From Patescibacteria group bacterium (GTDB taxonomy: Bacteria > Patescibacteriota > Minisyncoccia > Phycocordibacterales > UBA12079), in NCBI GenBank assembly GCA_034661035.1, contig JAYEKM010000008.1:11677-75676 (forward strand): a stretch of 64,000 bases of DNA, in the 5' to 3' direction. The notes beneath the pieces are model-generated. The model worked only from the letters and a program-made list of their open reading frames with translations. It was not told the origin of the DNA and did not search any database. Each line of letters begins with the position of its first letter. Positions within the stretch are counted from its first letter, which is position 1. Shown piece by piece: positions 1 through 64,000 of this stretch. A program made the translations under genes and the position numbers.

Positions 1-1050
1 CCAGTTCATATAGATAACGAATCCCCTTTCTGTTTGGAGGAGAAAACTTCTACTTTAAAATCATATCTATCTGATAATTTTATAAAAAAAGATTACGGGG
101 TCTCAATGATTTACAATAATCAAAAATCATTAAAAAATAATTCAAAGAAAGAATCTCCAAATTTAAAAAACTTTAGTTTTGATATCGTCGGTATTAAAAA
201 CGGAATTGCTGAAGCAATAATAATCCAAACTGCTATTGTCGCTCTAAGGGAAGAGGGTTTTAAAGATGTCTCTATAGACATAAATAGTATTGGTGATAAA
301 GAGTCTTTTACCTTATTTAAGAATGAACTTTTTGATTATTATAAAAAGAGAGTCAGTGAACTGCATCCTAATTGTAGGAAGTTAAGCAAAAAAAATATAT
401 TTAATCTGTTAACCTGTGAACATGAGGAATGCCGATCACTGAAGGTCAACGCCCCCAAATCAATTTATTTTCTGTCAGAAAACAGCCAGAGGCATTTAAA
501 AGAAATCTTGGAACACTTAGAGTCATCTGGAATCACATATTGTATTAATGATTCGTTAATAAGTTCTGGTAATCACTTTTCAAAAGTAATTTTTGAGATA
601 AAAAGTAAAGATGATAAAAAAGATAAAGAAATCTTATTAGGAAAAGGAGGTCGCTATGACGAACTAGCCAGAAAGATAATTAAGAGAAAAGAGTTAACTG
701 CTGTAGGTGTATCCCTTAGAATAGAAAAAATCAAAGATAAACAAACCAAGCTTCCTTCTGAGAAAAAACCTAAATTTTACTTTATCCAATTTGGACCAAA
801 AGCAAAACTACAGAGCCTTTCTTTAATAGAATTACTTAGACAATCAGGATTAGTAATAAAACAAAACTTATATATGAATAAGTTCTCTGAACAAATAGAA
901 GTAGCTAAAAGATCAGATATACCTTACGCAATAATCCTAGGTCAAAAAGAAGCCTCTGATGACACTGTTATAGTAAAAGACTTAAGAAAAGCCTCTCAAG
1001 AGATCATACCTACATGTAGTCTCCTTCCTTATCTAAGGCAATTGAAATAA
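1..1050 (+). CDS. hisS: histidyl-tRNA synthetase, 5' end cut by window edge
   Basis: Frame open from nt 1 (TTG at 34 is not the true start). Class II motif 3 'LGKGGRYDEL', then an anticodon-binding-type C-terminal domain. Confidence 0.7.
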   Translation, partial: PVHIDNESPFCLEEKTSTLKSYLSDNFIKKDYGVSMIYNNQKSLKNNSKKESPNLKNFSFDIVGIKNGIAEAIIIQTAIVALREEGFKDVSIDINSIGDKESFTLFKNELFDYYKKRVSELHPNCRKLSKKNIFNLLTCEHEECRSLKVNAPKSIYFLSENSQRHLKEILEHLESSGITYCINDSLISSGNHFSKVIFEIKSKDDKKDKEILLGKGGRYDELARKIIKRKELTAVGVSLRIEKIKDKQTKLPSEKKPKFYFIQFGPKAKLQSLSLIELLRQSGLVIKQNLYMNKFSEQIEVAKRSDIPYAIILGQKEASDDTVIVKDLRKASQEIIPTCSLLPYLRQLK

Positions 1051-1092
1051 ACATACATTGCATTTTAGGCAAAGAAATGTTATTTTATAGCC

Positions 1093-1329
1093 ATGATAAA
1101 TATAGAAGTAACTAAGAATAACAATGAGAACGACATGAGTATCATGCGTCGTTTTACTAAAAGAGTACGTAATGCAGGAATCCTTCCTAGAGTCCGTTCC
1201 ATTCGTTATAACAACAGAACTACATCAAAATATATAAAGAAGAAAGAAGCTCTAAAGAAAATTGAAAAGAGAGAGGAGATAAAAAAATTAATAAAATTGG
1301 GCAAAATGCCAGAAAACAGATTACGCTAA
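1093..1329 (+). CDS. rpsU: 30S ribosomal protein S21
   Basis: 78 aa; MINIEV..MRRFTKRVRNAGIL matches the S21 pattern (E. coli MPVIKV..LRRFKRSCEKAGVL); Lys/Arg-rich tail. Confidence 0.85.
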   Translation: MINIEVTKNNNENDMSIMRRFTKRVRNAGILPRVRSIRYNNRTTSKYIKKKEALKKIEKREEIKKLIKLGKMPENRLR

Positions 1330-1342
1330 CTAGAAATTAAAT

Positions 1343-1370
1343 AGGTGAGCTCTCAGCTCACCTATTTTTA
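1343..1370 (+). terminator. rho-independent terminator after rpsU
   Basis: AGGTGAGCT-CTC-AGCTCACCT hairpin followed by ATTTTTAT. Confidence 0.7.
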
Positions 1371-1388
1371 TGTATAAAGTAATTTCCC

Positions 1389-1760
1389 ATGGACATAAAA
1401 AATAATACAAGAAAAAATAATCCTTCGGTTCAATTCGACAAGATAAAAGAATCTGTCCTAGGTAAAAAATATGAACTTAGTTTAGTTTTTATTGGTGACA
1501 AATTATCTCTAAAATTAAATAAGAAATATCGTAAGATTAATAAGCCAACAAACATTTTAACCTTTCCTCTTTCCAAAAATGAAGGTGAAATCTTTATAAA
1601 CCTAGGGTTATCAAAAAAACAATCCATCAAATTTGGCAGAAAATATGACGATTTTATAGGTTTTCTGTTTATCCACGGTTTACTCCATTTGAAAGGTTAC
1701 GAACATAGTAGTAAAATGGAGGTAGAGGAAAAAAAAATACGGAGAAGATTTAATCTCTAA
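1389..1760 (+). CDS. ybeY: rRNA maturation endoribonuclease YbeY
   Basis: 123 aa with zinc-binding motif HGLLHLKGYEH near the C-terminus. Confidence 0.85.
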   Translation: MDIKNNTRKNNPSVQFDKIKESVLGKKYELSLVFIGDKLSLKLNKKYRKINKPTNILTFPLSKNEGEIFINLGLSKKQSIKFGRKYDDFIGFLFIHGLLHLKGYEHSSKMEVEEKKIRRRFNL

Positions 1761-1873
1761 TTTTTTATTCCTAAAAAGGATTCTATTAAAGACAAAAAAA
1801 TCTGTTTATCTTTTTTGTGTTTAATATTTTTATGAATTAAATTATTAACTTATCCTCTGTCTTTAAATTTATT

Positions 1874-3049
1874 GTGACAAGAAAAATAACCACAGGAATA
1901 GATATAGGAACTTACCAAATAAAAGTGGTTATTACTGAATTGGTAAAAGACAAAAATGGAAGAAGTTTCCCTCAAATTATTGGAAGAGGTTTATGCCGAT
2001 CAAGAGGTTTGAGAAATGGGTATATCATAAATAAAGGAGAAGTAACCGAAAGTATATTACAAGCGGTTAGCCAAGCAGAAGAAACAGCTAATGTAAGAAT
2101 TAAAAAAGCTATTATTTCCATAGGAGGAGAAGGGTTAGAAGGAATTCGGGCAAAAGGAACAACCGTCATAACAAGAGCTGACTCAGAAATCACACAACTT
2201 GATGTGGAAAATGCTATTAAAGAAAGCCAGGAAAACGCTCCCTTATTAAATAAAAAAATAATCCATATAGCCACCTATGGTTTTAGTATTGATAATAGAA
2301 AAGTTTTAGGTGACCCTGTTGGTATGAAAGGAGAAAAACTAAAAGTAGAATCCCTTTTTATCGTGTGTTTAGAACAACACTATAATAACCTCATCCAAAC
2401 AGTTGAGGATGCTCAGATAGAAGTTGAGGGAGATATTGTTGCTTCCCCTATTGCAGGTAGTTGTGTTACCTTAACCAAAACTCAAAAAATAGCTGGTTGT
2501 GTTTTAGCTGACATTGGAGCTGAAACAATATCTATCGTGGTATTTGAGAACAACCTTCCTATTTCACTAGAGACTTTCCCAATGGGGTCAACAAACATAA
2601 CCCACGATATAGCCCTTGGACTCAGAATCGATTTAAGTGAAGCTGAAAAGATAAAGCATGGAGTAATGACATCAACCATTTACTCACAAAGAGAACTAGA
2701 CGAAATCATAACAGCACGTCTTGAAGATATTTTTGTTCTAATAGAAAATCATTTAAAAAAAATAAATAGAAACGGTTTACTGCCAGCAGGTATTATAATT
2801 TCAGGAGGAGGCTCTGGAATGACAACTATAAACGAATTAGCAAAAGCTTCTCTTAATCTTCCTTCAAAGATTGCTAATCTATATTTTTTGAGTTCAAATC
2901 GTGACAGAATTCAAGACTCAACATGGGCAGTCGCCTGCGGACTCTGTTTGGCTGGTTCAACTATGGAAGAAGATTCCTTTTCTGTACCAAAATTAGCAAA
3001 AAACATAAAAGATCGAGGTAAAAAATGGATTAAACAATTCTTTGTATAG
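1874..3049 (+). CDS. ftsA: cell division protein FtsA
   Basis: GTG start; actin-like ATPase N-terminus TGIDIGTYQIKVV; directly upstream of ftsZ. Confidence 0.85.
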   Translation: MTRKITTGIDIGTYQIKVVITELVKDKNGRSFPQIIGRGLCRSRGLRNGYIINKGEVTESILQAVSQAEETANVRIKKAIISIGGEGLEGIRAKGTTVITRADSEITQLDVENAIKESQENAPLLNKKIIHIATYGFSIDNRKVLGDPVGMKGEKLKVESLFIVCLEQHYNNLIQTVEDAQIEVEGDIVASPIAGSCVTLTKTQKIAGCVLADIGAETISIVVFENNLPISLETFPMGSTNITHDIALGLRIDLSEAEKIKHGVMTSTIYSQRELDEIITARLEDIFVLIENHLKKINRNGLLPAGIIISGGGSGMTTINELAKASLNLPSKIANLYFLSSNRDRIQDSTWAVACGLCLAGSTMEEDSFSVPKLAKNIKDRGKKWIKQFFV

Positions 3050-3141
3050 TTCCAGTTTTTCTGATAATATTATAATATATTATAAATATAGGGTTTGATT
3101 TAAAGGTCAAAGATTAAATTATCAACAATAAAAGAAACAAT

Positions 3142-4344
3142 ATGCCAAAAATAAATACAGCTGTTGAAGCATTCGCTAGGATAAAGATCATCGGAGTTGG
3201 TGGCGCAGGAAAAAATGCTACAAACTATATGATTAAATCAAAAGTTCAAGGAGTTGAATTTGTTGTAATCAATACAGATGCTCAAGATTTACACCATTCC
3301 TTGGCAAAAAAGAAAATCCATATTGGCAAAAACCTTACCAGTGGTTTAGGAGCTGGTATGGACCCTGACTTGGGGAAAAGAGCTGCTGAAGAAACAGCTG
3401 AAGAAATTCAAGATATTCTAAAAGGTTCAAATATGGTTTTCCTTACTGCTGGATTTGGAGGAGGAACAGGAACGGGAGCTACTCCTATCGTTGCCAAAAT
3501 TGCCAAAGATTTAGGTATATTAACAGTAGCCGTTGTAACAAAACCATTTTCTTTTGAAGGAGCTAGGAGAACTGAGATTGCAAAACAAGGACTTGAAAAG
3601 CTAAAACAAGAGGTTGATGCTCTTATTATGATACCAAATGACCGTATCTTAAATGTTGCCCCAGAAGGAACCACTATGGAAGATGCTTTTGCAATGAGTG
3701 ATAGAATTTTAAAAGAAGCGGTTGAGGGTATTTCTGATCTAATTACCGTACCAGGTAGAATTAATGTTGACTTCGCTGATATCTTAGCTGTCATGAGTAA
3801 CGCCGGTTCAGCTCTTATGGGAATTGGAAAAGCTACTGGTGAAAAACGTGCCGAGGAAGCAGCAAGAGCTGCTATTAACTCACCTCTTCTTGATATTTCT
3901 ATTGATGGAGCTAAAGGTGTCTTACTATCAGTAGCAGGTGGTGATGACCTAACTATTAACGAAATCCAAGACGCTGCTAAGATTGTAACTGAATCAATTG
4001 ATACAGATGCAAAAGTTATCTTTGGAACCTCAAGGACTGATAAACTAAAGAAAGATGAAATTAAAGTAACTGTAATAGCAACGGGTTTTAAAGACCCTAC
4101 GGGAAATGGAAATAGACTTTTCCAAAGAAACATAAAGGATGAGAAGGATGAAGAGGTAAAAAAAGAAAGTAAAGGCGGTATCTTTGGGGGTTCATCAAAC
4201 AAAAAAGAGAAAGAGGAAGTAAAGGAAGTAAAGAAAGAGAAAAAGGAGGAACCTAAACCAAAACCTAATGTTATAATCCCTGAGGATGATGAAGATGATA
4301 CTTGGGATTCTATCCCCTCCTTTTTAAAGAGAACTAAAAAATAA
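3142..4344 (+). CDS. ftsZ: cell division GTPase FtsZ
   Basis: IGVGGAGKNA and tubulin signature GGGTGTGATP; KE-rich C-terminal linker. Confidence 0.95.
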   Translation: MPKINTAVEAFARIKIIGVGGAGKNATNYMIKSKVQGVEFVVINTDAQDLHHSLAKKKIHIGKNLTSGLGAGMDPDLGKRAAEETAEEIQDILKGSNMVFLTAGFGGGTGTGATPIVAKIAKDLGILTVAVVTKPFSFEGARRTEIAKQGLEKLKQEVDALIMIPNDRILNVAPEGTTMEDAFAMSDRILKEAVEGISDLITVPGRINVDFADILAVMSNAGSALMGIGKATGEKRAEEAARAAINSPLLDISIDGAKGVLLSVAGGDDLTINEIQDAAKIVTESIDTDAKVIFGTSRTDKLKKDEIKVTVIATGFKDPTGNGNRLFQRNIKDEKDEEVKKESKGGIFGGSSNKKEKEEVKEVKKEKKEEPKPKPNVIIPEDDEDDTWDSIPSFLKRTKK

Positions 4345-4348
4345 ACCT

Positions 4349-5263
4349 ATGTACGATTTAGCTATCATCGGAGGTGGGCCAGCTGGAGTAGCTGCTGGTG
4401 TTTATGCTTCTAGAAAAAAAATTAAAACAGTCCTATTTGCGGAAAGTTTTGGCGGACAGAGTGTCGGCTCGTCAAAAATAGAAAACTGGATAGGAACCGT
4501 GGCTATCTCTGGCCCAGAATTAGCCAAGAATCTTGAAGATCATCTAAGAGCTTATTCTGCTGATATTGTTGATATAAAAAAAGAAGTGGTAGAAAAAATC
4601 GAGCAACAATCACCAGACTTGTTTAAAATCAAAACAAACCAACAAGAATATTCCGTTAAGGCTATCCTGATAGCAACTGGTAGTTCTAGAAAGAAATTAA
4701 CCTGTTTGGGAGCTGAAAAGTTTGAGGGAAAAGGATTAGTTTACTGTGCAACTTGTGACGGACCTCTTTTTACAGGAAAAGATGTCGTTATCATCGGAGG
4801 AGGTAATTCTGCTTTTGAATCAGCTTCTCAACTTCTAGCCTATGCTAAAAGTGTTACCCTACTCAATCGATCAGAAAAATTTAAAGCTGATGAAGTGACA
4901 ATCCAAAAAATGTCTACAATTGAAAATCTTAATTTAGTTATTAACTCTCAAATTAAAGAAATAAAAGGAGATAATTTTATTAAATCAATTATCTATGAAA
5001 ACACGAAAACTAACGAGGAAAAAGAAATACCTGTAGAAGGTGTTTTTGTTGAAGTTGGTTCATCTCCAACAACAGAATTTATTGATTTTATTGATAAAAA
5101 TGAGCATGAAGCCATAATAGTAGATCCAATGACACAAACAACCTCTGTAGAAGGAATTTGGGCTGCTGGAGACTGTACTCACGGACTATATCACCAGAAC
5201 TGTATCGCTGTTGGCGACGGAATCAAAGCCTTAGAAAATATCTATTCTTGGCTACAAAAATAA
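4349..5263 (+). CDS. trxB: thioredoxin-disulfide reductase
   Basis: FAD site IIGGGPAGVAAG and redox-active CATCDG motif. Confidence 0.9.
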   Translation: MYDLAIIGGGPAGVAAGVYASRKKIKTVLFAESFGGQSVGSSKIENWIGTVAISGPELAKNLEDHLRAYSADIVDIKKEVVEKIEQQSPDLFKIKTNQQEYSVKAILIATGSSRKKLTCLGAEKFEGKGLVYCATCDGPLFTGKDVVIIGGGNSAFESASQLLAYAKSVTLLNRSEKFKADEVTIQKMSTIENLNLVINSQIKEIKGDNFIKSIIYENTKTNEEKEIPVEGVFVEVGSSPTTEFIDFIDKNEHEAIIVDPMTQTTSVEGIWAAGDCTHGLYHQNCIAVGDGIKALENIYSWLQK

Positions 5264-5290
5264 AAACTGCTTAATAAGCAGTTTTTATTT
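5262..5290. terminator. bidirectional hairpin terminator between trxB (+) and a membrane gene (-)
   Basis: AAAACTGCTTA/TAAGCAGTTTT hairpin with A-run 5' and T-run 3'. Confidence 0.6.
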
Positions 5291-5305
5291 TAATATTTTT
5301 TATAA

Positions 5306-6001
5306 TTAAGTTTCCTTAGGCTCCTCTTTTTCTAATCTTTTATCTTCTTTTGTAACTATAGTTTCAATTACTTTTTTCTTTGTATGAAAATTCATTAGAG
5401 AAAATGTAACCATTCCAGCAAAGATTATACCGACAATGTTTAAACCAAATAAAATCAAAGCATTCGTCATCATTGTCCAACTCATTTCAGCCAAACCGAT
5501 GCCAATCAGAGCAATTGGAGGAATTAAAGCTACAGCAATAGCCACACCAGGTAAAGTCTCATTTAGTTTAGGTTTAATAAGAGCAAAGGTTGCCGCAAAT
5601 CCAGCTACTACTGACACAGCCACGTATAGGAGAGAAGGGTTTGAACTTACAACTAAATTCTCTGGTATTTTGCCAGCTCCAAAAATAAGAGTAGCTACAG
5701 CTGATACTCCTACACCGACAGTTAGCGATTTAACTATAGTTTGAATAGACCTTCTTATTAATTTTGAATCAGCAATAGTAATACCCAAAGATAAACTCAG
5801 TATAGGAGAAAGTAATGGAGCAATTAACATACTTCCAATTACAATAGCAACATTTCCTAATAAAACACCAAAAACAGCAGTTAAAACAGACAATGCCATC
5901 ATGAGAAAAAAGTCCTGACTGGGAGTACTTTGAGTTATTAATTTCTCAACAGCGTCAGCCTTATCCCTCTCTTCCAAACCATTAAATATAAATAATCTCA
6001 T
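5306..6001 (-). CDS. integral membrane protein (DUF389/TIGR00341-like guess)
   Basis: 231 aa with about 6 hydrophobic helices; the family assignment is from memory only. Confidence 0.35.
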   Translation of the reverse strand: MRLFIFNGLEERDKADAVEKLITQSTPSQDFFLMMALSVLTAVFGVLLGNVAIVIGSMLIAPLLSPILSLSLGITIADSKLIRRSIQTIVKSLTVGVGVSAVATLIFGAGKIPENLVVSSNPSLLYVAVSVVAGFAATFALIKPKLNETLPGVAIAVALIPPIALIGIGLAEMSWTMMTNALILFGLNIVGIIFAGMVTFSLMNFHTKKKVIETIVTKEDKRLEKEEPKET

Positions 6002-6180
6002 ATAAACAACATTATAACTTATCTTAAGAACTGCGCAAATTTTTTACTCGGAATACAAGATTAGGTCACTCTCATGGATATTTATTTCCCCACCCAATGT
6101 GGGTCATAAATATCTCATTCCCTTGACCTCCACTCGGCTGTTCCGACTTCGCTTTGCTTCGTCGGGCTTCGCACAGCCTT

Positions 6181-6321
<141 letters not shown>

Positions 6322-6370
6322 AAATATTTTTTACTCAATACTGTGTATATAATTTTTAACTCATCATAAG

Positions 6371-6434
6371 TTCTACCAATCCCGACGATTCTGTCGGGAC
6401 CCCGACGCCGTCGAGGCTGAGCTAACCGTCCCCT
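6371..6434 (-). pseudogene. tRNA-Val 5' fragment interrupted by a 37-nt GC-rich hairpin insert (pseudo-tRNA)
   Basis: The minus strand reads GGGGACGGTTAGCTCAG-[CCTCGACGGCGTCGGGGTCCCGACAGAATCGTCGGGA]-TTGGTAGA and then diverges. No anticodon or T arm follows. Confidence 0.45.
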
Positions 6435-6474
6435 TATTTTTTAATTATATACTATTTGAGAGTTTAGTTACAAA

Positions 6475-6549
6475 TGGTGACCCTACCGGGAATCGAACCC
6501 GGATTACCAGCTTGAAAAGCTGATGTCCTAACCATTAGACGATAGGGCC
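6475..6549 (-). tRNA. tRNA-Glu (anticodon TTC), CCA encoded
   Basis: GGCCCTATCGTCTAATGGTTAGGAC-A-TCAGC-TTTTCAA-GCTGG..CCGGGTTCGATTCCCGG-TAGGGTC-ACCA. Confidence 0.85.
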
Positions 6550-6619
6550 TTATAATTAGGAATATTATACTAATTTTTGTCAAAAAAGCAAAAAAATGTT
6601 AGATTATCCTTAGTATATT

Positions 6620-6699
6620 GGAGGTGTGGCTGAGTGGACGAAAAGCAAACTGCTTTGCTTTTCATCTGAACAAAGTGAAGTGGCAAACACTCAGCCACA
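6620..6699 (+). other. duplicated tRNA-Ser 5' 20-22-mer fused to a long hairpin (pseudo-tRNA or structured element)
   Basis: tattGGAGGTGTGGCTGAGTGG is repeated exactly at 6742. Here TGTGGCTGAGTG pairs with CACTCAGCCACA about 50 nt downstream, there is no T arm, and a T-rich tract follows. Confidence 0.4.
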
Positions 6700-6745
6700 T
6701 ATTTCTGAAACATTTTTTGTTTTGGACGACAATACAAAGTTTATT

Positions 6746-6832
6746 GGAGGTGTGGCTGAGTGGTTGAAGGCACCGCTTTCGAAAAGCGGCATGCGGGAAA
6801 CCGTATCAGGGGTTCGAATCCTCTCGCCTCCG
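6746..6832 (+). tRNA. tRNA-Ser (anticodon CGA), type II with long variable arm
   Basis: GGAGGTG..CCGCT-TTCGAAA-AGCGG-CATGCGGGAAACCGTATC-AGGGGTTCGAATCCTCT-CGCCTCC-G. Confidence 0.85.
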
Positions 6833-6869
6833 CACAAAAAAAGAGTCTAAATTATAATATTCAACTAGC

Positions 6870-6898
6870 TTGACAAGTACAAGTTAGTACTGTTAAAT
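6870..6898 (+). promoter_or_regulatory. sigma70-like promoter (TTGACA-17-TTAAAT)
   Basis: cTTGACAagtacaagttagtactgTTAAATat; the spacer is partly palindromic (AGTAC..GTACT). Confidence 0.45.
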
Positions 6899-6904
6899 AT
6901 AGTT

Positions 6905-7105
6905 ATATGCAATATTTGCACCAAAAGCTGAATAAAAACATCACAGCAAACACAGCTTTGCTTGGTTTTCCTATGTCTGTCCACACAAAGAAAACCAATA
7001 AATTTTTATTCAGCCGCGGTAATTCTATCTCTCCACCTAGATTTTAAACAAGAAAACTAGAACCTAGAAATCCCTCTGCTGAATAAAAGCAGAGGGTTTT
7101 TATTT
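6905..7105 (+). ncRNA. candidate structured leader (riboswitch/attenuator) or sRNA upstream of the GNAT gene
   Basis: Runs from the promoter to an intrinsic terminator. GCTGAATAAAA occurs at 6927 and in the terminator (7078), and its complement sits at 7003, allowing alternative pairing. Confidence 0.35.
7072..7105 (+). terminator. rho-independent terminator
   Basis: CCCTCTGCT-GAATAAA-AGCAGAGGG followed by TTTTTATTT. Confidence 0.75.
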
Positions 7106-7146
7106 AGCAAAAATTATTGTTCTTTAAAAAAGAAAGGAGAAAAATC

Positions 7147-7740
7147 ATGTCCGAACAAAAAAGCCAACCTATCGTTTTCCTAAAAAGTAATCGTGTCATT
7201 CTTCGCCCAGTATTAAAAGAGGATATTCCCTCTCTAACAAAGTGGGTCAATGACCCTGAAATTTTACCTTTCCTTGGCAGGTATCTGCCTGTCATGGAAG
7301 CAGACGAGGAAGAGTGGTTCAATAACCTCCACAAAAGAAAGCCTAACCATATTGTTCTCGCAATTATTGCTGACGAAAAAATAATTGGTACAATGGGTCT
7401 TCACAGGATCAGTATGAAGGATCGAGTAGCTACAACAGGAGCTCTTATTGGAGAAAAAGATTATTGGGGAAAAGGTTATGGAAGCGAGGCAAAAATGATT
7501 TTGTTAGACTATGCCTTTAACACCCTCAACCTACGCAAAATATGTTCTTTTGTTATAGCCTTCAACGAACGAAGTTATAAATATAGCCTAAAATGTGGTT
7601 ATAAGGAAGAAGGTAGACAAAGAAAACATATTTACAGATTCGGAAAATATTGGGACCAAATTTTTCTTGCTGTCTTTAAAGAGGACTGGTTACCTCTTTG
7701 GAAAGAATTTTCCAAAGAACACAATATCACCAACCTCTAA
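7147..7740 (+). CDS. GNAT family N-acetyltransferase (RimJ/RimL-like)
   Basis: AGGAG 7 nt upstream of ATG 7147. Acetyl-CoA-binding-like region IGTMGLHRI..GEKDYWGKGYGSEA. Confidence 0.75.
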   Translation: MSEQKSQPIVFLKSNRVILRPVLKEDIPSLTKWVNDPEILPFLGRYLPVMEADEEEWFNNLHKRKPNHIVLAIIADEKIIGTMGLHRISMKDRVATTGALIGEKDYWGKGYGSEAKMILLDYAFNTLNLRKICSFVIAFNERSYKYSLKCGYKEEGRQRKHIYRFGKYWDQIFLAVFKEDWLPLWKEFSKEHNITNL

Positions 7741-7746
7741 AAACAG

Positions 7747-7783
7747 AATGGGTTTTTGCTGTAAAGCAAAAACCCATTTTTTA
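7747..7783 (+). terminator. rho-independent terminator
   Basis: AATGGGTTTTTGCT-GTAA-AGCAAAAACCCATT followed by TTTTTATT. Confidence 0.75.
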
Positions 7784-7824
7784 TTCACATAGATATCTCT
7801 TATTTTTTATGATAAATTAAACTA

Positions 7825-8235
7825 ATGAAAATATTTATAATTTCTAGCAAGAATTTTTACGAAAAAATTCCTGAAATAAAAGAACAGTTGGAAAAAAATG
7901 GAAATATTATTTCTTTACCTAATTGTTTTGATGCCCCTGAAACTGAAGCCAAATATAGGGATTTAGGAAAAAAAGAACACTCTAAGTGGAAATCTGAGAT
8001 GATTTGTCATAGTGTAGATGTAATCAAGGATAATAATGCCGTCTTAGTCTTAAATTTAGAAAAAAATGGTATTAAAAATTACATCGGAGGAGCTACATTT
8101 CTCGAAATGTATGATGCTTTCCGCCTTGGTAAAAAAATATTTCTATATAATCCTGTCCCCGAAGGGATGCTATATGATGAGATAATTGGTTTTAATCCAA
8201 TTGTTATAAACCAAGATTTAAATTTAATTAAATGA
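7825..8235 (+). CDS. hypothetical protein (possibly nucleoside 2-deoxyribosyltransferase-like Rossmann fold)
   Basis: 136 aa; stop overlaps the tsaD start by 4 nt; the fold guess is weak. Confidence 0.4.
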   Translation: MKIFIISSKNFYEKIPEIKEQLEKNGNIISLPNCFDAPETEAKYRDLGKKEHSKWKSEMICHSVDVIKDNNAVLVLNLEKNGIKNYIGGATFLEMYDAFRLGKKIFLYNPVPEGMLYDEIIGFNPIVINQDLNLIK

Positions 8236-9476
8236 AAATATTATCAATAGAAACTAGTTGTGACGAAACTGCTATCAGTATTTTAGAAGCTGAGGGTTCT
8301 TTCGGAGACAAAAACAACCCGCCCAAATTTAAGATTTTAGCTGATAATTTAATCTCTCAAATTGATATTCACAAAGAATACGGGGGTGTCTTCCCTGCTC
8401 TTGCAAAAAGAGAACATTCCAAAAATCTTATCCCCCTCTTAGCCAAATCACTGGAAGAAGCCTCTCTGGCTGTTCCAACTAATAATTCATTTGATAAAGG
8501 ACCAATCAAAAAAATTCTAGAAAGAGAACCCGAGCTAACTAAGTTATTTTTAGAATATATTCCAACCATTAAAATTCCTGAAATAGATGCTATCGCTGTT
8601 ACCCAAGGACCAGGACTTGAACCTGCTCTATGGGTTGGAATTAATTTTGCCAAAGCCCTATCTTTAGTTTGGAATAAACCACTTATTCCAGTTAATCATA
8701 TGGAAGGGCACCTCGTCGCTTCGCTCCTCAAGTCAAAAGTCAAAAGTCAAAAGTCAAAAGTAATTAAATTTCCTGCCATTGGACTACTAATATCTGGCGG
8801 GCATACAGAACTTATATTAATAAAAAAATGGGGTCAATATGAAAAAATTGGTCAAACCTTGGACGATGCGGTAGGTGAAGCTTTTGATAAAGTAGCTAGA
8901 ATGATGGATCTGCCCTACCCTGGCGGACCAGAAATTTCTAAACTAGCTCAAACAAATAGAAACTACACTTCCGGAGGTCCGACCTCCGGAAGTGTAGAGA
9001 TTGGACCTCCACAGGTTAAATTACCAAGGCCTATGTTAAACACCAATGATTTCAATTTTTCATTTTCTGGTTTGAAAACAGCCGTCTTATATCTAATCAA
9101 AAATCTAAAAAAAGAAAACAGTTGGGAAGAATTACCGATCGAAGTCAAACAAAAAATTGCACTTGAATTTGAAGACGCTGTGATTGAAATTTTGCTTAAA
9201 AAAACCAGGACTGCGATTGAAAAATATAATGCTAAAACATTAATCTTAGGAGGTGGTGTTGTTGCTAACTCTCAAATCCGCCAAACCTTCCAATCACTTG
9301 GAGGTCCAACCTCCAAGTTAGAAGTTTCGATGCCAGAAATAGAATTTTCAACCGATAATGCTGTGATGATTGGCATTGCTGGTTATTTTAGATATCTTCA
9401 GCAAAAAGAAAAAGGTCAGTTGCAAACTGCAACCGACCTTCTTGAACTCCCAGCTGATGGAAATTTAGAGTTCTAG
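8232..9476 (+). CDS. tsaD: tRNA N6-adenosine threonylcarbamoyltransferase TsaD (Kae1/YgjD)
   Basis: N-terminal SIETSCDETAISIL and metal-binding H..H region; carries unusual in-frame repeat insertions. Confidence 0.9.
   Translation: MKILSIETSCDETAISILEAEGSFGDKNNPPKFKILADNLISQIDIHKEYGGVFPALAKREHSKNLIPLLAKSLEEASLAVPTNNSFDKGPIKKILEREPELTKLFLEYIPTIKIPEIDAIAVTQGPGLEPALWVGINFAKALSLVWNKPLIPVNHMEGHLVASLLKSKVKSQKSKVIKFPAIGLLISGGHTELILIKKWGQYEKIGQTLDDAVGEAFDKVARMMDLPYPGGPEISKLAQTNRNYTSGGPTSGSVEIGPPQVKLPRPMLNTNDFNFSFSGLKTAVLYLIKNLKKENSWEELPIEVKQKIALEFEDAVIEILLKKTRTAIEKYNAKTLILGGGVVANSQIRQTFQSLGGPTSKLEVSMPEIEFSTDNAVMIGIAGYFRYLQQKEKGQLQTATDLLELPADGNLEF
8730..8762 (+). repeat. heptanucleotide tandem repeat (AAGTCAA)x4.7 inside tsaD
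   Basis: aagtcaa aagtcaa aagtcaa aagtcaa aagta encodes KSKVKSQKSKV. Confidence 0.9.
8963..8997. repeat. 35-bp perfect GC-rich palindrome inside the tsaD coding sequence
   Basis: CTACACTTCCGGAGGTC-C-GACCTCCGGAAGTGTAG encodes ..TSGGPTSGSV.. Confidence 0.9.
9297..9317. repeat. 21-bp perfect palindrome inside tsaD, same core as 8963
   Basis: CTTGGAGGTCCAACCTCCAAG encodes LGGPTSK; core GGAGGTCCRACCTCC. Confidence 0.9.
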
Positions 9477-9698
9477 ACCTTCCTCACAAATTTCAGTATA
9501 CCGCCGAAACATCGTTTCTGTCTCCTCATCTAACTTTATAAAGCCTTGACCAAACGGATGAAAACCAACCCCTTGCATCTTTTCTTTAATTTCTTCCTTT
9601 AATTTTAACAGCTCACCATTGTTTACCTCAAACCTGTCGAAATCAGGGTGTTTAAGATATGGCGAAATCAGATTACTGGCATCTTTTAAAAATAACAT
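9465..9698 (-). CDS. hypothetical small protein (77 aa)
   Basis: Strong SD on the minus strand (TAAGGAGGTAGAAAC-ATG); lies between tsaD and valS; no recognised family. Confidence 0.4.
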   Translation of the reverse strand: MLFLKDASNLISPYLKHPDFDRFEVNNGELLKLKEEIKEKMQGVGFHPFGQGFIKLDEETETMFRRYTEICEEGLEL

Positions 9699-9819
9699 GT
9701 TTCTACCTCCTTATTATTTGAGTTATTTAAGAACTTCGGCCTACCGCAAATATTATCTAAAATACCGAACAAAAGCAACAGTTTTGGAAAATAACCTCTC
9801 TGTATGTTATTATAATCCC

Positions 9820-11955
9820 ATGCACGAAAAATTTCTAAAACCTTATCAACCAAAAGAGTTTGAGGAAAAAATATATCAAATCTGGGAAGATAGTGGATAT
9901 TTTAACCCAGATAATCTGCCTGAGAGGCATCAAAACCCGTTCACTATAATTATGCCGCCACCCAATGCTAATGGCTCTCTTCATTGTGGGCATGCTCTTT
10001 TTGTTGCTCTAGAAGATTTAATGATTCGTTACAAAAGAATGCAAGGATTCAAAGCTCTCTGGTTGCCTGGAGCAGATCATGCTGGTTTTGAAACTCAAGT
10101 AGTTTATGAAAAAAAATTAGAAAAAGAAGGCCGATCTCGTTTTAAAATGGATCCCAAAGAACTCTACGACGAGATTATGCAATTTACCTTAGATAATAAA
10201 AGTTTTATGGAGGGGCAGGTTCGTTCTTTAGGAGCTTCTTGTGATTGGTCAAGAGAAAGATTTACCTTGGAGCCAGAGATTATAAAAACAGTCAACGAAA
10301 CCTTCAAACAACTTTCTGATGATAAATTACTTTACAGAGGGGAAAGGATCGTTAATTGGTGTTCCAAGCACCAGACTTCCCTCTCCGAGCTAGAAACTGA
10401 ATCAATCGAACAAGAAGATAAATTCTACACTTTCCAATACGGTCCATTTCAGATAGGAACAACTCGCCCAGAAACAAAATTTGGTGATAAATACGTCGTA
10501 GTCCACCCTGATGATGACAGATATAAAGAGTACAAACACGGACAAAAATTCGAACTAGAATGGATAAATGGTCCAGTTACAGCCACCTTAATTAAAGACG
10601 ACGTTATAGATATGGAATTTGGAACAGGGGCAATGACAATTACTCCTTGGCACGACCCAGTAGACTTTGAAATCGCCCAAAGACATGATTTAGATTATGA
10701 ACAAATCATCAATTTTTACGGAAAGATGCTACCCATTGCTGGGCCAGAATTTGAGGGAAAAAATATTAAAGATGCAAGAGAGTTGGTAGTAAAGAAATTA
10801 GAAGAGAAAAACTTGATGGTTAAAATTGAAGAAAATTTTAAACACTCCGTAAAAGTTTGCTACAAATGCAATCGCCCAATAGAACCTCAAGTTAAAGCTC
10901 AGTGGTTTATAAAAATGGAATCATTAGCTGAAAAAGCTTTAGCCGCTGTTGTAAAAGGCGATGTTAAGTTTGTTACAGAAAGGCATGAAAAAATATTTAA
11001 ACATTGGATGAAAAATATCAATGATTGGAATATTTCAAGACAAATCATTTGGGGAATTCCTATTCCAGCCAAGATATGTCAGAAATGTAACGAAGGAGTT
11101 GTTGATTTAGATAATTCTGTTTCAGAATGTCCAAAATGTAGTGGGGAGATGGAACAAGACAATGATACTTTTGATACTTGGTTTTCTTCAGGGCAATGGC
11201 CTTTTGCAACCTTAAATTTTCCAGAAGGTCAAGATTTTAAAGAATTCTACCCTACTGATATTATGGAAACTGGTCACGATATTATCTTCTTCTGGGTAGC
11301 TAGAATGATTATGCTAGGAATTTACAAAACAGGGAAAGTACCTTTCCAGACTATCTATTTACACGGAATGGTTCGCGACGGTAAAGGCAAAAAAATGTCT
11401 AAGTCTAAAGGTAATGTTCTCAACCCTCTTGAGTTGAGCGGAAAATATGGAACAGATGCTTTACGAATGTCCTTACTTGTTGGGAACACCCCTGGGACAG
11501 ACATGAATTTATCTGAAGAAAAAATTAAAGCTTACAAAAAATTCGCTAATAAATTGTGGAACATCACTCGTTTTATTTTAGACAACACAAAAGAGATCGG
11601 CGAAATAGATTTAAATAGCGAACAATTAGGTGAATTAAGAAAATCAAACCCTGAACTGAAGAAACTTGAAGAAATAATAACTGACATTACTGAGGATATG
11701 GAAAATTATCGTTTCTATTTAGCTAGTGAGAAAATTTACCACTATACGTGGCACGAATTTGCTGATAAAATAATAGAAGAGAGTAAACAAGATTTAGATA
11801 AAGAAGAAACTCAATTAATGTTATTGGATATATTGCAAAATATTCTAAAAATATTACATCCTTTTATGCCTTTCGTTACAGAAGAGATTTGGTCAGAATT
11901 ACCAATCAAAGATAAAAAACTGTTACTTATTGAAAATTGGCCCACCTTTAATTAA
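9820..11955 (+). CDS. valS: valyl-tRNA synthetase (compact form)
   Basis: HIGH-type PPPNANGSLHCGHA, KMSKSKGNV and TWFSSGQWPFATLNFPE. The ORF 5' extension to 9619 is likely untranslated; ATG 9820 is in frame. Confidence 0.85.
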   Translation: MHEKFLKPYQPKEFEEKIYQIWEDSGYFNPDNLPERHQNPFTIIMPPPNANGSLHCGHALFVALEDLMIRYKRMQGFKALWLPGADHAGFETQVVYEKKLEKEGRSRFKMDPKELYDEIMQFTLDNKSFMEGQVRSLGASCDWSRERFTLEPEIIKTVNETFKQLSDDKLLYRGERIVNWCSKHQTSLSELETESIEQEDKFYTFQYGPFQIGTTRPETKFGDKYVVVHPDDDRYKEYKHGQKFELEWINGPVTATLIKDDVIDMEFGTGAMTITPWHDPVDFEIAQRHDLDYEQIINFYGKMLPIAGPEFEGKNIKDARELVVKKLEEKNLMVKIEENFKHSVKVCYKCNRPIEPQVKAQWFIKMESLAEKALAAVVKGDVKFVTERHEKIFKHWMKNINDWNISRQIIWGIPIPAKICQKCNEGVVDLDNSVSECPKCSGEMEQDNDTFDTWFSSGQWPFATLNFPEGQDFKEFYPTDIMETGHDIIFFWVARMIMLGIYKTGKVPFQTIYLHGMVRDGKGKKMSKSKGNVLNPLELSGKYGTDALRMSLLVGNTPGTDMNLSEEKIKAYKKFANKLWNITRFILDNTKEIGEIDLNSEQLGELRKSNPELKKLEEIITDITEDMENYRFYLASEKIYHYTWHEFADKIIEESKQDLDKEETQLMLLDILQNILKILHPFMPFVTEEIWSELPIKDKKLLLIENWPTFN

Positions 11956-11960
11956 TTTCT

Positions 11961-12671
11961 ATGTTAAAAGAAACAACTATTTTTTATACCATCATAGGAG
12001 GATTACTCCCTGTACTTATTTGGCTTTGGTTTTGGTTAAGAGAAGATAAACTTCACCCAGAACCACGTAAATATATTTTTTTGGCTTTCATCTTCGGAAT
12101 AATTTCAGCCTTATTAGTCCTACCTGTAGAAGAATTCCTTGCAAAATTCTTACCAGTAGCTGGGATAATCCCAATCATTGTCTTTTCCTTTGCTGAAGAG
12201 ATATTTAAGTATTTTGGGGCTTATTTTAGCTCTTTAAGAAAGAAATATATGGATGAACCTATTGATGCTGTCATTTATATGATAACAATAGCCCTTGGAT
12301 TCGCTGCTTTAGAAAATACATTATTCTTGATGCACTCAATAAAAATAACAGGGGGTGATATTTCTCAGGCCTTCTTAGTAGGTAATATGAGATTCATCGG
12401 TGCTACCCTACTTCACACTATTTCGTCTGGTGTTATTGGTTTATTCATAGCTCTATCTTTTTACAAAAGACAAGCCCTTAAAAAAAGATATCTGCTAACA
12501 GGTATAACTCTTTCCGTTGCATTGCATAGTTTTTTTAATTTTTTTATAATTAAAGCAAAGGGAGGTGAAATGTTCTTCATGTTCATAATGATTTGGATAG
12601 TTGCTATTTTATTAATATTCCTTTTCGAGGTTGTTAAAAAAATAAAAAGAAAAAAACGGTTGGCTAAGTAA
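11961..12671 (+). CDS. PrsW-family intramembrane metalloprotease
   Basis: Multi-TM protein with motifs AEEIFKY (EExxK), GFAALEN (GFAxxEN) and LLHTISSG (His). Confidence 0.55.
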   Translation: MLKETTIFYTIIGGLLPVLIWLWFWLREDKLHPEPRKYIFLAFIFGIISALLVLPVEEFLAKFLPVAGIIPIIVFSFAEEIFKYFGAYFSSLRKKYMDEPIDAVIYMITIALGFAALENTLFLMHSIKITGGDISQAFLVGNMRFIGATLLHTISSGVIGLFIALSFYKRQALKKRYLLTGITLSVALHSFFNFFIIKAKGGEMFFMFIMIWIVAILLIFLFEVVKKIKRKKRLAK

Positions 12672-12735
12672 ATCAAATCGTCATAAAAACACATTATTAT
12701 AATCTTTTTTTATAAATACTCATTAAAAAAATAAT

Positions 12736-13191
12736 ATGAAATCATTTTTTGACAAATTAACAGGAACTGTTGATGTAGAACAAGAACCTGAAAACTTCAC
12801 TAATCTGAAGGTAAATGATGAGAGTCAACAGGATGAAAAATCATCTACATGGGAAGAAGAGGAAAACGAAGGAGAACTCTCAGTCGATGTCTATGACGAT
12901 AAAGATCAAATAGTCGTTAAAACCATGGTGGCTGGAGTAAGGCCAGAAGATTTGGACATATCTATCACAAGAGACATGGTTATTATCAAAGGAGTTCGTT
13001 CAGAAGAAAAGGAAATTTCTAAAAATGATTATTACCACCAAGAACTATATTGGGGTTCTTTCACAAGAACCATTATGCTACCAACAGAAATTGATATAGA
13101 GGAATCAAAAGCTACTGAAAAGTATGGACTACTGATATTAGAATTACCTAAAATAGACAAAGAAAGAAAAACCAAACTAATAGTGAAATAA
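12736..13191 (+). CDS. Hsp20/alpha-crystallin small heat shock protein
   Basis: Alpha-crystallin domain ending GLLILELPK; acidic N-terminus. Confidence 0.85.
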   Translation: MKSFFDKLTGTVDVEQEPENFTNLKVNDESQQDEKSSTWEEEENEGELSVDVYDDKDQIVVKTMVAGVRPEDLDISITRDMVIIKGVRSEEKEISKNDYYHQELYWGSFTRTIMLPTEIDIEESKATEKYGLLILELPKIDKERKTKLIVK

Positions 13192-13197
13192 AAAAAG

Positions 13198-13228
13198 AGG
13201 TTGTATTTATACAACCTCTTTTTTTATC
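13198..13228. terminator. bidirectional terminator between hsp20 (+) and mltG (-)
   Basis: AGAGGTTGTAT-TT-ATACAACCTCT flanked by an A-run and a T-run. Confidence 0.7.
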
Positions 13229-13236
13229 TAAAAACT

Positions 13237-14310
13237 TTAATACAAATACTGACGTTTATTACTTTTATGCTGATCAAAATCAACAGCATAATGCATATTC
13301 CCATAATCATCTGATAGATAAAAGAGATAATCGGAACCAACTGGTGTAACTGTCGCTAACAGTGACCATAAACTTGGATTGGCAATCGGTCCTATTGGAA
13401 GGCCTTTATTAGTGTACGTATTATAAGGAGATTCAACCTTTAAATCTTCTAAACTCAGCTGATAAGTGTTTTTTCCTATAATATAAGGAAAGACTGCGTC
13501 AACTTGAAGAGGCATACCAATCTCAATTCTCTTCCATAAAATTCCAGCTATCACCCTCTTAGATTTCAAGGTCCTAGCTTCTTTTTCTAAGATAGAAGCC
13601 ATAATTACAATGTCCTTTATATCCATACCTGAAGCTTCTATTTGCTCAGAAATCTCTTCAATTTTATTATAAAAATTTTCTTTCATGGTAGTGATAACAG
13701 CTTCTGGTGTAACTGTAGGTAAAAAATAATAGGTATCAGGGAATAAAAAACCTTCTTCAGCTTGAGCCACTTCTATAAATTCTTCCTTATCAAATTCTGG
13801 GAATTTATCATTAAGTAAATTTGCCATATCAAAAATAGTTAAACCTTCCACAAACATTATTTTCGTCGGAGTAATACCATAAATAGCAGAAGTAGTTCTC
13901 CATAAAACTTTAACTACTGAGCATCTTTCTTCAAAAAAATAATCCCCAGCCATAACACTACGGTCGTTCATCAATACTTTAGCTAAACCACTAAACACTG
14001 AAGCTGATTTAATTACGTGTTTTTCCTCTAGAACAGCAGCAACCTCATTAAGGGTCATCCCTTCTTCAACTCTAATAATAGACCCCACAGGAAAATCGCC
14101 TGGAGATAATATTAAAGAAAAATAAAGGAAAGACAATGACACAACACTAAAAGCTGTTAAGTTAGTTCTCAGCTTAATCTTGGGCAGTTTCCTAAGAACA
14201 GAAATTTTTATGTAATTTAGGAAAGTCGCTACCTTACGGAAACTTCCGATAAAAAAGTTTTTCAAAAGAATTTTACTATTCCTTGGATTATAGTTATTTA
14301 GGTTAAACAT
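13237..14310 (-). CDS. mltG: endolytic murein transglycosylase MltG (YceG family)
   Basis: N-terminal TM segment, EEGFLFPDTYYF motif and YceG-like fold. Confidence 0.8.
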   Translation of the reverse strand: MFNLNNYNPRNSKILLKNFFIGSFRKVATFLNYIKISVLRKLPKIKLRTNLTAFSVVSLSFLYFSLILSPGDFPVGSIIRVEEGMTLNEVAAVLEEKHVIKSASVFSGLAKVLMNDRSVMAGDYFFEERCSVVKVLWRTTSAIYGITPTKIMFVEGLTIFDMANLLNDKFPEFDKEEFIEVAQAEEGFLFPDTYYFLPTVTPEAVITTMKENFYNKIEEISEQIEASGMDIKDIVIMASILEKEARTLKSKRVIAGILWKRIEIGMPLQVDAVFPYIIGKNTYQLSLEDLKVESPYNTYTNKGLPIGPIANPSLWSLLATVTPVGSDYLFYLSDDYGNMHYAVDFDQHKSNKRQYLY

Positions 14311-14313
14311 AAA

Positions 14314-15570
14314 TTAAATAGGTAAATTGGTAGGTGCTTCCGCTTTCTTTGACATTAAACGAGAGAAAGTAGGTGTTTGGATTACACCACCTGGGAAATG
14401 ATAAATGGTTGCTAACTCTTCTGTATTTAACACAAAAGGACGGTACTCCCTTGAAAGAGCTCTTCTCTTGAAAGAATTAAAAATACCTCTTTTCAGCCTA
14501 TTAACCCTCATATTTTTGTAATCCTGCCAAGGATAATCAAAACTTGTCGCCATAGAAAGACCAAATTGGTTAAGGTCAAGAGAATTAAATTGTTTAAAGG
14601 CCCCTAAAAGACCCATAATATTAATAGCATCAAATTTATCACTTTCTGATAAATAAATTGCTCTAATATTACAATCAAAACTTAATTTGGAAATACCCCT
14701 TTCTATAGCAGAAACAACCGACAACTCCCCCTTGGTCATTATACGATAACCTTTACTTGGATCCTTTTCGTCAACTAAGACCTTCTCCACTAAATCTTTA
14801 ACCTCGGCCTGACCTTGAGCCCTCCAATCTTCTTTACCAGAGAATTCCATCTTTTTAAACTTATCTTTCCATTTTAATTTTTTAACTCTTTCTTTTTTAT
14901 GAGCTCTCACAAGAATTTGAAACCAGACCTGTTGACCAGACCCAACTGCTCCCAAAAATTCTAAAATAGGACTAAGAGGATCAGTTTTCTCCTCCTCCTT
15001 AATTCCTTCTGTTTCCAGACGATAATCTACATAAGTTTTAATAGGATAAAAATCATCTTTCTTTAATTTATATTCACAACCCCAGAGTGACAACTTATCA
15101 GGACTATATTTAACAAATTTTGTATAATCAACCACTTCACTAACTTCTATATCTGGGTACTGAGCATAGATTTGAGCTTCTACTAAATTTTTCCAAAATT
15201 TTCTTGTCCAGATAAAAAATTTAACATCTCCCTCTAAAGACACCATTTCCAAAGAAAAAACAGGTCTTTCTGAACCTTTAATATACTTATGTATAAAAGT
15301 ACCTTCACCGATAGTTTGATTTAAAGCATTTAGAAAAAGCTCCATAGCTAAAGGAGTCTTTTTAATTTCATTAGGTAGCTTAACCTCAATAAGGACATAC
15401 TCCTGATTTACATTAAATTTCATCTTTATGTAATAAATCCAAACATGCCAAAGAACATAAACTAAAACAACCGGTAACCAAATTGGTAGGAAGAAATATA
15501 AATTATTTAAAACAGTTGCTACTAACCACTGAAACGATGATGGAAAAGAAGCTAATAAACTATCTATCAT
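14314..15570 (-). CDS. hypothetical membrane-anchored protein (418 aa)
   Basis: Two N-terminal TM helices then a large soluble domain; no family recognised. Confidence 0.5.
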   Translation of the reverse strand: MIDSLLASFPSSFQWLVATVLNNLYFFLPIWLPVVLVYVLWHVWIYYIKMKFNVNQEYVLIEVKLPNEIKKTPLAMELFLNALNQTIGEGTFIHKYIKGSERPVFSLEMVSLEGDVKFFIWTRKFWKNLVEAQIYAQYPDIEVSEVVDYTKFVKYSPDKLSLWGCEYKLKKDDFYPIKTYVDYRLETEGIKEEEKTDPLSPILEFLGAVGSGQQVWFQILVRAHKKERVKKLKWKDKFKKMEFSGKEDWRAQGQAEVKDLVEKVLVDEKDPSKGYRIMTKGELSVVSAIERGISKLSFDCNIRAIYLSESDKFDAINIMGLLGAFKQFNSLDLNQFGLSMATSFDYPWQDYKNMRVNRLKRGIFNSFKRRALSREYRPFVLNTEELATIYHFPGGVIQTPTFSRLMSKKAEAPTNLPI

Positions 15571-15631
15571 TAGATTATATTTTACTATAAAACATAGGAG
15601 TAAGAAAACCCCTAACTGTATAAAAAACTAT

Positions 15632-16654
15632 TTAGGAGATGTGGTATAAACCATCTTTATTTTTCTTGAAAAAATCTGAATTTTGTAAGTTTACCACTAC
15701 AGTATTACCTTTAACGTACCTTTCTTTTAGAACTTTATCTATAATTTCATCCTTAGAAAGTGGTCCTTCTTTCTCTAGAATATTTCTAATAACGTCTCTG
15801 ACGATACCTTCTGTATATCCCCATTCTGATAAAGCGTAAAGTCCTCTTCCAACCAAAACAAATCTCTCATCTTTAATCAATTCGTTATGACAAGTAGCCA
15901 CATGGACTTTCTTATTGAAATGTTTTTGAATCATATTAGCAACTTCTTTAAAGTGCATAGGTGAACCATTTTGTCTTACTACTAGATAAGCATGACTACG
16001 GATACCCTTAACCTTAACATCTGGTGACTTTGATAATCCCCACTCATCGAAAGGATTCTTATCAATTACCTTAGATAAAGATAACCATCTCTTAGCATAT
16101 TCTTCGTTTTGAGCTTTTAATTTAGCGTTCTTATAAACCAGAGAAATAACTTCACTTTCAGGAAGTAATTTATCTACATCAAATTCTTTGTGTAATTTCT
16201 TTAAGATAGTAAGAACGTCTTTAGACAATTTTTTGTCTACAAACCACCTACTCTTAAATTCTGTATTTTCTTTTTCCTTCACAAAAGAATCTCCTAAAAT
16301 TAGGAGTAACAACAGATGATTTTGAACTTGTTTATCACTGGAAAGATGATTAAGTAATTCATCTTCAGCCACGATAGCTCCAAGTGAATTTATTACATCA
16401 ACTAGTTCATTAAGAACAGCTTCCGTTTCAGTGCTTCTGAAATTATCGGACTTCTTGATGTTCTTCAAGGAATAATTTTCTATTTGTCTTACCCTTTCCC
16501 TTGTAACTCCGTATTGTTTTCCAATAGCATCCAAAGTATTCTTTTTGGCACCTTTATCCAAGCCGTATCTACGGATAATTATATCTTGAGACCTTTCAGG
16601 TAAGTCAACAAGAAGTTTCTTGCTTATTTGTTTTGGATTAAATTTTATTGTCAT
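15632..16654 (-). CDS. sigma-70 region-4-like HTH plus C-terminal HARE-HTH domain protein
   Basis: N-terminal TLDAIGKQYGVTRERVRQIE (sigma70 region 4); C-terminal FKEVANMIQ..VHVATCHNELIKDERFVLVGRGLYALSEWGY (HARE-HTH/delta-like winged helix). Confidence 0.55.
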   Translation of the reverse strand: MTIKFNPKQISKKLLVDLPERSQDIIIRRYGLDKGAKKNTLDAIGKQYGVTRERVRQIENYSLKNIKKSDNFRSTETEAVLNELVDVINSLGAIVAEDELLNHLSSDKQVQNHLLLLLILGDSFVKEKENTEFKSRWFVDKKLSKDVLTILKKLHKEFDVDKLLPESEVISLVYKNAKLKAQNEEYAKRWLSLSKVIDKNPFDEWGLSKSPDVKVKGIRSHAYLVVRQNGSPMHFKEVANMIQKHFNKKVHVATCHNELIKDERFVLVGRGLYALSEWGYTEGIVRDVIRNILEKEGPLSKDEIIDKVLKERYVKGNTVVVNLQNSDFFKKNKDGLYHIS

Positions 16655-16779
16655 ATTATTTCTAGTAAATCCTGTTTATCCTTAAATAAACCTTTAATTT
16701 TGTGATTTAGCTAGCATTTAAAGTATATCTATTTTTAGCATTTTTTTAGAAAAAAGTCAAATTTTGGACAATCTAAACC

Positions 16780-19161
16780 TCAAATAACTATATTAAAAAT
16801 CTTGTTTTTTATATAAATACTCTTTTTAACCTCTTGACCGTCCAACCACTTTTGAACCCGTAAATCTGAGAGGACTTTGTCTTTTACCTCCTTCTCGGAA
16901 TCCTCGTCCCTAACCTCAATTTCAGCCCTTACTTTACCGTTTATTTGAACAGCTACTGTGTAAAGATCATCCTTAGCTAGCTTCTCGTCATAGGCTGGCC
17001 ACTTTTCCAGATGGATAGAAGAATCATGACCTAGGCTATTCCAAATCTCTTCTGTTATGTGAGGTGTAAATGGTGATAATATCCTCAAAAACTTTTCAAA
17101 ATCTTTTTGAGAGATCTGAGAAGTTTTTACCACCTTCATGAATTTCATCATTTCAGAAACAGCCGTATTATATTTCAATCCATTGATATCATTTCCAACT
17201 TTTCTGATAGTCTTATGTAAAACGTTCTGAACTTCTTGAGAAGTCGTTTCTTCTAATTTTTCTCTTTGATAAAAAACTTTTTCCAAAAACCGATAGACTC
17301 CAACAATATTATCTTCATTCCACATTACTTCATCCTCCAAAGGTGTTGCAAAAAGTATGTAAGTTCTAACCGAGTCTGCACCAAATCTTTCTACCATCTC
17401 ATTAGGATTCACTACATTCCCTTTTGACTTAGACATTTTCTTCCCTTCTCCATCTAGAATCATCCCTTGATGTCTTAATTTCAAAAAAGGTTCATTGAAA
17501 TCTAACAATCCAATTTTGTTCATCGCTTTAACAAAAAATCGTGAAAATAAAAGATGCATATAAGTATGTTCTGCTCCACCAATATACAAATCAACCGGCA
17601 ACCATTTTTTACGATCTTCCGAACAAAATTCTCTTTCATTATGAACATCAGGATATCTCAAAAAATACCATGACGAATCTACAAAAGTATCCATCGTATC
17701 AAACTCTGGTGTCCAACCTTTCCCAAAAATTTTTTCTGTCCTCTCTCTCAATTCTTTTGATTTTTCTAGAGGTGATTTTCCTGATGGAATAAAGTCAACG
17801 TCGGTTGGCAATAACCAAGGTAAGTGTTCTTCTGGAATTAATTTAGCTTCTCCTTCTGGTGAATAAACAATTGGAATTGGGCAACCCCAATACCTTTGAC
17901 GAGACATAGACCAATCCCTAAGGCGATAATTAGAAGTCGATTCTCCTTCTACAAATTCTGTAATTTTTTGTTTAGCTTCTTCAGAAGTCATTCCATCAAA
18001 TTGAGTAGAGTTTACCAAAACTCCATCACCAGAATAAGATTCTTCTTTTATATCTCCACCAGAGATAACTTCTCTTATATCCAAACCAAATTTGGTAGCA
18101 AATTCAAAATCTCTTTCATCATGAGCGGGGACAGCCATGATTGCCCCAGTTCCATAACCACTTAAAACATAATCAGCAATAAAAATAGGGATTTCTTCTT
18201 TATTAGCTGGATTAGTAGCAAAAATTCCCTCTAACTTTACTCCTGTTTTATCTTTAGCTTCAATTCTATCCATTTCAGTCTTACTCTGAGCTTCTTTGAT
18301 GTATTTTTCTACTTCTTCCCAATTCTCAACTTTTTCTTTTAAATCTTGAACTAATTGGTGCTCAGGAGCCAATACCATATAAGTCGCTCCGAATAATGTA
18401 TCTGGGCGAGTAGTAAATACCTCTATTTCTTTTTCAACTTTAGACTTTGGACTTTGGACTTTAAAGACTATTTTTGCCCCTTCTGACTTTCCAATCCAAT
18501 TTTTTTGATTTTTTTTCGTATGTTCTGGCCAATCAACAATATCTAAATCATTAATCAGGTCGTCAGCAAATTCTGTAATCTTAAAAAACCAACTTGGAAT
18601 TTCTTTTTGAACAATTTGAGTTCCGCAACGCTCACATTCCCCACCTACTACTTGTTCATTAGCAATACCAGTCTGGCAAGATTCACACCAATTAATTTTA
18701 GAAGTTTTTTTATAAACTAAATCATTTTCAAAAAATTTAATAAACAACCATTGTGTCCACTTATAATATTCTGGTTCATAAGTAACTACTTTTTCATCAA
18801 AATCATATCGTAAACCTAAAAGCTTCATTTGCTTTATATAATTATCAATATTTTTAGCTGTGCTGATCTCAGGGGCAATCCCTGTTTTAATTGCATAGTT
18901 TTCAGCCGGCAAACCAAAAGCATCAAAGCCTTGTGGATGCAAAACATTAAAACCTTGCATGGTCTTAAAACGGGTAAACACGTCACTGGCTGTATAAGAT
19001 TCAGTATGCCCCATATGAAGACCATCTCCTGATGGATAAGGAAACATATCCAACATATAAAATTTTTTCTTAGTATTGTCCTTATCTATATTAACAACTT
19101 GGTTGTCTTCCCAAATCTTTTGCCATTTTTTCTCTATTTTTTTATGGTTATACTTTTCCAT
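16780..19161 (-). CDS. leuS: leucyl-tRNA synthetase
   Basis: MFPYPSGDGLHMGH (HIGH), KMSKSKGNV and the LeuRS-specific GFDAFGLPAE. Confidence 0.95.
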   Translation of the reverse strand: MEKYNHKKIEKKWQKIWEDNQVVNIDKDNTKKKFYMLDMFPYPSGDGLHMGHTESYTASDVFTRFKTMQGFNVLHPQGFDAFGLPAENYAIKTGIAPEISTAKNIDNYIKQMKLLGLRYDFDEKVVTYEPEYYKWTQWLFIKFFENDLVYKKTSKINWCESCQTGIANEQVVGGECERCGTQIVQKEIPSWFFKITEFADDLINDLDIVDWPEHTKKNQKNWIGKSEGAKIVFKVQSPKSKVEKEIEVFTTRPDTLFGATYMVLAPEHQLVQDLKEKVENWEEVEKYIKEAQSKTEMDRIEAKDKTGVKLEGIFATNPANKEEIPIFIADYVLSGYGTGAIMAVPAHDERDFEFATKFGLDIREVISGGDIKEESYSGDGVLVNSTQFDGMTSEEAKQKITEFVEGESTSNYRLRDWSMSRQRYWGCPIPIVYSPEGEAKLIPEEHLPWLLPTDVDFIPSGKSPLEKSKELRERTEKIFGKGWTPEFDTMDTFVDSSWYFLRYPDVHNEREFCSEDRKKWLPVDLYIGGAEHTYMHLLFSRFFVKAMNKIGLLDFNEPFLKLRHQGMILDGEGKKMSKSKGNVVNPNEMVERFGADSVRTYILFATPLEDEVMWNEDNIVGVYRFLEKVFYQREKLEETTSQEVQNVLHKTIRKVGNDINGLKYNTAVSEMMKFMKVVKTSQISQKDFEKFLRILSPFTPHITEEIWNSLGHDSSIHLEKWPAYDEKLAKDDLYTVAVQINGKVRAEIEVRDEDSEKEVKDKVLSDLRVQKWLDGQEVKKSIYIKNKIFNIVI
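18438..18465 (-). repeat. heptanucleotide tandem repeat (AAAGTCC/AAAGTCT) inside leuS
   Basis: + strand ctttaga ctttgga ctttgga ctttaaa; on the coding strand it encodes FKVQSPKSKVE. Same unit family as the tsaD repeat. Confidence 0.85.
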
Positions 19162-19211
19162 TTTTAGTTTAAAGTTACTCTCAATAATATCAAAACAAGT
19201 TTGTTATTACA

Positions 19212-19251
19212 ATACAAAAAAAGAGACCTCGTACAGACAATGTACGAGGTC
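19212..19251 (-). terminator. rho-independent terminator for the small GC-rich gene, just upstream of leuS
   Basis: GACCTCGTACA-TTGTC-TGTACGAGGTC followed on the minus strand by TCTCTTTTTTTG. Confidence 0.65.
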
Positions 19252-19265
19252 AAAAGAGAGAGAAA

Positions 19266-19490
19266 CTACTCGATCTGAAGGATCCAAGGATCCTTCTTAG
19301 GGAAGGTCCGAAAATTACCAAAGTTATGGGCCAACCTGCCCGCAAAAGACCAAAAGCCCTCAAGGCTCTGCGTCATCTTCATCCCAGAAGCAATAACCCC
19401 CAAATTAGCACCCTTTCGGAAAAGGTTAATGGAACCATAGGTACTATTTCCTCTCAATTCATCGCCCGACTGCAATTCAACTTTTGCCAT
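19266..19490 (-). CDS. hypothetical small protein (74 aa), GC-rich gene with strong SD
   Basis: AAGGAGGG-5nt-ATG. MAKVELQSGDEL..ASGMKMT.. has weak, unconvincing similarity to IF-1. Local GC is well above the window average. Confidence 0.45.
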   Translation of the reverse strand: MAKVELQSGDELRGNSTYGSINLFRKGANLGVIASGMKMTQSLEGFWSFAGRLAHNFGNFRTFPKKDPWILQIE

Positions 19491-19589
19491 TTCACCCTCC
19501 TTGTTTGAAAAGAACAACTTAGCCTACCCTTGTAGCAAACTATGTTGAAAACTATATTAGATAAAAATAATTTTGTCAACTCCTGATGT

Positions 19590-20705
19590 TTATATTTTAA
19601 ACTCAATCACATCTCCATCTTGAACAATATAAGTCTTCCCTTCTGTTCTTATTAAACCTTCTTCCCGAGCTTTAGTTCTAGAACCAGATGCTAACAAATC
19701 TTGCCAATTAATGACATCAGCTTTTATAAATTTATCTTTAAAATCTGTATGAATTGCTGTACCAGCTTGAGGTGCAGTTGATTCCTTTTTTGTAGTCCAA
19801 GCTCTAGATTCATCTTCCCCTGTAGTAAAGTAAGTAATCAGATTTAATAATTCATAACCCTTTCTAATTAGAAAATCAATATCATCACAGGAACCTCCTA
19901 ATGTCTGTTTGTAATCAACTTTTTCATCTTCAGACAAACCATTCAATTCATGCTCAACCTGAGCATCAATTTTTATCCATTTGGAACCTTGCCTACCGAC
20001 AGGCAAGTTGCTTTTTTCTAAAAACTGCTCCACTTTCGTCCAACGAGGATCATCTGTCTCATCTAAATTCTTCCCACCCATTTTTTTGTTAAAAGCATAA
20101 AGAATTGGTTTCATGGTTAGAAGATGTAATCCTTTTATAATTTGATACTCTTCTTCGTCTAAATCCAAAGATGAGGCTAACTGACCATCACCAAGAACCT
20201 TTTCAAACTTAAGCAAAACGTTGTTTTCAGAAATAGCAACTTTATCCTGCCTTTTTACATCTCTTGAAAGATTAGCTATTCTCTTTGTAACAGTCTGAAA
20301 ATCTGCCATAACTAACTCTAAGTTGATTACTTCAATATCATCTATAGGACTAATTTTCCCATCTACATGAATAACCTTGTCATCTTCAAAAATTCGCACC
20401 ATTTCAATAATAGCGTCCACCTCTCTAATATTGGCTAAAAACTTATTTCCTAAACCCTCCCCCGAATGTGCTCCTTTAACTAGACCAGCGATATCAACAA
20501 ACTCAATAGCTGCATGGACAGTTTTCACCGAATTAGAGAATTTACTTAATTTATCTAAACGATCATCGGGAACAGAAACAACACCAACCGATGGGTCAAT
20601 TGTGCAAAAAGGATAATTTTCCGCTGATACAGATTTTTCAGTCAAAGCGTTAAAGAGAGTCGACTTACCAACATTGGGTAAACCTACGATACCAATAGAC
20701 AACAT
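19590..20705 (-). CDS. ychF: ribosome-binding ATPase YchF/Ola1
   Basis: GIVGLPNVGKSTLFNALT Walker A, C-terminal TGS domain. Confidence 0.9.
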   Translation of the reverse strand: MLSIGIVGLPNVGKSTLFNALTEKSVSAENYPFCTIDPSVGVVSVPDDRLDKLSKFSNSVKTVHAAIEFVDIAGLVKGAHSGEGLGNKFLANIREVDAIIEMVRIFEDDKVIHVDGKISPIDDIEVINLELVMADFQTVTKRIANLSRDVKRQDKVAISENNVLLKFEKVLGDGQLASSLDLDEEEYQIIKGLHLLTMKPILYAFNKKMGGKNLDETDDPRWTKVEQFLEKSNLPVGRQGSKWIKIDAQVEHELNGLSEDEKVDYKQTLGGSCDDIDFLIRKGYELLNLITYFTTGEDESRAWTTKKESTAPQAGTAIHTDFKDKFIKADVINWQDLLASGSRTKAREEGLIRTEGKTYIVQDGDVIEFKI

Positions 20706-20834
20706 AATTAAAAAAAATTATAGATTTTAAATTATAAATTATAGATTTTTGAATAACTCAATTAGTTGGATTATTCAAAAGCCCTCCTCATAATAGCCAA
20801 TTTAAACATAAAACTCAACTCGAACGTCCCAAAT

Positions 20835-20868
20835 AAAAAACGGAGAGGTTTAACCTCTCCGTTTTTTA
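20835..20868. terminator. bidirectional terminator
   Basis: AAAAAACGGAGAGGTT-TAACCTCTCCGTTTTTT. Confidence 0.7.
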
Positions 20869-20892
20869 TTTACCTATTTTAAAAATTTAAAA

Positions 20893-21240
20893 TTACAATG
20901 ATTTCAAATCTTCAATAGCCTCATCAACACTACTAGCATCTTCACTTGAAGATTCCACTGCAGGTGCACTAGGCATAGGTCGGTTACTTCCTTCAGGTTC
21001 GTTGATTTTCAAATTAACACGAGAATTATTTTTCATTCCAACAACTCTTAAAAGAGTCCTTATGGCCTTAGCTGTGTTTCCACTTTTACCAATAATCTTA
21101 CCCATATCTGCTGGATCAACATCAAGAGTAATTAAAACTCCCATTTCATCTACTTTTCTATCAACTCTTACAGCTTCTGGATTGTCAACTAATTCTTTGA
21201 CAACATATTCCAAAAACTCTACATCTTTAATTTCTGACAT
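20893..21240 (-). CDS. khpA: KH-domain RNA-binding protein (KhpA/YlqC-like)
   Basis: KIIGKSGNTAKAIRTLL KH core; 115 aa. Confidence 0.7.
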   Translation of the reverse strand: MSEIKDVEFLEYVVKELVDNPEAVRVDRKVDEMGVLITLDVDPADMGKIIGKSGNTAKAIRTLLRVVGMKNNSRVNLKINEPEGSNRPMPSAPAVESSSEDASSVDEAIEDLKSL

Positions 21241-21302
21241 AAATATTTATTAACAATAATTCATAATCTTGTAAAACAAAAGCAGTTGTCGACCACTGCT
21301 GA

Positions 21303-21481
21303 GAGTTTGTTCAGGACCTCACCGCAAATTAAAAAATAAATGCTTGTCAACTGAAATTTCGAAATTTTTGCTACAAATTGTCTTCTTTCCCTCAATATAC
21401 TTATGTATGTTTCGTCAAAAAAGATAATTTTCGCTAAAAATTTAGAAAATTTCAGTCAGACATGAGATCCCGAACAAACTC
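21303..21481. repeat. nested imperfect inverted repeats in the khpA/wbaP-like intergenic region
   Basis: Outer GAGTTTGTTCAGGA / TCCCGAACAAACTC; inner CTGAAATTTCGAAATTT / AAATTTAGAAAATTTCAG. Confidence 0.45.
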
Positions 21482-21558
21482 TAAAACAATTTTAACAAGT
21501 TAAAGAAAAAAATCAACACTCTTACTTTATTACGGCTATCGCTTTTTTTGAGAAATAT

Positions 21559-21566
21559 TGTATAAT
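21559..21566 (+). promoter_or_regulatory. extended -10 (TGTATAAT) for the wbaP-like gene
   Basis: TGnTATAAT about 22 nt upstream of AAGGATA-ATG at 21588. Confidence 0.4.
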
Positions 21567-21587
21567 TTCCACCAAATACAAAGGATA

Positions 21588-22940
21588 ATGCTGATTTTAA
21601 ACAAAAAAGAACCGATATTCCTTTTCATTGGCGATATTTTATTTTTTACCATAGCGCTTTGGTTAACTCTTCTCATTCGTTATGCAAAAATACCAAGTCA
21701 AACTTTTTTTACTGATCACCTAGCTCCTTTCTCTATTCTCTTCCTCTTCTGGGCAATTTCTTTCTTTATCGCAGGTCTCTATGAGAGACAAGCCCTAGTT
21801 CAAAGGAGATCTTTTTTCTCAATCATTATTAATACACAAATCGTTAATAGTATCGTTGCTATTATCTTCTTTTACTTTATCCCTATCTTTGGACTTGCCC
21901 CAAAAACTATCATTTTCATATACTTAATTATTTCTCTCATACTAATCCTCATCTGGAGAACTTATATCGTTCCCTCTTTAGGCGTTAAACACAAATTCAA
22001 CGCTATGTTAATTGGAAGAGGGGAAGAAATGAATAAAATCAAAAAAGAAGTAAATAATAATCCTTGGTATAATCTCCAATTCGTTTTAATTATTAACCTA
22101 GACAGAAAATCAAAAATAGATTTCCAAAAAGATATCCTCAACCCTATTTATGAACGCAATGTTTCAACAGTCGTTATGGATTTGAATGATCCAGAATTAC
22201 AAAAAACTGTTCCTTATTTTTACAACCTAATCTTTTCTAAAATTAAGTTTTTAGACATCCATAAAGTTTACGAAGATATTTTTGATAGAATCCCAATCTC
22301 TCTTATCAAATATCACTGGTTCTTAGAAAACATTAATTCTTCAAAAAGACACTTTTATTCTTTTTCCAAGAGATTAATGGATATCGTTATTGCCTTACCT
22401 CTAACCATTATCTTTTTCATAATTTGTCCTTTTATTTGGTTCGCTATGAAAACAGAAGATAAGGGACCTTTATTTTATTTTCCAGAAAGAACAGGTCGGA
22501 ATAACAGTATCATCAAGCTGATAAAATTCCGTACTATGACCCAGACATTAACAGATGCTAGTGATTGGGGAAAAGGTAAAAATAAGATTACTAAAGTAGG
22601 AGGGTTCCTAAGAAAATGGAGAATAGATGAATTACCTCAGGCATTAAATGTTCTGAAAGGTGATATCTCTCTCATCGGACCACGACCAGAATTTATGTCA
22701 GCTGTGGAACAATATGAAAAGAAAATCCCTCATTACGGAATCCGCCATTTAATAAAACCTGGTTTATCTGGCTGGGCTCAAATTTATCACAAAGAAGCTC
22801 CCCGCCACGAAGTTGATATTAAACAAACTAAGATAAAGCTTTCCTATGATCTATTTTACATAAAAAACCAATCATTTTTGATTGATTTAAAAATTGCTTT
22901 AAAAACAATTAAAACTCTTATTTCCCGTAGCGGTTCTTAA
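21588..22940 (+). CDS. polyprenyl-phosphate glycosyl-1-phosphate transferase (WbaP/WcaJ-like bacterial sugar transferase)
   Basis: Multi-TM N-terminus; C-terminal Bac_transf region RLMDIVIALPL..KFRTM..RIDELPQALNVLKGDISLIGPRP. The track ATG at 21558 lies inside the -10, so the in-frame 21588 start is preferred. Confidence 0.8.
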   Translation: MLILNKKEPIFLFIGDILFFTIALWLTLLIRYAKIPSQTFFTDHLAPFSILFLFWAISFFIAGLYERQALVQRRSFFSIIINTQIVNSIVAIIFFYFIPIFGLAPKTIIFIYLIISLILILIWRTYIVPSLGVKHKFNAMLIGRGEEMNKIKKEVNNNPWYNLQFVLIINLDRKSKIDFQKDILNPIYERNVSTVVMDLNDPELQKTVPYFYNLIFSKIKFLDIHKVYEDIFDRIPISLIKYHWFLENINSSKRHFYSFSKRLMDIVIALPLTIIFFIICPFIWFAMKTEDKGPLFYFPERTGRNNSIIKLIKFRTMTQTLTDASDWGKGKNKITKVGGFLRKWRIDELPQALNVLKGDISLIGPRPEFMSAVEQYEKKIPHYGIRHLIKPGLSGWAQIYHKEAPRHEVDIKQTKIKLSYDLFYIKNQSFLIDLKIALKTIKTLISRSGS

Positions 22941-22968
22941 TTTCATCTAAATTAGATTATGTTACAAT

Positions 22969-22992
22969 ATTCACCCTGTTAAATAACTTTAA
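22969..22992 (-). promoter_or_regulatory. copy of the conserved 5' motif TTATTTAAYAGGGTRAAT (minus orientation)
   Basis: tcACCCTGTTAAATAActttaaat. Confidence 0.4.
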
Positions 22993-23159
22993 ATTTTACA
23001 GAAAAATGTTTTATGTATATGTGTTACAATCAAATGAAGACAAAAGGTTTCGTGCAGATTATACAAAAAATTTAAAGTTAAGATTTGACCGTCATAATAA
23101 AAAAATTTTATTTAACAATACAAAAACATACTATGGAAAAACATTTATTAGAAAAAGGG

Positions 23160-23184
23160 TCAAATCTTATTTAATAGGGTAAAT
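23160..23184 (+). promoter_or_regulatory. conserved 5' UTR/promoter module directly abutting the PAP2 start codon
   Basis: TCAAATCTTATTTAATAGGGTAAAT-ATG; 24/25 identical to the module at 27228 on the opposite strand. Confidence 0.5.
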
Positions 23185-23733
23185 ATGAACGAAAATATTT
23201 TTTATTTTTTCAGCAACTTAGTATTTAGAAACGAAATGGTTGATATGTTAATTGTCTTTTTAGCTGATTGGCTTATTTGGTGGATGATCTTTTTTGTGGC
23301 TGTTCTATTTTTTCTAAAAAAAATATCTTTCAAGATAATTTTGAAAATACTAACAGCGACATTAGCCGCTTGGTTAATTTCTAAATTAATTAAGCACTTT
23401 TACTTTAGTCCCCGACCTTTTGTCTTATTAACTGATATAAAAACACTTTTTACTCATGGGCTTAATGATTCTTTCCCGTCTGGTCATACAACTTTTGCAT
23501 TTGCCTTAGCAACAGCTATTTCCCTCTTTTCAAATTGGAAAACCGGTTTATTCTTTTTCGTTAGTGCAATCCTGATTGGACTATCCAGAATTACAGTAGG
23601 AATTCATTGGCCTCTTGATATTTTAGGAGGATTAGTTCTAGGAGTAATAATTTCTTCAATTTTTTATTTTTTGCAAAAAACAAAGGTGAGTCGATTTAAC
23701 GACTCACCTCAGGATAAAACTTCAAATGTTTAA
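23185..23733 (+). CDS. PAP2-family phosphatase (likely undecaprenyl-diphosphate phosphatase)
   Basis: PAP2 motifs PSGHTT and SRITVGIHWPLD. Confidence 0.8.
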   Translation: MNENIFYFFSNLVFRNEMVDMLIVFLADWLIWWMIFFVAVLFFLKKISFKIILKILTATLAAWLISKLIKHFYFSPRPFVLLTDIKTLFTHGLNDSFPSGHTTFAFALATAISLFSNWKTGLFFFVSAILIGLSRITVGIHWPLDILGGLVLGVIISSIFYFLQKTKVSRFNDSPQDKTSNV

Positions 23734-23763
23734 ACATAACAAGAATCCTTTTCTGTTAAAATG

Positions 23764-23886
23764 TTATTGACGTTTGAAAATAACTTTTTCCCCACACTCT
23801 GGGCAAACACAATGTACACATTTATCTTCCTCATGAGATAACACCAAACGAGTATTACATGCTTCACATCTTCTTCTTATAGTCAT
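23764..23886 (-). CDS. hypothetical 40-aa zinc-ribbon protein (below the ORF-track size cutoff)
   Basis: MTIRRRCEACNTRLVLSHEEDKCVHCVCPECGEKVIFKRQ; three CxxC pairs; SD GGGAGG 8 nt upstream. Confidence 0.5.
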   Translation of the reverse strand: MTIRRRCEACNTRLVLSHEEDKCVHCVCPECGEKVIFKRQ

Positions 23887-23973
23887 AGCTCTTTCCTCCC
23901 TATCCCCATGAAAAAATTAAAGATCAACCTAAATTGATTATCTACCTATTTAGATATCTTTCAACTAAAGAAA

Positions 23974-25554
23974 GTGGATAACTACCCGTATTGTTTTTTT
24001 GGATTCAAACAGTTATTCTATATAGCAATGAGAAATACCAAAGAGCTTATATCCTTGTTAGATTCCCCTGATAAAGAAGATCAGAAGATGATCATCAAGG
24101 CTTATGATTTTGCCCAAAAAGCTCACTCAAAACAACTACGTTATTCGGGAGAACCTTACTTTGTCCATTCTTACGAGACAGGGAAAAATTTAGCCTTATT
24201 AGGCATGGGAGCTATTGTCGTTACAGCTGGCTTATTACACGATGTCATAGAAGACGCTGATGTCAGTGAGGATGAAATTGAAAAAGAATTTGGAGAAGAG
24301 ATTCTCTTTCTAATCCAAGGAGTTACCAAGTTGGGTAAAATACGTTTCCGAGGACTAAAAAGACATGCTGAAAGTTTAAGAAAATTATTTGTAGCTTCTT
24401 CTCAAGATATTCGAGTAATCATAATTAAGTTAGCTGACCGTATCCATAATATGGAAACTCTTAAATATGTCCCCGAAGAAAAACAACTTCGTATCGCAAC
24501 CGAAACCCTAGAAATTTTTGCTCCTCTTGCCTACCGTCTAGGTATGGGAATCCTAAACAGACAGCTAGAAGATTTGTCTTTTCCGTTTGTTTATCCTAAA
24601 GAACATACAAGAGTACAGGAGATAATGAAGGAAAAAAATAATGAAGATATTGAACTATTAAAAAAAGTTAGTCAAACTATTATAAAAAGATTAGCTAAGG
24701 AAGGTATCACTAATATTAAAACTAGTTACAGAAAGAAAGGTTCTTATAGTTTATACAAAAAACTTGAAAGAAAAAGTTGGGATGTGAATAAAATCTACGA
24801 TATTTTTGCCTTGAGAATTATTGTTCCCACTGTTAACGACTGTTACAAAGCCCTTGGAATTATCCACGGATTTAGAAGACCGATGCCTGGCAGAATAAAA
24901 GATTACATTGCTTTTTCAAAACCAAATGGTTATCAAAGTATTCATACAACAATTTTCACAAGATTTGGAAATGTTGTAGAGATCCAATTAAGAACTGCTG
25001 AGATGCACGAAAAAGCTGAATATGGAATTGCTTCACATCTATCATACAAGACCAAGAAAATTGGGAATGGGTCAGGTTCATCTCACAATATTTGGATCAA
25101 AAGACTTTTGCCGAATATTAATAAATTAAATAAAAATGGGGGCGACAAAAAAAATGGGGGTTCTGCCGATATCCCTGTTTGGATTAAAAAACTAGCTGAT
25201 AGTCCAAATAACATCCATTCTAAAGAATTTGTAGAAGAGTTAAAAAAAGATTTCTTTGAACATAGAATCTTTATTTTTACCCCTAAAGGGGATGTAATTG
25301 ATTTACCGACTGATTCTAGTCCAATTGATTTTGCTTATGCCATTCACTCTGATATTGGTAACCACATGTCTGAAGCAAAAGTCCATGGCAAATTAGTTTC
25401 TTTAGATACTAAACTACAAAACGGAGATATTGTAGAAATAACAACAAAAAAAGGAAACTCCCCTACCCGTAAATGGTTAAACATGGTAAGAACAACCGAC
25501 GCCAAAAGACATATCAAATCATCTTTAAAAAAACGAGAGGAAGTTAAAAATTAA
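23974..25554 (+). CDS. rel: bifunctional (p)ppGpp synthetase/hydrolase Rel/SpoT homologue (short form, no ACT domain)
   Basis: HD domain LLHDVIEDA, synthetase RIKDYIAFSKPNGYQSIHTTI and a TGS domain. True start may be ATG 24028. Confidence 0.85.
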   Translation: MDNYPYCFFGFKQLFYIAMRNTKELISLLDSPDKEDQKMIIKAYDFAQKAHSKQLRYSGEPYFVHSYETGKNLALLGMGAIVVTAGLLHDVIEDADVSEDEIEKEFGEEILFLIQGVTKLGKIRFRGLKRHAESLRKLFVASSQDIRVIIIKLADRIHNMETLKYVPEEKQLRIATETLEIFAPLAYRLGMGILNRQLEDLSFPFVYPKEHTRVQEIMKEKNNEDIELLKKVSQTIIKRLAKEGITNIKTSYRKKGSYSLYKKLERKSWDVNKIYDIFALRIIVPTVNDCYKALGIIHGFRRPMPGRIKDYIAFSKPNGYQSIHTTIFTRFGNVVEIQLRTAEMHEKAEYGIASHLSYKTKKIGNGSGSSHNIWIKRLLPNINKLNKNGGDKKNGGSADIPVWIKKLADSPNNIHSKEFVEELKKDFFEHRIFIFTPKGDVIDLPTDSSPIDFAYAIHSDIGNHMSEAKVHGKLVSLDTKLQNGDIVEITTKKGNSPTRKWLNMVRTTDAKRHIKSSLKKREEVKN

Positions 25555-25588
25555 AAACCGTGAGGAATTACCCTCACGGTTTTTAATT
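25553..25588. terminator. bidirectional terminator
   Basis: AAAACCGTGAGG-AATTA-CCCTCACGGTTTTT. Confidence 0.7.
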
Positions 25589-25595
25589 TTTAACT

Positions 25596-26222
25596 TTATT
25601 CTTTATCGAAAATTTTTTCAGGATTTTCTAACTTAATTCTTTTGTGATTCTCATAAGTTTCTTTCTTGTCCTTTTCTACTAATTTCAAAACTTTTTCAAC
25701 TAATCTTTTAGGATCAGAATCAAAAACAATATTATCATTTGGCCGATGAGCTTTTTCAATAATAAGTTGGATAATCTCATCTGTGGCCCAATCCCCTTCT
25801 AAAATACCCATTGGTTTTTCATCTTCAAAAGCAATGGTAAATTCGTGGATAGTTCCAACTCTTCCAGCAGAAATAAAAACTGCATCTACTGATTTGGTCA
25901 AAATCAAATCCCTCCCTGGATAACCAAAACCTGTATAAACAATCAAATCCATATACTCGGTCGGTAATTTGTAAGAATGTAAATGTTCATCCTCTGTGTC
26001 AGCAGGTGAGAACCCAATAGACATTCCCCCTTCATTTTTTGCCCCCTTAGCTGCCCACAAAGGCAAGCCTGTAGTAGCTCCTGTAACTAGAATACCTCCT
26101 TGTCTAATAATTTCTTTACCTAATTCTTCTGTCTTTACAACAGCATCTGGAGTTAAATGAGTTGTATCTGCTGAACCAGAGACACAAAGTTTAGGTTTCA
26201 AAAACATTCCTTTATCGTCCAT
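25596..26222 (-). CDS. LOG/TIGR00725-family Rossmann-fold protein
   Basis: VSGSADT..ILVTGATTGLP..ISAGRVGTIHEF pattern. Confidence 0.5.
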   Translation of the reverse strand: MDDKGMFLKPKLCVSGSADTTHLTPDAVVKTEELGKEIIRQGGILVTGATTGLPLWAAKGAKNEGGMSIGFSPADTEDEHLHSYKLPTEYMDLIVYTGFGYPGRDLILTKSVDAVFISAGRVGTIHEFTIAFEDEKPMGILEGDWATDEIIQLIIEKAHRPNDNIVFDSDPKRLVEKVLKLVEKDKKETYENHKRIKLENPEKIFDKE

Positions 26223-26258
26223 AATATTTTTCTTATGAGCAAAGCGAATTAGAAAAAT

Positions 26259-26279
26259 ATTACCCTGTTAAATCAAATT
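26259..26279 (-). promoter_or_regulatory. copy of the conserved TTTAACAGGGTAAT motif upstream of the LOG-like gene
   Basis: attACCCTGTTAAATcaaatt, about 35 nt upstream of the start. Confidence 0.4.
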
Positions 26280-26388
26280 TTGTAAAAATTTGATTCATTT
26301 GAGTTTTAAAAACTCAAATGATATTTAATATGGGTTATTCCAAAAAACTACTAAGCTCCTATTTATAATCTATAATTAAATTTAAGTT

Positions 26389-26431
26389 AAAAGTCTATAA
26401 AGGCCAACGTCTATAAAGTCTTTATAAAACC
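26389..26431. repeat. IVS-like repeat arm (left), overlaps the 3' end of the four-helix-bundle gene
   Basis: aaaaGTCTATAAAGgccaacGTCTATAAAGTCtttataaaacc; supplies codons IKTL and the TAG stop. Confidence 0.6.
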
Positions 26432-26755
26432 TGATAATAATTTCGATATTTCAATCGATAAACTAAAACATTTTTCAAACTGTTCTTTAGATAAATACTT
26501 TAGCTCTAAAGCTAAATAAAGCATCGATCTTACCTCTCCACAGGAACCTTTTGCTATAAATAAAAAATGCTTAAACTCTCTATCCCCCTTCCTCTCAAAT
26601 CCTTCTGCAATATTGTTCATTACTGAAACAGAAGCTCTCTGAATCTGGTCTCTAAAGCTATAGTCCTTAGAATCTGAAAAACTTTTGTAGATACTGATCG
26701 TTAGGGTTCTTGCTTTCTGCCATGATATCATATCTTCAAATTTTTCAATTTTCAT
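26411..26755 (-). CDS. four-helix-bundle protein (23S rRNA intervening-sequence protein family)
   Basis: MKIEKFEDMISWQKARTL..NNIAEGFERKGDREFKHFLFIAKGSCGEVRSMLYLALEL pattern; start trimmed to Met26 of the track ORF. Confidence 0.75.
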   Translation of the reverse strand: MKIEKFEDMISWQKARTLTISIYKSFSDSKDYSFRDQIQRASVSVMNNIAEGFERKGDREFKHFLFIAKGSCGEVRSMLYLALELKYLSKEQFEKCFSLSIEISKLLSGFIKTL

Positions 26756-26800
26756 ACTTTTTACTTTATAGACTTTATGAACTTTCGACTGTAACATCCA
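26756..26800. repeat. IVS-like repeat arm (right), inverted relative to 26389
   Basis: tactttttACTTTATAGACTTTATGAACTTTCGACtgtaac. Confidence 0.6.
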
Positions 26801-27227
26801 TTTTATCAAGTTTACCTTTTTCTGCAACAAAAGACTTATCCTTCCTCAATTTTAAAAGAATGAAATAAGCCAGCAACCAACCCAACATATCCATTAAAAT
26901 ATCCAGACTAGTGTCTAAGTTAAAGTTAGATTGATAAATTGAAGCCTTTGCTAAATATTCAAAAATTTCCCACAAAATACCTACTGTTATTACAAAAAAT
27001 AAGGATGTATAGAATATAGAAAGTTTTTCTTTAATTCTTCTAAAATATTTCGATAGAAAAAAAATATAATAAGAAAGCAAAGCCACCCAAAAACCACCAA
27101 GAAAGTGCATAATTATGTCAAACCACCAAAATTTCCAATATAGGAAAAAGTGGCTAGCAAGAATATTTAAAATAAAGATTATATAAATAAAAACAACCAG
27201 AAAAATTGAAAAAGTTTTTTTGCTCAT
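26775..27227 (-). CDS. hypothetical small membrane protein (about 150 aa, 4 TM)
   Basis: Start trimmed to MSKKTFSIFLVV; the conserved 5' module sits directly upstream. Confidence 0.5.
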   Translation of the reverse strand: MSKKTFSIFLVVFIYIIFILNILASHFFLYWKFWWFDIIMHFLGGFWVALLSYYIFFLSKYFRRIKEKLSIFYTSLFFVITVGILWEIFEYLAKASIYQSNFNLDTSLDILMDMLGWLLAYFILLKLRKDKSFVAEKGKLDKMDVTVESS

Positions 27228-27252
27228 ATTTACCCTGTTAAATAAGATTTGA
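27228..27252 (-). promoter_or_regulatory. conserved 5' UTR/promoter module abutting the start codon of the membrane gene
   Basis: Minus strand reads TCAAATCTTATTTAACAGGGTAAAT-ATG. Confidence 0.5.
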
Positions 27253-27433
27253 TTCTTTTTTTTAATAAGTACCTCTTCATAATGTGTTTTTAAATTACTG
27301 AACAAACTTTCCTTTTACCGCAACCATCAAATCTTAACTTTAAATTTTTTATATAATATAATTTATATAAAACTTTTTATCCTTAGCTGATTATAGCATA
27401 TATACATAGAACATTTTCCGCAAGATTTAAAGT

Positions 27434-27450
27434 TATTTAATAGGGTGAAT
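27434..27450 (+). promoter_or_regulatory. copy of the TTATTTAATAGGGTGAAT motif (plus orientation)
   Basis: About 205 bp from the inverted copy at 27228; second divergent pair. Confidence 0.4.
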
Positions 27451-27472
27451 TATATCACACGGTCAAATAGAA

Positions 27473-27503
27473 ATAAAAAAAAGACCTTTCCGAGGAAAGG
27501 TCC
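27473..27503 (-). terminator. hairpin with T-run on the minus strand (terminator of an unannotated minus-strand transcript?)
   Basis: aaaaaaaa-GACCTTTCC-GAG-GGAAAGGTC, with a GC-rich stretch gagtgggagtctgcggtggcgtggccg to its right. Confidence 0.4.
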
Positions 27504-27714
27504 TAAGGAGAAAAAGAGTGGGAGTCTGCGGTGGCGTGGCCGATGATGTGAAATAACGTAAACTTCTCAAAACTTTTTCGTCCTAAAAATGAACAACTTG
27601 TCTACTATTAGTATAGCAAGGAAACTTAAAAATGCAAGGAAAATTGGATTTAATCTTTAAAAAAGTGGCAAAAATATAAAAAATCAGCTAAGATTAAGAT
27701 TGTTAAATTAAATT

Positions 27715-28542
27715 ATGAACAACCTAAGAACAACAGTAATAAAACCTAAAAAGACTATCAGTTGGGATGACCTTAGAGAAATTTGGAAATATAAAGAATT
27801 ACTTTATTTTTTCACTTGGCGAGACATTAAGGTGAGATATAAGCAAACTGCCATCGGTATTCTCTGGGCCCTTTTCCAACCTTTTATGACAATGGTAGTT
27901 TTTAGTATTTTCTTTGGTGGATTAGCTAAAATGCCTTCCGATGGTATTCCTTATCCAATTTTTGTTTACACCGGACTATTGCTTTGGCAATTCTTTTCAG
28001 GAGCTTTATCAGACACGAGTAATTGTTTAATCAACAATAAAAGTGTCATCACAAAGGTTTACTTCCCACGTCTGCTACTACCGATTTCATCAACCATTAC
28101 AAAATTTGTTGATTTTGGGATAGCTTCTACAATTTTGGTAGGAATGATGATTTACTATCAATACATACCAAACTTAATAGGATTATTAATTTTACCTTTA
28201 CTTCTTCTTATTACTTTTATGGCGTCAGTGGGAGGAGGTTTATTTCTAGCCTCCATTAATGTTAAATATCGTGATGTCCGTTACGCTCTACCTTTTTTCA
28301 TATCAATGATGATGTTCGTCACTCCTGTAATTTATCCAGCTAGTATTGCCGGTAAATACTCTTGGATTTTAGCGCTAAACCCCATGACAGGTGTAATTAA
28401 AGCAGCTAGGGCAGCTATTTTAGGCAATGCCCCCATTAACTGGACCTTATTACTCATCTCTGGAGTAACTTGTCTCATAATACTAATTATTGGTTTTATT
28501 TTCTTCAAAAAAACCGAGAGATACTTCGCAGATATAGTATAA
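27715..28542 (+). CDS. ABC-2 type polysaccharide/teichoic-acid exporter permease (Wzm/TagG-like)
   Basis: 6-TM ABC-2 permease; the N-terminal WRDIKVRYKQTAIGILWALFQP motif is typical of Wzm/KpsM/TagG. Confidence 0.75.
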   Translation: MNNLRTTVIKPKKTISWDDLREIWKYKELLYFFTWRDIKVRYKQTAIGILWALFQPFMTMVVFSIFFGGLAKMPSDGIPYPIFVYTGLLLWQFFSGALSDTSNCLINNKSVITKVYFPRLLLPISSTITKFVDFGIASTILVGMMIYYQYIPNLIGLLILPLLLLITFMASVGGGLFLASINVKYRDVRYALPFFISMMMFVTPVIYPASIAGKYSWILALNPMTGVIKAARAAILGNAPINWTLLLISGVTCLIILIIGFIFFKKTERYFADIV

Positions 28543-28544
28543 AA

Positions 28545-28660
28545 GAGTAAAAAGTCTATAAAGTCCTTAAAGTAGAAAGTAAAAAAAATGGGAAATTGAC
28601 TTCGCCAATTTCCAATTTTTTTACTTTATAGACTTTCGACTTTATAAACTTTCGGCTCTT
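28545..28660. repeat. ORF-less IVS-like palindromic element with a central bidirectional terminator
   Basis: Arms aaaaGTCTATAAAGTCCTTAAAGTAGAAAGT / ACTTTATAGACTTTCGACTTTATAAACTTTCGG; centre A8-GGAAATTG-ACTTCGC-CAATTTCC-T7. Confidence 0.65.
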
Positions 28661-31600
28661 CTTTATAAGCTCTTAAATATAAAACCGGTATCATTACTAG
28701 TGTAACCACAGTCGCAAAAGACAAACCAAAGATAATTGAAAAAGCTAGAGGACCCCAAACAGAGGAAGCAAGAATTAGAGGAGTCATTCCTATAACTGTG
28801 GTTAAAGTGGTAAGGAGCACTGGCCTCAAACGAAGAACTGAAGATTCTATAACGATATCCTTAAGAGGAAGTTCTCTTTTCTCTTTTCTCATGGAGTTCA
28901 TTGTGTCAATTAAGATAATTGCATTATTGACAACAATTCCTGCCAGAGCTATCACACCGATAAAAGAAGGGAAAGAAAAAGTGCTCCCTATTATAGTTAA
29001 TCCAACCAAAACACCAATCAAAGACATCAAGACACCCGCCACTATAAAGAAAGTTTGTCTGAAAGAGTTAAATTGTAATATCAAAACAACAATAACCAAG
29101 ATTAGCCCAGCCACCAAAGCCATCAGCATTTCAGTAAAGGTCTTAGCAATATCTTCATTTTCACCTCCTGTTTTTAACAAAACACCCTCAGGAAGGAAAG
29201 TCTCGTCATCTTTTATAATGGATTGGAATTCTTTATTAATTTCAACAGCATTAGCTCCCTCTTTTAATTGAGATGAAGCGGTAGCAATCCGATCCCCTTC
29301 TTCATGGTTGATAGAAGCATTACTTTTTTGAATTGTCACATCCATCAACGAGCCTAAAAGAATTACTCCATTAGGGGTATTAATTTCCATCTGCCTAATA
29401 GAATCAACTGTAGTCCTTGAAGTTAAATTTGGATCAACATTATCTATATTAAGATTTAGTTTGACCAAAACATCAATATCTTCACCACCTGCTTTTATGG
29501 TGGTTGCGTCTACCCCATAAATAGCTGTCCTTAAAATTGAAGCAACTATTACTGGCGATAAATTACTTTCTGATAATTTAGACCTATCTATTTTCAAAAC
29601 AAATTCTGTAACATTATTTTTCATACTATTGGTTACATCGATTGTTCCAGGAATATTTTTCAAAATATCTTCGGCTTTAACAACAACTCTTTCCAAATCA
29701 TCCAAGTCAGCCCCGAAAAATTTTATTAAAACAGGAGCTCCTGAAGGAGGACCCGAACCAGGCTGAGCAACAGTCACTTTGGCTATTCTAATATCTGCTA
29801 ATTCAAACCTTAAATCTTCTATCAATTCTAGACTGTTTTTTTCTCTATCCTTCTTCAATAGAACAGTGATATTCCCTAACTTTTCGCCAGAACTACTACC
29901 AGAATTACTAAAAGCATTTGAGGAACCAACTGACGTAGCAAATGATTCAATATAAGATTGGTTATATAAAATTTCTTCCACTGCTCTGACAGCCAAATCA
30001 GTTTCTTCTAGAACCGTTCCCTGCAACATTTCTACATCAACATAAATAAACTTAGAATCTTCTGGGGGGAACAAGGAGGTTTTAAGCAAGCCAGTAATTG
30101 GTAAAGAGAAAGAAAGAATTAAAGCAATCACCATCGACCACAAAAATCTTTTTTGAAACTTCTTACTACCTAAAATATATTCTAATTTCTTTTTATACCA
30201 ACCTCTTAATAATTCATTATATTTCTTTTGTTTCTGAAATAATTTACTATTACTATTTCCGTTCCTTTTTAAGACTACTAAAGCAATTAAAGGAACAATA
30301 CCTAAAGCTACAAAAAGTGAAGCAAATAAAACAAAAATTAATGTATAGGGAATTCCCTTAACAAATTCGCCCATAATGCCAGACAAAAAGAATAAAGGAA
30401 AAAAGGCTGCCACTGTAGTCAACGTTCCAGAAGTTAAGGGTATATAAAATTCTTTAATAGTTTTAATAGCTGATTCGTTACCACTCAGTCCTTGTTTAAT
30501 TTTGACGTGCATAGCTTCAGTTACCACAATAGCGGAATCCACCAAAATTCCTACTGCCAAAATCAGAGCAAATAAAGAAATAAAATTAAGAGTGTTACCT
30601 GTAAAATACAAACCTGTAAAAGAAACCAAGAACGAAAGAGGGACTGCTAAACCAGCAATTAAAGATTCTCTCCAACCAATAGCAAAAAATAAGATTAGTG
30701 TAACTAAGAAAACAGTAGCTAATCCCGACATAGATAAATTTCTTAAGTCATCGTTTAAATACTCGGCCATATCGATTGAAATCAATACCTCAGCCCCTTC
30801 CAAAATACCACCTTCCTGCAGTCTAGCTAATTCTTTCTTAACACTTTTTACAATAGTACTGATATCACTCCCCCTCTTCTTAAAGATAGACAATGAAACA
30901 GCTTGCTGAGAAGGTTGCCCATTGACACTAACTCTAGAAAATGAAGATTTTTGACTAACTCCGTCAGAGATAAAAGCCAGATCTCTAACATAAATAATCT
31001 CCCCCCCGATACTTGAAATAGGGATATCTTTAATCTCATTTGAATCAACAAGATCCCCTTTAAATTTTAAAGGATACTTGATTCCTTGTATCTCTATGTC
31101 TCCTATTGGTAAAGAAGAATTAGCTTTAGAGATTGCATTAACAATATCTGTAATTCCTAAACCAAATTTAGAAAGAGCTGATTGGTTTACAACCACCTGA
31201 ACTTCCCTGTCTGAAATTCCACTAATACCTATTTTAGAAACACCATTAACAGACTTTAATTCATCTTTGACGTCTTCGGATAATTTAATAAATTCAGTTA
31301 CCGGTAAATCACTGGAAATAGATAGCATCAGAATAGGTTGATCGGCAAAATTTATATCTGAAATAACTGGGTCTTTAGCTTCACTAGGTAATTCTGATTT
31401 AACTTTATCAACTTCATCTTTTACTTTTTGAATAGATTCCTGGATATCAGCGTCAGCATCAAATTCAACTACTACTGAAGAAAACCCCTCTCCTGAGGTA
31501 GAGGTAATCTTATTTAATGTATCCAAATTGTTAATTAATTGATCTTCTATTTTATCGGTTATCAATCTTTCTGTGTCTAAAGCTGAGGACCCTGGTAAAA

Positions 31601-31751
31601 ATGTAGAAACAATAGCTAAAGGAATTTGTATTTCAGGAGAAGATTCTTTTGTGATATTAACTAAAGAAAAAATCCCTGCCATAATTAAGGAAGAAACTAA
31701 CAATATAGTAAAACTTTTTTTCTTTATAAAAAATATCCAGAAATTTTGCAT
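28626..31751 (-). CDS. RND efflux transporter permease (AcrB/HAE-like)
   Basis: 1041 aa, 12-TM RND architecture, AcrB-like N-terminal pattern. The last codons KVYKVESL-stop lie in the repeat arm. Confidence 0.8.
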   Translation of the reverse strand: MQNFWIFFIKKKSFTILLVSSLIMAGIFSLVNITKESSPEIQIPLAIVSTFLPGSSALDTERLITDKIEDQLINNLDTLNKITSTSGEGFSSVVVEFDADADIQESIQKVKDEVDKVKSELPSEAKDPVISDINFADQPILMLSISSDLPVTEFIKLSEDVKDELKSVNGVSKIGISGISDREVQVVVNQSALSKFGLGITDIVNAISKANSSLPIGDIEIQGIKYPLKFKGDLVDSNEIKDIPISSIGGEIIYVRDLAFISDGVSQKSSFSRVSVNGQPSQQAVSLSIFKKRGSDISTIVKSVKKELARLQEGGILEGAEVLISIDMAEYLNDDLRNLSMSGLATVFLVTLILFFAIGWRESLIAGLAVPLSFLVSFTGLYFTGNTLNFISLFALILAVGILVDSAIVVTEAMHVKIKQGLSGNESAIKTIKEFYIPLTSGTLTTVAAFFPLFFLSGIMGEFVKGIPYTLIFVLFASLFVALGIVPLIALVVLKRNGNSNSKLFQKQKKYNELLRGWYKKKLEYILGSKKFQKRFLWSMVIALILSFSLPITGLLKTSLFPPEDSKFIYVDVEMLQGTVLEETDLAVRAVEEILYNQSYIESFATSVGSSNAFSNSGSSSGEKLGNITVLLKKDREKNSLELIEDLRFELADIRIAKVTVAQPGSGPPSGAPVLIKFFGADLDDLERVVVKAEDILKNIPGTIDVTNSMKNNVTEFVLKIDRSKLSESNLSPVIVASILRTAIYGVDATTIKAGGEDIDVLVKLNLNIDNVDPNLTSRTTVDSIRQMEINTPNGVILLGSLMDVTIQKSNASINHEEGDRIATASSQLKEGANAVEINKEFQSIIKDDETFLPEGVLLKTGGENEDIAKTFTEMLMALVAGLILVIVVLILQFNSFRQTFFIVAGVLMSLIGVLVGLTIIGSTFSFPSFIGVIALAGIVVNNAIILIDTMNSMRKEKRELPLKDIVIESSVLRLRPVLLTTLTTVIGMTPLILASSVWGPLAFSIIFGLSFATVVTLVMIPVLYLRAYKEEPKVYKVESL

Positions 31752-31860
31752 AATAATTGTTTAGTCTAAAGTCCTTAATATCCATAAAGCCGAAAGTGAA
31801 AAATTTGCTTTGCAAATTTTTCTTACCTTATGGGCTTTTGACTTCATAGACTTTCGACTA
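31752..31860. repeat. second ORF-less IVS-like palindromic element between the RND and MFP genes
   Basis: Arms tAGTCTAAAGTCCTTAATATCCATAAAGCCGAAAGTG / GACTTCATAGACTTTCGACT; centre AAATTTGC-TTT-GCAAATTT. Confidence 0.6.
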
Positions 31861-33460
31861 TTTGTCCTTCTTTCAATCCTCTCGCATCTATAACAATTTC
31901 CATATCAGCTGTGACACCTTCTTTTATAATTATTTTTTCTCCTAAGATAGGACCTAAAATTACAGGATGAGAAATCAATTTATTTCCTTCACCCACTGTA
32001 AAAACGGTTGTGTCAGCAGATCCAATCTTTAGAGCTGAAATCGGAACAGAAAGTTCTGTTAATTCTTCTTCAACTTCTTGAAAAATTCTTTCAACCAACA
32101 AAGAAACTGACTGTCCATTAGTCAAAACCATATCTGAATCTTTTAAGGTAACCTCCACTTTTATCTTTTTTGTTTTGTTGTCTATGGCAGGAGCGATATT
32201 TTTAACTTCTCCTTGCCATTTAGAACCAACTAAAACCTTAGAACCAACTTCAACATCATCTCTATCTTCTTCTGTAATATAGGTAACTACCTCTAAAGAT
32301 TTATTATTGGCAATACTTACTACAGGAGTAAAAGCTGAAACAAAATCACCCTTTTCTAAATTAAGGATATTAATAGTTCCACTAATAGAGGCTCTAATAA
32401 TTGTTTTCTCTAAATTAGCGTAAGCTGATTGCAGACCTGCTTCAGCTTGTTTTAATTGAGCTTCTGCTGAGATAACGTCTTCTGATCTCCCCCCTGTTTG
32501 AGCCTGTTCATAATTCAACTCAGCAATTTCAAAGTTTGAGTAAGCCCCATTCAAACTATTCTTAGCTGTAGACAAAGCTGTTGCAGATGTGTTGATCACA
32601 GTTCTGGTTGTACTTATATTAGTTTTCCATGTAGTGATAGTTGTTTCTGATAAGTTTGAAGTCGGAGTTAGGATATTTACAGCCAAAGCTAATTTATCAA
32701 GAAAAACTCTAATGGAATTAATATTTGACTTTCTTTTATCCAATTCCCCTATTAAATCATCTTCTACATCAAATGTAGTTAGTGTATCTGACCACTCCTC
32801 TAACATTTCTTCTAAAAGCAATCTTCTCCACTCAAGATCAATTTCTAATTGAGAATCAACCACAGGGAAAATTACTTGTGGATCATCTCCTCGGGCGTCT
32901 CTAAACATAGCGTCCATTTTATTTCTAATAGAGTCATCAGCTTTAGCAAAAGAATCGTTCAAAGTGTTAACAACTGATATTTTGGTTTCAGTTAAAGTAT
33001 TTTGAACATTATCTAGAGTGGTTTTAAGAATAGAAGTCTGTTCATCTCTACCTCCTTTTTTTATCTTATCTAAACCTGCTTGAGCAACTTCAACACTGGC
33101 CTCTGCTTGAGTCACAGCTGATTTTTGTGTCCAATTGTCTAATTCACCAATAATTTGATTAGACCAAACAGTATCGCCTAATTTTTTGTAAACCCCAATT
33201 ACTTCTCCTGATATTTGAGAATAAATATTAGCAGAAGATTGTGACTGAACTTTTCCTAATAAAGGCAATGGATCTTTATTCAAAGAAAGATTCCTAACTG
33301 ACATAGTAGCAACTTGTCTAACATCAGAAGAATCAATATCTTGATCCCCATTTTCCTGAACAACCAATCTCTGATAAAAGATAATTGTTAAAATAGCTAA
33401 AATAGTGAAAACTATAATAACTTTATTACGACCTAACCCTTTATTTCTTAAATCTAACAT
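31844..33460 (-). CDS. RND efflux periplasmic adaptor (membrane fusion protein, HlyD/AcrA family)
   Basis: N-terminal TM, long coiled-coil, C-terminal beta-barrel-like region. Start trimmed to ATG 33460; the longer ORF would translate the GC palindrome. Confidence 0.65.
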   Translation of the reverse strand: MLDLRNKGLGRNKVIIVFTILAILTIIFYQRLVVQENGDQDIDSSDVRQVATMSVRNLSLNKDPLPLLGKVQSQSSANIYSQISGEVIGVYKKLGDTVWSNQIIGELDNWTQKSAVTQAEASVEVAQAGLDKIKKGGRDEQTSILKTTLDNVQNTLTETKISVVNTLNDSFAKADDSIRNKMDAMFRDARGDDPQVIFPVVDSQLEIDLEWRRLLLEEMLEEWSDTLTTFDVEDDLIGELDKRKSNINSIRVFLDKLALAVNILTPTSNLSETTITTWKTNISTTRTVINTSATALSTAKNSLNGAYSNFEIAELNYEQAQTGGRSEDVISAEAQLKQAEAGLQSAYANLEKTIIRASISGTINILNLEKGDFVSAFTPVVSIANNKSLEVVTYITEEDRDDVEVGSKVLVGSKWQGEVKNIAPAIDNKTKKIKVEVTLKDSDMVLTNGQSVSLLVERIFQEVEEELTELSVPISALKIGSADTTVFTVGEGNKLISHPVILGPILGEKIIIKEGVTADMEIVIDARGLKEGQIVESL

Positions 33461-33475
33461 ATTTTTCTTGTTCGC

Positions 33476-33495
33476 CCTGCCTGCCGGCAGGCAGG
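33476..33495. promoter_or_regulatory. 20-bp perfect GC-rich palindrome 16 nt upstream of the MFP start (candidate operator or 5' hairpin)
   Basis: CCTGCCTGCCGGCAGGCAGG with outer TTCGCCC/GGGCGAA; about 80% GC in a roughly 30% GC genome. Confidence 0.45.
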
Positions 33496-33608
33496 CTTGG
33501 GCGAAATTATATCTACCTTGCAAAAATTACTGGGGTATTATACCAAAAATAAGTGAAAAAGATAGATTTTCTCCTAAAAAATGGTAAAATAACACTTACA
33601 TAAACAAT

Positions 33609-34898
33609 ATGTCTGATCCAAGAGAACCGATGATTTCGGTTAAAAACATCTCTAAAAAGTATAAAATAACCCATCAACAGGGTGGTTATATTGCTATGCG
33701 AGATGTCATGGCAAATATAGCTAAAAAACCCTTTTCTTTCTTAAAAAGAAAGGTTAATAAGATTACAGGAAGAACAACCAGAGAAGACTTTTGGGCCTTA
33801 GAAGACATTAATTTTGATATTTTTAAAGGGGAAGCTGTAGGGATTATTGGTGCAAACGGAGCAGGCAAATCTACCCTTTTAAAAATCTTAACGGGTATTA
33901 CCCCACCCACCACAGGAGAAATAAAGATGTACGGAAAAGTTGCCTCTCTCCTAGAAGTTGGAACGGGATTCCATGGAGAGCTTACAGGAAGAGAAAATAT
34001 TTTTTTAAACGGGGCCATCCTTGGAATGACCAAGGAAGAGATAGCTGAAAAATTTGATGCTATTGTAAGATTTTCTGGTGTTAAAAAATTCATTGATACA
34101 CCTGTTAAAAGATATTCGTCAGGAATGTTAGTCCGTCTAGGTTTCTCGGTCGCAGCTCATATGGAGCCAGATATTCTTTTAGTTGATGAAGTCCTCGCTG
34201 TCGGTGATGCGGAGTTTCAAAAGAAATGCCTTGGTAAGATGGACGAGGTCACCAAAGAAGGAGGTCGTACTATTCTCTTTGTCAGCCATAATATGGCAGC
34301 TATCCAAAATCTCTGCAAAAGGTGTATTCTAATTGAAGAAGGTAAAATTAAAATGATTGGTAAGACAAAAGATGTTATTGATAGATATTTAAAATCTGAA
34401 ATACAAGACAATCCTCAAATTAAGTTTAAACCTGATTTAAATAAAAAAGCTCAAATCTTAGGAATAAAAATGAGGAACGAGAAGAACGAAATAATCAATC
34501 AAATTAATTATCAGGAACATTTTGAAATTGAATTACTAACGGATATCAGAGTTAAAAATAAAACTTATTATATTATAATCATAATTTACAACTCTGTTGG
34601 AAATATAATATTAACAACCACTGATAGAGATTTAGAACAATCTTTTATCAGTCAAATAGACAAAGTTAATAAAGAAAATAAACATTTAATCAGATTTCCA
34701 AATAAATTACTAAAACCAGGACAATATTATATCTCAATAAATTTAACTAGTGATAATCAAGGCGCTATAGACAAGCATAGTTCAGTGCTAAGTTTTAATA
34801 TTATAGACACCATATCTAAAAGATCTAAAGATAATGGTTACCGAGATACTGCTATTGTTGCTCCAGAAATAAACTGGATTTCCAAGGTAGAAAAATAA
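33609..34898 (+). CDS. polysaccharide/teichoic-acid export ABC ATPase (Wzt/TagH/KpsT-like) with a C-terminal substrate-binding-type domain
   Basis: Walker A GANGAGKST, signature YSSGMLVRLGF, Walker B ILLVDE; about 180-aa C-terminal extension. Confidence 0.8.
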   Translation: MSDPREPMISVKNISKKYKITHQQGGYIAMRDVMANIAKKPFSFLKRKVNKITGRTTREDFWALEDINFDIFKGEAVGIIGANGAGKSTLLKILTGITPPTTGEIKMYGKVASLLEVGTGFHGELTGRENIFLNGAILGMTKEEIAEKFDAIVRFSGVKKFIDTPVKRYSSGMLVRLGFSVAAHMEPDILLVDEVLAVGDAEFQKKCLGKMDEVTKEGGRTILFVSHNMAAIQNLCKRCILIEEGKIKMIGKTKDVIDRYLKSEIQDNPQIKFKPDLNKKAQILGIKMRNEKNEIINQINYQEHFEIELLTDIRVKNKTYYIIIIIYNSVGNIILTTTDRDLEQSFISQIDKVNKENKHLIRFPNKLLKPGQYYISINLTSDNQGAIDKHSSVLSFNIIDTISKRSKDNGYRDTAIVAPEINWISKVEK

Positions 34899-34902
34899 AA
34901 TT

Positions 34903-35640
34903 ATGAAAAAATTAGCAATTATCCCCGCTAGAGGCGGGTCAAAAAGATTGAAGAACAAAAACAGACTCCTATTAAGTGGGAAACCTTTAGTTGTTTATAC
35001 AATAGAGTCAGCAATTAAAAGTAAACTATTTGATAAAATTATTCTTTCAACTGATGATGAAAAAATCGCTAAAATAGGTAAAGATTTAGGGATATCAATA
35101 TATTATCGACCCAAAAAATATGCATCTGACACCGCCACAGTAATTCAAGCTCTCGTTGAATTAATGGAAACTTTTGAAAAAAATGGTGAAAAATATGATG
35201 TTGTTTGTCAAATGCTCCCAACTTGCCCTTTTAGAGATTTTGAAGACATTAAAAAAGGAATACAATTATTGGATAAAAAAACAGATTCTGTCATAAGTAT
35301 TTCCACCTATAATTTCCCTTTACCAAAATCACTAAGCAAAAAAGGAGACTTTATAAAACCATATTGGCCTAATTCTCCATTTTTAACAGGAAAAACAAGA
35401 ACACAGGATCAACAAATCTTTTATCATGATAATGGAGCCTTCTATATATCTTGGTGGGAATCAATAAAAAAATATAAAACTTTCTATAAAGGAGAAATAA
35501 AAGGGTATGAGATAAATCATCTAAAAACTATTGATATAGATAATAAACTTGATTTTGAAATGGCAGAAATAATATTAACACATGTTAAAGACAATAAAAA
35601 TCAATCGGAAATTAAAAAACTTTTGTCTCATTTAATTTAA
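34903..35640 (+). CDS. CMP-nonulosonic acid synthetase family cytidylyltransferase (NeuA/PseF/LegF-like)
   Basis: N-terminal AIIPARGGSKRLKNKN. Confidence 0.75.
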   Translation: MKKLAIIPARGGSKRLKNKNRLLLSGKPLVVYTIESAIKSKLFDKIILSTDDEKIAKIGKDLGISIYYRPKKYASDTATVIQALVELMETFEKNGEKYDVVCQMLPTCPFRDFEDIKKGIQLLDKKTDSVISISTYNFPLPKSLSKKGDFIKPYWPNSPFLTGKTRTQDQQIFYHDNGAFYISWWESIKKYKTFYKGEIKGYEINHLKTIDIDNKLDFEMAEIILTHVKDNKNQSEIKKLLSHLI

Positions 35641-35647
35641 TAAATTT

Positions 35648-37582
35648 ATGACCCAGTCAAAAACAAAAATCGAAAAATTATTTGATACCGATAATAAATC
35701 AACTTACATTATAAGCGAAATTGGGATAAACCATAACGGATCTCTCAAAACTGCTCTAGAACTTATTAAAGCTTCAAAAGAAGCAGGGGTAGATGCTGTT
35801 AAATTTCAGAAAAGGAATCTTAAAAAAATATATTCTGATGGTATTTTAAACAATCCAAATAATGCTGAGTGGAATTTTGATTATTTAATACCTCTTCTAA
35901 AAGAAATAGAATTATCAAAACAAGATTACAAAGTAATAAAAAAAACTTGCGATGAATTAAGCCTTGATTTAATAATAACACCTTTTGATGAAGATTCAGC
36001 TGAATTTGTTCATAAATTAGGTGTAGTTGCATACAAAATATCCTCTTCGGACATGACTAATTTTAACTTGATAAAAAAATGTGCTTCTTACAATTTACCG
36101 CTAATCATTTCAACTGGAATGTGGGACAAAAAAGATATCCAGAAATGTGTCAATTTTTATAAAAATAATAATATTAACTATGCTTTGTTATTAACAAATT
36201 CAACCTACCCAGCTCCATACGAATCAACACATTTAAAATTTATAGAGGAATTAAAAAAGATGAGTAATATAGTAGGTTACTCTGGACATGAGAGAGGTAT
36301 TTTTATTCCTGTCGCTGCTGTAGCCTTAGGGGCAAAAATAATAGAAAAACATATTACTTTCAGTAGAAATGATTATATAAAGGTAGGAAATAAACTCAGA
36401 CAACAACAAAAAGGTCCTGACCATAAAGCATCTCTCCTCCCTGAGGAATTTACTGAAATGGTAAATAATATAAGAAACTTAGAAAAATCACTCCAAAGAG
36501 ATAAGGACATAAATCAAGCTGAAAAATTAAATAGGGAGGCTTTCGCTAAATCAGCAACAGCAAAACATTTTCTGAAAAAAGGACATATTCTAACCGAAAG
36601 CGATATAATTTTTAGAGCCCCTGGTAAAGGTATATTTCCTCACGAAATAAATGAATACATTAAAAAGAAATTAACAAAAGATGTATTAAAAGATAAATAT
36701 ATCTCTAAAAATGATTTTAAAAATAACCTGTCAACAAAAGGATGGGAGAAATTTAATTTTTCGCAAAAATGGGGATTGAAATGTCGATTTCATGACTATG
36801 AAAAGTTAAAACAAATAAAACCCCCTGTTTTAGAATTTCATTTTTCTGACACTGATTTAGATGTTAGCTTTGATGAGGGGAATAATGAATCTGAGTTGAT
36901 AGTGCATGCTCCTGAAATAGTAGACAGAAAACTTATAAATTTTTGTTCTAATGATCCAGAAATTGTTAACATGTCAATAAAAACAATTCAAAAAACAATA
37001 GATAAAGCTACAAAACTTGGGAAAAAGTGGACCAAGGCAAAGACAAAGTTAGTAATTCATCTCGGAGGAATGCAGTTGAATAAATCAACTAATAAAAATA
37101 TATATACTGAATGCTTAAATAATGCTATAAATAATTTCAGTAAACTAAAATATTCACCAGATGATATAGAGATACTACCTGAAAATTTACCATCGAGACC
37201 ATGGTACCTTAACGGAGAATGGTATCAATATGGATTCACTCGAGCAGAAGATATGCTAAAATTTTGCAAACACTTTAATTTAGGAATGACCTTTGATATA
37301 TGCCATGCGGCCTTATATTGTAACAACGAGAAAGAGAGTTTGGTAGATTACGCAAAAAAAATAAGGCTGATAACTAAACATATACATATATCAGACGCAA
37401 AAGGAACTAGCGGTGAAGGAATCCAAATAAATAAAGGAGAGATAAATTTTAAAGAAGTTCTTGATGTCTTCAAAAATAAAAATTTTTCTTGGGTAACAGA
37501 AATATGGAGCGGTCATTTACACGAAGGGATTGAAACTTATAAAGCACTACTAAAATTAGAAAAATTCAATGAAATTTTATAG
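35648..37582 (+). CDS. NeuB-like sialic/nonulosonic acid synthase fused to a xylose-isomerase-like TIM-barrel (sugar-phosphate isomerase/epimerase) domain
   Basis: N-terminal IISEIGINHNGSLKTALELIKASKEAGVDAVKFQK (NeuB/PseI/LegI). The C-terminal roughly 300 aa has ..FDICHAALY..HIHISD.. of the AP-endonuclease-2/xylose isomerase-like fold. 644 aa against about 340 for NeuB. Confidence 0.7.
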   Translation: MTQSKTKIEKLFDTDNKSTYIISEIGINHNGSLKTALELIKASKEAGVDAVKFQKRNLKKIYSDGILNNPNNAEWNFDYLIPLLKEIELSKQDYKVIKKTCDELSLDLIITPFDEDSAEFVHKLGVVAYKISSSDMTNFNLIKKCASYNLPLIISTGMWDKKDIQKCVNFYKNNNINYALLLTNSTYPAPYESTHLKFIEELKKMSNIVGYSGHERGIFIPVAAVALGAKIIEKHITFSRNDYIKVGNKLRQQQKGPDHKASLLPEEFTEMVNNIRNLEKSLQRDKDINQAEKLNREAFAKSATAKHFLKKGHILTESDIIFRAPGKGIFPHEINEYIKKKLTKDVLKDKYISKNDFKNNLSTKGWEKFNFSQKWGLKCRFHDYEKLKQIKPPVLEFHFSDTDLDVSFDEGNNESELIVHAPEIVDRKLINFCSNDPEIVNMSIKTIQKTIDKATKLGKKWTKAKTKLVIHLGGMQLNKSTNKNIYTECLNNAINNFSKLKYSPDDIEILPENLPSRPWYLNGEWYQYGFTRAEDMLKFCKHFNLGMTFDICHAALYCNNEKESLVDYAKKIRLITKHIHISDAKGTSGEGIQINKGEINFKEVLDVFKNKNFSWVTEIWSGHLHEGIETYKALLKLEKFNEIL

Positions 37583-37609
37583 TTATATAAAGCAATAAAT
37601 TAAATAAAT

Positions 37610-38572
37610 ATGAACTTAAAAAAAATAAAAAGTGATATAAAAGGGCCTGTCTTTCCAATTATTACTCCATTTACAAAAAAACATGGGGTAGACTATAAGA
37701 AGGTAAGAGAATACATAGATTTTTTATATCAAGGCGGTGCTAGAATTTTTCATGTCATGGTTCATTCCAGCAGAATTGGACTTCTGTCTGAAAAGGAGAT
37801 TATCAAGTTAAATAAAACTGTTACAAATCATACAAAATCAAAATATAAAGATTGTATTGTAATTGCAAGTGGACCAATTATAGGGTCTACTCGTCTTAAT
37901 ATTAAGATAGCAGAGGAAGCTGAAAAAGCAGGGGCAGATATAATAGGAATAATTTTTTCCGAAAGATATTACTTTAAAGATCAAATCGTAAAATATTACA
38001 AAGAAATAGCTACCAGAGTAAAGATAGGGATTCTTATTCATGAAGAACAATTAAATTCAATTCACGGAACTAAAAAAGCTCAATTTCCTCTTGATGTCCT
38101 TGATAAAATTGCTGGTATAAAAAACGTAGTTGCAATTAAAGAAGATTCAAAAAATCATGAATTTAGCTTAAAAACTATTAAATTGCTAAAAGAAAGACTC
38201 GCTATCATTGTTTCAGGAGCTGCAAAAAAACAATTCTTGGCAAGTGCTCCATATGGCTGTCACGCTTATCTAGTTGGGGTTGGTAATTTTGCCCCGTTAG
38301 TAGCCACACAATTTTACAAATATTATTTAGAAGGTAATTTAGAAATGTGTAATGAAATAATAAATGAAATAGAAACACCGTTTCTTCAAATTGCAAAAGA
38401 ATTAGGTTGGCATATCGGGTTAAAATCAGCCATGGAAATAACCAGGGTTATGAACAGAGATGAGAGACCACCATTAGAAAAATTATCTTTAACTCAACAT
38501 AAAAAAATAGAAAGTGTTTTGAAACAGATACAAAATAAATCTATCTGGAAAAAAGTGAATAAACAAAAATGA
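37610..38572 (+). CDS. DapA/NanA-family class I aldolase
   Basis: Dihydrodipicolinate synthase family fold with a candidate Schiff-base Lys in VVAIKEDS. Confidence 0.6.
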   Translation: MNLKKIKSDIKGPVFPIITPFTKKHGVDYKKVREYIDFLYQGGARIFHVMVHSSRIGLLSEKEIIKLNKTVTNHTKSKYKDCIVIASGPIIGSTRLNIKIAEEAEKAGADIIGIIFSERYYFKDQIVKYYKEIATRVKIGILIHEEQLNSIHGTKKAQFPLDVLDKIAGIKNVVAIKEDSKNHEFSLKTIKLLKERLAIIVSGAAKKQFLASAPYGCHAYLVGVGNFAPLVATQFYKYYLEGNLEMCNEIINEIETPFLQIAKELGWHIGLKSAMEITRVMNRDERPPLEKLSLTQHKKIESVLKQIQNKSIWKKVNKQK

Positions 38573-40080
38573 AATTAAAACAAGCCACAGAGATAATAAT
38601 TGATATTGAAAATTTAGTCCCTGTAGACCAAATAGAATTTAAGGATATCAAAATATGGCCATTGATTAGATCTGAAATATGGAAACAGCTAACCAACCCT
38701 GTAAAAGAAAGAAGTTCCTTAGAAAGTTCAGCGTCAACTAACAAAAATTATTTCGAAAAAATTATTTCGAAAATATTAAGAGTATTCACTTACACAAAAT
38801 ATTCTCTTTTCAAAAAAAAACAAAAACAAAAACAAGTTATCTTTCTTCCTTCCCCTAACAACAGATGGGAAAAAGTTAACGGGCAATATCTTAAACCTTT
38901 TTCTAATAGTTTACAGGACATTTTGAGAGAAATGAAAATTAAATCTATCATACTTAATTATTCGTCAACAAATCCTAAACCTCTCTACGGAAATTTTTAT
39001 CATATACGAAAAGAAATTGAACATGCTCATTCAACACAAAGAATATTACTGCTTCTGGAAAAAATCTTTAATTTAAACAAAAAACCAAGTAAAGTTTACC
39101 ACTGGGACACATTGATTAAATTTATTAGTTTTAAATATCCTATTTTATCATTAGATAAACAGTCTATAATTGATCAAACAAATAACATAATTTCTTATGA
39201 AAAAATATTCAAAAAAATATTCAAAAAGATCAAACCAAAATTATGCTTTTTAATATGCTATTATTGTCCAATAAACATGGGTTATATAAAAGCGTGTAGA
39301 TCATTAGGGATAAAAAGTGTTGAAATCCAACATGGACAACAAGGTGATTTTCATGGAATGTACACCCATTGGACCAAATTACCTCAAAACGGTTATGAAC
39401 TTCTCCCTTCACATTGGTGGAGTTGGGGAAATAAATCTGCGGAACGAATTAATAATTGGTCTAAAACAGTACACCCCGAACATCAGGCCATTGTAGGAGG
39501 AAATCCATGGATAGCTAAAAATATCAATCAAGATTATAAAATAGATGACACTTATATTGATAAATTAGAAAAGATATTGACATTAAAAAATAAAATTAAT
39601 GTTTTGGTTGCATTACAGCCAATTGAAATACCGATAAGTAATACTCTTTTTGAAGCAATTAAGAATTCCCCTTCAAAAATTAACTGGCTTATCAGACTAC
39701 ATCCAGCAATGAGTAAACAAAAAAATGAAATTGAACAATTCCTTAAAAAAACTAACAACAAAAATATTGATATTGATTATAATTATAAAATACCATTATT
39801 TAATATTCTAAAAAGAGTTGATTTTCTTATCACACCATGGTCATCAATAGCATATGAAGCACTTTTATTTAAAGTTCACCCAATCATTATTCACCCAAAC
39901 GGAAAAGATACTTTTACTGAATATATAAACGAAGGATTGTTTACTTACGCCGATTCTTCACAGAAAATAATAAATGTAATAGAAACAAATAAAAATAAAT
40001 TTATATTTAATGAAAAACAATATTATATAGAGATAGATATATTTAAAATAAAAAATTTATTAAAAAAAATAATAAAATAA
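38569..40080 (+). CDS. hypothetical protein, possibly capsule-polysaccharide biosynthesis/glycosyltransferase-like
   Basis: 503 aa; weak resemblance to capsule polysaccharide biosynthesis families; contains an A9(CAAAAA)n tract. Confidence 0.4.
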   Translation: MKLKQATEIIIDIENLVPVDQIEFKDIKIWPLIRSEIWKQLTNPVKERSSLESSASTNKNYFEKIISKILRVFTYTKYSLFKKKQKQKQVIFLPSPNNRWEKVNGQYLKPFSNSLQDILREMKIKSIILNYSSTNPKPLYGNFYHIRKEIEHAHSTQRILLLLEKIFNLNKKPSKVYHWDTLIKFISFKYPILSLDKQSIIDQTNNIISYEKIFKKIFKKIKPKLCFLICYYCPINMGYIKACRSLGIKSVEIQHGQQGDFHGMYTHWTKLPQNGYELLPSHWWSWGNKSAERINNWSKTVHPEHQAIVGGNPWIAKNINQDYKIDDTYIDKLEKILTLKNKINVLVALQPIEIPISNTLFEAIKNSPSKINWLIRLHPAMSKQKNEIEQFLKKTNNKNIDIDYNYKIPLFNILKRVDFLITPWSSIAYEALLFKVHPIIIHPNGKDTFTEYINEGLFTYADSSQKIINVIETNKNKFIFNEKQYYIEIDIFKIKNLLKKIIK

Positions 40081-40081
40081 A

Positions 40082-41782
40082 ATGGAAACAGCACCAATTA
40101 CATTGTTTGTATATAATCGCCCAAAGCATACAAAAAAAACAGTGGAGGCTTTGCAAAAAAATTTTCTTTCAAAAGAAAGCACTCTTTTTATATTTTCTGA
40201 TGGATATAAAAATAAAAATGATAAAAAAAACGTTGCAAAAGTAAGAAATTACTTAAAAACAATTTCTGGTTTTAGGAAAATTACGATAATTGAAAGAAAT
40301 AAGAACTTTGGTTTATCAAAATCAATTATTTTAGGAGTAACGGAAATCATAAATAAATACAAAAAAATTATTGTACTAGAAGACGATTTAGTCACATCCC
40401 CTTATTTTTTAAGCTACATGAATAAAGGTCTTGCCTTGTATAAAGAAGAAGGTGATGTAATCAGTATACATGGTTATATCTACCCCATGAAAGGTAAATT
40501 TCCCGAAACTTTTTTTATTAAGGGGGCAGATTGTTGGGGATGGGCAACATGGAAGAGAGGGTGGGATATTTTTAATCCTGACGGAAAAAAATTATTAGAA
40601 GGACTAAAAACAAAAAAACTATCCAAACAATTTGATTTTGACAGAAATTATAATTATACTAAAATGCTAAGAAATCAAATTGACAAAAAAAATGATTCTT
40701 GGGCGATTAGATGGTACGCGTCTGCTTTTTTATCCAATAAATTAACCCTTTATCCAAAAAAATCTCTTGTGCAAAATATAGGGATAGACGATAGCGGAAC
40801 TCATTGTAAAAATTCTACAACTTATAAAGTATCTCTCTCAAATAAAGAAATTACTGTAAAAAAAATACCCATAATAGAAAATAAAAAAGTTAGAAAAAAA
40901 ATTATAAAATATTTCAAATCTGTTAGAAAAAATTCTTTTTATTCTTTTCTTAAAAAAATAAGAATAGTTTTAATAAAAATCTTAAAAAATATTACCCCTC
41001 CAATCATATTAAAAATTTCCAAAAAAAAGCCTAAATATGGATTTTTTGGTAATTATAAAACGTGGAAAGAGGCTCTGAAAAGGTCAGGTGGGTATGATGA
41101 TGAAAAAATTTTAGAAAAAGTGAAAGAATCATTACTCAAGATAAAAAATAGGGAAGCTGTTTACGAAAGAGATTCTTTTTTGTTTAATAAAACACAATAC
41201 TCATGGCCTATCACGACATCTCTTCTTTGGGTAAAATCACAAAATAATGATGACACCTTAAACATAATAGATTTTGGAGGATCTTTAGGAAGTAGTTATT
41301 ATCAAAATAAGAAATTCTTAGATTACATAAAAAATTTGAGATGGAACATCATTGAACAGAAAAATTTTGTTCAATGTGGAAAAGAATATTTTCAGGATAA
41401 TCAGTTAAAATTTTATAAAAATATAGACGATTGTTTGAAGGAAACAAAACCTGACACTATCTTAATTTCTAGCACCATTCAGTATCTAGAAAACCCTTAT
41501 AAATTTTTACAAAAAATTATAAATTACAATTTTAAATTTATAATCTTTGATAGAACAACCTTCTTAAAAAAGAACAGTGGCGAAAGAATAACTATACAAA
41601 AAGTAAGTCCGAAAATTTATGATGCTAGCTACCCAACATGGTTTTTGAATGAGCAAAAATTTTTAGAAATTTTAAACAATAAGTACAACTTAATAGAAGA
41701 TTTTTTATCTCTTCCAAACGAAATAATACTTGGGGACAAAACAAAAGCAGTAGAAAAAGGTTTTATATTCAAAAGAAAATAA
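40082..41782 (+). CDS. GT-A-type glycosyltransferase fused to a C-terminal TIGR04325-like methyltransferase domain
   Basis: N-terminal ITLFVYNRP..VLEDDL (DxD-like). C-terminal IIDFGGSLGSSYYQN.. resembles sugar O-methyltransferases of the TIGR04325 type. Confidence 0.45.
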   Translation: METAPITLFVYNRPKHTKKTVEALQKNFLSKESTLFIFSDGYKNKNDKKNVAKVRNYLKTISGFRKITIIERNKNFGLSKSIILGVTEIINKYKKIIVLEDDLVTSPYFLSYMNKGLALYKEEGDVISIHGYIYPMKGKFPETFFIKGADCWGWATWKRGWDIFNPDGKKLLEGLKTKKLSKQFDFDRNYNYTKMLRNQIDKKNDSWAIRWYASAFLSNKLTLYPKKSLVQNIGIDDSGTHCKNSTTYKVSLSNKEITVKKIPIIENKKVRKKIIKYFKSVRKNSFYSFLKKIRIVLIKILKNITPPIILKISKKKPKYGFFGNYKTWKEALKRSGGYDDEKILEKVKESLLKIKNREAVYERDSFLFNKTQYSWPITTSLLWVKSQNNDDTLNIIDFGGSLGSSYYQNKKFLDYIKNLRWNIIEQKNFVQCGKEYFQDNQLKFYKNIDDCLKETKPDTILISSTIQYLENPYKFLQKIINYNFKFIIFDRTTFLKKNSGERITIQKVSPKIYDASYPTWFLNEQKFLEILNNKYNLIEDFLSLPNEIILGDKTKAVEKGFIFKRK

Positions 41783-41786
41783 ATTT

Positions 41787-42788
41787 ATGTTAAATTTTTG
41801 TACTTTATTTGATAGAAACTATTTTTATAAAGGGTTAACAATGTATAATTCTTTAAAGAATAGCTGTAATGAAGATTTTAGTCTTTGGATTTTATGTATG
41901 GACAATATTACCTATAACCTTCTGAAAAAAATGGATCTGCCAAATATAAAATTAATTACTTTGCAAGAATTTGAAACCTTAGAATTACTTAAACTAAAAA
42001 AAGAAAGAAGCTTATCAGAATATTCCTGGACATGTGCTTCTAATTTTGTCTGGTTTCTCTTGCAAAAACATAACCAAATAAAAACAATAATTTATTTAGA
42101 CGCTGATATTTATTTTTTCAATAGTCCTAGTATTTTAATCGAAGAATTAAGAGACAAGGATGTTATAATAACTGAACATCGTTACACCAAAAAATACAAT
42201 CAGACAGTCACCAGCGGAAAATATTGTGTTCAATTTATGGTTTTTAAAAATAATCTAAATGGATTAAAAATTCTTAATTGGTGGCGTAAAAAATGTCTTA
42301 ATTGGTGTCCAAATTCTATTAACAATGCCAGTTTTAATGATCAAAAATATTTAGATGATTGGCCAATTCGTTTTAAAAAAATTCACGAATTACAACACCT
42401 AGGGGGGGGTGTGGCCCCTTGGAATGTTCAACAATATATATTTTTTAATAAAAATTCTGTAATTATCGGAAAAGAAAAAGTCTCAAATAAACAATTCCCC
42501 TTGGTATTTTATCACTTTCATGATTTTTATTTAATATCCAGAAATAAATATTACTGTTGTAAAAATTATGCATTAAGTAAAAATATTAAAAAAAATATTT
42601 ATGAACCATACTTTAAAAATCTTCAGAATAGTATATTATCAACTAAAATTATAAATCCAAAATTTAACTTTGGTTTTAGAGATATCAACCTCAAAATCAC
42701 TCATAGACTATATACCTATATAATTAAAAACTATTATTTTAAAAAAATATATAAAAAATATGAACGGAAATATAAAAATAAAAGTTAG
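41787..42788 (+). CDS. GT8-like nucleotide-diphospho-sugar transferase
   Basis: LFDRNYFYKGLTMYNSL and YLDADIYF (DxD) resemble LgtC/GT8; contains the G8 homopolymer. Confidence 0.5.
   Translation: MLNFCTLFDRNYFYKGLTMYNSLKNSCNEDFSLWILCMDNITYNLLKKMDLPNIKLITLQEFETLELLKLKKERSLSEYSWTCASNFVWFLLQKHNQIKTIIYLDADIYFFNSPSILIEELRDKDVIITEHRYTKKYNQTVTSGKYCVQFMVFKNNLNGLKILNWWRKKCLNWCPNSINNASFNDQKYLDDWPIRFKKIHELQHLGGGVAPWNVQQYIFFNKNSVIIGKEKVSNKQFPLVFYHFHDFYLISRNKYYCCKNYALSKNIKKNIYEPYFKNLQNSILSTKIINPKFNFGFRDINLKITHRLYTYIIKNYYFKKIYKKYERKYKNKS
42402..42409. repeat. poly-G8 homopolymer inside the GT8-like gene (candidate phase-variation tract)
   Basis: acctaGGGGGGGGtgtggcc encodes HLGGGVAPW; a G8 run is exceptional in a roughly 30% GC genome. 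Confidence 0.9.
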
Positions 42789-43188
42789 ACATTCAAGAAT
42801 TATAAAATTACAATCTTACAATGATTTTCCTGATGGGAATCTAGTTATTGCTGAATCAAAAAAAAATATTCCTTTCGAAATCAAGAGAGTGTATTTTATA
42901 AATAATTTATTTAATAATGAAGCGATCCGAGGAAAACATGCTCATAAAAAATTAAAACAGGTTATCTTTTGTATCAATGGTCATTTCACTTTACATTTGG
43001 ACGATGGAAAAAACAAGCAGAAAATTACACTGAATGATCCGTCATGTGGTATTTATCTTGGGTCAAAATTATGGCATACAATGAATAATTTTTCATCTGA
43101 CTGTGTTATATTAGTTTTAGCTGAAGATTATTATGATGAAAAAGATTATATCAGAAATTATGATAATTTTTTAAAATACACAAAATAA
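42760..43188 (+). CDS. sugar 3,4-ketoisomerase, cupin fold (FdtA/QdtA/WxcM-like)
   Basis: RGKHAHKKLKQ (RGxHAH cupin motif); about 140 aa. Confidence 0.6.
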   Translation: MNGNIKIKVRHSRIIKLQSYNDFPDGNLVIAESKKNIPFEIKRVYFINNLFNNEAIRGKHAHKKLKQVIFCINGHFTLHLDDGKNKQKITLNDPSCGIYLGSKLWHTMNNFSSDCVILVLAEDYYDEKDYIRNYDNFLKYTK

Positions 43189-43190
43189 AT

Positions 43191-44282
43191 ATGAAAATTC
43201 CTTTTTTTGACTATAAAAGACAGCTAAAAATTCTAAGGTTAGAAATAGACCAATGTATTAAAAATGTTTTAAATTCAGGAAAATTAATTTTAGGGGATGA
43301 GGTAAGTAAATTTGAAAATAATTTTGCCAATTTTATTGGAACTAAATATGCAATAGGAGTAAATTCAGGAACTGATGCAATCAAAATAGCTCTTAAAGCC
43401 TTGGGAGTTAAAAAAGATGATGAAATAATAACGGTAGCCAACACAGCAATCCCAACGATAAGTGCGATAAGAGAAGTTGGAGCAATACCTAAATTTATTG
43501 ATATAAAAGATAATTTTACGATGGATGAAAATAAAATAGAAGAAAAAATAACAAAAAAGACAAAAATTATCCTACCTGTACATTTACATGGACAACCATG
43601 TAATATGAAAAAAATTGTTGAAATCGCAAAAAAGTACAAGATTAAAGTAATAGAAGACTGTGCTCAGTCCCATGGTGCAATCTTAGAAAATAAAATAGTA
43701 GGAAGTTTTGGAAATATAAGCTGTTTTAGTTTTTACCCAACCAAAAATTTAGGAGCTTACGGTGATGCTGGAATAATTTTAACTTCCGATAAAAAATTAT
43801 TTAATAGATGCAAGATGTTAAGAACTTATGGAATAAGAGATAAATATTATTCTTATATTGAAGGATATAATAGCAGACTGGATGAAATACAGGCAGGAAT
43901 ATTAAATGTAAAGATAAATTATCTAAATAAATGGAATAACAATCGTCGTCAAATTGCTAAATACTATTTGAGTAATATTAAAAATAATAAAATTAAATTA
44001 CCAAAAATAAAATATTTAGAGAATCATGTTTTCCATCTTTTCGTTATAAGAACCAGTCAAAGAAAAAAACTTACTGAATATTTACTTAAACATAATATTG
44101 GATATGGGATTCACTATGAATTCCCTATCCATCTACAAACTGCTTATAATTTTTTAAATTACAAAAAAGGAAGCTTACCAATCACAGAAAAATTTTCTAA
44201 ACAAATTATATCATTACCTATATTCCCAGAATTAACAAAAAAAGAAGTTGAATATGTAACAAATGTTATAAATAAATTCTAA
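43191..44282 (+). CDS. DegT/DnrJ/EryC1/StrS family sugar aminotransferase (FdtB/QdtB-like)
   Basis: PLP-dependent fold; ..AIGVNSGTDAIKIAL.. and the catalytic Lys region FSFYPTKNLGAYGDAG. Confidence 0.85.
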   Translation: MKIPFFDYKRQLKILRLEIDQCIKNVLNSGKLILGDEVSKFENNFANFIGTKYAIGVNSGTDAIKIALKALGVKKDDEIITVANTAIPTISAIREVGAIPKFIDIKDNFTMDENKIEEKITKKTKIILPVHLHGQPCNMKKIVEIAKKYKIKVIEDCAQSHGAILENKIVGSFGNISCFSFYPTKNLGAYGDAGIILTSDKKLFNRCKMLRTYGIRDKYYSYIEGYNSRLDEIQAGILNVKINYLNKWNNNRRQIAKYYLSNIKNNKIKLPKIKYLENHVFHLFVIRTSQRKKLTEYLLKHNIGYGIHYEFPIHLQTAYNFLNYKKGSLPITEKFSKQIISLPIFPELTKKEVEYVTNVINKF

Positions 44283-44303
44283 AACTTATTCATAAAAATA
44301 TAA

Positions 44304-45023
44304 ATGAAAAATAGAATAATGAACATAATTTTAAATATAAAATTCAAAAAAGAATTTGAATTATTTGAAAAACTATCTAATAAAGATAACAGATTTGATA
44401 TTGACTGGGAGAATAGAAAATACCATGCAAATGATAATACAGAAAAAACCAAGTTTGATTCTCATTATATCTATCATCCAGCATGGGCTGCGAGAATTTT
44501 GGCACAAACAAAACCAAAAAAACACATCGATATATCCTCTACTCTACATTTTTGTTCGGTTGTTTCAGCTTTTATACCAATAGAATTTTATGATTATAGA
44601 CCAGCAAATATTAATTTAAATAATTTAACTTCAAAAAAAGCTAATATCAATTCCCTTCCTTTTACAGATAATAGCGTTAAATCCCTGTCTTGTATGCATA
44701 CAGTTGAACACATAGGATTAGGTAGATATGGTGATGAAATTGATCCAAACGGAGATTTGAAGGCAATAAGTGAGTTAAAAAGAGTTCTTGCTATAGAAGG
44801 AAATCTATTATTTGTTGTACCTGTTGGGAAGCCAAAAATTGTATTTAATGCACATAGAATATATTCTTATAACCAAATAATAGAATATTTCAAAGATTTT
44901 AAATTACAGAACTTTTCATTAATAACGGATAAAGGCCAATTTATTTTTAATTCAAATAAAGAAAATACCGATAATCAAAAATATGGTTGTGGGTGTTTTT
45001 GGTTTAAAAAAACAAAATTATGA
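44304..45023 (+). CDS. DUF268-like SAM-dependent methyltransferase
   Basis: Class I methyltransferase fold of the type found in O-antigen clusters; low-confidence family call. Confidence 0.45.
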   Translation: MKNRIMNIILNIKFKKEFELFEKLSNKDNRFDIDWENRKYHANDNTEKTKFDSHYIYHPAWAARILAQTKPKKHIDISSTLHFCSVVSAFIPIEFYDYRPANINLNNLTSKKANINSLPFTDNSVKSLSCMHTVEHIGLGRYGDEIDPNGDLKAISELKRVLAIEGNLLFVVPVGKPKIVFNAHRIYSYNQIIEYFKDFKLQNFSLITDKGQFIFNSNKENTDNQKYGCGCFWFKKTKL

Positions 45024-45922
45024 TAATAGTAAAAATAATGGGAGGAGTAGGTAATCAAATGTTCCAATATGCTCTAGGAAAAAACTTGTCTTTCTTAAAA
45101 AACGTAGACGTAAAATTTGACATTACTTGGTTTGATAAATTTGAAAAAGATACTGTCCCTCGTTATTACAGCTTACAAGAATTTAACATTACTGAAAAGA
45201 TAGCAACCAAAAAAGAAATAGGGAAAATGGAAAAATATAAAAAAATTAACGGTAGACGTAATTTTTTACACAATTTTTTCATAGCTAATGATTCTATTTA
45301 CGTAAGAGAGAGAAGTACTAATTTCGATAAAAGAATATTAGAGGTAAAAGATAATACATATTTGTATGGTTATTGGCAAAGCGAAAAATATTTTAAAAAT
45401 GTGAGAGATATAGTTCGTAAAGAATTTGTTCTTAAAAACAAACCTAGTAATAACTTTAAAGAAAGTATTAAATTGATAAATGAATTTGATAATAATTCTG
45501 TATCAATACATATAAGACGTGGTGATTATACTCTTAATAAGATTAAAAAAACAATAGGACTATGCCCCTTAGATTATTATTATAAAGCAATCAAATTTAT
45601 TAAAAAAAATATTAAAAATCCTATGTTTTTTATATTTACAGATGATGTTGAATGGGTTAAAAAAAATTTAAGAATAAATGACTCTATAAAATTTATTTCC
45701 AGAAGCAAGGTGATAAGTACAGAAAGTAAAAATAAAGACTATGAAGAACTAATCTTAATGAGTAGATGTAAAAATAATATTATAGCAAACAGTTCTTTTG
45801 GTTGGTGGGGAGCTTGGTTAAATAATAATCCTAATAAAATTGTTATTACTCCAAAACAGTGGTTTAAAAAACAAACAATGAACTCAGATGATATCCCTTT
45901 AAAATCTTGGTTAAGAATTTAA
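45020..45922 (+). CDS. alpha-1,2-fucosyltransferase (GT11 family)
   Basis: N-terminal GGVGNQMFQYALGK, the GT11 (FutC/WbsJ-type) signature. Confidence 0.75.
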   Translation: MIIVKIMGGVGNQMFQYALGKNLSFLKNVDVKFDITWFDKFEKDTVPRYYSLQEFNITEKIATKKEIGKMEKYKKINGRRNFLHNFFIANDSIYVRERSTNFDKRILEVKDNTYLYGYWQSEKYFKNVRDIVRKEFVLKNKPSNNFKESIKLINEFDNNSVSIHIRRGDYTLNKIKKTIGLCPLDYYYKAIKFIKKNIKNPMFFIFTDDVEWVKKNLRINDSIKFISRSKVISTESKNKDYEELILMSRCKNNIIANSSFGWWGAWLNNNPNKIVITPKQWFKKQTMNSDDIPLKSWLRI

Positions 45923-45933
45923 AATTATATGAT

Positions 45934-46968
45934 ATGAAAACGAGATTAAAAAATCCAAAAGTTACTGTTATAATGCCAGTTTATAATAGTGAGAAATATT
46001 TAAGAAAAGCTATTGAAAGTATTCTTAATCAGACTTTTACTGATTTTGAATTTTTAATTATTAACGATGGGTCAACAGACAGTAGTGAAGAAATAATTAA
46101 ATCTTATGATGACCCAAGAATTAAATTCATAAATAATCAAAAAAATATAGGAGTTGCAAAATCATCAAATATTGGCCTAAATTCAGCAAGGGGAGAATAC
46201 ATAGCCAAAATGGATTCTGACGATATAAGTCTTCCGAAAAGGTTAGAAATTCAGGTTAATTTTATGGATAAAAATTATAAAGTTGGGGCTATAGGAGGAT
46301 GGGTTAAAATAATAGGAAAAAAATTTAAAAAATATATTAAGACACCCTGCAATTTTGAAAAAATAAAAGCGACAATTCTATTTAAAAATGTATTAGCTAA
46401 TCCAACAGCAATGATACGAAGTTCTGTGCTAACTAAACATAAAATAAGATACAATGAAAGTCTAAGACTTTCTGAAGATTATGATATGTGGACAAAAATT
46501 ATTAGGTATTCCCCTATCATAAACCTAAATAAAATCTTGTTATTCTATAGAATTCATCCAAAAAGTGTTAGTAGATTATACTCCGATGTTCAAACAAAAA
46601 AATCATCTGAAATAAAATTAAAACAATTAGAAAATTTAAAAATTATACCGACAGAGGAAGAAAAGAATTTGCATATAAATACTTATAAACCAAGGGGTTT
46701 TGAAATAAGTAATTTTCTAAATAAGAAAGAGGCTTGGTTATTAAAACTGGTAAATCAAAATAAAAAAGTTGACTATGTGAAAGAATCTTACTTTTTAAAG
46801 ATTGTAGGGAAACAATGGCTTTTAGCATGTAGCGTAAATGCAAATTATGATTTTAAAATTTTTAAGCTATTTTGGAAATCTGATTTAAGAAAGAAACTAG
46901 ATTGGACTGATATAGAAAACTGGAAAATTTTAACTCGTTTTTTCTTCAAATGTTTACTGAAAAACTAA
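45934..46968 (+). CDS. family 2 glycosyltransferase
   Basis: VTVIMPVYNSEKYLRKAIESILNQTFTDFEFLIINDGSTD and a DSDD motif; the alternative start at 45907 overlaps the GT11 end. Confidence 0.75.
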   Translation: MKTRLKNPKVTVIMPVYNSEKYLRKAIESILNQTFTDFEFLIINDGSTDSSEEIIKSYDDPRIKFINNQKNIGVAKSSNIGLNSARGEYIAKMDSDDISLPKRLEIQVNFMDKNYKVGAIGGWVKIIGKKFKKYIKTPCNFEKIKATILFKNVLANPTAMIRSSVLTKHKIRYNESLRLSEDYDMWTKIIRYSPIINLNKILLFYRIHPKSVSRLYSDVQTKKSSEIKLKQLENLKIIPTEEEKNLHINTYKPRGFEISNFLNKKEAWLLKLVNQNKKVDYVKESYFLKIVGKQWLLACSVNANYDFKIFKLFWKSDLRKKLDWTDIENWKILTRFFFKCLLKN

Positions 46969-47888
46969 ATATTTTTAGTTTTAGGATACTTCTTAAGCTT
47001 TAAAATTCTGAATAACTTATATCCAAACCCCGATAAAAACATACTCAGATAATGAGCAAAAACAGAAACCTTAAATTCCATTTGATAAACTTTTTTAAAA
47101 ATTTCTTTAGCTTTTTTGTATTGACCATCATTTCTGTAATATTTTCCTAACATAAGTAAATGTTTAGCTAAAACTTTAGGTCTTTCTTCAAATTCCTTCT
47201 TAAATTTATTTAAGATCATCTCTCTCCCTTTTATTCTTCTATCTAAATTTTTTCCCATTTGTTGATGGTCTAAGGACATCACCCGAACCAACGGTTTGTT
47301 TATACCGATGCCTTTATATTTATTTGCTATTCTAATAATCCACTCAATATCAGTATGACTCGGGAACAATTCATCCATATAACCAATATCTTCAAATACC
47401 TTCTTCTTCACCATTAAAGTCACGGCAAGGAAACCACTGAATTTAGCTAATGCCCTCTCATAATAATTGTCCATTCCGCTTGGAACAATAGAATCAATAG
47501 CCCCATGTTCATAAACCTGAGTAACAGCAGTAAAACAAAAACCAGCCTCCTGATTTTTTTCAAAAGCATCAATTTGTAATCTCAATTTCTCTGGGAACCA
47601 AGTGTCATCATCGTCAAGAAAAGCAACAAATTCCCCTCTTGCATTTTTCATTCCAATATTTTTACCACCAGCACAATCCGTATTTTTATCATTCTGAATA
47701 TATCTAATCCTTGAGTCATTAAAATTTTCCACTATATCCTTAGCAGGAATTTTAACTCCATTATCAACCACGATAAGCTCAAAATCAGTAAAAGTTTGAT
47801 TTAAGACACTTTGAATAGACTCTTTAACAAAATCAGGTCTATTATATGTTACAATCACCGCTGTAACTTTAGGTTTTAAATTATCCAT
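46965..47888 (-). CDS. family 2 glycosyltransferase
   Basis: VTAVIVTYNRPDFV..SVLNQTFTDFELIVVDNG, FLDDDD. Confidence 0.75.
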   Translation of the reverse strand: MDNLKPKVTAVIVTYNRPDFVKESIQSVLNQTFTDFELIVVDNGVKIPAKDIVENFNDSRIRYIQNDKNTDCAGGKNIGMKNARGEFVAFLDDDDTWFPEKLRLQIDAFEKNQEAGFCFTAVTQVYEHGAIDSIVPSGMDNYYERALAKFSGFLAVTLMVKKKVFEDIGYMDELFPSHTDIEWIIRIANKYKGIGINKPLVRVMSLDHQQMGKNLDRRIKGREMILNKFKKEFEERPKVLAKHLLMLGKYYRNDGQYKKAKEIFKKVYQMEFKVSVFAHYLSMFLSGFGYKLFRILKLKKYPKTKNI

Positions 47889-48606
47889 TATGTTTTTCCA
47901 AAATTAAAGTATAACCATTTCTTGTATATTTATAAAAACCAAGTAAAGAGATTATTTTTCTTATTACTTTCATAAATAAACTAACTATAAAATATTTTGA
48001 ACCCCATTCCGAATCCGGAAGATCCCTTGTATATCGGTAAACTAATTCTTTGACTATATACTTATCTGAAATAAAACCGCCGTCAGCCCCTGCAATCGTC
48101 TTTTTATTCCCCTTTTCGCTTTCCCTGCACATATAGTTGATAATCCCCTCGGGGCCATAAGGTCTAATATGGGCAAGACCTTCATAGAACCTGTAGTCTA
48201 ACAACGGAGCACTTATAACCAAGATTCCATTTTTCTCCAAAACCCTATCTATTTCCCTTAGAAAAACAAAAAAATCTTCCGTATTAAGGTGTTCTATCAA
48301 ATGACTACAATGAATAAAATTGACCGCATTATTATTAAAAGGCAATTTATCTGGAGCCTTATAGAGCACAGAATTTTCAACTTTTTTGAGAACTTCTGGG
48401 TCAGCATCCAAAAGAAAAACATTTTTATATTTACTTCTTAGATTTAAATAGTCTGCAAAAAAACCATACCCACTACCGATGTCAACAACTACCCCTTCAT
48501 CATCTTTTGATAAATATTTTCCAGCTAAATCATAAAAAAACGGTCTCTTATTAGTCGCGTACTTATTTCTTTCTTTTATTTTTTGTATAAAATTTTTATT
48601 TTTCAC
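47881..48606 (-). CDS. class I SAM-dependent methyltransferase
   Basis: VVDIGSGYGFFADYL SAM-binding motif I. Confidence 0.65.
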   Translation of the reverse strand: MKNKNFIQKIKERNKYATNKRPFFYDLAGKYLSKDDEGVVVDIGSGYGFFADYLNLRSKYKNVFLLDADPEVLKKVENSVLYKAPDKLPFNNNAVNFIHCSHLIEHLNTEDFFVFLREIDRVLEKNGILVISAPLLDYRFYEGLAHIRPYGPEGIINYMCRESEKGNKKTIAGADGGFISDKYIVKELVYRYTRDLPDSEWGSKYFIVSLFMKVIRKIISLLGFYKYTRNGYTLILEKHNG

Positions 48607-48613
48607 GATATTC

Positions 48614-49345
48614 TTATTTTGGGTTAACTCTTGTTTTGTGTTGCTTATGCAAAAAGTATTTATTTCTTCTAGAATCTCCTTTCATATACACAAAATCTAA
48701 CTTACTTCTCCAAGCTGAATAATTAAAACTTAATTGGTCTCGACGACTATTGTTTTCGATCTCATTCCACCAAATATTCATTGTGTTAATGATATCTTTT
48801 TCATTATGTCTTCTCAAAATTACCATGCTGGAAACCAAGCCGTTGTGTTCTGGATACCCTTCATTTCTATACTTTTCAATCTGATTTTTTATTAAATTAG
48901 AATCATCTTTATAATTACCTTCATTGTTCATTTGGATAAGTTTTTCCGCTTCAGTATATATACAATCATAACATTGATTTTTATCTTTTTTCCAAAAAAG
49001 CTTAAAAAATCTTCTTGTTAATTGAGTATGGTCAAAAATTGTCAAATTTACTTTTGATAAGTATTTTTTTATTAACTGGTTAACATCCCCTCTGACAACC
49101 ATGTTTCCATCTACCCAAACACTATATTCATATTTTGGTAAAAATTTATGAGGTAACACTTTATACATTCTCGCATTTCTAACAGGATCATTAAAAGTTT
49201 GTTCAACTTTTCTTACTTCCCAAATATCAGACTGAAAATCGCTGTCAGTAAAACATATAAAATCACAGTTATCGGGAATAAATTCTGGCTCAGTTAAATT
49301 ATCTTTTCCACCAAAAATAGCTGTATAAATTACTGTTTTATTCAT
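48614..49345 (-). CDS. DUF616/TOD1-like glycosyltransferase-domain protein
   Basis: VIYTAIFGGKDNL..FICFTD pattern typical of DUF616. Confidence 0.55.
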   Translation of the reverse strand: MNKTVIYTAIFGGKDNLTEPEFIPDNCDFICFTDSDFQSDIWEVRKVEQTFNDPVRNARMYKVLPHKFLPKYEYSVWVDGNMVVRGDVNQLIKKYLSKVNLTIFDHTQLTRRFFKLFWKKDKNQCYDCIYTEAEKLIQMNNEGNYKDDSNLIKNQIEKYRNEGYPEHNGLVSSMVILRRHNEKDIINTMNIWWNEIENNSRRDQLSFNYSAWRSKLDFVYMKGDSRRNKYFLHKQHKTRVNPK

Positions 49346-50474
49346 GTTTATTTATAAAATTTAAAATATTCTGAGCTCTTTTGTCCCAAGTATAATTTTG
49401 AACATCAGAGTAAGCCTGTTGTGATATTCTATCAGCTTTATCCTTATTTTGTAATATGTCTTTAATTCCTTTTATCAGACTTCCCACATTATCAGGCTGA
49501 ATAAACAAACAGTTGCCATCATTTAATACTTCTCTCATTGCGGGTAAGTCCGAGGCTACGATAGGTCTTTTACTCGCCATATACTCAAACATTTTCATTG
49601 GTGAAGTATAGTAGGTATGATACTGAAATTTAGAATAATTCATGATTAAAACATCTGAGGCCCTATAACTATAGATAACTTTATCATATGGTAAATGGGC
49701 TATTATTTTATAGTCTTCTTTAGATATTCTGGAATCTTCTAATAACTTTTTTACTTTACTCACATTATCTTCGCCAACACCAACAATCAAAAGAAAAGAA
49801 TCTTTTTTTCTAATAAAAACTTCTGGGAAAGCCTTAATTAAATCATCAACCCCTTTATTTCCTTTTCCAAAGGTTACATATTTACCAATGTATCCGATAA
49901 TATTTTTGTCTTGAGGTAAGTTTAATTTATTTCTTGCCTCTTTTTGGGGAATCTTAATATTAAATTTATTTAGATCAACAGCGTCAGAAGCCACTAAAAT
50001 TTTATCTGATAAGACACCATTTTCAATTAAGTCTTTTTTAAGAAAACTAGTGATAGCCACAACCTTGAAAATTCTTTTAAAAATTATTTTGTGAAAAAAT
50101 GTAATTTTTTTTGGAAAATTATGAATTTCATAGATAAAGTTTTTAAAAAATAAACCTGTCAACTGCTCTCTAGTATAAACAAAATCATACCTCTGAGAAA
50201 AAAGGTAAGCTCTTATTTTTAACAGATAAAGTAAAGTCTGTGCAAGAAAACCAATTTTACCAAGCCATAATAAACTTGGTCTGGAAATTTCTTTAATTTT
50301 GAAATTAGCTTTAATATTATAAAATTTAAACAAATTAACTTTGTCTTTTTGTTTAGGAACAATTAACTCTACCTCAACACCCTTATCCGCAAAAGCTTTG
50401 CACATCTGAGTAATCTGAATTCCAAGAGCGTTTTTAGTAGGGATATTATAACTAGATAAATAAATTACCTTCAT
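49338..50474 (-). CDS. family 4 glycosyltransferase
   Basis: GT-B/GT4 C-terminal signature SPMKMFEYMASKRPIVASDLPAMREV. Confidence 0.75.
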   Translation of the reverse strand: MKVIYLSSYNIPTKNALGIQITQMCKAFADKGVEVELIVPKQKDKVNLFKFYNIKANFKIKEISRPSLLWLGKIGFLAQTLLYLLKIRAYLFSQRYDFVYTREQLTGLFFKNFIYEIHNFPKKITFFHKIIFKRIFKVVAITSFLKKDLIENGVLSDKILVASDAVDLNKFNIKIPQKEARNKLNLPQDKNIIGYIGKYVTFGKGNKGVDDLIKAFPEVFIRKKDSFLLIVGVGEDNVSKVKKLLEDSRISKEDYKIIAHLPYDKVIYSYRASDVLIMNYSKFQYHTYYTSPMKMFEYMASKRPIVASDLPAMREVLNDGNCLFIQPDNVGSLIKGIKDILQNKDKADRISQQAYSDVQNYTWDKRAQNILNFINKHE

Positions 50475-51145
50475 TATTTTGTTATATTAATCAAATCATG
50501 ATAATAACTGTCCCCTTCCCATTCTTTTAACTTTTTTTCTGGATATTTAAAATCAGAAATATTTTCAGCAACGATATAAATATGTGGTGAAAAAACTGAA
50601 GTAAATATTTTATCTAAAAGTTTTGAACCAAATACAAAAGACTTAATCTCTTTTATCTCCCAACCAGCTCTTTCAACCGTTAATTCTAAGCTTTTTTTTG
50701 TGAAAAAATTAATGTGATTACTAGCTAGCGACCCTCTGAATTTGTTTAAACTTAATAAAAAATTAAATTTAGGAATAATAGGAACTCCTAGAATCAAAGT
50801 CGTATCTTTCTTAGCTATTTTTTTTAATTTTATTAAAAAAGAGTGAGGAGACAAAAGATGTTCAAATAAATTATTAGCCCAAACAATTTCAAAGTCGCTG
50901 TCTATGTTTAGTTGATCTATTAATTCAGCATTACCTAAAACAATATTTCTATTATTCTCTTTTCCAAAATCCACTTCTTCTTGTGTTGTTGTAATACCCA
51001 AACTTTTTTCTCCAAAATTATCCAAGAAATCACCATTTCCACAGCCAATATCTAAAAGTTTTTTATTACTTAAATCAAAACTATTCAATATCCGATTAAA
51101 AGTTTTTGATTTTTTAACTTTATTTAAGCTTTCTTGTACTTCCAT
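50474..51145 (-). CDS. class I SAM-dependent methyltransferase
   Basis: LLDIGCGNGDFL motif I; paralogue of the adjacent gene. Confidence 0.65.
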   Translation of the reverse strand: MEVQESLNKVKKSKTFNRILNSFDLSNKKLLDIGCGNGDFLDNFGEKSLGITTTQEEVDFGKENNRNIVLGNAELIDQLNIDSDFEIVWANNLFEHLLSPHSFLIKLKKIAKKDTTLILGVPIIPKFNFLLSLNKFRGSLASNHINFFTKKSLELTVERAGWEIKEIKSFVFGSKLLDKIFTSVFSPHIYIVAENISDFKYPEKKLKEWEGDSYYHDLINITK

Positions 51146-51146
51146 A

Positions 51147-51791
51147 TTATTTTTTTCTTATTTTTATTATAGATTGAAAAACGAAAACCTTCGGAAATAT
51201 TTTACTTAAAAATTGAGGGATTTTTGGATGCATAAGATTATTCTGTTCAGTCACTTTAAAACCATTCTCTCTGACAAAATTAAGGAGAGAACTATGAGAG
51301 AAAAAATGAACATGTCCTTTATCAAAAACACCTGTTTCGGTATAATCAAATTTACCAAAAAACATTTTAAACCTATTAGAAAATACCAAAAAGTTTGGGG
51401 TGGTTATTACAGCAAAACCATCATCGTTTAGAACTCTTTTAATTTTTTTAATAACCTTTTTTGGATTAAACAAATGTTCAATAACTTCTGTTATTAAAAC
51501 AATATCAAAATAATTATCATCAAAAGGGATTTTTTCTTCTTGAACATCTAGAGATATAGCTTCATCTAATTTTTTCCTAGCTTCTTTGATTTGATTCTCT
51601 GAAATATCAATACCAACTACTTTATTAGCCTCTTTCTCTTTAAACTTAGAACCTAAATAACCATCGGCACAACCAATATCCAAAATTCTTTTGCTTTTTA
51701 CATCACCACACAATTCTAAAACTCTTCTTTCTCGAGAAAAACTTACTTCATAACCTATATCTTTATTATAGTGATCTTTATATATATTCAT
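51147..51791 (-). CDS. class I SAM-dependent methyltransferase
   Basis: ILDIGCADGYLG motif I. Confidence 0.7.
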   Translation of the reverse strand: MNIYKDHYNKDIGYEVSFSRERRVLELCGDVKSKRILDIGCADGYLGSKFKEKEANKVVGIDISENQIKEARKKLDEAISLDVQEEKIPFDDNYFDIVLITEVIEHLFNPKKVIKKIKRVLNDDGFAVITTPNFLVFSNRFKMFFGKFDYTETGVFDKGHVHFFSHSSLLNFVRENGFKVTEQNNLMHPKIPQFLSKIFPKVFVFQSIIKIRKK

Positions 51792-51793
51792 AA

Positions 51794-52843
51794 TTATTTA
51801 ACCAAATTTTCAGCAATTTCCTTTACTTTCTTGCCTAAAATAGACACTTTTACCTCTTTAGTAAATTTATTGTAACTATTTTGAGCCAAATAATCCATCT
51901 TTTCAGGATTACCTTTTAAATCTAAGATGGCTTTAGCTAATTCTTCAGAATTGGCAGTTGGAATCAACAATAAATCATTGTCACCAAATAACTCTCTGAC
52001 AGCAACAGTATCAGCTGTTATTAATGGTTTTTTTAAAGCAACAGCATCAAAAACTTTATTTGGTATAACTCTTCTTGTTTTTTCTGTATTTCCAAAAATA
52101 CCTAAGCAAATGTCCGATTGTGATATTAACTCTAATAATTCTGTATAAGAAACATCATCAATAAAATTAATATTAGAGAAATTTTTATTCTTATAATTTC
52201 TCTTTATCTTTGAACCGACAATGTTAAATTGGATATTTTTGTCACTCTGCAACTTCTCGGCTGCTCCCAATATATATTTGATACCTTGCAACGGAATAAG
52301 AAACCCATAAAAAATTATGGAGAATTTATTACTATTTATTTTTCTAGAAAAAGAAAAATTTTCAGCGGAGGAACCAACAAAAATTCTTGTAAATTTTTCT
52401 TTTTTTAAGCCAAATTCCTCAACAAAATACTTAATATGTTCATTAGTATCTAAAATAACTTTGTCTGCTAGTTTACAAGACAGTTTATCCATAAACCAAA
52501 AATATTTTGCCTTTAAACTTCCTTTCTTAGTGTTTTTTCTATCAAAGACAGTGGAGTCATAAATAGAGACAAAAGCGTCAAAAATAATGGATTTCCTCGT
52601 CAAAAATTTAGCCAGAACAGCCGAATGCCATCCGGGGAAAGCAACAAATAGTACATCATAATCTTTTCTGATTTTCCAATGTCGTCTAATTAAATCGAAG
52701 TATTTCTTAATCCCCTTCAGCTCTGTACGGCACTCAATCACTTTTACATCATTTTCTTTTAAACCCTGAATAAGCACCCTGTTACGAGAATAATTTGGAT
52801 CGTAGATCCCAAAAAAACAAATTGTTAAATTTTTATTTTCCAT
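51794..52843 (-). CDS. glycosyltransferase (GT-B fold, GT4-like)
   Basis: C-terminal GT-B nucleotide-binding half, ..FGNTEKTRRVIPNKVFDAVALKKPLITADT.. Confidence 0.55.
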   Translation of the reverse strand: MENKNLTICFFGIYDPNYSRNRVLIQGLKENDVKVIECRTELKGIKKYFDLIRRHWKIRKDYDVLFVAFPGWHSAVLAKFLTRKSIIFDAFVSIYDSTVFDRKNTKKGSLKAKYFWFMDKLSCKLADKVILDTNEHIKYFVEEFGLKKEKFTRIFVGSSAENFSFSRKINSNKFSIIFYGFLIPLQGIKYILGAAEKLQSDKNIQFNIVGSKIKRNYKNKNFSNINFIDDVSYTELLELISQSDICLGIFGNTEKTRRVIPNKVFDAVALKKPLITADTVAVRELFGDNDLLLIPTANSEELAKAILDLKGNPEKMDYLAQNSYNKFTKEVKVSILGKKVKEIAENLVK

Positions 52844-52844
52844 C

Positions 52845-53900
52845 TTATTTTTGATAGATAAAGATAATTTTTTTAATAAGGTCCTCTAGATTGTGACTCC
52901 TTTCAACCTCTTTTCTTAAATCTAATTTAATTTTTTCCTTTTCGTGTTCAGACAGATTAATTATTCCTATTATTTTTTGTGATAAATCAGAGCTATCTTT
53001 TAATTTAAAGAATAATTTATCTTGGTGGACACCAAAAACATTCTTTGATGAATCATTACTAGAAATTGTTATTAAGCCACAGGACATAGCTTCCAAGATA
53101 GTTTTGTCTAAACTGCCCGTATGACTAGTATTTACAAATAAGTTAGACTCTTGCAAATAATTAACAATATTATTTGTAGGGACTGGGCCAATAAAATTTA
53201 TTACCTCTTCTAAGCCGTCATTTTTAACTTTCTTTTTTAAGCTTTCCAAGTATTTTTCTTGACCTGCTTTACCCACACCCCCAATAATATCTAATTCAAT
53301 TTTTGAATTATATTTTTGCAAGATTTTTATTGCGTCAATTAATGTCTCATAATCTTTGATAGGAGAAATCCTACCAACGGTAACAACCCGAAAGGCCTTA
53401 TTTTTAATAAGGCTATCTTTACTTATAAATTGTTCTACATCAATTCCATGCCCTGTGATATTTAATTTCTTAGTTTTCAAACGAAACGATTCGGGAGTAG
53501 CTGAAAAAATAATATAAGTTAATTTTTCGGCCAATCTTAGCTTTAAATCGACACTTTTATGCATATACCAAAGTCCTATCTTTTTACCCATTAAACGCCA
53601 AAATAAGCCTCCTAGAACAATATACTCCGGGTTCATATGAACAAAGACGTTATCGTAATTTTTTCGTTCAGACCAAATATACTTATAAAAATTAAAAGCA
53701 TACTTAAGGCGTGATTTCCCCTGTTCCTTTCCTAAGGATAAGACTTTCACATTATTAGGTAAGTCGTAATCCCTTGCCTCTAAGGCTATTACGATTACCT
53801 GTTCACAGTGTTTTGCAAATTCATTAACCCACCCATGAAAAAAACCGAGGACACCATCATCATTTTTATCTACTTTTTGTGTAAGTATTAATAGTTTCAT
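52845..53900 (-). CDS. family 4 glycosyltransferase
   Basis: NTSHTGSLDKTILEAMSCGLITISS (E-x7-E region). Confidence 0.75.
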   Translation of the reverse strand: MKLLILTQKVDKNDDGVLGFFHGWVNEFAKHCEQVIVIALEARDYDLPNNVKVLSLGKEQGKSRLKYAFNFYKYIWSERKNYDNVFVHMNPEYIVLGGLFWRLMGKKIGLWYMHKSVDLKLRLAEKLTYIIFSATPESFRLKTKKLNITGHGIDVEQFISKDSLIKNKAFRVVTVGRISPIKDYETLIDAIKILQKYNSKIELDIIGGVGKAGQEKYLESLKKKVKNDGLEEVINFIGPVPTNNIVNYLQESNLFVNTSHTGSLDKTILEAMSCGLITISSNDSSKNVFGVHQDKLFFKLKDSSDLSQKIIGIINLSEHEKEKIKLDLRKEVERSHNLEDLIKKIIFIYQK

Positions 53901-54160
53901 ATTTTAGAATTAATGAAATACGATTTGAGCCTATTTTGTAAAAACATTCTACCATGGTAAGTCTTCAAATACTTCTCTCTTTTTATAGCATCATCTTCAT
54001 CTAAACATGATTCATAATACAATAAAATTAAAGGTTTTCTATGTTTAGTTGAATTCACCAGACCTGTATTATGTTGCTCAAATCTTAATTTTAAATTTTT
54101 TGTAGCTCCTGTATACCATTTACCATCTTTTTCGCTTTGTATTATGTGAGTATATATCAT
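53897..54160 (-). CDS. small GIY-YIG nuclease-domain protein (87 aa)
   Basis: MIYTHIIQSEKDGKWYTGATKNLKLRFEQH..LLYYESCLDEDDAIKREKYLK. Its ends overlap both neighbouring GT4 genes by 4 nt. Confidence 0.7.
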   Translation of the reverse strand: MIYTHIIQSEKDGKWYTGATKNLKLRFEQHNTGLVNSTKHRKPLILLYYESCLDEDDAIKREKYLKTYHGRMFLQNRLKSYFINSKI

Positions 54161-55311
54161 AAAGTCTCTAACGGGACTAGTATATTATTTATCGTTCGGA
54201 ACCAAGCATCCTGTAAAATTTTAAGAACCTCATCTTCAGTTTGAGACATCTTCCTCGAATAATCATTATAAGCTTTCTGCTCAAACTCCCTCAACAAATC
54301 AGGATATTGCTGAGCTTTAATAATATTCTCAACCAAACATTCTTTATCTCCAACACTACATAAAAATGCATTATTGCTACTCAAAACTTCTCCGACAATT
54401 CCCACTTTAGTAGTTAAAATTGGACAATGAGAAAGAACTGCCTCGCTTAAGGTTAAACCATAACCCTCATAATCAGAAGTTGAAAGAAATAAATCAGCCG
54501 TTTTATAATAAGTAATTGGATCACCTACCCATTTCTTAAAAATTATATTTTCTTCTAGACCAGCTCTTCTAGCTTGTTGTTTTAATGTTTTACGGAGAGA
54601 ACCTTCCCCCACAATAACCAAGCCTGTTTTAGGGAATATTTTAACAACTTTTTTCATGGCTGAAATAGCCATAGAAATATTTTTTTCTTTTTCTAAACGA
54701 CTCATCATAACCATAATAAATTTAAATTGAGGATATCTTTCTTTTAAATTAAAACTAGGAGTAAAAACCTGGATAAAAGTAGGGCTAGTAAAAATAGGGA
54801 GAACAGTAACTTTAGTCTGTAATTCCTCAGACAGCGAAGACTTAATTCTTTTAGAAACAACTCTAATGTGATCAGCCTTGGATAGTAAAAAAGTAGACAT
54901 CCAAGATCTAATCCTATTAGTGAAAGAATGTCTTATAAAATAATGATTAAAAATATCAGTATGAATCTGAAGTTCCAATTTAGCCTTTAGTTTTTTAACT
55001 ATCCTCCAAGCAATAAACCCTGTTTCGTAAGGGTCTTGAGCTGTTACTAAATCAACATCCTTTAATTTGGTAGCAATTTTTATTGCATTTAAAATATAAT
55101 GAAATTTATTTCGTGAGTTGGTGGGGTAAACAATAACTTTTTCGCTTATTTTTATCTTTTTTTTATTTGGGATATCTTTTGACTGTTTATTCAAAACAAT
55201 TATGTGGAGTTCGCCTACTATCGTGCCATAGTTAACCATTCTCCGACAAACAGAGCTACTTTCTTCAAATATTTTTTTGTCAGTGCTAATCATTAAAATT
55301 TTCATATTCAT
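54157..55311 (-). CDS. family 4 glycosyltransferase
   Basis: STSDYEGYGLTLSEAVLSHCPILTTKVG. Confidence 0.75.
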   Translation of the reverse strand: MNMKILMISTDKKIFEESSSVCRRMVNYGTIVGELHIIVLNKQSKDIPNKKKIKISEKVIVYPTNSRNKFHYILNAIKIATKLKDVDLVTAQDPYETGFIAWRIVKKLKAKLELQIHTDIFNHYFIRHSFTNRIRSWMSTFLLSKADHIRVVSKRIKSSLSEELQTKVTVLPIFTSPTFIQVFTPSFNLKERYPQFKFIMVMMSRLEKEKNISMAISAMKKVVKIFPKTGLVIVGEGSLRKTLKQQARRAGLEENIIFKKWVGDPITYYKTADLFLSTSDYEGYGLTLSEAVLSHCPILTTKVGIVGEVLSSNNAFLCSVGDKECLVENIIKAQQYPDLLREFEQKAYNDYSRKMSQTEDEVLKILQDAWFRTINNILVPLETL

Positions 55312-55372
55312 TGACTTTTTTTTTGTTTAATATATTATATTAGTAATCATTATGAAAAGCGTCGTCAAAGGG

Positions 55373-55900
55373 CTAGTCCCGCGAAGGCGCTTTTTGTTTT
55401 TCTAGCTTCTTTAATTCACTCCTCACATCTTCCAAATACTGAATTGCTCTTTTCCAACCGCAAGCTTTTCTTAACAGAAAAGAAGTTTTCTTTCTATTAG
55501 GACTTAAAGCAACCTTGAATTTATTTTTGTTTTCTAAATATTTAACTAAACTAGCGAAATCTCCATCACTCGTTATTAAAATAGCATTATCATATTCTAA
55601 CAACAAATCAACAGTTGTTAATGTTAAGTCAACGTCAACATTACCTTTTGGTTTCCCATTACTTTTTTTTGAAATTTCTTTAAAAGAAATTTCAAAGCCA
55701 GCATTTCTTAACAAGGAATAAAATTTTTCATTTTCTTTTATGTACCCTATAAACCAAAAAGCTTTAACAACTTTATACTTATCTTTTAAATAAATTCTTA
55801 ATTTAAAAATATCTACCGCCCAACCATCATCTTTCGTACCAAGATACAAGTTCTGAGCATCTATAAAAGCATAATTATTTTCTTTGTTTTTATTTTTCAT
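55373..55900 (-). CDS. NYN-domain (LabA-like PIN-fold) protein, paralogue 1
   Basis: NNYAFIDAQNL..NVDVDLTL..ILITSDGDFASLV; the C-terminus and stop sit in a GC-rich hairpin. Confidence 0.7.
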   Translation of the reverse strand: MKNKNKENNYAFIDAQNLYLGTKDDGWAVDIFKLRIYLKDKYKVVKAFWFIGYIKENEKFYSLLRNAGFEISFKEISKKSNGKPKGNVDVDLTLTTVDLLLEYDNAILITSDGDFASLVKYLENKNKFKVALSPNRKKTSFLLRKACGWKRAIQYLEDVRSELKKLEKQKAPSRD

Positions 55901-57086
55901 ATTTTTTAAGAGCCTCTTCTACAGAATTTGCTACAATAAGCCCCTCCCCTTTTTCAAACTCTTTCTTACTTTCCATTAATTCTGAATGGAAAATATCTTC
56001 TATCAAAAGTTTTTCTAAATTATCTAAAGTATTTTGAATGGAAAATTGTTTTGATTTTTCGTAAGCGTTTTGGATAATCCCTTGTCTAAAAAGATCATTC
56101 TTTAAGACTTTAAAAATAGCTTTTTTCAAAGCTTCTTTGTCATTAGGCTCAACCAAAATCCCTTCTACATTATTTTCAATCAATTCAGGTAAAGAACAGA
56201 TATTAGTAGTAATCACGGGCAAACCTAAAGTCATTGCTTCCACAGTATCAAAAGAAAAACTTTCCCAATTAGTATTGAAAACAAAAATATCAGCCAATTG
56301 TTTTTGTTTTAATAATTCTTCTCTAGTTAGTTGCCCTGTCAAAATAACTTTTCCCTGCAAACCTAACCTTTCGATTGTTTCTTCTAATTCTTCTTTTTGA
56401 GGGCCACCTCCAACAATAACTAATTTAACTTCTGGAATTTCTTGCAAAATATTCGGCATCGTTTCAATCAACACTTTAAAGCCTTTCCAAGGTACAAGTC
56501 TCCCCACAGATAACAACACATTACTTTCGACTTTATGGACTTTATGAACTTTTAACTCGTTTATTTCTATCCCGTTATAAATTACCTTAATTTTTTCAGG
56601 AGCAATCCCCCAATTCACAATAACTTGTTTAAAGTAATGACTAGGAACAATAATTTTATCAGCCTGTTTAACTACACAAAATTGAATTTTCTTAAAAAAC
56701 CGAACTTTTAAGCCATAGTTATTTCTCGTAGAGAAAGTATCTAAATCATCTTTTACACCAAACCTCTGAACCCCTTGCTCCCATGCATAATCACCAGCAA
56801 TCCTAATGAAAAACTTTTTCCTTAAAAATTTGTTAGCTAACATAGTCGGCAAACCAACACTCACTGGATCTTGAGCATAAATAACATCAACCCCCTTAGC
56901 TCTTTTAAGAATTTTGAAAAAATAAATAATATGACGAATAATTTTTGGTAAATTCCTAACTTCACCAAAAGAAAGGACCACCACTTCAATCCCCCTTTTT
57001 GGTAATTCATCAAAAAGAAGCTTTGAATAAGTAGCCGGTCCACCAATATCCGGCGGGTATATTCCTGTTGTAATTAAAATTCTCAT
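55890..57086 (-). CDS. family 4 glycosyltransferase
   Basis: FNTNWESFSFDTVEAMTLGLPVITT; AAGGAG SD. Confidence 0.75.
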   Translation of the reverse strand: MRILITTGIYPPDIGGPATYSKLLFDELPKRGIEVVVLSFGEVRNLPKIIRHIIYFFKILKRAKGVDVIYAQDPVSVGLPTMLANKFLRKKFFIRIAGDYAWEQGVQRFGVKDDLDTFSTRNNYGLKVRFFKKIQFCVVKQADKIIVPSHYFKQVIVNWGIAPEKIKVIYNGIEINELKVHKVHKVESNVLLSVGRLVPWKGFKVLIETMPNILQEIPEVKLVIVGGGPQKEELEETIERLGLQGKVILTGQLTREELLKQKQLADIFVFNTNWESFSFDTVEAMTLGLPVITTNICSLPELIENNVEGILVEPNDKEALKKAIFKVLKNDLFRQGIIQNAYEKSKQFSIQNTLDNLEKLLIEDIFHSELMESKKEFEKGEGLIVANSVEEALKKYEK

Positions 57087-57152
57087 ATATTTAACTTGAC
57101 TTTTTTACTCCTTAAGATAATATTAAACTAATCACCAACGGAAAAGATTACC

Positions 57153-57683
57153 CTACAAGGTTTCGTCCTTGTAGGGCCTTTTCTTTTTATAAGAAAGCTT
57201 CTTATCTAAATTGTTCATAAACCTTAAATATGGTCTAACTATTTTAAATCTCAAAAGAGCAGAAAATTTAAAGAAGTTCGGAATCAAAACCGCTTTTAGC
57301 TTATTCTGTTCTAATAGATATTTGACCAAACAATAAAAATCCCCATCTCCACTTATAATTATTGCTTTATCAAAATTAGGATATTCAATCATTGTTTGTA
57401 ATACTAACTCAGCATCAACGTTCCCTTTAGTAGTTCCATCCTTATATCCCAAAGTTGGTTTAAAAACACAAATAAAGCCAGCTTCTTGTAAGAACTTATA
57501 TAAATCATTATTTCCCTCTACGAAACCAATAAATAGAAAAGCTTTATTAATCTTATATTTTTCTTTCAGATAAACACGAAACCTAGCAAAGTCCAATTTC
57601 CAACCTAAAGACTGAATACTTAAATTTAAGTTCTGGCTATCTATAAAAGCATAATTATTTTTTTTATCTTTCTTTTGCATCAT
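57153..57683 (-). CDS. NYN-domain (LabA-like PIN-fold) protein, paralogue 2
   Basis: NNYAFIDSQNL..NVDAELVL..IIISGDGDFYCLV; about 45% identical to paralogue 1; the C-terminus overlaps hairpin CCCTACAAGG-N6-CCTTGTAGGG. Confidence 0.7.
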   Translation of the reverse strand: MMQKKDKKNNYAFIDSQNLNLSIQSLGWKLDFARFRVYLKEKYKINKAFLFIGFVEGNNDLYKFLQEAGFICVFKPTLGYKDGTTKGNVDAELVLQTMIEYPNFDKAIIISGDGDFYCLVKYLLEQNKLKAVLIPNFFKFSALLRFKIVRPYLRFMNNLDKKLSYKKKRPYKDETL

Positions 57684-58881
57684 ATAATTTTTCTCTGTTG
57701 GTAAAAAGAATCATTTCTTTCATCTCCCGTGCGATCTTCTCCCAGTCATACTCTTTTACGACCATTTGATAAGCTTGTTTTACGACGCGATCTCTAAGGT
57801 CTTGGTTGCCAAGTAAAAATTTCACTTTTTCAGCAATTGATTCTGGATCTTTAACCTGACAAAACAAACCCGTCTCATTATCTTTTAGAAAATCAGGGAT
57901 TCCTCCAACAGAAGTCGCAATGACAGGTGTTTTGGTTATCATAGCCTCCAAAAAAGAATTACCTAACCCCTCTGACAAAGAAGGTCTAATAAAGATATCT
58001 GAGATTTTCAAGTATTTAACTAGTTCATCCTGTTTGATATAAGAAATAAAAATAACCCTGTCTTCCAAGTTTCTTTCCGTTGTTATTTTTTCTAAATTTG
58101 TTTTATCTTCTCCATCCCCTATTAAAATAAGTTTGATATTATCTGGCAAATAGGTCAGCGCCTTAATTAAATAATCTAAACCATTCTTGTAAGTCAGTCT
58201 ACCTGTGTGGATTATAAACCTATCTTCCAATTGTTTACCTAGCTCTTGTTCAAGTTTTCTTAGATCTTTTATTGAAGATGTTTGTGAAAATACTTTTATA
58301 TCAACCCCGTTAGGAATAACCTCAATCGGGCATTGAGCCCCCAAAGTCTTCGCCCAATCAGCCAAATAATTACTAATACATTGAATTTGATCAGCTCTTT
58401 TGAAGATATTCTCAAACTGACCTTTTATAAATTTAGTTCTTTTCTGAATATATTTTTGACTATCACCCTCTTGTAAAGTAAGTAAGAAAGGAACTTGTGG
58501 ATTACTTTTTTTAAATTTTGATGCAGCTAATCCCGCGTAACTTGCCATAATCGCCCAAATTGAATCATAATTCCCTTGTTTATTTAGTTTTTTTGCCATA
58601 TATTGACCAAAAAAAGCAAAGAATACCTTGTCAACCATCGGATGACCTATACCCACTCTAAAGACAGTTATATTGCCAATTTTCTCCTTCTGAGCAAGAT
58701 TTTTATCCATTTTAGCCGTTATCATATGAAATTCAATATCAGTTAATCTGTCTGTTATTTCTTTAACAGCTACTTCTGCCCCTCCCACAAAAGGATAATA
58801 GGCAGTCGAAAACATAAGTACTTTCTTAGACATATTATTATTGTAACAGAAAACCTTAAGTTTAGAAGAATTATTATTCAT
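57664..58881 (-). CDS. family 4 glycosyltransferase
   Basis: RPSLSEGLGNSFLEAMITKTPVIATSVGG; the likely start is the internal MSKKVLMFSTAYYP. Confidence 0.75.
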   Translation of the reverse strand: MNNNSSKLKVFCYNNNMSKKVLMFSTAYYPFVGGAEVAVKEITDRLTDIEFHMITAKMDKNLAQKEKIGNITVFRVGIGHPMVDKVFFAFFGQYMAKKLNKQGNYDSIWAIMASYAGLAASKFKKSNPQVPFLLTLQEGDSQKYIQKRTKFIKGQFENIFKRADQIQCISNYLADWAKTLGAQCPIEVIPNGVDIKVFSQTSSIKDLRKLEQELGKQLEDRFIIHTGRLTYKNGLDYLIKALTYLPDNIKLILIGDGEDKTNLEKITTERNLEDRVIFISYIKQDELVKYLKISDIFIRPSLSEGLGNSFLEAMITKTPVIATSVGGIPDFLKDNETGLFCQVKDPESIAEKVKFLLGNQDLRDRVVKQAYQMVVKEYDWEKIAREMKEMILFTNREKLYDAKER

Positions 58882-60328
58882 CTAATTTAGTAGCAAAAAC
58901 AACTCCGGTGATGGCTAAAGAAACAATTCCCATCAAAGAAATCGTCCACTTATTGATAAGAGGTTCATCAAAATCATCAACAGGGACTTGTTGCTGAAGA
59001 TCAGATGAAGTTGCTGTCTCTGTTTTATCTTCTAGAATTACCTCTCCATCTTCTTCTGGCTCAACCTCTTCAATTAATGGTTTTGTGGCTTTATTAATAT
59101 TTGCTACTTGAGGAACAACAGGAATCGGAACAACGATTTTTTGATCTATCACAGACTCTTTCCTATAATCGAAAGCTATACTACCATTTGGGTATAACAA
59201 TTGAATATCGTCACCTTCTTTTGGAAAAAGATTAGTAACATGACTTGATAATTTTAATTGATTATCAGCTAACATTATTGTATTTTTGGGAAATGTCCAA
59301 AAATTATCACCGACCTTTAATCTCCACCAAGATAAGTTTAATTCATACTGCGAAGGATTATTAATGTTTACAAAAGAATTGGAATCGTCAAACAAAACAT
59401 CTTTGATAAAAACTCCTGAAGAAATTACTTTTGTTTTAACCCTGTCCATAGCCGAATGTTTCCCTGAAGAAACCTCTAGGGTAATTAAATATTCACCTGG
59501 ATATTGAAAAGCGTGTAAAACATTTTGACCAGCAACCCTTGAACCATCACCAAAAGACCAACTGTACTTAGCATTCTCAATAGGTTGGTTTTCTAATCCA
59601 AGAGATTCCCCTTTAAACATAAAGTCTGCCCCTGCAATAGGAATATCTTGAAAAGAAATAATATGAGCCTTAATCTGACTAACAAAAAGAATACTACCAG
59701 ACCCTAGATCTAAACCTTGATCTTCTTGCTCACTAGGAGGAATTATTTCATCGTTTTCCTCAACAGGTTCATCTGGTTGGTTTCCTCCATTTGTACAAGC
59801 TGGAGTAGGAGTACCGGATTGCCAAGTCGAATCAATTTTTTGTAGTGAGTCACCATCACCGTTAGCTCCCCATTCTGATAAGTAATCTACACTGTCAACA
59901 TCAATCAATTCATCATCCCTTAAAATTAAACCTTCGCCAGAATTAGAAAGAGAAAAAGCTGAATCAAAAACTAAACCAGAAAAATTAGGATAATCTACCT
60001 CAAATTTTTCAAAGTTATCAATAATCAATGCATAAGTTTTAGTAGGTAAAACAAGAGAATCCCCTTCAATAATTGACTTTATTCTATGGTTAGTTTCTGC
60101 CTCAAACACCTTCCAGCCTGAAAGATCAACATCCTCTGTAGTTGTATTATAAATTTCAATCCATTCCCTCCCACTATCGCTACCTTCTAAATTGTACATT
60201 ACTTCTGTTATTTCAATTTGGGAAAAAACAAAACTAGGAGACAAAAATAAAACAGACAAAGCAGTTACTAAAAGTAACTGCTTTGTCTGTTTTAAATTTT
60301 TATTTATTCTCATCTGGCTTCTTAACAT
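58874..60328 (-). CDS. secreted lamin-tail-domain (LTD) + PKD-domain protein with C-terminal membrane anchor
   Basis: Signal peptide; LTD ITEVMYNLEGSDSGREWIEIYN..LSGW; PKD YSWSFGDGS..HAFQYPGEYLITLEV; C-terminal TM WTISLMGIVSLAITGVVF. Confidence 0.7.
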   Translation of the reverse strand: MLRSQMRINKNLKQTKQLLLVTALSVLFLSPSFVFSQIEITEVMYNLEGSDSGREWIEIYNTTTEDVDLSGWKVFEAETNHRIKSIIEGDSLVLPTKTYALIIDNFEKFEVDYPNFSGLVFDSAFSLSNSGEGLILRDDELIDVDSVDYLSEWGANGDGDSLQKIDSTWQSGTPTPACTNGGNQPDEPVEENDEIIPPSEQEDQGLDLGSGSILFVSQIKAHIISFQDIPIAGADFMFKGESLGLENQPIENAKYSWSFGDGSRVAGQNVLHAFQYPGEYLITLEVSSGKHSAMDRVKTKVISSGVFIKDVLFDDSNSFVNINNPSQYELNLSWWRLKVGDNFWTFPKNTIMLADNQLKLSSHVTNLFPKEGDDIQLLYPNGSIAFDYRKESVIDQKIVVPIPVVPQVANINKATKPLIEEVEPEEDGEVILEDKTETATSSDLQQQVPVDDFDEPLINKWTISLMGIVSLAITGVVFATKLDE

Positions 60329-62012
60329 ATAACATTTTCTCTAAAACATCCTTGGGTATTTCTTTCGTCTTATCATTCACATGTTCATTTTTGTATTTTC
60401 TTTGGTTAAATTTTTGTTGAGGTACAGATTTCAAATCTTTTTTATCAAAAACTTTTTTTACTTCTTCTTTATCTTCCCCCCGAAAATTTTGAATGGCATT
60501 AGATAAAGCTTTTTTCAAAGCATTTCCATTGTTATTCTCAAGAGTTTTCTTCTCTTTCCTGAAAGTAACATTATTAATTCTTTGGTAATCTTTTCTACCT
60601 TTTAAATCATTCAAACTGAGAGAGGGAGAGTTCTTAGATTCGTTTTTTTGGAATGAACGTTTGTCATTTTTTTGAGGTTCTCCTATCGGGGATTCCCCTT
60701 TCTTCTGACTTTGTAAATTGCTTTGATTATGCCATTCAGATATTTTTTTCTCTACCTGTTCCTTTGGTTGAGTAAATTGTTTTCTAGAGAACTCTATAAC
60801 CTCATCTTTAAAAGAAAGAGTTGGTTTTTTAATAGGAGGCAAAGTTCTAGCAGAAAAAGGAGTAGAACTAATCCCGTCTATCATCAACTTCAAATAAATT
60901 TGAGCAAAGCCTAAATTAACAATATCCTCAACTAAAAACTCAGGAGAAAACTCCTTTTCTAGTAACTCCGCATCTGTAGCTCCTACTCTAAAAGCAACCA
61001 TTGTCCCCACATTACCAAAAACAGCCGCGTGCACTTTCTCTGGCATCTGCTCTATGTATTGATGGGCAATAGTAAGATTTAACTTATATTTTCTTGCTTG
61101 AGATAAAATATCAGCAAAAGAATCATTTGCTAAATTCTGAAACTCATCAATATACAAATAAAAATTAGGTAATTTGGCCAACTCATTTTGACTAACATCA
61201 GCTCTACTCATCGCTGCTAAATATATCTTTGTAGTTAGCATGGAACCTAATAAATCAGCGTTGGCTTCCCCTACTTGTCCAATGGACAAATTAACTAAAA
61301 GTATTTTTTTATTATCTATAACATCACGAAAATTAAAAGATGATTTTTCTTGTCCGATTATATTTCTTATCAAAGGATTTGATGTAAATTGACCCACTTT
61401 ATTTAAAATAGCAGCATAGGCATCCCTTCTATACCTATCATCCCACCCAGCAAATTCTTCAGTCCAAAAAGCTTTTACTGACGGATCTGTAATGTTATTT
61501 ACTACCTTTTTACGGTATTTTGCATCCGTGAAAATCTTAGTCATTCCCAACATGGTCGATCCGGGGTACTCTAAAAGAGCCAACAAAGTATTGTTAGTAA
61601 TGTGTTCCATACGATCGGAAAAAGTATCTTCTCCCCAAATCTTCTTAAAAGCAGATAAAAGCCCTTGAGCTACTAAATGTCTTTTGTCTGGACCAACGTC
61701 CTCCATAACGTTAAAAGAGATCGGATTATTTACATCAAAAGGAGCAAAATAAATCACATCTTCAATTCTGTTTTCAGGAACATAGTCTAAAAACTTTTTG
61801 ACAGACAGTCCATGTGGGTCAATAAAACAAATCCCATTTCCACTCTGAATATCTTGAACTGCCATGTTTTCTAACATAGTAGACTTCCCCATACCAGTTT
61901 TCCCAATAACATAAAAATGTCTAGTTCTATCGGAAGCTTTTATTCCAAAAGAAGTTCGCTTATTACGACGGTCTATCCCGGCAAAATATGTAATTGGATT
62001 TTTTTCTTCCAT
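60300..62012 (-). CDS. VirD4/TraG/HerA-type P-loop ATPase (AAA_10/DUF87-like) with a disordered K/E-rich tail
   Basis: Walker A HFYVIGKTGMGKST, Walker B-like FYLYIDEF; about 150-aa low-complexity C-terminus. Confidence 0.5.
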   Translation of the reverse strand: MEEKNPITYFAGIDRRNKRTSFGIKASDRTRHFYVIGKTGMGKSTMLENMAVQDIQSGNGICFIDPHGLSVKKFLDYVPENRIEDVIYFAPFDVNNPISFNVMEDVGPDKRHLVAQGLLSAFKKIWGEDTFSDRMEHITNNTLLALLEYPGSTMLGMTKIFTDAKYRKKVVNNITDPSVKAFWTEEFAGWDDRYRRDAYAAILNKVGQFTSNPLIRNIIGQEKSSFNFRDVIDNKKILLVNLSIGQVGEANADLLGSMLTTKIYLAAMSRADVSQNELAKLPNFYLYIDEFQNLANDSFADILSQARKYKLNLTIAHQYIEQMPEKVHAAVFGNVGTMVAFRVGATDAELLEKEFSPEFLVEDIVNLGFAQIYLKLMIDGISSTPFSARTLPPIKKPTLSFKDEVIEFSRKQFTQPKEQVEKKISEWHNQSNLQSQKKGESPIGEPQKNDKRSFQKNESKNSPSLSLNDLKGRKDYQRINNVTFRKEKKTLENNNGNALKKALSNAIQNFRGEDKEEVKKVFDKKDLKSVPQQKFNQRKYKNEHVNDKTKEIPKDVLEKMLYVKKPDENK

Positions 62013-62034
62013 TCTTATTATTATAAGTTATTTA

Positions 62035-63240
62035 TCAATTTGGTAGAAGTGCTCCAGTTGTATATCTATTACTTGCAGACCAAAGCATCCAGCTATCTAA
62101 ACCAGCGTCATAGGTAGCATTAATCTGAGCACGAACTTCTGCTGGTCCATAATCAGCTCCTAAATCAAAATCTTGTAACCAAGGTCTCAATTTTTTAGGG
62201 TCCATACCAGCATTTTTAGCCTTTATTACCGCTTTATCCATTGAGTATTTCACCACTTCATACGGATAAGCAGCTGGGTTATCTAGGCCGATGAAATTTT
62301 TTGGATAATGGGAGGGATAGACCATTGGAGCAATAAAATCAAAAGAAGGTAGAGCATACTCCAGAATTTGTCCAATATTTAAATCATCATCATTCGTGGT
62401 TACCATACCAAATAAATCAGCAGATAAAACAAGGTCCAAGTCACTTAACTCAGCGTCTAAATAGGTAAAAAATTCACGTAATATTTTTGCCTTACCAGTA
62501 TCTACATCAGCAATAATTCTTTCTTCACTAAAAGGATAATAAATCTCAGACATATCTCCGTCCGAAGGAAAGCGAATATAATCAAAATTAATTTCATCAA
62601 AACCAATTTGGTATGAATATCTTGCTAAATCAATTATGTACTCCCAAACTTCAATGGAACCAGCATCCAACCAACTAATTCCTTTATAGTCTTTCCAAAT
62701 ATCACCGTCCTTCGATTTTTTTACGGCTAAGTCAGGGCGTTGCTCCACAAGATGAGGGTCTTGAAAGACAGAGATTCTACCAATCACATAAATATTTTTA
62801 CTATGTAAATATTCCAAAAATTCTTTTATATCTGGAATACGATTGATGGGAGCGTCGTACCTTTCTAAATTTTCATCGCCCTGAATCATAAAAGAAATTT
62901 GTCCCGTATAATCTTTGATATCTATGATTATGGAATTTATTTCTGTATTATCAACAATCTTGACCAAATTATCCCTAATATTTTTTGTACCAGCTACCCA
63001 ACTGGTCATGTAAATAGTCTTAACTTGCTCAGGTAAAGAGATGTGAGAAACCACCTCAGCTTCTTCTTCTCCAGCTACCTCTATCATTGAAGCTTCATTA
63101 AAAAAATTTATCGTAGAAACTGTGCCATAAACAATAAAAAACCCTGTCATTAGAAAACAGAGAAGAACACCACTTATTGTTATTTTTAAAATTTTTAGTT
63201 TATTATTCTTCTTTGGTTGTACAGTCATCATTTTCCACAT
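62035..63240 (-). CDS. membrane-anchored putative glycoside-hydrolase-like TIM-barrel protein (DUF4015-like)
   Basis: N-terminal TM; IIIDIKDYTG..YVIGRISVFQD.. pattern recalled for DUF4015. Confidence 0.4.
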   Translation of the reverse strand: MWKMMTVQPKKNNKLKILKITISGVLLCFLMTGFFIVYGTVSTINFFNEASMIEVAGEEEAEVVSHISLPEQVKTIYMTSWVAGTKNIRDNLVKIVDNTEINSIIIDIKDYTGQISFMIQGDENLERYDAPINRIPDIKEFLEYLHSKNIYVIGRISVFQDPHLVEQRPDLAVKKSKDGDIWKDYKGISWLDAGSIEVWEYIIDLARYSYQIGFDEINFDYIRFPSDGDMSEIYYPFSEERIIADVDTGKAKILREFFTYLDAELSDLDLVLSADLFGMVTTNDDDLNIGQILEYALPSFDFIAPMVYPSHYPKNFIGLDNPAAYPYEVVKYSMDKAVIKAKNAGMDPKKLRPWLQDFDLGADYGPAEVRAQINATYDAGLDSWMLWSASNRYTTGALLPN

Positions 63241-63421
63241 AGACGTTATCTTGTAATTCTTCTTGTTTGTCTGTAACTAAACTTACTTTTCTAGAAAGAT
63301 AAAGTGACTGCACCAAAATAAGTAATCCTAGAATAGGGTAAATGAAGATGTCCCACGTGTTAGGAAACCCTAAAAATGGGAATAAAATCACTAAAAAACC
63401 TAAAATTGATAACCTTTTCAT
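63203..63421 (-). CDS. hypothetical small membrane protein (72 aa)
   Basis: Two hydrophobic helices; overlaps the downstream gene start; may be spurious. Confidence 0.3.
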   Translation of the reverse strand: MKRLSILGFLVILFPFLGFPNTWDIFIYPILGLLILVQSLYLSRKVSLVTDKQEELQDNVYVENDDCTTKEE

Positions 63422-63422
63422 C

Positions 63423-63540
63423 CCGTTAGAGATAGCTTACCCTAAAGCAAGCGATCTTAGATTAACTGATAATTTTCTAATTTCCCGTTCTTCATTTAAA
63501 TAAAGGTAAACCTGAATTTTCTTATCAAATCTCTAACGGG
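63423..63540. repeat. 14-bp perfect inverted repeat pair about 90 bp apart
   Basis: ATCCCGTTAGAGAT ... ATCTCTAACGGGAT. Confidence 0.6.
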
Positions 63541-63561
63541 ATTCATTATTTGTATTATACT

Positions 63562-64000
63562 TTATTTTCCTTGAATCACAAAAACAAACTCCCCTTTTAC
63601 CTTTGATAGATTATTACTGAAATAATCCATGACTTCTGAGATATTTCCTGAAACAATTTCTTCGTAAATTTTTGTAAGTTCTTTAGCAACAACAATTTTT
63701 TTCTTATCACTTCCTTCTACTTCATTTAACAAATCCTTCAACAATTCTAAAGTTTTCAAGACACGATGAGGTGACTCATAAAAAACAACTGTTCTTTCAG
63801 AGTTGATAGCTTCCATTAATAACGTCTGACGACCTTTTTTGTGAGGTAAAAAGCCTAAAAATAAAAACTGGTCTGCTGACAAACCACTCCCTGACAAAGC
63901 TGTGATAAGCGCTGAAGGCCCTGGAACTGGGATAACATTCACATTATCCTTTAATTTTTCTTTTACTTCAGTAATTAACAGAAAACCAGGATCGGAGATA
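63562..64000 (-). CDS. rsmI: 16S rRNA (cytidine1402-2'-O)-methyltransferase RsmI, 5' end beyond window
   Basis: Frame is open to the window edge (..ISDPGFLLITEVKEKLKDNVNVIPVPGPSALITALSGSGL..); tetrapyrrole-methylase fold with LFLGFLPHKKGRQ. Confidence 0.75.
   Translation of the reverse strand, partial: ISDPGFLLITEVKEKLKDNVNVIPVPGPSALITALSGSGLSADQFLFLGFLPHKKGRQTLLMEAINSERTVVFYESPHRVLKTLELLKDLLNEVEGSDKKKIVVAKELTKIYEEIVSGNISEVMDYFSNNLSKVKGEFVFVIQGK

Follow-up and report, generated by a model that had tools for sequence, protein, structure and literature searches.

The tRNA-Val locus analyzed here raises the question of why a truncated copy of the 5′ part of the gene, split by a GC-rich double hairpin, is found immediately upstream of the intact gene. 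The answer to which we give a probability of about two in three is that the insert is a small palindromic insertion element, belonging to a family spread across the Patescibacteria, which sits in a redundant tRNA-Val copy that is read through as a leader. The window (the whole stretch of DNA that was analyzed, 64,000 nucleotides) is assigned by its FtsZ relatives to the Patescibacteria, class Paceibacteria. A Pfam scan of the ten ORFs flanking the locus identified HisS, FtsA, FtsZ, TrxB, a DUF389 protein, TsaD and a class I aminoacyl-tRNA synthetase (tRNA-synt_1). ARAGORN and Rfam call three intact tRNA genes only: tRNA-Val(GAC) (6321-6248, minus strand), tRNA-Glu(UUC) (6475-6549, minus strand) and tRNA-Ser(CGA) (6746-6833, plus strand). 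The TsaD homologue (8232-9476) has 414 residues matched by its Pfam model in two separate stretches and may carry an insertion. Isolated GC-rich patches are found elsewhere in the AT-rich window, a palindrome (TTCGCCCTGCCTGCCGGCAGGCAGGCTTGGGCGAA) and a run of eight G (CCTAGGGGGGGGTGTGGCCCC), at 33465-33508 and 42392-42427. The only public contig found with an identical DUF389 protein, a Logan contig from the same organism (L001), ends at about position 6278 within the tRNA-Val/inverted-repeat region, which suggests that the repeats at this locus break assemblies.

All parts of the interrupted copy are encoded on the minus strand. It starts with tRNA-Val positions 1-15 carrying one extra base (6433-6417; GGGGACGGTTAGCTCAG, to be compared with the 5′ end of the intact tRNA-Val, GGGCGGTTAGCTCAG), continues with the 37-nt double hairpin (6416-6380; CCTCGACGGCGTCGGGG TCCCGACAGAATCGTCGGGA) and resumes with a D-arm remainder (6379-6370; TTGGTAGAAC) that matches tRNA positions 16-25 (TTGGTAGAGC) at 9 of 10 nucleotides. 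The insertion point is in the D-loop, between G15 and U16 of the tRNA-Val copy, and not after the D-stem as had been proposed from the sequence-only reading. An AT-rich spacer of 48 nt (6369-6322) separates the leftover copy from the intact gene. A sigma-70-like promoter match (TTGTAA-18-TATAAT, 6444-6473, minus strand) is found just upstream of the leftover copy; the copy and its hairpins lie between the predicted tRNA promoter and the intact tRNA-Val gene. The insert has a G+C content of 26/37 in a window of 31% G+C. Hairpin 1 (6416-6400, CCTCGAC-GGC-GTCGGGG) has a 7-bp stem with one T.G pair and hairpin 2 (6399-6380, TCCCGAC-AGAATC-GTCGGGA) has a 7-bp stem closing a loop, AGAATC, that recurs in the family; both form as expected in folding predictions. 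The pattern CCGAC-N3-12-GTCGG occurs once in the 64 kb for an expectation of 0.01, so that the hairpin motif is beyond chance. The direct repeat CTGAGCTAACCG.CC, with a spacing of 110 nt, was recovered independently in a repeat search. Similarity to the rest of tRNA-Val was undetected in the 48 nt that follow the D-arm remainder (p=0.57). The description of the locus as a pseudo-tRNA, with a truncated 5′ copy of tRNA-Val, two GC-rich CCGAC/GTCGG-type hairpins within 37 nt and neither an anticodon nor a T arm behind them, agrees with these results. The covariance models of Rfam 15 returned nothing over the element in the window, even at E ≤ 10, or in 16 other loci.

At least 120 loci with such hairpin pairs, most of them within protein genes, were identified when metagenome contigs were scanned for the pattern. 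A family of small GC-rich hairpin elements, offered from the sequence alone as the alternative to a recombination hotspot, is the main answer for this insert. Among the matches listed, the contigs are mostly CPR-like with a G+C content of 31-59%, and many come from 0.1-µm groundwater fractions. Similar doublets away from tRNAs are found in other Paceibacteria. Five doublets were counted in 1.14 Mb of unselected Paceibacteria FtsZ loci (80 species) versus 0-1 in shuffled sequences: the element is real but present in low copy number, a few per Mb.

The architecture of the element is well defined. The stem is exactly 7 bp (NNC-CGAC ... GTCG-GNN, core CCGAC/GTCGG). Of 128 copies, 112-119 have Watson-Crick pairing at the two outer pairs, when 58-67 are expected; three pair types are found at each, and the position immediately outside them is unpaired. 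The two hairpins of a unit mirror each other, with G as the first base of loop 1 and C as the last base of loop 2; the loops are often exact reverse complements (GCTTCG/CGAAGC), which makes the pair an inverted doublet. Recurrent loops are GCTTCG/CGAAGC, GTTTCA/TGAAAC, GTAAA and AGAATC, the last being the one in the window. Loop length ranges from 3 to 16 nt and total element length from 38 to 47 bp across the family (37 nt in the window). Nesting also occurs, with single hairpins found inside the loops of other hairpins. There is a flank preference at each end, TCAR/YTGA with the element at the slash (T.47, C.50, A.59, R.77), that persists when the tRNA-linked copies are left out; the D-loop sequence TCAG/TTGG of the window matches it at 7 of 8 positions. 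An outer stem closing both hairpins was ruled out because the TCAR and YTGA flanks do not covary, and they are therefore a flank or target preference. RNA-strand-specific selection was also considered, since every one of the three stem substitutions in the Val lineages gives T.G when read on the tRNA strand, and rejected, as T.G and C.A mismatches are equally common family-wide.

A blastn search of the locus against a phage collection returned nothing; five matches in a viral scan, all on contigs of 55-68% G+C, are probably due to chance, and a phage origin was not retained. In one contig (L155), 114-nt inverted repeats with a double hairpin centred in each (3-116 and 2205-2318) are positioned on either side of a gene coding a 504-residue proline-rich protein, and this longer unit is also found in L137 and L201. 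A transposon bounded by hairpin pairs was considered for L155 and rejected because inspection of the enclosed proline-rich protein sequence gave no sign of a transposase. No description of such an element in Patescibacteria was found in the literature searched, where the tRNA work found concerns group I introns at position 35/36. It is apparently an undescribed element family, distributed across ultra-small Patescibacteria.

Protein genes provide the evidence that the hairpin pair is inserted DNA. Open frames of at least 100 codons harbour 75 of 119 copies (63%), with genes coding DnaK, the CCA-adding enzyme and a DnaE-like polymerase among them, and the in-frame copies yield recurrent peptides in three frames. 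In DnaK of an Adlerbacteria lineage an insert of 15-16 residues is found in six of the seven scorable clusters, all at least 96% identical to the query, and is absent from all 112 scorable clusters of 80-92% identity; the filled site reads GFGKNK[PRREAVGVPTKASGK]DEK versus GFDKKKDEK for the empty one. The CCA-adding enzyme lacks the insert in 90 of 120 relatives, the closest one (80% identity) included, the empty site being IQKIFPDSAYEN, while seven scattered relatives carry an insert at the same site (SRR..VGTPT..SVG..) with variable loop length. The absence of the hairpin pair from such close orthologues identifies it as inserted DNA. When filled and empty sites were compared at the DNA level in the two genes, the insertions were clean and 39-45 nt long, with no evident target-site duplication. 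Another copy (L093, 1595-1629) lies within a stretch matched by the bacterial 23S rRNA model, itself broken by large insertions. Third codon positions within the stems are identical between orthologues at 8/8, 7/8 and 7/9 sites, when other synonymous sites are about 45% identical; this points to constraint or to repeated re-insertion.

The family is also linked to tRNA genes: 23 of 125 copies are at most 150 nt from a tRNA, a zone covering 4.1% of the sequence, which corresponds to a 4-5 times enrichment. A recurring layout is composed of tRNA positions 1-15, the hairpins, the D-arm remainder, 7-58 nt and an intact tRNA with the same 5′ end. It is found at Val-GAC (the window, L004, L142 and L213), Thr-CGT, Thr-UGU, Lys-CUU (two tandem units) and Ile-GAU. 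The order differs in L163, where the intact tRNA is immediately followed by a second copy with hairpins and a spoiled 5′ strand; L177 resembles it, as judged from the 34 nt beyond its hairpins only. Partial tRNA copies adjoin 18 of 115 tRNAs in related genomes. Two leftover 5′ pieces (L028, L209) are devoid of CCGAC hairpins, so that duplication is possible without the element. Most leftover 5′ pieces have some hairpin at the D-loop, unrelated hairpins included (L036, L035 and the tRNA-Ser element described below), a hint that the hairpin may be inserted and the tRNA end duplicated in a single event.

These observations bear on the proposal that the locus is a recombination hotspot or a former integration site. 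In its explicit form, the structure would be the scar of an integrase-type site-specific integration into the tRNA-Val D-arm: the leftover piece would be the displaced attL half, the 5′ part of the intact tRNA would have been brought by the element, and the hairpins would be an element end or recombination site. The direct repeats of tRNA positions 1-15 that flank the insert agree with such a scar, as do the partial copies near 18/115 tRNAs, the leftover pieces of L028 and L209, and several small T-loop inserts bounded by tRNA 3′-end repeats that are found in the same tRNA cluster in relatives and probably in the window. However, most occurrences of the hairpin pair are away from tRNAs, in frame in protein genes, others lie far from any tRNA, and integration into tRNA genes does not explain the pair itself. 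It is bordered on both sides by tRNA-like sequence, which indicates insertion into the leftover piece rather than at its boundary. The "element" between repeats would be merely 7-58 nt long in many examples and 95 nt in the window, larger inserts between the same repeats were not found among the relatives' loci read, and loop lengths of 3-16 nt misfit a fixed crossover spacer. No recombinase family is found among the Pfam matches of the ten flanking ORFs scanned, of which the ORF at 7825-8235 has no match to any family. The hotspot or integration-site idea finds support for the locus as a whole, from the partial tRNA copies and T-loop inserts, but we consider it improbable as the origin of the interrupted 5′ copy and do not retain it for the hairpin pair.

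The region around the three tRNA genes has further repeated structures. On the minus strand, the segment 3′ of tRNA-Val (6047-6247) contains a terminator palindrome (6214-6239) followed by an exact inverted copy of the tRNA 3′ end (6181-6200, 20/20), whose existence had been correctly noted from the sequence alone. Beyond further hairpins lie GGTCA..hairpin..GTGACC (6064-6069) and, at 6047-6063, a degenerate direct repeat of the 3′ part of the tRNA. Seven loci of relatives (L067, L069, L027, L065, L019, L211 and L003) have inserts built alike, in Val, Ser and Glu tRNAs at position 56/57 of the T-loop. Direct repeats of the 3′ end of the tRNA border these inserts, the repeat in L027 taking in 33 nt of flank, and the inserts may be a family of miniature tRNA-targeting elements. 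Upstream of tRNA-Ser (6620-6745, plus strand), the duplicated 5′ end reported previously is real (6620-6637): positions 1-18 of tRNA-Ser are repeated there, and behind them comes a hairpin whose CTGC loop is invariant and whose stem keeps 8 of 12 pairs by two-sided changes across five genomes. An inverted copy of the tRNA-Ser 5′ part is found at 6688-6699. This upstream feature looks like a conserved structured element rather than debris. A hairpin at 6134-6177 had been regarded as a relative of the pair in tRNA-Val. The structure found there (6142-6166) has the CCGAC/GTCGG stem alone in common with the pair, and its loop, TTCGCTTTGCTTC, is a different recurrent motif. It was rejected as a member of the double-hairpin family because its conserved part is the loop, carried by unrelated stems in relatives. 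The loop motif, TCGCTTCGCT, is also found on unrelated stems in L003 (8680-8860 and 9820-9860), L005 and L021, and these hairpins are a second recurrent type around the tRNA genes.

Relatives of the Val locus were reached through the neighbouring DUF389 gene. The locus is organised alike in a related species (L004, FtsZ 79% identical), where the stems are conserved but the loops differ. In L213/L214 (80% identical) the leftover piece carries the hairpin pair CTCCGAC-GATAG-GTCGGGG TCCCGAC-TGAAAC-GTCGGGA. Counted with the D-arm remainder, the stretch between the hairpin pair and the intact tRNA is conserved in length, at 58 nt in the window, 57 nt in L213/L214 and 59 nt in L004. In the three species, leftover piece and spacer together measure one tRNA length; this length would fit a decayed full-length tRNA copy, but the spacer has no detectable tRNA similarity and we do not claim this origin. 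A plain tRNA-Val is found in L207/L208 (84%), L003 (82%) and L211/L212 (81%), while in L209/L210 (80%) a leftover copy persists, limited to positions 1-11 and devoid of these hairpins. The intact tRNA-Val of L003 sits directly behind the TATAAT-containing flank that in the window precedes the leftover piece. This arrangement indicates that the leftover piece marks the original gene start and that the promoter probably reads through it.

The position behind the promoter suggests another possibility, namely that the leftover 5′ piece and its hairpins are a selected functional leader of tRNA-Val, or an operator bound by a protein, that would for example compete with the true 5′ strand for the acceptor 3′ strand, or else stabilise the precursor or time its processing. 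Among the three carriers (the window, L004 and L213/L214) the block is invariant at 46 of 54 positions versus 12 of 57 in the randomised neighbouring spacer, and it begins a few bases downstream of the promoter match. In the predicted fold of the precursor the leftover 5′ strand pairs with the 3′ acceptor strand of the intact tRNA, a prediction that cannot tell the two near-identical 5′ strands apart. The tRNA-Ser upstream hairpin, with its compensatory changes, is a comparable case. Nevertheless, the hairpin pair is missing from the four closest relatives sampled (L207, L003, L211 and L209, the latter keeping positions 1-11), so that a leader role is possible but not required. Gene conversion from the adjacent tRNA could keep the conserved 15 nt identical, and the element also occurs in ORFs, in the 23S rRNA region and in spacers, where function as a leader is impossible. 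We regard selection for a leader as an unlikely account of the structure.

The reading as a tRNA gene that is split, permuted or interrupted by an intron and is reassembled as RNA, superficially suggested by a GC-rich structured insert at a non-canonical position and a separate 3′ fragment on the opposite strand (6181-6200) that recall archaeal D-loop introns and split tRNAs, has almost no chance of being correct and was ruled out: neither an anticodon nor a T arm follows, ARAGORN and Rfam find no complete intron-containing tRNA at the site, excision of the element from 132 family copies with 36 boundary combinations each produced a complete tRNA in 0/132, the transcript of the opposite-strand fragment would repeat the hairpin sequence and not complement it, and an intact tRNA-Val(GAC) is found 48 nt away.

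The insertion element that we favour can be compared to several known systems. The Rickettsia palindromic elements (RPE) are reportedly selfish palindromes found in frame in essential protein genes and also in RNA genes and spacers. They share with the family described here in-frame insertion in protein genes, the addition of a short peptide in tolerated loops, patchiness among orthologues and absence from close ones. However, RPE are AT-rich single long hairpins of ~100-150 bp confined to Rickettsia, whereas a GC-rich pair of hairpins with 7-bp stems, 38-47 bp in total, is found here across Patescibacteria. There is no sequence similarity, the core CCGAC/GTCGG being unlike the RPE consensus. 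REP/REPIN/BIME sequences are short GC-rich imperfect palindromes arranged as inverted doublets and moved by RAYT (IS200-like) transposases. The inverted doublet, with stems kept by compensatory change, is a feature of the present element too, but REPs lie outside genes, with tens to hundreds of them in a genome, while we find five doublets per 1.14 Mb and one in the 64-kb window, mostly in genes. The GTAG head of REPs is found at only 8 of 240 ends, where the consensus flank is TCAR. The GC clusters of yeast mitochondria are palindromic insertions, rich in G+C and 30-50 bp long, into an AT-rich genome; they are mobile, sometimes nested, and tolerated in frame in the protein gene var1. They resemble the element in size, in being GC-rich palindromes in an AT-rich genome, in nesting and in in-frame tolerance, and differ in their organellar host, sequence and target/flank rules. 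RPE, REP/REPIN and yeast GC clusters are the closest analogues, and the element departs from every one of them in a defining respect (size; copy number and location; GTAG head).

The other systems compared are more distant. Attachment sites of genomic islands and phages in tRNA genes are said to fall into anticodon-loop, T-loop and 3′-end classes. They have in common with the locus the direct repeat of a tRNA part, with an intact gene restored and a displaced fragment left behind. The known classes, however, duplicate the 3′ part; here it is the 5′ part, with 7-58 nt between repeats, no recombinase family matched in the flanking ORFs scanned, and hairpins that interrupt the fragment rather than bound it. 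Archaeal non-canonical tRNA introns and split tRNAs also feature short structured GC-rich inserts at the D-loop position, but in the present case the insert is neither surrounded by a complete tRNA nor accompanied by a bulge-helix-bulge motif, and it is found in a bacterium, next to an intact gene. Terminal inverted repeats as in MITEs are present (CCCCGAC / GTCGGGG), with no clear target-site duplication in the two genes compared.

As an insertion element, the hairpin pair would spread, or would once have spread, as selfish DNA and survive only where 13-16 extra codons or an additional RNA stem are harmless, that is, in protein surface loops, spacers and spare tRNA copies. A cell would not survive an insertion into its sole copy of a tRNA gene, and tRNA-type targets would therefore be seen only beside an intact copy. 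In the window, the leftover copy would probably be transcribed as part of the tRNA-Val leader and then be cut off by RNase P. The 15-nt direct repeats would allow tandem expansion or precise loss of the insert by homologous recombination, which would explain its patchy distribution among relatives; the tandem units found in L152 indicate that recombination between these repeats does happen. Against this reading, no transposase or other mover was identified, a target-site duplication is not visible, the copy number is low, and no pair of identical copies at different sites, as recent movement would leave, was found.

The stems are also more conserved, as judged by sequence comparison, than would be expected of a dead selfish insert. 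It is conceivable, though we hold it as a tentative and rather doubtful extension, that the double hairpin represents a class of DNA hairpin element, mobile or actively maintained, that is particular to Patescibacteria and has so far gone undescribed. Such an element would home to TCAR/YTGA-like sites in the loops of hairpins, both tRNA D-loops and those of the element itself. Its insertion in tRNA genes would be mechanistically coupled to a duplication restoring the target, and its stems would be kept, even at synonymous sites, through recognition by a host or element protein. The hairpin pair would then belong to a novel system of transposition or maintenance, or be a chromosomal site that has been co-opted, and not junk in decay. 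An enzyme dedicated to recognising the hairpins, if there is one, would constitute a compact system for targeting DNA hairpins.

The element has consequences for annotation, as there is a risk of taking leftover tRNA pieces for pseudogenes or integration sites, and the recurrent 13-16-residue peptides (PRRPxGVGVPTEASGK, TPTPKGRGSDRSVGE) can mislead alignments and domain calls. The genomes of Patescibacteria are tiny and gene-dense, and they are thought to be poor in selfish DNA. The family would be a new example of selfish DNA residing, in many lineages and with its stems intact, in essential genes such as those coding DnaK, the DnaE-like polymerase and the CCA-adding enzyme, in the 23S rRNA region and in spare tRNA copies.

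Follow-up and report, generated by a model that had tools for sequence, protein, structure and literature searches.

Comparative sequence analysis identifies the ~240 nt 5' of a GNAT acetyltransferase gene in Patescibacteria (CPR) as a conserved transcription attenuator. On balance, the element is probably a ribosome-dependent attenuator of the trp/his type that would act on a leaderless leader ORF and control a SpeG/RimJ-like GNAT. Since the ORF region is conserved, preserves its frame and lies at the 5' end of the transcript, a translating ribosome is the more probable sensor, and the input to the switch is most likely ribosome progress rather than metabolite binding. The analysis established the promoter spacing, an open frame that is kept, three covarying helices that overlap the ORF, and the linkage to GNAT. 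Within the window, which is the whole 64-kb stretch of DNA analysed, the following features were located:

6870–6898, plus strand: sigma-70-type promoter, read in the sequence (TTGACA 6870–6875, 17-nt spacer, TTAAAT 6893–6898).
6907–7047, plus strand: putative leader ORF, 46 codons and TAA (MQYLHQKLNKNITANTALLGFPMSVHTKKTNKFLFSRGNSISPPRF), from the ORF list, frame conservation and promoter spacing.
6908–6920, plus strand: predicted weak 5'-terminal hairpin over the start codon (UGCAA/UUGCA), −2.7 kcal/mol in the window.
6927–6938, plus strand: strand A (region 1, anti-antiterminator), GCUGAAUAAAAA, ORF codons 7–11; pairs with strand B.
7003–7020, plus strand: strand B and B-ext (region 2), UUUUUAUUCAGCCGCGGU, codons 33–38 (F-L-F-S-R-G); 7003–7014 pairs with A and 7009–7020 with the terminator 5' half.
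7065–7101, plus strand: intrinsic terminator (regions 3 and 4), with A-tract 7065–7070, stem 7072–7080/7088–7096, loop 7081–7087 and U-tract 7097–7101.
7078–7108, plus strand: helix C:D, in which 7078–7089 (upper terminator stem and loop) pairs with 7097–7108 (U-tract and the next 7 nt); core 7078–7085/7101–7108.
7119–7139, plus strand: GUUCUUU (7119–7125) and Shine-Dalgarno (SD) sequence AAAGGAG (7133–7139), conserved in relatives.
7147–7740, plus strand: GNAT N-acetyltransferase, 197 aa (Pfam Acetyltransf_3, E = 2e-24), ATG at 7147.
7747–7785, strand unassigned: hairpin flanked by T-runs (inverted repeat I4), which closes the GNAT transcription unit.

A sequence-only reading of the window had described a promoter TTGACA-17-TTAAAT that reads into a leader of roughly 200 nt, with a clean terminator just before the SD and ATG of the GNAT gene. 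These elements are present as described, the promoter at 6870–6898 and the terminator at 7072–7101. The same reading took the segment for a non-coding gap; the long-ORF listing agrees that it has no long ORF, yet it contains the 46-codon ORF. The 201-nt leader RNA folds with z = −6.1 relative to shuffles. The minus strand of this region folds equally well, without a promoter or ORF signal, and matches of the family HMM on the minus strand are palindrome echoes.

To assess conservation, 81 upstream regions (the window and 80 loci) were searched with an HMM of the leader. The sequence-only reading had suggested a look for the leader before GNAT orthologues, and it is conserved there: the element was found directly 5' of GNAT in 53 of the 81 regions, from many Patescibacteria lineages, and all 53 matches have this arrangement. 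It is kept over GNAT divergence down to about 45–65% identity and in lineages from Paceibacteria to Microgenomatia. A further match (L012) lies 5' of a three-gene unit whose last gene is GNAT, and a leader ORF recovered in a search that did not use GNAT as bait is likewise followed by a GNAT. In a test independent of sequence similarity, which covers diverged subfamilies with quite different strand sequences, a terminator-like hairpin with a U-run was present in 72 of the 81 GNAT upstream regions; among these terminator-bearing regions, the best upstream partner of the terminator 5' half reached z ≤ −2 in 52 and lay inside a small ORF in 67. The leader was tied to GNAT in every case seen, an answer that is weak as regards GNAT-free occurrence. 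When metagenomes were scanned with the pattern AGCCGNGRTN{38,66}CTCGGCTGRA, allowing any downstream gene, at least 120 stretches were returned; none of those listed matched the leader HMM or encoded a GNAT, and on these two grounds they were ruled out as chance matches. No candidate regulator gene linked to the element was found, and neighbourhoods differ between loci.

The word GCTGAATAAAA occurs exactly at 6927 and 7078 with its exact complement between them (7004–7014), as had been noticed from the window. A fourth copy (complementary, one mismatch), absent from that earlier reading, lies at 7098–7108. Four copies fall within 182 nt, while the expectation for the entire 64-kb window is ~4.7 (both strands, ≤1 mismatch), a clustering far beyond chance. 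The idea that the middle segment pairs with either outer copy was right in outline, 6927–6938 being a perfect 12-bp complement of 7003–7014, but the conserved antiterminator is wider than the 11-mer and joins 7009–7020 to 7072–7083.

Covariation was computed on 53 orthologous leaders from diverse Patescibacteria, and the compensatory changes among them uphold the terminator/antiterminator switch that had been proposed. The antiterminator was paired in 83.8% of alignment cells, with 81 both-side changes (25 in shuffles, at most 16 in slid controls), and was the top helix in an unbiased helix scan. For the terminator, whose GC-rich 9-bp stem CCCTCTGCT/AGCAGAGGG encloses a 7-nt loop and is followed by TTTTTATTT (−16.3 kcal/mol), 86.6% of cells were paired, and both-side changes numbered 68 versus 15.7 in shuffles. 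Helix C:D, which is possible in read-through RNA only, was paired in 78.6% of cells (25 both-side changes versus 10 shuffled) and was likewise recovered by the unbiased scan. Each of these three helices exceeded all 500 shuffles and all slid controls in percentage paired, both-side changes and covariation score. Compensatory examples include GGU/ACC to GAU/AUC, and GCCACGG/CCGUGGC. Pairing of strands 1 and 2 (A:B) gave the model moderate support: cognate A:B duplexes had a mean energy of −9.14 kcal/mol compared to −6.77 with swapped partners (permutation p about 2e-4), 71.6% of cells were paired and 6 of 10 pairs had both-side changes, a conservation that is only moderate and was also counted as a point against the model. 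Two further observations count against a ribosome-driven switch. In the window copy the antiterminator, with its mismatches, reaches −10.4 kcal/mol and is weaker than the terminator, and small hairpins inside the ORF covary in part (59.6% paired) and might be pieces of an aptamer.

The promoter geometry bears on how the leader would be translated. A TTGACA-like −35 box (≥5/6 match) was found at a fixed distance, 34–38 nt 5' of the leader ATG, in 48 of 72 relatives' loci, in support of the promoter read in the window; a consensus promoter scan had omitted 6870–6898 because its −10 box has no A at position 2. Across the family the ATG lies 5–9 nt past the −10 box (8 nt in the window copy). Since TTGACA is only 34–38 nt 5' of the ATG, there is no space for a 5' UTR or SD, and this geometry, the sole basis for the claim, suggests that the leader mRNA is leaderless. 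The first 15 leader codons are G-poor and A/C-rich (Asn 14.4% versus 4.4% later; Gly 1.7% versus 7.4%), which would fit an unstructured 5' end. Against the model, a promoter at leaderless distance was seen for 0 of 56 long ORFs in the 64-kb window, so that a leaderless start would be unusual for the genome. In addition, 23 of 33 relatives have a predicted 5' hairpin (weak in every case, −0.2 to −4.9 kcal/mol; 58% of cells paired), which covers the AUG in about two-thirds of leaders and could impede initiation.

The reading frame of the leader was assessed on 33 aligned leaders. In 32 of the 33, frame 0 runs without a stop through the antiterminator strand, compared to 3 and 10 for frames 1 and 2, and mean stop counts are 0.03 in frame 0 against 1.67 and 1.58 in the other two. 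Of 53 leaders, 33 place the ATG in one shared alignment column. The AUG and the AGC anchor stay in phase in 17 of 20, the distance varying over 72–105 nt by multiples of three. In the aligned leaders the stop codon lies 7–28 nt past the antiterminator strand; lengths range across the family from about 25 to 46 aa. By contrast with the frame, the peptide sequence appears weakly constrained, as would be expected for a regulatory leader ORF: entropy per codon position is flat (1.46/1.49/1.58), and amino-acid composition is near that of random codons. The recurring motifs, Q(L/M)N and (L/V)FSR(G/D), both coincide with RNA strands, and the G-to-D change in the latter is compensated in the RNA. When a profile of 20 leader peptides was run against the clusters of a 5.8-billion-protein collection, only two matches were returned, both 5' of the same GNAT family. 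That such leader ORFs are nearly absent from protein databases indicates that gene calling misses regulators of this kind. An exact-protein look-up gave an identical contig and nothing else.

No codon run for any single amino acid was found in the leader ORFs beyond composition, which argues against a classical amino-acid starvation read-out as the signal. Such a regulatory codon run defines the amino-acid subclass of attenuators and not the drug- or stress-responsive subclass. The enrichment of N/Q/H/T in codons 2–15 reflects the G-poor 5' end. Sensing of Asn or Gln codons, suggested by the conserved Q-x-N and by 14% Asn in codons 2–15, was set aside, given that G is scarce throughout the 5' part and that the motif shares bases with strand A; two high-GC variants retain Q-(L)-N through synonymous codons, an observation that keeps the Asn/Gln idea alive. 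A T-box was also considered, given the likeness of GUGGUA to the T-box UGGN, and was rejected: RF00230 did not match, and the GUGGU at 7016–7020 takes part in antiterminator pairing and is variable (GAU, GGC).

Taken together, we infer from these observations that the leader ORF is translated in leaderless mode, that the position of the ribosome is mapped onto the transcriptional outcome, and the kind of signal that is read. Transcription would start at the ATG at 6907 or within ~2 nt of it, and a 70S ribosome would translate the 46-codon ORF as RNA polymerase proceeds towards the terminator. Strand 1 would be A (6927–6938, codons 7–11), strand 2 B/B-ext (7003–7020, codons 33–38), strand 3 the terminator 5' half with the start of the loop (7072–7083) and strand 4 the terminator 3' half (7088–7096). 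With no ribosome on the ORF, strand 1 would re-pair with strand 2 and the 3:4 terminator would form. A ribosome that had reached the stop at 7045 would have the same effect, either through 1:2 re-pairing or because the terminating ribosome masks the 3' end of strand 2. In both cases transcription would end at the U-tract, at ~7101, and GNAT would be off. A ribosome delayed in the first part of the ORF, at strand 1 or close to it, would instead leave strand 2 free for 2:3 pairing; no terminator would form and GNAT mRNA would be made. The switch would in this way report slow or stalled translation, for which a translation inhibitor, a shortage of aminoacyl-tRNA and polyamines are candidate triggers. 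Helix C:D and the GUUCUUU element have no role in this ribosome model.

The sequence-only reading had offered a riboswitch as one candidate. In such a device A:B would close a three-way-junction aptamer (hairpins 6945–6962 and 6963–6997), a ligand would steady A:B and so free the terminator, turning the gene off, and the ORF would be incidental or secondary. The minimum free energy fold of the window has this shape, a three-way junction that the perfect 12-bp helix closes, then the terminator, and it has the low folding z score noted above; A:B co-evolves, a small internal hairpin has both-side changes in 5 of its 6 pairs, and the expression platform is built as in typical riboswitches. We nevertheless consider a metabolite riboswitch rather improbable. 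Rfam, the check that had been proposed, offered no family for the leader: with cmscan at E ≤ 10 over 5900–7900 only noise fell in 6870–7146, and at the gathering threshold 20 relatives matched tRNAs only. For the ORF/aptamer region, a variable stretch whose alignment is imperfect, RNAalifold was run on 25 leaders and returned no consensus pairs, and internal helices are only 58–60% paired. Conservation is highest in the switching strands and not in junctions or loops, the opposite of known riboswitches. A non-coding aptamer also gives no account of the frame open in 32 of 33 leaders, the indels in threes or the ATG fixed at the transcription start; the segment behaves as a frame-preserving ORF. 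A trans-acting factor, whether an RNA-binding protein or another molecule, might instead read the four GCUGAA(U/C)A / U(A/G)UUCAGC copies and choose between terminator and antiterminator, as a trans factor does in TRAP, PyrR and BglG/LicT-type systems. The copies crowded into 182 nt, the unusually high conservation of the word and of UUCAGCCGUGGU/CCUCGGCUGAA across GNAT divergence as deep as about 50% identity, and the two elements left unused by the ribosome model all speak for it. Diverged subfamilies, however, keep the architecture with wholly different strand sequences (GGGGCGGUC/ACCGCCC and UUGGGACAAU/AUUGCCUCAGC), which indicates that pairing is conserved and not a binding word; stacked constraints from coding and three overlapping helices can account for the high conservation, the varying neighbourhoods hold no linked candidate regulator, and the ORF signal is left unexplained here as well. 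We regard such a factor as quite improbable.

If the region were a plain two-gene unit, its first gene, the 46-codon ORF, would specify a functional micro-protein, for instance a partner or substrate of GNAT, and the hairpin would be a leaky terminator or stabiliser with no switching. The ORF is indeed conserved and always GNAT-linked, its two motifs recur, and the high-GC variants use synonymous codons. Such a unit is very improbable, given the weak amino-acid constraint seen in the flat codon-position entropy and near-random composition, motifs that are themselves RNA strands with an RNA-compensated G/D change, and a variable length (about 25–46 aa); moreover, a covarying antiterminator over the 3' part of the ORF, in competition with the terminator, would be purposeless in a passive unit. 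We give least credence to a trans-acting sRNA, the other candidate of the sequence-only reading, in which the ~195-nt terminated transcript (6907 to ~7101) would be a functional product acting on other mRNAs, possibly alongside attenuation. A promoter of its own and a strong terminator speak for it, and attenuator-derived sRNAs exist, for example rnTrpL (PMC7968998). An independent sRNA fits poorly with an element that heads a GNAT-containing transcription unit in every case seen, always head-to-tail and with a conserved SD region next; the element is single-copy in the window, no conserved single-stranded seed was seen, and the antiterminator and C:D are meaningful only if read-through matters.

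The nearest solved structures to the GNAT are SpeG/diamine and ribosomal-protein acetyltransferases (E 1e-12 to 1e-9), and NCBIfam matches were all under their cut-offs; the protein resembles RimJ/RimL and SpeG. Of about 50 long ORFs in the window, the GNAT gene alone has a strong SD, AAAGGAG. UUCUUU:AAGGAG is 81% paired in relatives, and GUUCUUU could possibly pair with the GNAT SD and mask it, an idea that rests on low-complexity sequence. Strand D was also considered as a partner for the start region of the GNAT gene, and this was dropped since the first GNAT codons are not conserved. A more speculative extension, which we hold only tentatively and think unlikely as a whole, is a CPR-wide inducible protection module: an insult-specific stall on the nascent peptide or early codons, a GNAT that neutralises the compound, and a translational checkpoint made of C:D and GUUCUUU/SD. 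If this were true, the stall might answer to a translation inhibitor coming from a host or competitor, to an inhibitor of aminoacyl-tRNA synthetases or to too much polyamine; the GNAT would acetylate that same compound, and C:D with GUUCUUU/SD would let only genuinely antiterminated transcripts be translated.

Patescibacteria are tiny, mostly uncultured, often episymbiotic and have few transcription factors, and to our knowledge almost nothing is known of their gene regulation. A cis switch kept across GNAT divergence and across lineages points to a condition that the cells must sense, and marks the GNAT as physiologically important. If the ribosome-dependent attenuator were confirmed, it would be direct evidence that the CPR use leaderless translation and couple transcription to translation, and the element is compact enough for heterologous or cell-free work. 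We found no earlier description of it in Rfam or the searchable literature, and, as far as we could find, no leaderless leader ORF has been documented together with an intrinsic terminator/antiterminator.

Among known systems, the closest in layout are the trpL, hisL and pheL attenuators (PMC3082878). Both have four competing strands (1:2, 2:3, 3:4) of which 3:4 is an intrinsic terminator, and a short ORF over strand 1 with its stop at or just past strand 2, so that ribosome position sets the outcome, as we propose here. In contrast to those leaders, the ORF described here has no SD, would lie at the 5' end of the transcript, is longer (about 25–46 codons), contains strand 2 within it and lacks a codon run for any cognate amino acid; the gene under control is a GNAT and not a biosynthetic operon, and an extra conserved helix, C:D, lies past the terminator. 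The mycobacterial leaderless polycysteine short ORFs of the 'Cys ribulon' (bioRxiv 10.1101/834739) share an unannotated leaderless short ORF as first cistron, and ribosome pausing that reshapes the downstream RNA and controls the operon, here according to the model. Those elements act on translation by unmasking the RBS and carry a Cys-codon tract, whereas the leader described here has a covarying intrinsic terminator and antiterminator; a Cys-codon tract was looked for in the leader ORFs and none was found. In erm/cat translation attenuation (ermBL, PMC8274638), too, the translation state of a leader peptide flips alternative hairpins 5' of a modifying enzyme. There it is SD accessibility and not termination that is controlled, by specific arrest peptides of 8–19 residues, whereas the peptide here is poorly conserved save for motifs that coincide with RNA strands.

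The antibiotic-responsive attenuators bmrB-bmrCD of B. subtilis (PMC4191407), yxjB/tylosin (PMC6851288) and mef/mel (PMC4335068) have SD-dependent ORFs and known inducing drugs, while the ORF here is leaderless by our reading of its promoter and a resistance role for the GNAT is a candidate one. They share with the element a short leader ORF followed by a terminator/antiterminator. In these systems, to which we liken the GNAT leader by analogy, stalling of the leader ribosome induces a protective gene, and translation stress is read out with no regulatory codon run.

The leader studied here lies in a low-GC Patescibacteria (CPR) genome, ahead of an acetyltransferase gene; NCBI lists the identical protein as 'GNAT family protein [Patescibacteria group bacterium]'. 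The features of the locus are as follows.

6746-6833: tRNA-Ser(CGA), upstream of the leader features
6870-6898: promoter sequence TTGACA (6870-6875), 17-nt spacer, TTAAAT (6893-6898)
6907-7047: leader ORF of 46 codons, beginning with ATG at 6907
7072-7096: terminal hairpin of a ~200-nt stretch, CCCTCTGCT-GAATAAA-AGCAGAGGG, then TTTTTATTT
7133-7139: Shine-Dalgarno (SD) sequence AAAGGAG, upstream of the GNAT ATG
7147-7740, plus strand: GNAT gene, ATG at 7147, 197 aa, Pfam domain Acetyltransf_3

The promoter, ~200-nt leader, terminator and repeated word with its complement that the sequence-only reading had pointed out are all present. A consensus scan listed the terminator and left out the promoter because its -10 box has no A at position 2. 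The word GCTGAATAAAA occurs exactly at 6927 and 7078, with its reverse complement exact at 7004-7014 and carrying one mismatch at 7098-7108; elsewhere in the 64 kb there are only four one-mismatch copies, ~4.7 being expected over the whole window. This clustering, together with the folding of RNA 6905-7105 (z = -6.1), confirms that the observation is not due to chance.

The same leader was found upstream of GNAT orthologues. Among 80 loci encoding such orthologues (45-65% identity, one genome per species), the window leader as a single nhmmer query matched a collinear upstream region in ~25, and an iterated leader HMM matched 53 of 81 upstream regions (window counted in). Record labels comprised Paceibacterota, Jorgensen-, Campbell-, Azam-, Komeili-, Nomura-, Taylor-, Zambryskii-, Vogel- and Staskawiczbacteria, Microgenomatus and 'Saccharibacteria', and most of the remaining loci had the same layout with diverged sequence. 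Tests independent of similarity, applied to all 81 regions, identified a hairpin with a U-run in 72, an upstream partner significantly complementary to the hairpin 5' half (z <= -2) in 52, and a partner of that half lying within a small ORF in 67. The leader matched no Rfam family, either in the window at E <= 10 or in 20 relatives at gathering score. In a Harrisonbacteria MAG (L012), the same leader (TTGACA at 1134, ATG at 1170, terminator at ~1303-1335) heads a three-gene unit (1134-3082) encoding, in order, a 140-aa His_Phos_1 phosphatase, a 224-aa protein of unassigned function and the GNAT. One homologue, a 271-aa 'GNAT' (P0003), has an N-terminus ~75 residues longer than all others, probably because its gene call runs on into the leader.

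The stretch that would serve as the aptamer of a riboswitch holds the leader ORF, which is itself conserved as a frame. In relatives, a TTGACA-like box (6/6 match in 34 loci, 5/6 in 14) is followed by the equivalent ATG 34-38 nt after its first base, and the ATG therefore lies 5-9 nt after the -10 box. These positions leave too little space for a Shine-Dalgarno sequence, and transcription would be expected to start on the AUG itself or no more than 1-3 nt away from it. When leaders were aligned by nucleotide similarity alone, the ATG fell in one shared column in 33 of 53, and its frame was open through the antiterminator strand in 32 of those 33 (frame +1, 3/33; frame +2, 10/33), with mean stop counts of 0.03 versus 1.67 and 1.58. 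Between the AUG and a conserved AGC, phase was kept in 17 of 20 cases even though the spacing differed by multiples of three (72-105 nt). The end of the stop codon lies 7-28 nt 3' of the antiterminator strand and ~20-30 nt before the terminator stem. RNAalifold returned no consensus structure in the ORF region.

The leader peptide is weakly constrained: entropy was 1.46/1.49/1.58 for the three codon positions, and composition was close to random codons matched for base content. The recurrent motifs, Q-(L/M)-N at codons 7-9 and (L/V)-F-S-R-(G/D) near the C-terminus, overlie RNA strands A (6927-6938) and B with its extension B-ext (7003-7020), and the G/D alternation corresponds to a change compensated in the terminator 5' half. 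High-GC leader versions lie upstream of GNAT in two MAGs labelled Gammaproteobacteria (L049 and L060), where the short ORFs begin MSQLNL.../MHHQNL... with synonymous codons for Q and N (CAG, AAC), a hint that the N-terminal Q-x-N may be relevant at the codon or amino-acid level. The first 15 codons contain little G and encode much Asn, Gln, His and Thr, which we read as selection for an unstructured 5' end; CA-rich sequence 3' of the start favours leaderless translation. Such ORFs are almost never annotated: a profile of 20 retrieved two proteins among 5.8 billion clusters, one of which (P0122) is directly upstream of a GNAT with the same Pfam families.

Helices in the 53-sequence alignment (A3), compared with shuffles and slid controls
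Terminator, 7072-7080/7088-7096 plus A/U extension: 86.6% of cells paired; 68 both-side changes (shuffle mean 15.7); best slid control 24
Antiterminator, 7009-7020/7072-7083: 83.8% of cells paired; 81 both-side changes (shuffle mean 25); best slid control 16
C:D, 7078-7085/7101-7108: 78.6% of cells paired; 25 both-side changes (shuffle mean 10); best slid control 21

When every pair of columns was scanned without prior bias, precisely these three helices ranked first; all that came after them was low-complexity pairing of the SD with either the U-tract or UUCUUU. Compensatory changes in the antiterminator include GGU/ACC to GAU/AUC and AGCCGUGG/CCUCGGCU to GCCACGG/CCGUGGC; in C:D, which pairs the terminator upper stem and loop with the U-tract and the bases 3' of it, variants include GCUGAAC/GUUCAGC, GCUCCAU/AUGGAGC and GCUUUAC/GUAAAGC. 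Helix A:B (6927-6938/7003-7014) is less uniform (71.6% paired, both-side changes in 6 of 10 pairs), and the best 5'-part partner of B starts at ~nt 16-25 of the transcript in roughly 20-25 of 53 leaders. Cognate A and B strands nonetheless pair better than swapped ones (-9.14 vs -6.77 kcal/mol; permutation p ~2e-4). Taken together, the three covarying helices and the cognate preference of A:B show that the proposed logic of terminator, antiterminator and anti-antiterminator is real.

The helices, frame and spacing shown above are arranged as in a trp-type attenuator: strand 1 (A) covers codons 7-11, strand 2 (B/B-ext) codons 33-38, and the terminator is made of strands 3 and 4. Inferred from here on are translation of the ORF, its leaderless mode, the dependence of the outcome on where the ribosome stands, and the signal. 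On an ORF without a ribosome, 1:2 would form first and 3:4 would terminate. A ribosome that ran to the stop codon would free strands 1 and 2 behind it, again giving termination; in ~24 of 32 leaders, as estimated from stop-strand distances and a footprint of ~15-18 nt upstream of the A site, it would also cover the 3' end of strand 2. Conversely, a ribosome held on or near strand 1 would leave strand 2 free as strand 3 emerged, so that the antiterminator would form and GNAT be transcribed. The antiterminator is at least as stable as the terminator in many relatives (e.g. -18.4 vs -18.0 and -17.9 vs -11.2 kcal/mol). Possibly, translation itself rather than stalling promotes read-through, tying GNAT expression to the efficiency of leaderless initiation.

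This attenuator model leaves C:D and a conserved GUUCUUU (7119-7125) unaccounted for. Nor does it explain why the window's own antiterminator has mismatches and is weaker than in its relatives (-10.4 kcal/mol). C:D can form only in read-through RNA and is mutually exclusive with the terminator as well as with the full antiterminator; it could coexist with A:B and the antiterminator 3' half, which would give three stacked helices, and was seen in the MFE fold of one relative. GUUCUUU lies 7-15 nt upstream of the SD and can pair with it, and GNAT has the only strong SD among ~50 long ORFs in the window. C:D, GUUCUUU and the strong SD hint that control may also be exerted at translation, as a second layer. 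Three relatives (L048, ~2443-2482; L079 and L034, equivalent site) carry additional stable hairpins that separate strand D from GUUCUUU, and the two therefore need not adjoin. Almost none of the other long ORFs (e.g. 3142, 8232, 9697, 33609) has an SD, their upstream sequence being A/U-rich (...aaataaat ATG), and the organism seems to initiate mostly without one.

Several further features flank the element. At 6181-6200, 20 nt repeat without mismatch, in inverted orientation, the T-arm/acceptor 3' part of tRNA-Val(GAC) (6248-6321, minus strand), with a terminator-like hairpin (6205-6248) between the two arms; 6181-6270 could be a tRNA-fragment duplication like those left by integrative elements. 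On the minus strand, 6417-6443 is a 27-nt copy, 85% identical to the tRNA-Val 5' end and upstream flank (6307-6333), and a GC-rich segment comes after it; 6360-6443, not called as a tRNA by either ARAGORN or Rfam, may be a pseudo-tRNA or unusual tRNA-like gene. Downstream of a promoter-like site (6577-6605; TTGTCA, 17 nt, TAGATT), a 31-nt copy of the tRNA-Ser 5' end (6612-6642, 90% identical) belongs to a long hairpin in which 6625-6636/6688-6699 form a 12-bp inverted repeat without mismatch; this tRNA-Ser-like segment received no tRNA call, and 6577-6700 could be an uncharacterised small RNA or tRNA remnant. After GNAT, a 14-bp hairpin with T-runs on both strands (7747-7778) looks like a bidirectional terminator, and another promoter-like site (7784-7813; TTCACA, 18 nt, TATGAT) precedes a 136-aa ORF (7825-8235) without a match in Pfam or NCBIfam.

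The sequence-only reading offered an attenuator, riboswitch or sRNA. The covarying switch upholds the attenuator. The window RNA does fold into a neat three-way junction, as a metabolite riboswitch might, but conservation is concentrated in the switching strands rather than in a ligand pocket, and the conserved reading frame would be left without explanation; we consider a riboswitch improbable. A trans-acting RNA-binding factor could lie behind the conserved word, although diverged subfamilies retain the architecture while their sequences differ. Attenuation could coexist with a functional micro-protein or with an sRNA role of the terminated transcript, but neither explains the covarying antiterminator, and the sRNA reading is probably wrong.

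No description of the element was found in Rfam or by full-text literature searches covering Patescibacteria/CPR, leader peptides, GNAT and attenuation. It has the structural hallmarks of leader-peptide transcription attenuators, a class whose function we infer for it here. The exception is a codon run for one amino acid, which is missing, and the element is therefore not a classical amino-acid attenuator. The nearest solved structures to the GNAT are SpeG/diamine N-acetyltransferases and RimJ/RimL-type enzymes (E 1e-12 to 1e-9), and NCBIfam matches, weak and below cut-off, are to PseH, SpeG, IleRS-fused GNAT domain and AAC(6') families. By analogy with the drug-responsive attenuators of bmrCD, yxjB and mef/mel (PMC4191407, PMC6851288, PMC4335068), one may speculate that the leader reads out translation stress and induces a detoxifying acetyltransferase. 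Mycobacterial Cys short ORFs share with this element a leaderless first cistron, but they unmask a ribosome-binding site, whereas the element here has a terminator (10.1101/834739).

Follow-up and report, generated by a model that had tools for sequence, protein, structure and literature searches.

Palindromic hairpins read in frame within tsaD of a Patescibacteria group bacterium and their likeness to short REP-type elements

The tsaD gene of a Patescibacteria group bacterium, an essential tRNA-modification gene (t6A synthesis), carries palindromes that are translated along with it. The gene (8232–9476, plus strand) lies in a 64-kb window, i.e., the whole stretch of DNA that was analysed. Its 414-aa product matched TIGR03723 (E = 1.2e-104), the AlphaFold model had a pLDDT of 87.4, and the top Foldseek matches were the E. 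coli and Salmonella YgjD-YeaZ entries (YgjD/TsaD). The frame was unbroken in 13 of 13 clade tsaD genes, Rfam found no known RNA family in tsaD, and GC skew across the window followed gene orientation, giving no clue to replication.

Palindromic units within the tsaD reading frame

The perfect 35-nt palindrome described by the initial annotation at 8963–8997 was confirmed. This hairpin A (plus strand) consists of two fully complementary 17-nt arms around a single central C (CTACACTTCCGGAGGTC-C-GACCTCCGGAAGTGTAG) and is read in frame as residues 244–256 (NYTSGGPTSGSVE). It contains an inner core, GGAGGTCCGACCTCC (8973–8987), within an ACTT...AAGT frame (8967–8993), and its foot is 5'-CTAC...GTAG-3', the reverse of the canonical REP arrangement. 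The RNA fold had an energy of −31 kcal/mol (z = −5.0). Hairpin A extends TsaD by about 11 residues.

The second palindrome, given earlier as a perfect 21-bp one at 9297–9317, is actually a 10-bp stem with a 3-nt loop, occupying 23 nt at 9296–9318 (hairpin B, plus strand, ACTTGGAGGT-CCA-ACCTCCAAGT; fold z = −3.75) and encoding residues 355–363, SLGGPTSKL. Its feet are ACTT...AAGT, without the canonical 5' GTAG tag, and no exact matches of this unit were detected in viral contigs. Hairpin B takes the place of a native loop of the LEKETPN type with the length unchanged; hairpin-free relatives and the distant homologues of the TsaD alignment have a loop of equal length. Site A was modelled by AlphaFold as coil (pLDDT < 50 at residues 249–257) and site B as the end of helix 347–357 with the loop after it, in agreement with the proposal that DNA palindromes are read in frame within variable TsaD loops. 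The expectation that orthologues would reveal lineage-specific insertions was borne out for the loops as such, which hold different units or none in other genes, and for the added residues at A, but not for B, which is length-neutral.

The third, partial core reported earlier also exists (GGACCTCC, 9003–9010), but encodes IGPP instead of GGPTS. It belongs to a segment at 8996–9017 (plus strand, GAGATTGGACCTCCACAGGTT, EIGPPQV) that aligns codon for codon with GGAGGTTGAACCTCCCCAGATT, which in the tsaD gene of locus L162 forms the second, still intact member of an inverted doublet, and also with locus L082, and that is, by comparison with L162, the decayed second unit of such a doublet. In the window, the core at A is flanked by inverted repeats; the corresponding flanks in L162 are direct repeats. 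Judged by the same alignment, the arms of hairpin A look extended or homogenised relative to the L162 doublet, and part of their perfection is probably secondary.

The core GGAGGTCCRACCTCC is common to hairpins A and B (8973–8987 and 9300–9314); a search of the 64 kb gave one copy with two mismatches (8996–9010) and no further copies beyond the tsaD sites. Only 0.06 matches were expected by chance, and at least five matches occurred in none of 100 shuffles. Synonymous-codon resampling of tsaD gave a best stem of 9 bp at site A against the observed 17 (0 of 2000 reached it), and the 10-bp stem of site B was likewise never reached (n = 2000). Because such resampling never reproduces the stems, the signal lies at the DNA level and not at the protein level, and the initial statement that the palindromes exceed chance was correct, with the reservation that the perfection of A is probably in part secondary. 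It is hardly credible that the palindromy is incidental, resulting from chance or from selection for Gly/Ser/Thr/Pro-rich linker peptides: the peptides are typical of flexible loops and fall in low-confidence or loop regions of the model, but, in addition to the resampling, one and the same unit read in different frames yields unrelated peptides (LGGSTSK, TWTPGVQV, IWHSECQI). A protein-level or chance origin is effectively refuted by the core expectation, the frame differences and the resampling.

Two more structures came to light beyond the initial annotation, a probable decayed unit at about 8465–8487 and a conserved hairpin at 9412–9440. The former (hot spot 1, plus strand, TCTGGCTGTTCCAACTAATAATT, SLAVPTNNS) lies at the codons where L166 (ACTTGGTATTCCGACTACCAAGT), L165, L085 and other loci have intact units; it is probably a decayed unit, an assignment made with low confidence, and a covariance model built from tsaD units only (R1) gave no match there. 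The latter, site C (minus strand, KGQLQTATDL), is a conserved 12-bp stem separate from A and B. Its single A.C mismatch becomes G.U on the minus strand, where a T-run follows and where the fold is stronger (−27.3 vs −16.1 kcal/mol on the plus strand). In the alignment of 13 orthologous genes, 89% of the cells were paired and both sides had changed in 9 of 12 pairs, which none of 500 shuffles equalled; in L164, a paired change turns Thr into Ile. From its sequence, site C looks terminator-like for a convergent ORF of 77 aa (9465–9698, minus strand), the end of which overlaps the tsaD stop codon. This ORF has no Pfam match and is conserved in L166 (58% identity), where it also ends inside tsaD.

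A hairpin family concentrated in tsaD

A general search of contigs with the TsaD alignment was discarded, since it returned only relatives of at most 52% identity, with patterns that were too general, and missed the close clade. Among the related tsaD genes, the family unit is about 23 nt long, ACTTRG-N11-CYAAGT, and typically has two variable, covarying pairs between these feet and a centre near TCCRA. Alignment of 26 units from 12 tsaD genes was gap-free, with G6/C18 invariant and T3/A21 kept in at least 90%; pairs 5, 7, 8 and 9 covary, in units that had been selected as hairpins. The R1 model ranked hairpin B second (34.0 bits), B being among its training units, and matched the remnant after A weakly (8992–9014).

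The units sit in permissive surface loops of TsaD, four or five in number and shared among many Patescibacteria, singly or as inverted doublets (L086, L163 and L162, the last homologous to A and its remnant), and are always read through, in differing frames. A copy is closer to the other copies of its own genome than to its counterparts at that site elsewhere: sites A and B of L161 are identical 23-mers, and a tsaD unit of L162 resembles a unit in the LeuRS gene 9.7 kb away. Sharing between genomes also occurs, the site-1 unit of L165 being the same as the site-B unit of L086. At site B, GGAGGT..ACCTCC (window, L161) is replaced by GGACGT..ACGTCC in L165, changing Gly to Arg with the pairing kept. 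The palindrome arms vary from 13 to 24 bp among lineages, and single units in LeuRS, at site B and at site 1 are length-neutral replacements. About half of the surveyed tsaD genes are hairpin-free; the presence, number and sequence of hairpins vary among relatives that are 85–91% identical in conserved columns, and in some lineages the units have decayed. The same codons are occupied repeatedly, in lineages that form no single group.

The exact core had been expected to be dispersed; in the 64 kb it is confined to tsaD, whereas units of the family do exist in related genomes, concentrated in the same gene. In the rest of the window, R1 gave one weak match, an ordinary intergenic terminator (20840–20862). 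Of the units that R1 detected in the close clade, about 30 fell within tsaD (17.7 kb) and 5 in 204 kb elsewhere, and a model-free count gave 1.68 hairpins per kb in tsaD against 0.066 per kb in other coding DNA (25-fold); across the counts, the enrichment was 25- to 70-fold. The idea that hairpins invade coding DNA at large was rejected, since the genes adjoining hairpin-rich tsaD copies hold only 0.053 hairpins per kb.

Such enrichment would be expected if the hairpins were nucleic-acid structures under selection for some role peculiar to tsaD, either in antisense or convergent termination or as binding sites in mRNA or single-stranded DNA that tune expression, a reading that we consider unlikely. 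It would also accommodate the changes in both arms that keep pairing at the cost of amino acids. Furthermore, the intrinsic terminator signature (a GC stem and a T-run) is present on the minus strand of hairpin A, where TTTCTATTTG comes next and the sequence scored as terminator-like, and of site C; a minus-strand T tail follows 16 of 38 clade hairpins against a background of 20%, and convergent ORFs end inside tsaD in both the window and L166. However, hairpin B and the other site-B units are without a T tail, and tsaD genes with and without a convergent gene downstream do not differ in hairpin load (0.74 vs 0.86 hairpins per gene, p = 0.63), so that convergent-gene terminators were rejected as the general cause. 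Mismatches show no clear wobble preference on either RNA strand (17 G/T vs 26 A/C), and the variability among close relatives, the many tsaD genes with no hairpins and the decayed copies, including the remnant after A, speak against such a function. Mimicry of the anticodon arm or T arm by the hairpin loops was dropped on inspection by eye, the loops having no U36-A37 and the T-like loop being two bases short.

RAYT-like genes and the probable origin of the units

In all seven of the seven Patescibacteria loci in which it was found, a single-copy RAYT-like gene of the HUH/Y1 transposase type has hairpins of 21–29 nt, built like the tsaD units, on both sides, and in six of the six loci examined for it, a copy of the gene's own hairpin lies in frame inside the gene. 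The HYH motif is invariant in the RAYT-like proteins; the L108 protein matches PF01797 (E = 1.5e-10), and for four family members the sole NCBIfam match is NF047646 (REP-associated tyrosine transposase), at 37–44 bits and under the 80-bit cutoff. A PDB sequence search with a RAYT-like protein returned nothing at E ≤ 0.01. These genes are linked to the tsaD units by sequence in several cases: the flanking hairpin of L171 and a tsaD unit of L165 have a 17-nt core, TGGACGTCCGACGTCCA, in common; a 25-mer flanking the RAYT-like gene of L126 recurs inside the tsaD coding sequence of L114, the GTAG tag being present both in these flanks and in the tsaD copy (ATGTAGGACATCCGATGTCCTACAT); and R1, trained on tsaD units, recognised the flanking hairpin of L169 (26.3 bits, E about 0.005). 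L126 itself is the only locus where tsaD occurs together with a RAYT-like gene, and there the hairpins of tsaD have a different sequence from those beside the transposase gene.

On balance, with chances that we put a little above even, the palindromes of the window, translated in frame, belong to a family of short REP-like hairpins found throughout the lineage, their copies seeded by a RAYT-like enzyme and homogenised by template switching. The role of a RAYT-like enzyme is one that we infer, because no transposase gene lies within the window; tblastn detected no Y1 transposase gene either there or in the close-clade loci. Such an enzyme, encoded elsewhere in the genome, would recognise the folded single-stranded hairpin and seed new copies; template switching at replication would then homogenise and lengthen the arms, resulting in the 35-nt perfect palindrome A, and may overwrite a loop with the length unchanged, as at B. 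The survivors would be only those events that kept the frame in tolerant loops. In the protein, the result is a short coil rich in Gly, Ser, Thr and Pro; on the antisense strand, hairpin A resembles an intrinsic terminator.

Template switching could also have acted on its own, the hairpins arising in place without any transposase: switching at quasi-palindromes would create, perfect and lengthen them within loops under little constraint, and short-patch switching from one nearby copy to another would spread them. As a complete account, this is rather improbable, with a chance that still deserves attention. In its favour, native sequence has been exchanged for a unit of equal length in LeuRS as well as at sites 1 and B; the native LEKETPN-type sequence of L082/L083 agrees by eye with site B at 16 of 24 positions, chiefly those of the right arm, and the left arm is the reverse complement of the right; the inverted flanks at A, as opposed to the direct ones in L162, look as if one flank had been rewritten from the other; and arm length differs from lineage to lineage. 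Template switching is known to create and maintain hairpins (PMC8794818) and to alter yeast proteins (PMC8604942). Against this stand the LeuRS units, which share nothing with the native 15 nt that they replaced and match the family in other genes and genomes, together with near-identical units 0.3 to 9.7 kb apart within one genome, termini and a centre conserved between genomes, and the same cores beside RAYT-like genes. In-place template switching is better regarded as a subsequent step than as an alternative in its own right.

The RAYT-seeded reading has its own difficulties, and it does not account for the preference for tsaD. Besides the lack of a Y1 gene in the loci searched, the mismatch between the two sets of hairpins in L126, the missing or reversed GTAG tag and the absence of dispersed copies from the 64 kb count against it. 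Transposase insertion does not predict units that leave the length unchanged, as those of LeuRS and of sites 1 and B do, and insertion throughout the genome filtered by tolerance alone is at odds with neighbouring coding DNA that is unenriched where tsaD is loaded. It is conceivable, if doubtful, that the 23-nt units spread by copy-and-overwrite (short-patch conversion at the folded hairpin), and/or that the RAYT-like proteins are domesticated hairpin-binding factors, their in-frame hairpin and the tsaD hairpins forming a gene-specific circuit with t6A synthesis. If true, either version would explain the concentration in tsaD, the pairing kept at the expense of amino acids and the repeated use of the same codons.

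The essential tsaD acts as a sink for hairpins across distant lineages, and the transposase genes carry an in-frame hairpin of their own. Patescibacteria genomes have almost no intergenic space, and the related system found in them has its hairpins in translated coding DNA, with perfect stems kept and loops at times swapped base for base. This indicates a route by which protein loops in reduced genomes gain sequence, and, for annotators, part of the variation in TsaD length within the phylum is explained by hairpins. To our knowledge, the mechanism of REP multiplication is still not known, and these loci offer natural material for studying how short hairpins are copied. No description of these hairpins in Patescibacteria was found in the literature.

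Comparison with known systems

Identity with MITEs, which are 70–300 bp long with terminal inverted repeats and a target-site duplication, was rejected, the present units being far too short and their flanks without duplication. The small dispersed repeats (SDRs, 21–27 nt) that Elhai et al. reportedly described in 2008 from Nostoc and other cyanobacteria, and the yeast mitochondrial GC clusters, are similar in being very short, apparently mobile hairpins able to lie inside genes of an AT-rich genome. SDRs, however, belong to other lineages, differ in sequence and are mostly intergenic, and we know of no transposase for them.

Hairpins made or kept by template switching (Monttinen and Loytynoja, PMC8794818; yeast proteins, PMC8604942) and the coding palindromes of Nematomorpha mitochondria (PMC6649704) have in common with the present units perfect inverted repeats in coding DNA, neutrality in length and changes in both arms that mimic compensatory evolution. 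Template-switch hairpins are formed from local sequence, whereas here the ends and centre are conserved between genes and genomes; the pattern fits hairpin B, with its nearly native right arm and unchanged length, and the arm extension of A, but neither the units in LeuRS nor the sequences that recur at more than one site.

The initial annotation likened the palindromes to Rickettsia palindromic elements (RPEs), reportedly described by Ogata et al. in 2000 and 2002. The likeness holds for in-frame palindromic repeats at surface positions of functional proteins in a reduced genome. RPE-1 is about 100–150 bp long and adds 30–50 residues, and RPEs are spread over many genes, whereas the units here have 23–35 nt, add about 11 residues (A) or none (B), are concentrated in tsaD and bear no sequence relation to RPEs. 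The nearest relatives are instead short REP-type hairpins with RAYT-like Y1 transposases; RPE-4 and RPE-6 have themselves been classed as REPs (Di Nocera et al. 2013, PMC3733652).

REP/RAYT systems are usually described as extragenic and from proteobacterial genomes. As in the described REP/REPIN-RAYT systems (Di Nocera et al. 2013, PMC3733652; Bertels and Rainey 2011, PMC3116915; Bertels et al. 2017, PMC5581495), the units are short (20–40 nt; 35 nt for A and 23 nt for B) GC-rich hairpins that occur as inverted doublets and in genome-specific sequence variants, and that flank a single-copy Y1 transposase gene, here in seven Patescibacteria loci. They differ in that the canonical 5' GTAG/CGTC tag is missing (B) or reversed (A) in the window, that several tsaD-family copies are length-neutral replacements, and that almost all copies lie in coding DNA, and in one gene, while REP copies are dispersed and mainly extragenic. 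In addition, no RAYT gene was seen in the window or the close-clade loci, and the Patescibacterial transposase genes carry an in-frame hairpin and score below the NCBIfam cutoff. Published REPs are also read in frame, sometimes twice per gene, and tRNA synthetase genes are among their hosts (PMC3733652). Such intragenic REPs being documented already, the novelty lies in the lineage that hosts them, in their accumulation in tsaD and in the replacement of sequence of equal length by some of the units.

Hairpins within the tsaD gene of the window

The ORF hosting the hairpins (414 aa, 8232-9476, + strand; window G+C 31%) encodes TsaD (TIGR03723, E=1.2e-104), and the AlphaFold model of its product (mean pLDDT 87.4) had E. 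coli and Salmonella YgjD-YeaZ as its best structural matches. The perfect 35-nt palindrome claimed in the initial annotation was confirmed at site A (8963-8997), where fully complementary 17-nt arms surround a single central C. At site B, what had been described as a perfect 21-bp palindrome is instead a hairpin (9296-9318) with an imperfect centre, ACTTGGAGGT-CCA-ACCTCCAAGT, having a 10-bp stem and a 3-nt loop. A and B are identical at 14 of 15 core positions, and their common core, GGAGGTCCRACCTCC (0.06 matches expected by chance), is found nowhere else in the window apart from a copy with two mismatches at 8996-9010. The third core, taken earlier for a partial one, matches at every codon position the second, still intact unit of the doublet in L162 (L-numbers denote loci of other Patescibacteria), and is therefore a decayed partner of A. 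The peptide SLAVPTNNS, at the position (site 1) where relatives carry intact units, is probably another decayed copy, at low confidence.

When tsaD codons were redrawn among their synonyms with the window's own codon usage (2000 trials), the longest stem at site A was 9 bp against the 17 bp observed, and the 10-bp stem at site B was never attained; thus, the palindromy belongs to the DNA itself and does not follow from the encoded peptide. The AlphaFold model puts A in a coil (residues 249-257, pLDDT <50) and shows B spanning the end of helix 347-357 and the loop after it, a predicted placement consistent with tolerated surface decoration.

The same gene contains a hexanucleotide tandem repeat, AAGTCA (about five copies, ~8730-8760), encoding SKVKSQKSKV in a loop with pLDDT <50; this stretch is also present in L161 and, in an altered form, in L081. 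The DNA encoding the conserved WNKPLIP motif is itself a natural palindrome, TGGAATAA-ACCAC-TTATTCCA (8670-8690), with an 8-bp stem in the window and a 10-bp stem in L105 (2010-2030).

A recurrent hairpin family in related tsaD genes

The nearest TsaD proteins (61-82% identity over the full alignment), derived from metagenomes of Patescibacteria (Parcubacteria-type), differ in length at the same few positions. Codon-level alignment of 13 close relatives with the gene order tsaD-ValRS-PrsW-HSP20-YceG-DUF8128-sigma70-LeuRS placed hairpins in four recurrent loops, i.e., site 1 (after LxEA) and sites A, B and C, and occasionally in others. At sites 1, A and B, the units are mostly exactly 23 nt long, ACTTRG-N11-CYAAGT, with a centre near TCCGA, TCCAA or TTCAA, and two centre-adjacent pairs vary yet remain complementary (TA, AG, AC, CG, CA). 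In a gapless alignment of 26 units, positions 6 (G) and 18 (C) never vary, while T3 and A21 reach at least 90%; the pair counts show covariation, which is descriptive only, since the units were selected as hairpins. Site C could be aligned across all 13 genes without selecting for pairing: 89% of cells are paired, and 9 of 12 pairs have changed on both sides, a result equalled in none of 500 shuffles. Such two-arm changes preserve pairing at sites B and C despite an altered protein, as in GGAGGT/ACCTCC at site B against GGACGT/ACGTCC in L165 (Gly to Arg) and in the paired change at site C of L164 (Thr to Ile). The reading frame also differs among units, resulting in unrelated peptides (LGGSTSK, TWTPGVQV, IWHSECQI).

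Similarity is greater among the copies of one genome than among same-site copies of different genomes. Identical 23-mers occupy sites A and B of L161, GTACTCCGACTAC is present at three sites in L163, and ACTTAGCGCT is common to two sites in L086, the site-B unit of which equals the site-1 unit of L165. Inverted doublets are found in L086, L163 and L162, and L081 carries a tandem pair. A rough neighbour-joining tree of conserved columns places the window with L166, L082 and L083, all with the native LEKE-type loop at site B, so unit B was either gained more than once at one codon or transferred by recombination. Compared with relatives without the unit, single units in LeuRS and at sites B and 1 leave the loop length unchanged; at site A, the gain is 8 residues for a single unit and about 11 for the window arrangement.

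A covariance model built on the 23-mers detected about 30 units in 17.7 kb of close-clade tsaD. The clade's other DNA (204 kb) yielded five, of which two are in LeuRS, one is in another ORF, one is intergenic and one is an ordinary terminator of the window. Since the training units were those of tsaD, the count was repeated model-free with perfect stems of at least 8 bp, giving hairpin densities per kb of 1.68 (tsaD), 0.066 (other coding DNA) and 1.04 (intergenic DNA). In about 80 more distant Patescibacteria loci, stems of at least 10 bp were about fivefold denser in tsaD than in other coding DNA and, as read from gene coordinates, fell in the same loops. Where tsaD is hairpin-rich, the neighbouring genes carry 0.053 hairpins per kb against 2.3, and about half of the surveyed tsaD genes are hairpin-free; the load thus shows specificity for certain lineages as well as for tsaD.

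Directly upstream of tsaD, L163 (1-9999) and L164 (4500-9996) carry restriction-modification, OLD-nuclease, PemK-toxin and integrase genes, so the tsaD 5' flank looks like a variable island site. In the window, this flank is occupied by tRNA genes and a gene for a GNAT acetyltransferase. Twenty nucleotides from the 3' part of tRNA-Val recur beside the tRNA gene as a perfect inverted copy, GGTTCAAATCCTGTATCGCC (6181-6200 vs 6251-6270), which may be the scar of an integrative element. The ORF at 26414-26830 (-) matches PF05635, the family of 23S rRNA intervening-sequence proteins (E=4e-35).

A 20-nt palindrome without mismatches, CCTGCCTGCCGGCAGGCAGG (33476-33495), close to the start of a minus-strand HlyD-like ORF, and a related hairpin in L021 (17553-17573), CCTGCCTG-TCCGG-CAGGCAGG, may represent a second hairpin family; the LPAGKAG insert in TsaD proteins P0018, P0022 and P0023 could encode that motif. 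Another conserved GC-rich hairpin, GATACGCGGCCTG-NNN-CAGGCCGCGTATC, is located near the 5' end of a ~550-aa gene in four distant Patescibacteria loci (L092:17578-17604, L100:15594-15622, L103:14660-14688 and L144:19553-19583).

RAYT-like genes and possible routes of spread

The product of the gene right after tsaD in L108 has a Y1 (IS200-like) transposase domain (PF01797, E=1.5e-10). This family has ~3500 members in the protein collection, usually one contig each and, where named, annotated as Parcubacteria or Patescibacteria transposases; its HYH (HUH) motif is invariant, and its sole NCBIfam match is NF047646 (REP-associated tyrosine transposase, RAYT) at 37-44 bits, below the curated 80. 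In each of the seven loci examined, hairpins of 21-29 nt with the same architecture stand on either side of the gene, e.g., CTTTCGACATCGGATGTCGAAAG (23 nt, L169), ATTTAGGACATCCGATGTCCTAAAT (L108) and CTGGACGTCCGACGTCCAG (L171).

The tsaD gene of L114 contains, in frame, the 25-mer flanking the RAYT-like gene of L126; a 17-nt core is common to the L171 flank and the L165 site-B unit; the upstream hairpin of L171 has the same arms, ATCTGG/CCAGAT, as site A of L162; and the model from tsaD units alone scored the L169 flank at 26.3 bits (rough E 0.005 in 809 kb). These four observations, all between genomes, tie the tsaD units to the RAYT-gene hairpins. The window and the close-clade loci contain no Y1 gene, and in L126, which holds both genes, the tsaD hairpins are unlike those around the transposase gene.

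Within the RAYT-like genes themselves, around residues 60-67, each gene's own flanking hairpin recurs in frame (L108:8409-9119, L167, L168, L169, L170 and L171:10001-~10700). It is read as DIGCP, DIASP, DIGCQ, DVGRP or VIARP, follows the hairpin variant of its genome and is expanded in L170 to a 39-nt perfect palindrome within the ORF. We know of no description of such a copy inside Patescibacterial RAYT-like genes.

The best-supported account has two layers. In the first, a REP-like family (REP, short palindromic repeat) would spread through a RAYT-like enzyme whose substrate is the folded single strand, as suggested by the architecture, by the cores held in common and by the REP/RAYT model in the literature (PMC3116915, PMC5581495). 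In the second, replication template switching would make the arms longer and more alike and could rewrite a loop with its length kept; this process has been documented both to generate perfect hairpins and to maintain them (PMC8794818). This second layer is supported by the core flanks at A, which are inverted repeats in the window and direct repeats in L162, and by B, the right arm of which is near the native sequence and the left arm its reverse complement. Template switching alone, however, does not explain the LeuRS units. At orthologous LeuRS codons of two genomes (L162:10592-10614 and L081:9978-10000), 23-nt family units convert KEKVENW to VIGLPNK or ALEALNE with the length unchanged, the window LeuRS gene (16780-19161, -) retaining the native state; these units have nothing in common with the replaced 15 nt and match family members elsewhere, the one in L162 being near-identical to a tsaD unit of the same locus 9.7 kb apart.

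Site C and comparison with known REPs

Minus-strand scoring rates both hairpin A and site C as intrinsic terminators. Site C (9409-9443, -) is a conserved 12-bp hairpin in the last 70 nt of tsaD (KGQLQTATDL), followed by a T-run on the minus strand, and folds better on that strand (-27.3 vs -16.1 kcal/mol). It lies just beyond the end of a conserved convergent 77-aa ORF (9465-9698, -) overlapping the tsaD stop codon, and on these grounds may serve as the terminator of that ORF. Termination fails as a general cause of the hairpins, as B has no T tail and the load is independent of a convergent neighbour. No RNA-strand signal was found in the mismatch types.

In-frame intragenic REPs, including double hits per gene and hits in tRNA synthetase genes, have already been described, and the short Rickettsia palindromic elements RPE-4 and RPE-6 were classed as REPs (PMC3733652). 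The tsaD hairpins work like REPs and are, for this genome, candidate members of the REP/RAYT family. Compared with described REPs, the present case differs in host phylum, in a nearly all-coding location with concentration in one gene, in a GTAG tag that is missing or reversed, in length-neutral replacements and in the hairpin carried in frame within the transposase genes.
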